This document shows, piece by piece, positions 1 to 7,924 of a DNA stretch of 7,924 nucleotides. The stretch comes from a virus, in IMG/VR virus record IMGVR_UViG_3300035492_000368, positions 1-7,924 of that record, one strand, 5' to 3'. Both the position numbers and the translations under genes were made by a program. Numbering within the stretch: position 1 is the first letter of the stretch; each line of letters starts with the position of its first letter. The notes under the pieces were generated by a model. That model searched no databases. It saw nothing but the letters and a program-made list of their open reading frames with translations, and was not told the DNA's origin.

Positions 1-127
1 TGGCCGTTTGTCCGTCTCATCGGCAGCCCTGGCAGAAAAAAGGCGTTCTCCTTGGGTCGGTGTGAATCCTACGTCAAAACCCTTTAACGGGGCCAGTGAT
101 CAGAGGCGAGCTGCGCTCGGGGCGGCC
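1..127. repeat. Terminal direct repeat, copy 1 (identical to 7798-7924); circular-contig overlap
   Basis: Base-by-base comparison shows 1-127 equals 7798-7924. The repeat runs to both window edges. Confidence 0.95.
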
Positions 128-352
128 TTCGGCCTGGGAAAGAGCCTGACGCGCTGCGCTTGTCACCAGCCTCAAATGCCCGCCGCGAGCGGCAGACATT
201 TGACGCTGTTCGACTAAGAACTGAGCCAACAACTCAGGGTCTCGGACTCGGTTATCAACAAAAGGCAAATCGCCAATGACCTCTGAAAAGTCCGTATCGC
301 GCGCGACCACAAAGCCGCGAATTTCCCAATGGGTTACACCTTTCACACTCAC
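74..352 (-). CDS. Hypothetical protein, 92 aa (second gene of the accessory pair)
   Basis: The GTG start at 352 overlaps the TGA stop of the upstream 82-aa ORF (GTGA). An alternative GTG at 346 is preceded by GAGG with 5-nt spacing. The N-terminal half looks like ordinary protein. The C-terminal half is Arg/Ala/Ser-rich and could be an over-extension in GC-rich DNA. I recognise no family by eye. Confidence 0.45.
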   Translation of the reverse strand: MSVKGVTHWEIRGFVVARDTDFSEVIGDLPFVDNRVRDPELLAQFLVEQRQMSAARGGHLRLVTSAARQALSQAEGRPERSSPLITGPVKGF

Positions 353-597
353 CTCACGTCCAGGCGATCAGCCTGAAAGCCAATTTGACGAAGAATGTTG
401 AGAGCCGCGTCCAGGCTCTTGAACAGGCGCACTTCACGCTCACGAGTGGCCACGAAGATCAGAGTGGCGTCGTTGCGGAGCTGCGACTTGAAATAGAGCA
501 CCCAGTCATCACTAAGCGGTTGACGTTCCAGCCAGGCGGACGCGATCAAGCCGCGTTCAAAATCTTTCTTGGCCTCAGCAAAAGTAACTTGTTTCAC
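349..597 (-). CDS. Hypothetical protein, 82 aa (first gene of the accessory pair)
   Basis: GTG start at 597 with GGAG (608-605) 7 nt upstream. A sigma70-like promoter lies just upstream. Amino-acid composition is balanced and suggests alternating helix and strand. I recognise no family by eye. Confidence 0.65.
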   Translation of the reverse strand: MKQVTFAEAKKDFERGLIASAWLERQPLSDDWVLYFKSQLRNDATLIFVATREREVRLFKSLDAALNILRQIGFQADRLDVR

Positions 598-622
598 AGC
601 AAATCTCCGTTCTGATGGGCGA

Positions 623-651
623 AGTATCAGACGTTTTTATAGTTTCGTCAA
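623..651 (-). promoter_or_regulatory. Candidate sigma70 promoter for the 82/92-aa genes, and possibly rep by read-through
   Basis: On the minus strand: TTGACG (651-646), a 17-nt spacer, then GATACT (628-623). This sits in the 61-nt gap between the pIV stop (659) and the 82-aa start (597). Confidence 0.5.
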
Positions 652-672
652 ACCGTTTTCAGAGTTTCGTCA
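641..672. repeat. Two exact 10-bp direct repeats (minus-strand TGACGAAACT) spaced 22 bp apart; operator- or iteron-like
   Basis: agtttcgtca occurs at 641-650 and again at 663-672. The first copy overlaps the -35 hexamer. The second lies in the last codons of pIV. Confidence 0.6.
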
Positions 673-1882
673 GCTGAATGACCAGGAGGATTTCGGACTT
701 GCTGGCCTCGCTGGTGTTGCTGCGGAACAGCTTCGGCAGAAAAGACAAGCCGGTGGAGTTGTCACTGCTCTTTTCCTCCGTCAAGCCGCCCAGAAGGATC
801 ACCTCGCGGTCACGCATCTGAACGTTGGTGGTCAATTGGCGCTTGGTGAGCGTCGGGGAGTTGTTGACCCCGTTGGTGGTCGGCACAAAGTTGGAAAGCT
901 GCTGATCGACCACCAGGTCAACGGTGGATTCGCGCACCTGGGGCCGCAGGTTGAAGATCACGCCGGAATCACGGTACTCGACCGACTGGATGGGTTCCCC
1001 GGAGCCTTGCGCATAAGAAACGGCACCCAGCACAGGCACCTCAGCGCCGACGCTGAAAGAAGCCTCAGCGCCGGAGCGGACGCGGAGCGAGGGCTGCGAG
1101 ACGACACGAAAGCGGTTGTCGCTGGACAGCGCACTTAGTACGGCGGTGAAGTCGCTGGTGGACAGCGAAATAGAGTTGTCCAGCGGATTGCCCGCCAAGG
1201 TGACGTTGATCTTGCCCTTAAGCAGGGATGCAGCGAGGGCGAAGGCCGAGCCGTTGGCGTCGCCTGTCTGCACTTCGTAGACGACGCCGCGAACCATGAC
1301 CTCGCCCATGGCGACATCGATCTGCGGCAGGAGCTGCTTGACCTTGGCAATCTCCGACTTGCTGCCGACGAACACCAGGTGATCGCTGTCGCGGTTGATC
1401 GACGCAGCGGCAGAGCCAGGGGTGACAGCGGAGGTGACGGGCATCGCCCCAGGAACGGACACCTGCCGATTGACGGCGAAACGCCCCTCGAACAGTGGTT
1501 GCAAGGTCTCGGAGAGATAGGCCACGTCGCGGTACATGGGCCGGTACAGAAAGTATTCGCCAGGCGGGGGCGGCGGCGTCTTCTTCGGAGAAACGTGGTC
1601 GAGGCCGTCACGGCGCGTCACCGTATAGCCGAATCCATCGAGAAGCCGGACAAATTCGCGGCGCACCTGGTCGGCGTTGCCCTGGACGCGCAGAGAGACA
1701 AGGCGCTGATCCTGGAGCACTTCGGGGGCCAAGATATACGGTCGCTTGAATGCGTCAGCGTAGAAGATCGTCGCGACCTGACCGAGCGGAACGCCGTTGA
1801 GGTCGAACTGGTAGGGAGGCACAGCGGCCAGGGCCGCGAACGAAAGAAAGTAAGTAAGAAAGAAAGAAAGTAACCGGGTCAT
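659..1882 (-). CDS. pIV-like outer-membrane secretin (GspD/PulD-type secretin domain)
   Basis: 407 aa. N-terminal signal peptide (MTRLLSFFLTYFLSFAALA/AV). The C-terminal secretin signature reads VVSQPSLRVRSGAEASFSVGAEVPV ... REVILLGGLTEEKSSDNSTGLSFLPKLF. It is the last gene of the morphogenesis block, and its ATG overlaps the Zot stop (ATGA at 1879-1882). Confidence 0.85.
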   Translation of the reverse strand: MTRLLSFFLTYFLSFAALAAVPPYQFDLNGVPLGQVATIFYADAFKRPYILAPEVLQDQRLVSLRVQGNADQVRREFVRLLDGFGYTVTRRDGLDHVSPKKTPPPPPGEYFLYRPMYRDVAYLSETLQPLFEGRFAVNRQVSVPGAMPVTSAVTPGSAAASINRDSDHLVFVGSKSEIAKVKQLLPQIDVAMGEVMVRGVVYEVQTGDANGSAFALAASLLKGKINVTLAGNPLDNSISLSTSDFTAVLSALSSDNRFRVVSQPSLRVRSGAEASFSVGAEVPVLGAVSYAQGSGEPIQSVEYRDSGVIFNLRPQVRESTVDLVVDQQLSNFVPTTNGVNNSPTLTKRQLTTNVQMRDREVILLGGLTEEKSSDNSTGLSFLPKLFRSNTSEASKSEILLVIQLTKL

Positions 1883-2949
1883 GGCGCGTTTCCAGGTAGG
1901 GGAACAGGGGAGCGCGGAGCGGCGACAGCCCCGCTGAAGGTGCTAACACGCTGGCCGTCAAGGTCGCCGACCATCACCCTACCGGAGTTGGTGAACATCG
2001 ACGGGTGCTCGTAACGAATCACGTTGTCCGGGCCGATCAGCACGACCAGGCGTTCACCATCGACAACGATGTGCCCGGCGATCCGCCAGGAGGTGCTGAA
2101 GCTGGGGGTGGGTGGAGACACAGGCGCAGAAGATCCGACAGGCCGGGCAGACGCCGGAGCTGTCCCGGCAGGCGGTGAAGTGTTGGCCGACTGGTCCAAG
2201 TCGCGGTTGAAGAAGTGCACGACGCCGCCAATGCTGAAACCGCCACCGACCAGGAGGAAAGCGGCGAAGAGCCAGAGCTTGGGGTTTTTGAGGATGTTCT
2301 GCCGGTCATCGACCGCAAGTTCCTTGCCCTTGCCGCCCGTGTAAGAGCTGTAGAGCGGGAAAATCGCAGGATCGTACTTCTTGTTCTGGACAGCGACACG
2401 GGCCTTGCTGGTCTGCTTCCAGCCCTCCCACATCTCGACCCGATAGATTTTGTTAAGGCCAAGCGACTTGATCTTGGTGGTGCGAAAGCTCAGCTCAACC
2501 ACGGTTTTCAAGATGCGATGCAAGTCGCTGATGTCCTGCACCATCAGCACCAGGTCGCAGCTGACCTTCGTCTCGGGGTGGACGTAATGGCGGTGCTCGC
2601 GGAAGAAGATTCGATGCTCGGTGACGATCTTCGAGTCAGTTCCCCAGAAACGCCAGGCTTCGTCGATGCAAATCAGGTCACCAGGCTGGCAAAAGGTGTC
2701 TACCTCCTTGCCATGGGGCAAGAACTCGGGGTTGAACACGTCGTCATTGGAGCAGTGAACCACTTCCCCGAGGCGATCCAGGGCAATGCCCTGTTTCTCG
2801 TGGACATAAGCGCGGATGGCGTCGCTGTCGATGCCATCAACGTTGGTGACCACCCGGCGACCCTTGGCCACCGCCGGAATAATCACCGAGGACACGCACT
2901 CGAAAGACTTGCCGCTGCCCATAAGGCCGGTGTAGGCGTTGATTGGCAT
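1879..2949 (-). CDS. Zot/pI-family phage assembly P-loop ATPase
   Basis: Starts MPINAYTGLMGSGKSFECV. Walker A GLMGSGKS is at 2905-2928 and a Walker B-like LICIDEAW follows. One TM segment (LWLFAAFLLVGGGFSIGGVVHFF) is followed by a Pro/Ser-rich linker and a C-terminal domain. I chose the start at 2949, not 3051, because it forms a TGATG overlap with the pVI-like stop and begins at the conserved Zot N-terminus. Confidence 0.9.
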   Translation of the reverse strand: MPINAYTGLMGSGKSFECVSSVIIPAVAKGRRVVTNVDGIDSDAIRAYVHEKQGIALDRLGEVVHCSNDDVFNPEFLPHGKEVDTFCQPGDLICIDEAWRFWGTDSKIVTEHRIFFREHRHYVHPETKVSCDLVLMVQDISDLHRILKTVVELSFRTTKIKSLGLNKIYRVEMWEGWKQTSKARVAVQNKKYDPAIFPLYSSYTGGKGKELAVDDRQNILKNPKLWLFAAFLLVGGGFSIGGVVHFFNRDLDQSANTSPPAGTAPASARPVGSSAPVSPPTPSFSTSWRIAGHIVVDGERLVVLIGPDNVIRYEHPSMFTNSGRVMVGDLDGQRVSTFSGAVAAPRSPVPLPGNAP

Positions 2950-3236
2950 CAGCCGATCACCGGAATACGGCGGATAAAGAAGCGCGTCACCATGGCAGAC
3001 ACCACCAGGGGCAGGCCGGTGGAGAAGGCGAACAGATCGAGGAAGTACCAAGTTCCCGCGCCAATGCCAGCAAACGCGGAGGTAAGGCCACTGCCGGGAG
3101 GCAGCCAGCCAGCCATTACAGCGACCAACTCAGCCACGATCCAGTACAGGGCGATGAAGACCACGAACTTGACCAGGACGCCCCGGACAAGCCAGCCCAG
3201 CAGGGCGTTACCAGCAGAAAGCAAAATACCGAACAT
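2949..3236 (-). CDS. pVI-like minor virion/membrane protein
   Basis: 95 aa and strongly hydrophobic (about 3 TM segments), with a basic tail FFIRRIPVIG. It sits between the pIII-like and pI genes as in Ff-type phages. GAGGTG precedes the ATG. Confidence 0.65.
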   Translation of the reverse strand: MFGILLSAGNALLGWLVRGVLVKFVVFIALYWIVAELVAVMAGWLPPGSGLTSAFAGIGAGTWYFLDLFAFSTGLPLVVSAMVTRFFIRRIPVIG

Positions 3237-3244
3237 GGGTCACC

Positions 3245-4576
3245 TCACGCGGACAAGACAATGAACAGGGCGACGAGCACCCAGCCGAGCAGGCTGGCGT
3301 TGTACAAAGGGCCGCGCACGTCCTCAGAGAGCGAGCAATGGGCGTCCATCTGGACTTGTTTGCCGATAACGGCCAGATCGAAGACCGGGCGCGGGCACTC
3401 GGCCTGATGGGCTGGCACCTGGAAGTTGCGCAGATCGGGAAACAAGGCCGTGATCGGGGCGAGGATCTGCGCGCCAGTCGGGGTCGCCTCCAGGTTGGGG
3501 GCACCGATGCCGGGATCTAGACCAAGGTCGAGCTGGGGCGAACCTTCAGGCGCAGTCGGAATGCCAGGCTGCGTCTCAGTGCCCGTGCCAGGCTGCGGCA
3601 GGGTGACGGAACCAGTAGACGGGTTGATGGCCGGCGACACGGCATCGCCAACAGTGGGGTACGACGAGGGATTGGAAGCGCGCCACGCTTCCACGTCGCT
3701 GGCGGTCACGGGGTTGGTGTACGAGTACGGCAGGCCCTGATAGCCAGGCTGTGAAGCGGCCTGCTGCCATGCCTGGTTGACGGTATCCGCGATGATCTGC
3801 GGATTGACCGGCGCGACCTTCTGCTCAGGAGTCAGGTCATCGGCGGCAAGCTCAGGCGTCTTAGGAGCAGGTGCTGCACCAGGAAGAGGCGCGGGAGCAT
3901 AGCTGCCGCCGATCTGGGTATTAGAACCAATCAGGTTCGCAGAACGAGGCCAGCGGGCACCATCATCGACAGGGCGACGGAAAGCACCGCCCACGCTGCA
4001 CGAAGAATCTGAACAATGACCAGCATTAAAGTTCCACTCCCATACCAGGCCGGGCGTGCAGGAAAAAGAGCCGCACTCACCATAAGCAATAATCGACCAA
4101 GCAACAGCCAAAATGTCGCCACCTTGGACGGTCTTATTGTCGTAAGTATTACCAGACCAATACGCATAGGGAGGAATGCCACCTGTATTTGCTCCGGGTG
4201 GGGCAGAAGTAGCATCAGGATTCGTCACGGTTCCATCTTCATTGAAGAACCAAGAGACGGCAGCATCGAGGGCCAGCGAAACAGCACCCGCAGCCAGCGC
4301 GCCGAGGCCAATGGTCACCCAAAGCGGGGCACCTGCGGCAGCAACAGCGCCCGTTGCAGCGGTCGTGAGAACGGCGGCAGTCGCAGAGACGGCAGCACCA
4401 AAACGCGGATCGTTGGCGGCAAAACCGCGTTGGATGGCCTTGTGTTCCATCACCCCGCTGATGGCCTGGCCCATTTTGGCGGAGTAGGCCGGGGCCGCGG
4501 AGGCAAACACCGGCAGAAACAGGATGGCGAAGAAGGCGACCTTCTTCAGTACAAGGAGGGCAAGTAGCTTTTTCAT
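3245..4576 (-). CDS. pIII-like adsorption/minor coat protein
   Basis: 443 aa. Signal peptide MKKLLALLVLKKVAFFAILFLPVFASA/AP. A Cys-containing domain, Pro-rich linkers (APAPLPGAAPAPKTPE; PQPGTGTETQPGIPTAPEGSPQ) and a C-terminal membrane anchor LLGWVLVALFIVLSA. Its position after the coat gene also fits. Confidence 0.7.
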   Translation of the reverse strand: MKKLLALLVLKKVAFFAILFLPVFASAAPAYSAKMGQAISGVMEHKAIQRGFAANDPRFGAAVSATAAVLTTAATGAVAAAGAPLWVTIGLGALAAGAVSLALDAAVSWFFNEDGTVTNPDATSAPPGANTGGIPPYAYWSGNTYDNKTVQGGDILAVAWSIIAYGECGSFSCTPGLVWEWNFNAGHCSDSSCSVGGAFRRPVDDGARWPRSANLIGSNTQIGGSYAPAPLPGAAPAPKTPELAADDLTPEQKVAPVNPQIIADTVNQAWQQAASQPGYQGLPYSYTNPVTASDVEAWRASNPSSYPTVGDAVSPAINPSTGSVTLPQPGTGTETQPGIPTAPEGSPQLDLGLDPGIGAPNLEATPTGAQILAPITALFPDLRNFQVPAHQAECPRPVFDLAVIGKQVQMDAHCSLSEDVRGPLYNASLLGWVLVALFIVLSA

Positions 4577-4668
4577 AGGTCGTTATCCGCGTAGCCCGTA
4601 ATTACCGCCCAGGCGCACAGGAGGCCAAAGGCGAACATCATCAAGTACCAAGCATCATTGGTCGTCAC
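4573..4668 (-). CDS. Candidate 31-aa single-TM micro-protein (pVII/pIX-class minor virion protein?), absent from the ORF track
   Basis: GTG at 4668 with GGAG 8 nt upstream. Translation is MTTNDAWYLMMFAFGLLCAWAVITGYADNDL. Its TGA overlaps the pIII-like ATG (ATGA at 4573-4576). An in-frame stop upstream leaves no earlier start. Confidence 0.45.
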   Translation of the reverse strand: MTTNDAWYLMMFAFGLLCAWAVITGYADNDL

Positions 4669-4704
4669 GGAAGCCGCTCCGATGGTTTGGACGATTCAGC
4701 AGGA

Positions 4705-4764
4705 CAAAAGCCCCGTTTCATCATCGGGGAGACGAAAAAAAGGGGCACGCCGCAGCAATGCCCC
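4705..4764 (-). terminator. Tandem Rho-independent terminators downstream of the major coat gene
   Basis: Read on the minus strand. The first is GGGGCA, an 11-nt loop, TGCCCC, then TTTTTTT (4764-4735), beginning 9 nt after the coat stop. The second is CCCCG, a 9-nt loop, CGGGG, then CTTTTG (4729-4705). Confidence 0.7.
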
Positions 4765-4773
4765 AGGGGTGTA

Positions 4774-4992
4774 TCAGCGACCGCGAATCATGCCGAGCAC
4801 GGTGGTGGCGGCCTTGATGGTGACGTAGATCACGGCCAGCGTGCCGGCAACAGCCAGAACACCAGTCACCACGTCAGCAGCGGTGAAAGCGTCGGTCACA
4901 GGAGTCAGATCGACAGCAGCGAACGAAGCTTGAGCAGCTACGGCGGAAGTAGCGACGGCAGTTACAACAGCGGCTTTCTTGAACATCTTCAT
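4774..4992 (-). CDS. Major coat protein (pVIII-like) precursor
   Basis: 72 aa, MKMFKKAAVVTAVATSAVAAQASFA/AVDLTPVTDAFTAADVVTGVLAVAGTLAVIYVTIKAATTVLGMIRGR. It has a signal peptide with an A-x-A site, an acidic N-terminus in the mature part, a hydrophobic core and a basic C-terminus. GGAG lies 7 nt before the ATG at 4992. A strong terminator follows immediately, as after gene VIII in Ff phages. Confidence 0.8.
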   Translation of the reverse strand: MKMFKKAAVVTAVATSAVAAQASFAAVDLTPVTDAFTAADVVTGVLAVAGTLAVIYVTIKAATTVLGMIRGR

Positions 4993-5038
4993 GGTTTCAC
5001 TCCAGGTCAAACCGGCATCCGGCCGGGGCGGCAGATCG

Positions 5039-5275
5039 TCAACGGCGACGAATCATGTTCAGTACGGCCCCCGCCCCCCGAGCAGTCAGCCAAAACAGCA
5101 GCGTCGTGCCAAAGGCAAAACTCCAGAAGGCGAAGGCTTCGGTGTAATCGAAAGGCGCCGCCGCAGCCTGAACAGCGGCAAACTCACTGGGAGTGAGCAG
5201 CAGATAGGCCGTGCAAGTAGTTTCCTCGGTCGCAACGACGAAGCCGTTTGCATCCAGGGCGGCGCAGACAGCCAT
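5039..5275 (-). CDS. Small membrane protein, 78 aa, with a coat-like C-terminus (minor virion protein candidate)
   Basis: The ATG lies 1 nt after the upstream stop. It has a C-terminal TM segment (FAFWSFAFGTTLLFWL) and a basic tail AVLNMIRRR that resembles the coat tail TVLGMIRGR. It occupies the gVII/gIX position between the ssDNA-binding-sized gene and the coat gene. Confidence 0.6.
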   Translation of the reverse strand: MAVCAALDANGFVVATEETTCTAYLLLTPSEFAAVQAAAAPFDYTEAFAFWSFAFGTTLLFWLTARGAGAVLNMIRRR

Positions 5276-5276
5276 A

Positions 5277-5606
5277 TCAGCCGACCTTCTTCATGGCGGC
5301 AGGCTGGGAAAAGGCATCAATGTCGGCGATGTGAGTCACGCCAAGCAGGGTCAGCGTCGGCTTGCCGTCTTTGCCGGGGCGCGAGCCGTAATCGAGGTCA
5401 AACACGGCAGGCAGCTTTGCCGACTTGAGCTGATCGAACATCGAAATATCACCGGAGACTTTGGTCGGCTTCATACCCACAGCCAGCGCGGTGTCTTCGC
5501 GGTAATCGTTCACAAACCAGATGGAGACGCCACGGCGAAGCTCGCCAGTGCGCTCGTCAGTCATCTCCCACTTGTCCGCGCTGAGAATCAATCCACGTTG
5601 AGCCAT
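5277..5606 (-). CDS. Putative ssDNA-binding protein (pV analogue), assigned by position and size only
   Basis: 109 aa with no TM segment. It is the first gene of the structural operon, directly before the small coat genes. GAGG lies 9 nt before the ATG. The ORF looks real, but its function is positional inference. Confidence 0.5.
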   Translation of the reverse strand: MAQRGLILSADKWEMTDERTGELRRGVSIWFVNDYREDTALAVGMKPTKVSGDISMFDQLKSAKLPAVFDLDYGSRPGKDGKPTLTLLGVTHIADIDAFSQPAAMKKVG

Positions 5607-5665
5607 GTTTCTGTACCTCGATGCTGGTCGCCCGGTCGTTTGAGAGGCTACCCTTGGGCGCGTTA

Positions 5666-5685
5666 AGGGTGCTGAACGGCACCCT
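5666..5685. promoter_or_regulatory. Inverted repeat AGGGTGC-N6-GCACCCT; candidate operator
   Basis: Perfect 7-bp arms at 5666-5672 and 5679-5685, inside the 115-bp divergent region between the structural operon and the HTH gene. It overlaps the proposed -10 of the leftward promoter. Confidence 0.4.
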
Positions 5686-5709
5686 AACTAGGTCAACTCA
5701 ACGTGTCAA
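5681..5709 (-). promoter_or_regulatory. Candidate sigma70 promoter of the structural operon
   Basis: On the minus strand: a perfect -35 TTGACA (5709-5704), a 17-nt spacer, then TAGGGT (5686-5681). Confidence 0.45.
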
Positions 5710-5721
5710 GGGGGTTAAACA

Positions 5722-6042
5722 GTGGCAAATCAACATTACCTGCGCGAGACGGGCTTCTGGCTCGACCAGGTGAAGGAAAAATACGAGTGCAAAAGTGATG
5801 GCGAGCTATCCCGGCTGCTCGGCGTGACCAAAGCGGCGGTGAGTCTGCAAAGGGCCGGGAAACACGAAATGAGCATCAAGCAGGCGGTGAGAGTGGCCGA
5901 GCTGCTACACGTCAACCCGATGTGCGTAATATGCGGGGTGATGTACCACCAGGACCCAGCCGAGGCCGAGTTCTGGAAATCGGTCTACGAACAGACGGTG
6001 ACGGAAAACGACCGTCGACGGTATTTCCCCGAAACCAACTAG
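5722..6042 (+). CDS. HTH (Cro/CI/XRE-like) transcriptional regulator; putative phage repressor
   Basis: 106 aa. GTG start with GGGGG 7 nt upstream. The helix-turn-helix signature is SDGELSRLLGVTKAAVSLQRAG. It is the only gene in the opposite orientation, as is typical of inovirus immunity regulators. Confidence 0.75.
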   Translation: MANQHYLRETGFWLDQVKEKYECKSDGELSRLLGVTKAAVSLQRAGKHEMSIKQAVRVAELLHVNPMCVICGVMYHQDPAEAEFWKSVYEQTVTENDRRRYFPETN

Positions 6043-7817
6043 TCGTCGGGGTCGGGGCGCTCCATGTAGGACGGCGGATTGACCGGCAAGCCGGCAATGT
6101 AGTCCACCACCGCCTTCAATCCATGCCGGCGAGCGAACAGGAGGACGAGCGACTGCGCACGGTTGCGCACCACCTTGTCGAACTCGTGATCGCTCAGAGC
6201 AAGCAGCAGTTCGGAATCCTCTTCCTTCCGTGCAGCGAGAGCCATGTCACCGGCCTCGCTGTCGTCCACCACCACAGCCTTCTCAAGTGACGCCAAAAAA
6301 GCCTTGAGCGTGCGGCTGAACTGCAACTGATGACGCCCGAGGAACGCCTCGGCAAATTCGGCGAAACGCTGCGCGGCTGCCTTGTCGCCCTGGCTGGCCT
6401 CGAACAGCAACTGAAACGGGGTCGCGCCCTTAGCTCGTGCGGCCTTAACGTGTGCGCCGGCAAGCTCGTGTTCTGGCCCCCAGCGCCGTTCGCGAGCTTC
6501 ACCGTCTCCAGTGAACTGGCCGAATTTTGTCAGGTACTCTTGAGCGGACAAAGCCTTGCGAACATCGAGCCCCAGGTAACGCACAGAGCCGCCGACCTTG
6601 ACGGTCTTCAGGGGCGCGGGCAGGCCAACTTCCTTGCACGCCTGAGACCACGCCTCGAACAGCCGATCGCGCAGCAAAGCAACCTCGTATGACGATAGCT
6701 CGCGGCGGAAGAACCACAGGTGATGCTCGTGGGGATGCCAGCCGTTTTTAGTGCCGTGGGTCACCTCCAGGTTGGCAATCCGCCCGATGTAGCCGAGGAA
6801 CGGCATGGAGTCTACGCGCTGACGCTTGCGCGCCTGCTCGCGAGTGGCTTCCTTGAAGGCGTAGGACTTCTGGAACAGCTGCATGGCGTCTTTGAACTTG
6901 CCCAGCAGGTCGGCGAGCTGGTCACCGATGCCATGCTTAATGGTGAAGGTCAGCATGTAGGCGCTGCCCTCGATCTCAGCCACGCCATTGTAAGCGTCGG
7001 CGATCTCGTCACGGCGGGCGCGGTTGATCTTCGCGGAGCACAGAGGGCACGTCCAAACGCTGCCGCAGACGGCCACCTGGTGCCAGTTGACCGCGCCGCT
7101 TTCGCGATGCTGCCACAGCTCGGCAGACTTCCCCGGCACCTTGCGGCGGTAACAGCCGACCACCCGGAATTTCGGCGACTTGTTCACGGTGCCCTCGATG
7201 CCATACAGCTTGTTACGCACGACCGGCAAACCGAGGTCGGTGGCCAGCACCCGCGACACCTTGACAGGGACGCCGGGGCGTCGGTCGCGGTTCAGGTCGA
7301 GGTCGCAGTAAGCGACCTTGGCGCGCAAATCGGTGTAGGGGGCGGCAAAGGTCTTTTCGCGTTCCTGCCAGTACTGCGGGCGGCTCAGCAGACGCTGCGC
7401 GTGCTGCTGCAACAGCCAGCGCTCCAGGAGCGCTTCGTCGGCGTCCCACTCTTTGACCCAAGACTGGCGTTTTTCGTCGTAGACGAAGCGAAAAGTTTCA
7501 CCGGTTTTAGGGTCGCAAAGCTCCCTAAGTCCTTGATTCTTAAAGGGCAAAAGCTCAAGAGCAGGCGCGTTAGTGTCGGTAAAGTTCGTAGTATTACCGA
7601 GGGCGCTCCGCGCCGGGCCGCGCCCGCCGCTCTCGCGCCCGTCCTCGCGCTCACGCGCTGCGGGCGTGCGCTCGTGCGTCGGTGCGCGGTTGATGCGTGT
7701 CGTTACTTCGTCTAACATCCTGAGAACTCGATCTAGCCGGTTGAGTACTGCGAAAGACCCAAGGCCCCTGCTTGCAACAGGGGCCTTTTCTTTTGCCTGG
7801 CCGTTTGTCCGTCTCAT
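6039..7817 (-). CDS. Rolling-circle replication initiator (HUH endonuclease, pC194/pUB110 Rep_1-like by motifs)
   Basis: The Cys cluster CGSVWTCPLC (7038-7067) is followed by RARRDE. Motif I is YMLTFTIKH (6933-6959). The HUH motif is HPHEHH (6720-6737). A candidate catalytic Tyr lies in AQEYLTKF (Y at 6534-6536). The coordinates give the maximal ORF. The ATG at 7718 (559 aa) is an equally good or better start, because codons 1-33 are rich in rare codons (AGA, AGG, CTA, CGA) and contain a 10-bp-stem hairpin. Confidence 0.85.
   Translation of the reverse strand: MRRTNGQAKEKAPVASRGLGSFAVLNRLDRVLRMLDEVTTRINRAPTHERTPAAREREDGRESGGRGPARSALGNTTNFTDTNAPALELLPFKNQGLRELCDPKTGETFRFVYDEKRQSWVKEWDADEALLERWLLQQHAQRLLSRPQYWQEREKTFAAPYTDLRAKVAYCDLDLNRDRRPGVPVKVSRVLATDLGLPVVRNKLYGIEGTVNKSPKFRVVGCYRRKVPGKSAELWQHRESGAVNWHQVAVCGSVWTCPLCSAKINRARRDEIADAYNGVAEIEGSAYMLTFTIKHGIGDQLADLLGKFKDAMQLFQKSYAFKEATREQARKRQRVDSMPFLGYIGRIANLEVTHGTKNGWHPHEHHLWFFRRELSSYEVALLRDRLFEAWSQACKEVGLPAPLKTVKVGGSVRYLGLDVRKALSAQEYLTKFGQFTGDGEARERRWGPEHELAGAHVKAARAKGATPFQLLFEASQGDKAAAQRFAEFAEAFLGRHQLQFSRTLKAFLASLEKAVVVDDSEAGDMALAARKEEDSELLLALSDHEFDKVVRNRAQSLVLLFARRHGLKAVVDYIAGLPVNPPSYMERPDPDD
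7690..7718 (+). promoter_or_regulatory. Candidate plus-strand promoter, antisense to the rep 5' region
   Basis: TTGATG (7690-7695), a 17-nt spacer, then TAACAT (7713-7718). The -10 overlaps the complement of the alternative rep ATG. Confidence 0.3.
7725..7795 (+). ncRNA. Hypothetical ~70-nt countertranscript RNA, antisense to the rep leader or 5' end
   Basis: It is bounded by the candidate promoter and the plus-strand terminator. It contains two stem-loops: 7726-7731 paired with 7741-7746 (one G-U pair), and 7761-7787. This is sequence-based inference only. Confidence 0.25.
7761..7795 (+). terminator. Strong hairpin plus T-tract; intrinsic-terminator-like on the plus strand
   Basis: AAGGCCCCTG (7761-7770), a 7-nt loop, CAGGGGCCTT (7778-7787), then TTCTTTTG. 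On the minus strand the tail is only GGGTCTTTCG, so it is weaker in that direction. It could instead be a packaging-signal or origin hairpin. Confidence 0.55.
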
Positions 7818-7924
7818 CGGCAGCCCTGGCAGAAAAAAGGCGTTCTCCTTGGGTCGGTGTGAATCCTACGTCAAAACCCTTTAACGGGGCCAGTGATCAG
7901 AGGCGAGCTGCGCTCGGGGCGGCC
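7798..7924. repeat. Terminal direct repeat, copy 2 (identical to 1-127)
   Basis: Same comparison as copy 1. It duplicates the 5' end of the maximal rep ORF and the 3' end of the 92-aa ORF. Confidence 0.95.

Follow-up and report, generated by a model that had tools for sequence, protein, structure and literature searches.

A conserved gene with remote homology to plasmid ParC, and a lineage-specific neighbour, between the secretin and rep genes of an episomal inovirus

Organisation of the locus

The window analysed here, a stretch of 7,924 nt, carries a terminal duplication of 127 nt (positions 1–127 are identical to 7798–7924) and assembles into a circular inovirus genome of 7,797 nt. Because of this duplication, the placement of two small genes, orf82 and orf92, between pIV and rep, as put forward in a preliminary description based on the letters alone, holds solely on the 7,797-nt circle and not on the linear window. 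The gene order in the phage is pIV, orf82, intergenic region and rep. pIV encodes a secretin (Pfam E 2.9e-26), and rep (6039–7718, minus strand) encodes a Rep_1-like protein of 559 aa that scores under the Pfam cutoff; its match to PHROG 11698 is at 1.4e-48. The conserved rep start is the ATG at 7718, consistent with the 559 aa called in relatives; a longer frame of 592 aa starting at 7817 crosses the hairpin described below and is not conserved. Genes for an integrase, ParA or ParB are absent from the genome, and the upstream neighbour of orf82 is the pIV secretin gene. Members of the phage group are seen as stand-alone contigs of ~7.6–7.8 kb, one of them in a P. aeruginosa assembly. A search with a narrow alignment found no relatives among 185,579 representative genomes, and the genome had no megablast match in phage records.

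Both small genes start with GTG: orf82 (349–597, minus strand) encodes 82 aa and orf92 (74–352, minus strand) encodes 92 aa, the stop codon of the former overlapping the start codon of the latter as GTGA at 349–352 (TCAC on the plus strand). A second in-frame GTG at 346 (orf92 as 74–346) is the start picked by gene callers in relatives, giving products of 90, 88 and 89 aa. Upstream of orf82 are a GGAG ribosome-binding site (605–608, minus strand), which lies 7 nt before the GTG and is conserved in all relatives, and the sigma70-like promoter TTGACG-17-GATACT (623–651, minus strand), the only such site in positions 1–900 where 0.2 are expected from shuffled sequences. These elements, from the paired frames and their overlap to the promoter and ribosome-binding site, all agree with the preliminary description. 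An identical promoter was called ahead of orf82 in the relative L001, and promoter-like sites precede the orf82 homologue in L028 and L016. The promoter region carries a tandem pair of 19-nt direct repeats: the proximal copy TGACGAAACTATAAAAACG (632–650, minus strand) overlaps the -35 hexamer and spacer, and the distal copy TGACGAAACTCTGAAAACG (654–672, minus strand), a putative operator, overlaps the pIV stop codon. The repeat matches twice in the window compared with 0.01 expected and is kept in relatives; at this position the outgroups L028 and L016 have TGGCAAAA(A)CCTnTA, a repeat of different sequence. A separate motif, GTT(T/A)GACGAA, is enriched in the sequence, with four unique sites against 0.7 expected.

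The cassette had been described as occupying the place where inoviruses normally have a non-coding intergenic region. The ORFs are real, but the intergenic region has not been replaced: it persists downstream of the cassette, with part of it inside the 3' third of orf92. A conserved block within it, CGTTAAAGGGTTTTGACGTAGGATTCA (63–89, minus strand; 7860–7886 in the terminal duplication), includes the orf92 stop codon. L016 and L028 also conserve its TAGGAT(TC), which in them forms the -10 element of a called intergenic promoter, TTGACT-18-TAGGAT. The two outgroups differ in this respect from the clade of the window, for which no sigma70-like site was called between orf82/orf92 and rep, in keeping with the earlier failure to find a convincing separate rep promoter by eye. 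A palindrome, GCCGC-TC-GCGGC on the coding strand (182–193), has counterparts in L008 (GCAAC-TT-GTTGC) and L001 (CGGAAC-TT-GTTCCG), its position but not its sequence being kept as judged by eye on the alignment.

A G+C-rich hairpin (7761–7787) lies between orf92 and rep, flanked by an A-tract and, on its opposite side, by a T-tract. It is terminator-like, more strongly so on the strand antisense to rep, and is kept in six lineages with two base pairs changed on both sides; in L001, L016 and L028 it was called on the antisense strand. Folded as single-stranded DNA, the whole intergenic region is no more stable than shuffled sequences (z -0.71), and we therefore limit our claim to this single conserved hairpin. 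A weak Rfam match to ctRNA_p42d (E 0.34) also falls at the rep-leader hairpin.

Conservation and composition of the two genes

Every relative found, representing at least five lineages, has an orf82 homologue that follows the secretin gene and precedes the intergenic region and rep. Identities are 79–100% in close relatives (L001–L006, L008, L012, L021, L022) and 39–47% in L011, L016 and L028, which are more distant inoviruses. The gene is under strong purifying selection (dN/dS 0.05–0.12), and the comparison of the window with L008 shows 14 synonymous and no non-synonymous changes. Low GC content and a weaker codon third-position bias had suggested that both genes were acquired cargo, and the compositional observations themselves are reproduced: positions 241–660, hand-counted at about 51% GC, have 51.4%, the lowest of all 420-nt windows of the 60.2% GC genome, and third-position GC (GC3) is 0.61 in orf82 and 0.52 in the first 50 codons of orf92 compared with 0.72–0.78 in rep, pI, pIV and pVI, though the coat, pIII and orf78a genes are also low (0.62–0.65). 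For orf82 the cargo interpretation fails, as the gene is universal in the related phages, occurs in three distant inovirus lineages and has a core-like GC3 of 0.75–0.77 in the relatives L001, L006 and L012. orf82 is a conserved gene of an integrase-less, Pseudomonas-type inovirus group with a secretin gene.

orf92 is composed of two parts with different histories. Its N-terminal ~50 codons (197–346, minus strand) are a lineage-specific coding segment that is translationally coupled to orf82, with dN/dS of 0.10–0.13 in all three pairwise comparisons and third positions accounting for 29 of 56, 28 of 57 and 15 of 21 differences. The frame stays open without indels over ~35% protein divergence, and both the GTG start and an upstream GAGG are conserved. 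By dN/dS, therefore, both genes are coding as originally proposed, orf92 over its first ~50 codons. The gene was found in three lineages only, with three alleles known, and the N-terminal segment, whose GC3 is 0.48–0.56 across alleles, is missing from L001–L006, L012, L016 and L028. Mosaic exchange is evident between the window and L008, for which dS is 0.29 in orf82 and >2.5 in the N-terminal part of orf92. The C-terminal ~40 codons (74–196, minus strand) have a dN/dS of 0.6–1.5 at a low dS of 0.15–0.20, and their frame runs through conserved intergenic DNA, of which the blocks at 146–164 and 63–89 are conserved even in relatives without orf92. The patchy presence and atypical composition expected of acquired cargo are seen in the N-terminal segment of orf92, and the C-terminal part is conserved intergenic DNA read in frame. 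No orf92 homologues were found outside the three close phage lineages, and comparisons of the protein showed no relationship to the orf82 family, to ORF13 of the inovirus PMBT54, to ORFs downstream of orf82 homologues (L020) or to neighbouring ORFs in L010 and L011. Neither membrane segments nor signal peptides are present in the sequences of orf82 and orf92.

The orf82 family and plasmid ParC

An exhaustive HMMER search delineated a family of ~80-aa proteins with 81 representatives at 50% identity, which has no Pfam or PHROGs entry. Twenty of 83 family members weakly match the NCBIfam model NF041544 (ParC), with a best E of 3.5e-7. orf82 itself scores 16.8 bits (E 0.0042) over residues 51–74 only, which does not reach the curated cutoff of 95 bits. 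Profile comparison gives a stronger signal: hhalign of the family against six annotated plasmid ParC proteins has a probability of 94.6% (E 7e-8) over 77 columns, nearly all of orf82, and against Rms149 ParC alone a probability of 75.6%. These alignments make the orf82 family a remote homologue of plasmid ParC, with orf82 a divergent ParC-like member. Homologues of orf82 are backbone genes of non-phage plasmids in which they adjoin rep, and family members also occur without an adjacent rep gene, namely in L013, where one is located beside a HigBA-like pair on a 49-kb viral contig, and in L025. Searches with tblastn found no match to orf82 in 50,697 phage records; with orf82 and the family member P0035 as queries, there was again none in phages and among plasmids only Janthinobacterium pA12BJ1.

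Scans of orf82 and orf92 against Pfam, PHROGs, NCBIfam and PADLOC gave nothing beyond the weak ParC match, and no Pfam or PHROGs match places either protein in a characterised inovirus core family, in agreement with the preliminary description, which could assign neither to a family by eye. Sequence searches of the PDB with the orf82 family and orf92 yielded chance-level matches only. An AlphaFold2 model of orf82 from a five-sequence alignment was unusable (pLDDT 58), and the confident model from the 83-sequence alignment (pLDDT 94.1) was taken instead. The protein is cytoplasmic and, in this model, of the alpha/beta type, with no recognisable DNA-binding fold such as ribbon-helix-helix (RHH) or helix-turn-helix (HTH). 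Foldseek comparison of the model to the PDB found nothing better than E 0.2; the best match, ribosomal protein eL38 (TM 0.60, E 0.22), is not significant and was rejected as a fold relative. In BFVD the model matched a single unnamed viral protein (E 1.2e-4), which is uninformative.

A proposed role in replication or maintenance

Plasmid-like control of replication or maintenance of the episomal phage is the most likely role for this region. More specifically, we give about an even chance to the proposal that it represents the leading edge of a plasmid-like replication/maintenance module and not an addiction cassette. According to this proposal, orf82 would be expressed from a conserved sigma70 promoter of its own, overlapped by the two tandem 19-bp repeats, and would regulate, or act as an accessory to, the replication, copy number or stability of the phage's episomal replicative form. 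Its probable sites of action are the repeats, where DNA binding would result in autoregulation, and/or the origin region, and its action would set the amount of transcription reaching the hairpin-guarded rep leader and hence influence rep. orf92 may be a later, lineage-specific addition in which ~140 nt of coding sequence, foreign and of lower GC, was inserted where the orf82 stop codon meets the intergenic region, the frame then running on into intergenic DNA to the first stop. Its product probably modulates orf82, perhaps by interacting with it, or fills an accessory role that other lineages do without.

Three functions had been suggested for the pair at the outset: addiction or superinfection exclusion, Cop-like regulation from the leader of rep, and host modulation. 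The second is closest to the evidence. The genes are on the same strand as rep and tandem repeats are found at the promoter; a conserved terminator-like hairpin intervenes, and the predicted fold is not a known Cop fold. The hairpin could also terminate orf82 transcripts ahead of rep, thereby uncoupling the two. Further points against a replication/maintenance module are the predicted fold, in which no DNA-binding type can be recognised, the weak NF041544 score relative to its cutoff, the absence of a ParA or ParB partner, and the family members located away from rep (L013, L025). A more far-reaching version, which we regard as speculative and rather unlikely, is that orf82 and plasmid ParC constitute one uncharacterised class of small proteins that is widespread next to replication origins, on theta plasmids and rolling-circle filamentous phages alike, and whose task would be to control not partition but initiator expression or copy number. 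The phage protein would operate alongside a counter-transcribed RNA ending at the hairpin, and orf92 would be a young orphan modulator with a C-terminus derived from intergenic read-through.

Alternative explanations

The compact arrangement of the genes invites an interpretation as a type II toxin-antitoxin (TA) pair, with orf82 as antitoxin and orf92 as toxin or the reverse, stabilising the episomal phage by killing phage-free cells. The genes are small, co-oriented, overlapping and translationally coupled behind one promoter, their products have sizes typical for type II TA proteins, an episomal phage would gain from addiction, and PfiT/PfiA of Pf4 was cited as a precedent when the idea was first raised. 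Such a pair is nevertheless unlikely because orf82 stands alone in most relatives. It occurs without orf92 in L001–L006, L011, L012, L016 and L028 as well as in plasmid and other contexts, indicating that the two are not co-inherited, and its strong purifying selection in lineages without orf92 implies a function of its own. Moreover, Pfam, NCBIfam, PADLOC and PHROGs revealed no toxin, antitoxin or defence domain, the modelled orf82 fold does not correspond to an RHH, HTH, AbrB or Phd antitoxin, and the last ~40 codons of orf92 appear as unselected read-through. The addiction reading is weakened accordingly, and we consider it very improbable. The opposite view of orf92, that it is not a functional gene and only orf82 is real, treats it as a chance open frame over the start of the intergenic region in a 60%-GC genome. 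Long spurious ORFs are indeed frequent in all frames of this genome, most relatives lack orf92, its homologues are confined to three close phage lineages, and its C-terminal 40 codons are conserved as DNA with no protein-level constraint. This explanation is improbable given the low dN/dS of the first 50 codons, the third-position excess in three of three comparisons, the indel-free frame and the conserved GTG and GAGG.

Somewhat more credence, while still unlikely, can be given to moron-type cargo, in which one or both proteins would target the host or rival phages (superinfection exclusion, anti-defence or physiology) from their own promoter and independently of phage replication. The promoter outside the main operon and the location in the lowest-GC stretch of the genome are in line with this idea, as is the orf82-family member beside a HigBA-like pair in a 49-kb viral contig. 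The patchy distribution of orf92, its low GC3 in all alleles and its mosaic exchange also speak for cargo, and host modulation is conceivable mainly for this gene. It fits orf82 poorly, a gene that is universal in the phage group and of normal composition in relatives, and the lack of membrane segments and signal peptides counts against it for both proteins. The occurrence of orf82 homologues as backbone genes adjoining rep in non-phage plasmids favours a general episome function, as posited for the replication/maintenance module, over phage-host interaction.

Implications

The present analysis ties an unannotated family of ~80-residue proteins to the named yet functionally undefined plasmid ParC family. 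ParC-like genes lie directly before the replication initiator in very different replicons, which leads to a testable idea of the role of ParC, and the phage provides a compact 7.8-kb system for testing ParC-like function. Together with PMBT54 it adds to the evidence that integrase-less Pseudomonas inoviruses carry plasmid-type maintenance genes between secretin and rep. The analysis also corrects a tempting misreading of orf82 and orf92 as a TA system, and orf92 offers an example of a gene whose 3' third is simply in-frame intergenic DNA.

Comparison with known systems

In the Ff phages (M13, f1 and fd), the region between gene IV and gene II (rep) is non-coding and contains conserved blocks and a hairpin, immediately after the last transcription unit for morphogenesis. 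The phage studied here likewise has a non-coding region with conserved blocks and a hairpin; unlike in Ff, one or two self-promoted coding genes precede the non-coding region, one of them reading into it. To call this slot normally non-coding, as was done at first, is nonetheless too strong, since the cultured phage PMBT54 (OR047306) also has two small, non-homologous ORFs, ORF12 and ORF13, between secretin and rep. PMBT54 is an episomal Pseudomonas inovirus of ~7.3 kb whose rep is Rep_1-like, as here, and its corresponding slot holds an omega repressor of the plasmid type, for which its authors propose a role in episome maintenance (PMC10534721). Homology identifies ORF13 as a plasmid-type regulator of maintenance or copy control. 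The similarity is one of position, as ORF12 and ORF13 are unrelated in sequence to the cassette (hhalign probabilities of 0.1% and 0.7%), and the omega-like RHH fold of ORF13 differs from the alpha/beta fold predicted for orf82.

With PfiT/PfiA of Pf4, the TA module named in the preliminary description, the cassette shares a layout of two overlapping, self-promoted small ORFs on a Pseudomonas inovirus. Compared with TA modules of filamentous prophages, however, the cassette shows neither homology to a toxin or antitoxin domain nor a recognisable domain of either kind, and its partners are not co-inherited. It also adjoins rep in an episomal phage, whereas prophage TA modules adjoin the integrase gene.

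The closest counterpart of orf82 is ParC of IncP-6/IncG plasmids such as Rms149, of pRA2 and of plasmids from Xanthomonas, Pandoraea and Marinobacter. A molecular function has been demonstrated for neither the orf82 family nor plasmid ParC, and parC of pRA2 was reported to be unnecessary for stability and possibly non-coding (Kwong et al. 2001, as cited in PMC3235114). Plasmid ParC has a conserved C-terminal W-x-P-(R/K)-T tail that orf82 lacks, and it follows parA and parG/parB, whereas orf82 follows the phage secretin gene with no such partition operon and has its own promoter. The initiators differ as well, being of the theta type in the plasmids and rolling-circle Rep_1-like in the phage. 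On the other hand, the proteins are of similar size with remote homology across the whole ~80-residue core, and both are encoded on autonomously replicating elements of Pseudomonas-type hosts. In the plasmids the order is parA, parG/parB, parC, a gap of ~165–245 nt and the initiator gene, with parC on the same strand and directly upstream of the origin region. orf82 shares this placement, being on the same strand as, and directly upstream of, the non-coding region and rep in the window and in all related phages.

Genome organisation

The window represents a complete circular inovirus genome (circle 7,797 nt) bounded by an exact 127-nt terminal direct repeat (1-127 = 7798-7924) that is most likely an assembly overlap; features at 63-127 consequently recur at 7860-7924. 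A contig from a public run (L022) is identical to it. All phage genes lie on the minus strand with the sole exception of a CI-like repressor gene (5722-6042, plus strand; Phage_CI_repr, PHROG 4441). In coding-strand order, rep (Rep_1-like, PHROG 11698) is followed by the antisense repressor gene, the ssDNA-binding protein gene, genes for two 78-aa proteins, a 443-aa pIII-like protein, a DUF2523 (pVI-like) protein, Zot (pI) and the secretin (pIV), and then by orf82, orf92 and a non-coding region leading back to rep. The repressor gene is convergent with rep, overlapping its 3' end by 4 nt (6039-6042), and divergent from the ssDNA-binding protein gene across 5607-5721, which carries TTGACA-17-TAGGGT on the coding strand. 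The conserved rep start, supported by relatives, is the ATG at 7718 (minus strand; 559 aa); its Shine-Dalgarno sequence is poor, an AGG that directly adjoins the ATG. The longest possible reading frame for rep, 592 aa from 7817 (minus strand), crosses a conserved hairpin and is not itself conserved.

Composition and coding status of the orf82/orf92 cassette

All sequence features reported in the preliminary description were reproduced, comprising ORFs of 82 aa (orf82, 349-597, minus strand) and 92 aa (orf92, 352/346-74, minus strand) that overlap at GTGA (349-352), a GGAG located 7 nt upstream of the orf82 GTG, and a promoter TTGACG-17-GATACT at 651-623, the single promoter-like site in 1-900 (0.2 expected). 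Positions 241-660 (51.4% GC) are the lowest among 420-nt windows of a genome averaging 60.2%. A second low-GC stretch (0.52-0.54) lies in the pIII-like gene (3901-4300), so the cassette, despite having the lowest GC, is not the only region of this kind. As a sign of acquisition, low GC holds for orf92, with a GC3 of 0.48-0.56 in all alleles, but not for the orf82 family, whose GC3 in the related phages L001, L006 and L012 (0.75-0.77) equals that of core genes.

Coding status was assessed by dN/dS against diverged relatives fetched via exact-protein look-up. With a dN/dS of 0.05-0.12, and 14 synonymous and no non-synonymous changes between the window and the related phage L008, orf82 is a well-constrained gene. 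Codons 1-50 of orf92 have a dN/dS of 0.10-0.13, with differences enriched at third positions, while from codon 51 to the end dN/dS is 0.6-1.5 and dS is low (0.15-0.20), so that the constraint on this part is on the DNA and not on the protein. In alleles with just 66% overall identity, the last 17 residues are nonetheless identical. Both patterns are explained by alignment of the pIV-to-rep interval, in which the final third of orf92 runs across blocks kept even in relatives without orf92, among them GACAAGCGCAGCGCGTCAG (146-164) and CGTTAAAGGGTTTTGACGTAGGATTCA (63-89), the latter containing the orf92 stop. Accordingly, orf92 is a real coding segment of ~50 codons whose frame runs on into intergenic DNA. 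A 12-nt palindrome inside orf92 (182-193, codons ~52-55) is conserved in position but not in sequence (GCCGC-TC-GCGGC in the window, GCAAC-TT-GTTGC in L008 and CGGAAC-TT-GTTCCG in L001) and may act in cis as part of the intergenic region.

Distribution and evolution

An orf82 homologue with the promoter and GGAG was present in all relatives found. Among these are an IMG/VR isolate-derived contig, a third-party assembly of P. aeruginosa and three more distant inovirus lineages (L011, 44% identity; L016, 45%; L028, 39%). The order of secretin, orf82 homologue, about 190-390 nt and rep is constant. There are only three alleles of orf92, those of the window (also L022-L024), L008/L009 and L021, and its N-terminal segment is absent from the remaining lineages and the outgroups; acquisition within the clade is thus more parsimonious than repeated loss. 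The window and L008 have 100% identical orf82 proteins at a dS of 0.29, but over orf92 codons 1-50 dS is saturated, exceeding 2.5, and dN is 0.32. This sharp jump in divergence marks the orf82/orf92 junction (346-352) as a recombination boundary and indicates modular exchange there.

The orf82 protein family

Searches of standard libraries returned no orf82 match besides a weak one to the NCBIfam 'ParC family partition-associated protein' (16.8 bits against a cutoff of 95). An exhaustive profile search covering 1.84 billion representatives delineated a family of 81 proteins of about 80 residues, sharing the motifs AK-DF-RG, GW-V-L and R-FK(T/S)LDAA---IGF. The ParC model was matched independently by 20 of 83 family members (best E 3.5e-7), whereas none of the 83 matched a relevant Pfam family. 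Six annotated plasmid ParC genes (from Rms149, Xanthomonas, P. aeruginosa, Marinobacter and Pandoraea) were compared with the family profile to profile; the 77 aligned columns span orf82 residues 1-74, at a probability of 94.6% (E 7e-8). Within the ParC superfamily orf82 is thus a divergent branch that lies outside the curated family. The AlphaFold model, based on an 83-sequence alignment, is confident (pLDDT 94.1) and comprises, in this order, a strand, a helix, four strands and a helix; it had no significant match in the PDB (best E 0.22), and its sole match in a viral structure library was an unnamed protein.

Regulatory elements from the orf82 promoter to rep

Two tandem 19-nt direct repeats, TGACGAAACTnTnAAAACG (632-672, minus strand; 22 bp start to start), overlap the orf82 promoter at its -35 hexamer and spacer. 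The pair has a chance expectation of 0.01 and is conserved in relatives. Since outgroup phages bear a different repeated motif at the equivalent place before the orf82 homologue, the repeats may represent an operator co-evolving with its binding protein. The motif GTT(T/A)GACG(A/T)A is enriched, with four unique sites (0.7 expected) in the orf82 promoter -35 (644-653), a conserved intergenic block (70-79), the first codons of rep (7707-7716) and, on the plus strand, antisense to orf82 (383-392).

The interval from orf92 to the conserved rep start contains a G+C-rich hairpin (7761-7787) bordered by an A-tract and a T-tract. Six lineages retain this hairpin, and two of its base pairs have changed on both sides; it is predicted as an intrinsic terminator chiefly on the rep-antisense strand. 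In this clade the stretch from the orf82 promoter to rep yielded no further sigma70-like promoter call, and some rep transcription may therefore come from the orf82 promoter, depending on the hairpin. In the outgroups a promoter, TTGACT-18-TAGGAT, is found upstream of the hairpin; the window retains TAGGAT, but there TTGACG lies immediately next to it. A counter-transcribed RNA of about 70 nt against the rep leader (7690-7796, plus strand) is possible. At this locus the hairpin and T-tract read as an intrinsic terminator on the antisense strand, a weak promoter TTGATG-17-TAACAT lies at 7690-7718 (8/12 matches, 9/12 at the equivalent L016 site) with its -10 complementary to the rep start codon, and Rfam gives a weak ctRNA_p42d match (22.3 bits, E 0.34).

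Interpretation and comparison with known systems

The best-supported reading places orf82, as a conserved accessory gene of plasmid origin, in the replication/maintenance module of an integrase-less episomal phage, with orf92 a recent, dispensable, translationally coupled add-on; taken together, we regard these statements on identity and evolution as highly probable. More tentatively, synteny and promoter anatomy raise the prospect that orf82 would regulate rep or copy number via the promoter repeats. The preliminary description is upheld as a sequence observation, and its interpretation is borne out in part. The toxin-antitoxin pair, one of the three readings it offered, is very improbable, as orf82 and orf92 are not co-inherited, orf82 is under strong selection alone and toxin-antitoxin domains are missing. 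A moron or host-interaction role, chiefly for orf92, is somewhat unlikely, and the N-terminal dN/dS of orf92 makes it improbable that this ORF is spurious.

Plasmids show the order parA, parG/parB, parC, about 165-245 nt and the replication initiator. Plasmid ParC and phage orf82 share a place directly before the origin region and initiator, but ParA/ParB are not common to both. The IncP-6/IncG parC is termed an 'auxiliary partition protein' with no experiments behind the term (PMC4785139, PMC11265224), and pRA2 parC is reported, according to a citation in PMC3235114, to be dispensable for stability. Janthinobacterium plasmid pA12BJ1 (7.8 kb), with genes for both TrfA and a Rep_1-like protein, also carries an orf82-family member; in the region 256-3465 of this plasmid the gene sits in a run of small unannotated ORFs. 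Another member adjoins a HigBA-like pair on a 49-kb viral contig.

Pseudomonas phage PMBT54, the closest cultured phage by Rep, likewise has two small ORFs in the secretin-rep slot (6850-7318), but these are non-homologous to orf82 and orf92; ORF12 is without assignment, and for ORF13, an omega-like RHH repressor, the PMBT54 authors propose a part in episome maintenance or in copy control. As unrelated ORFs occupy the same slot, these episomal Pseudomonas inoviruses recurrently carry plasmid-type small genes there. Among known systems, orf82 is a divergent variant of the known but functionally undefined ParC-like proteins adjoining replication genes, with orf92 as an orphan partner, and the chief value of the cassette is the testable link it offers between plasmid ParC and inovirus replication control.
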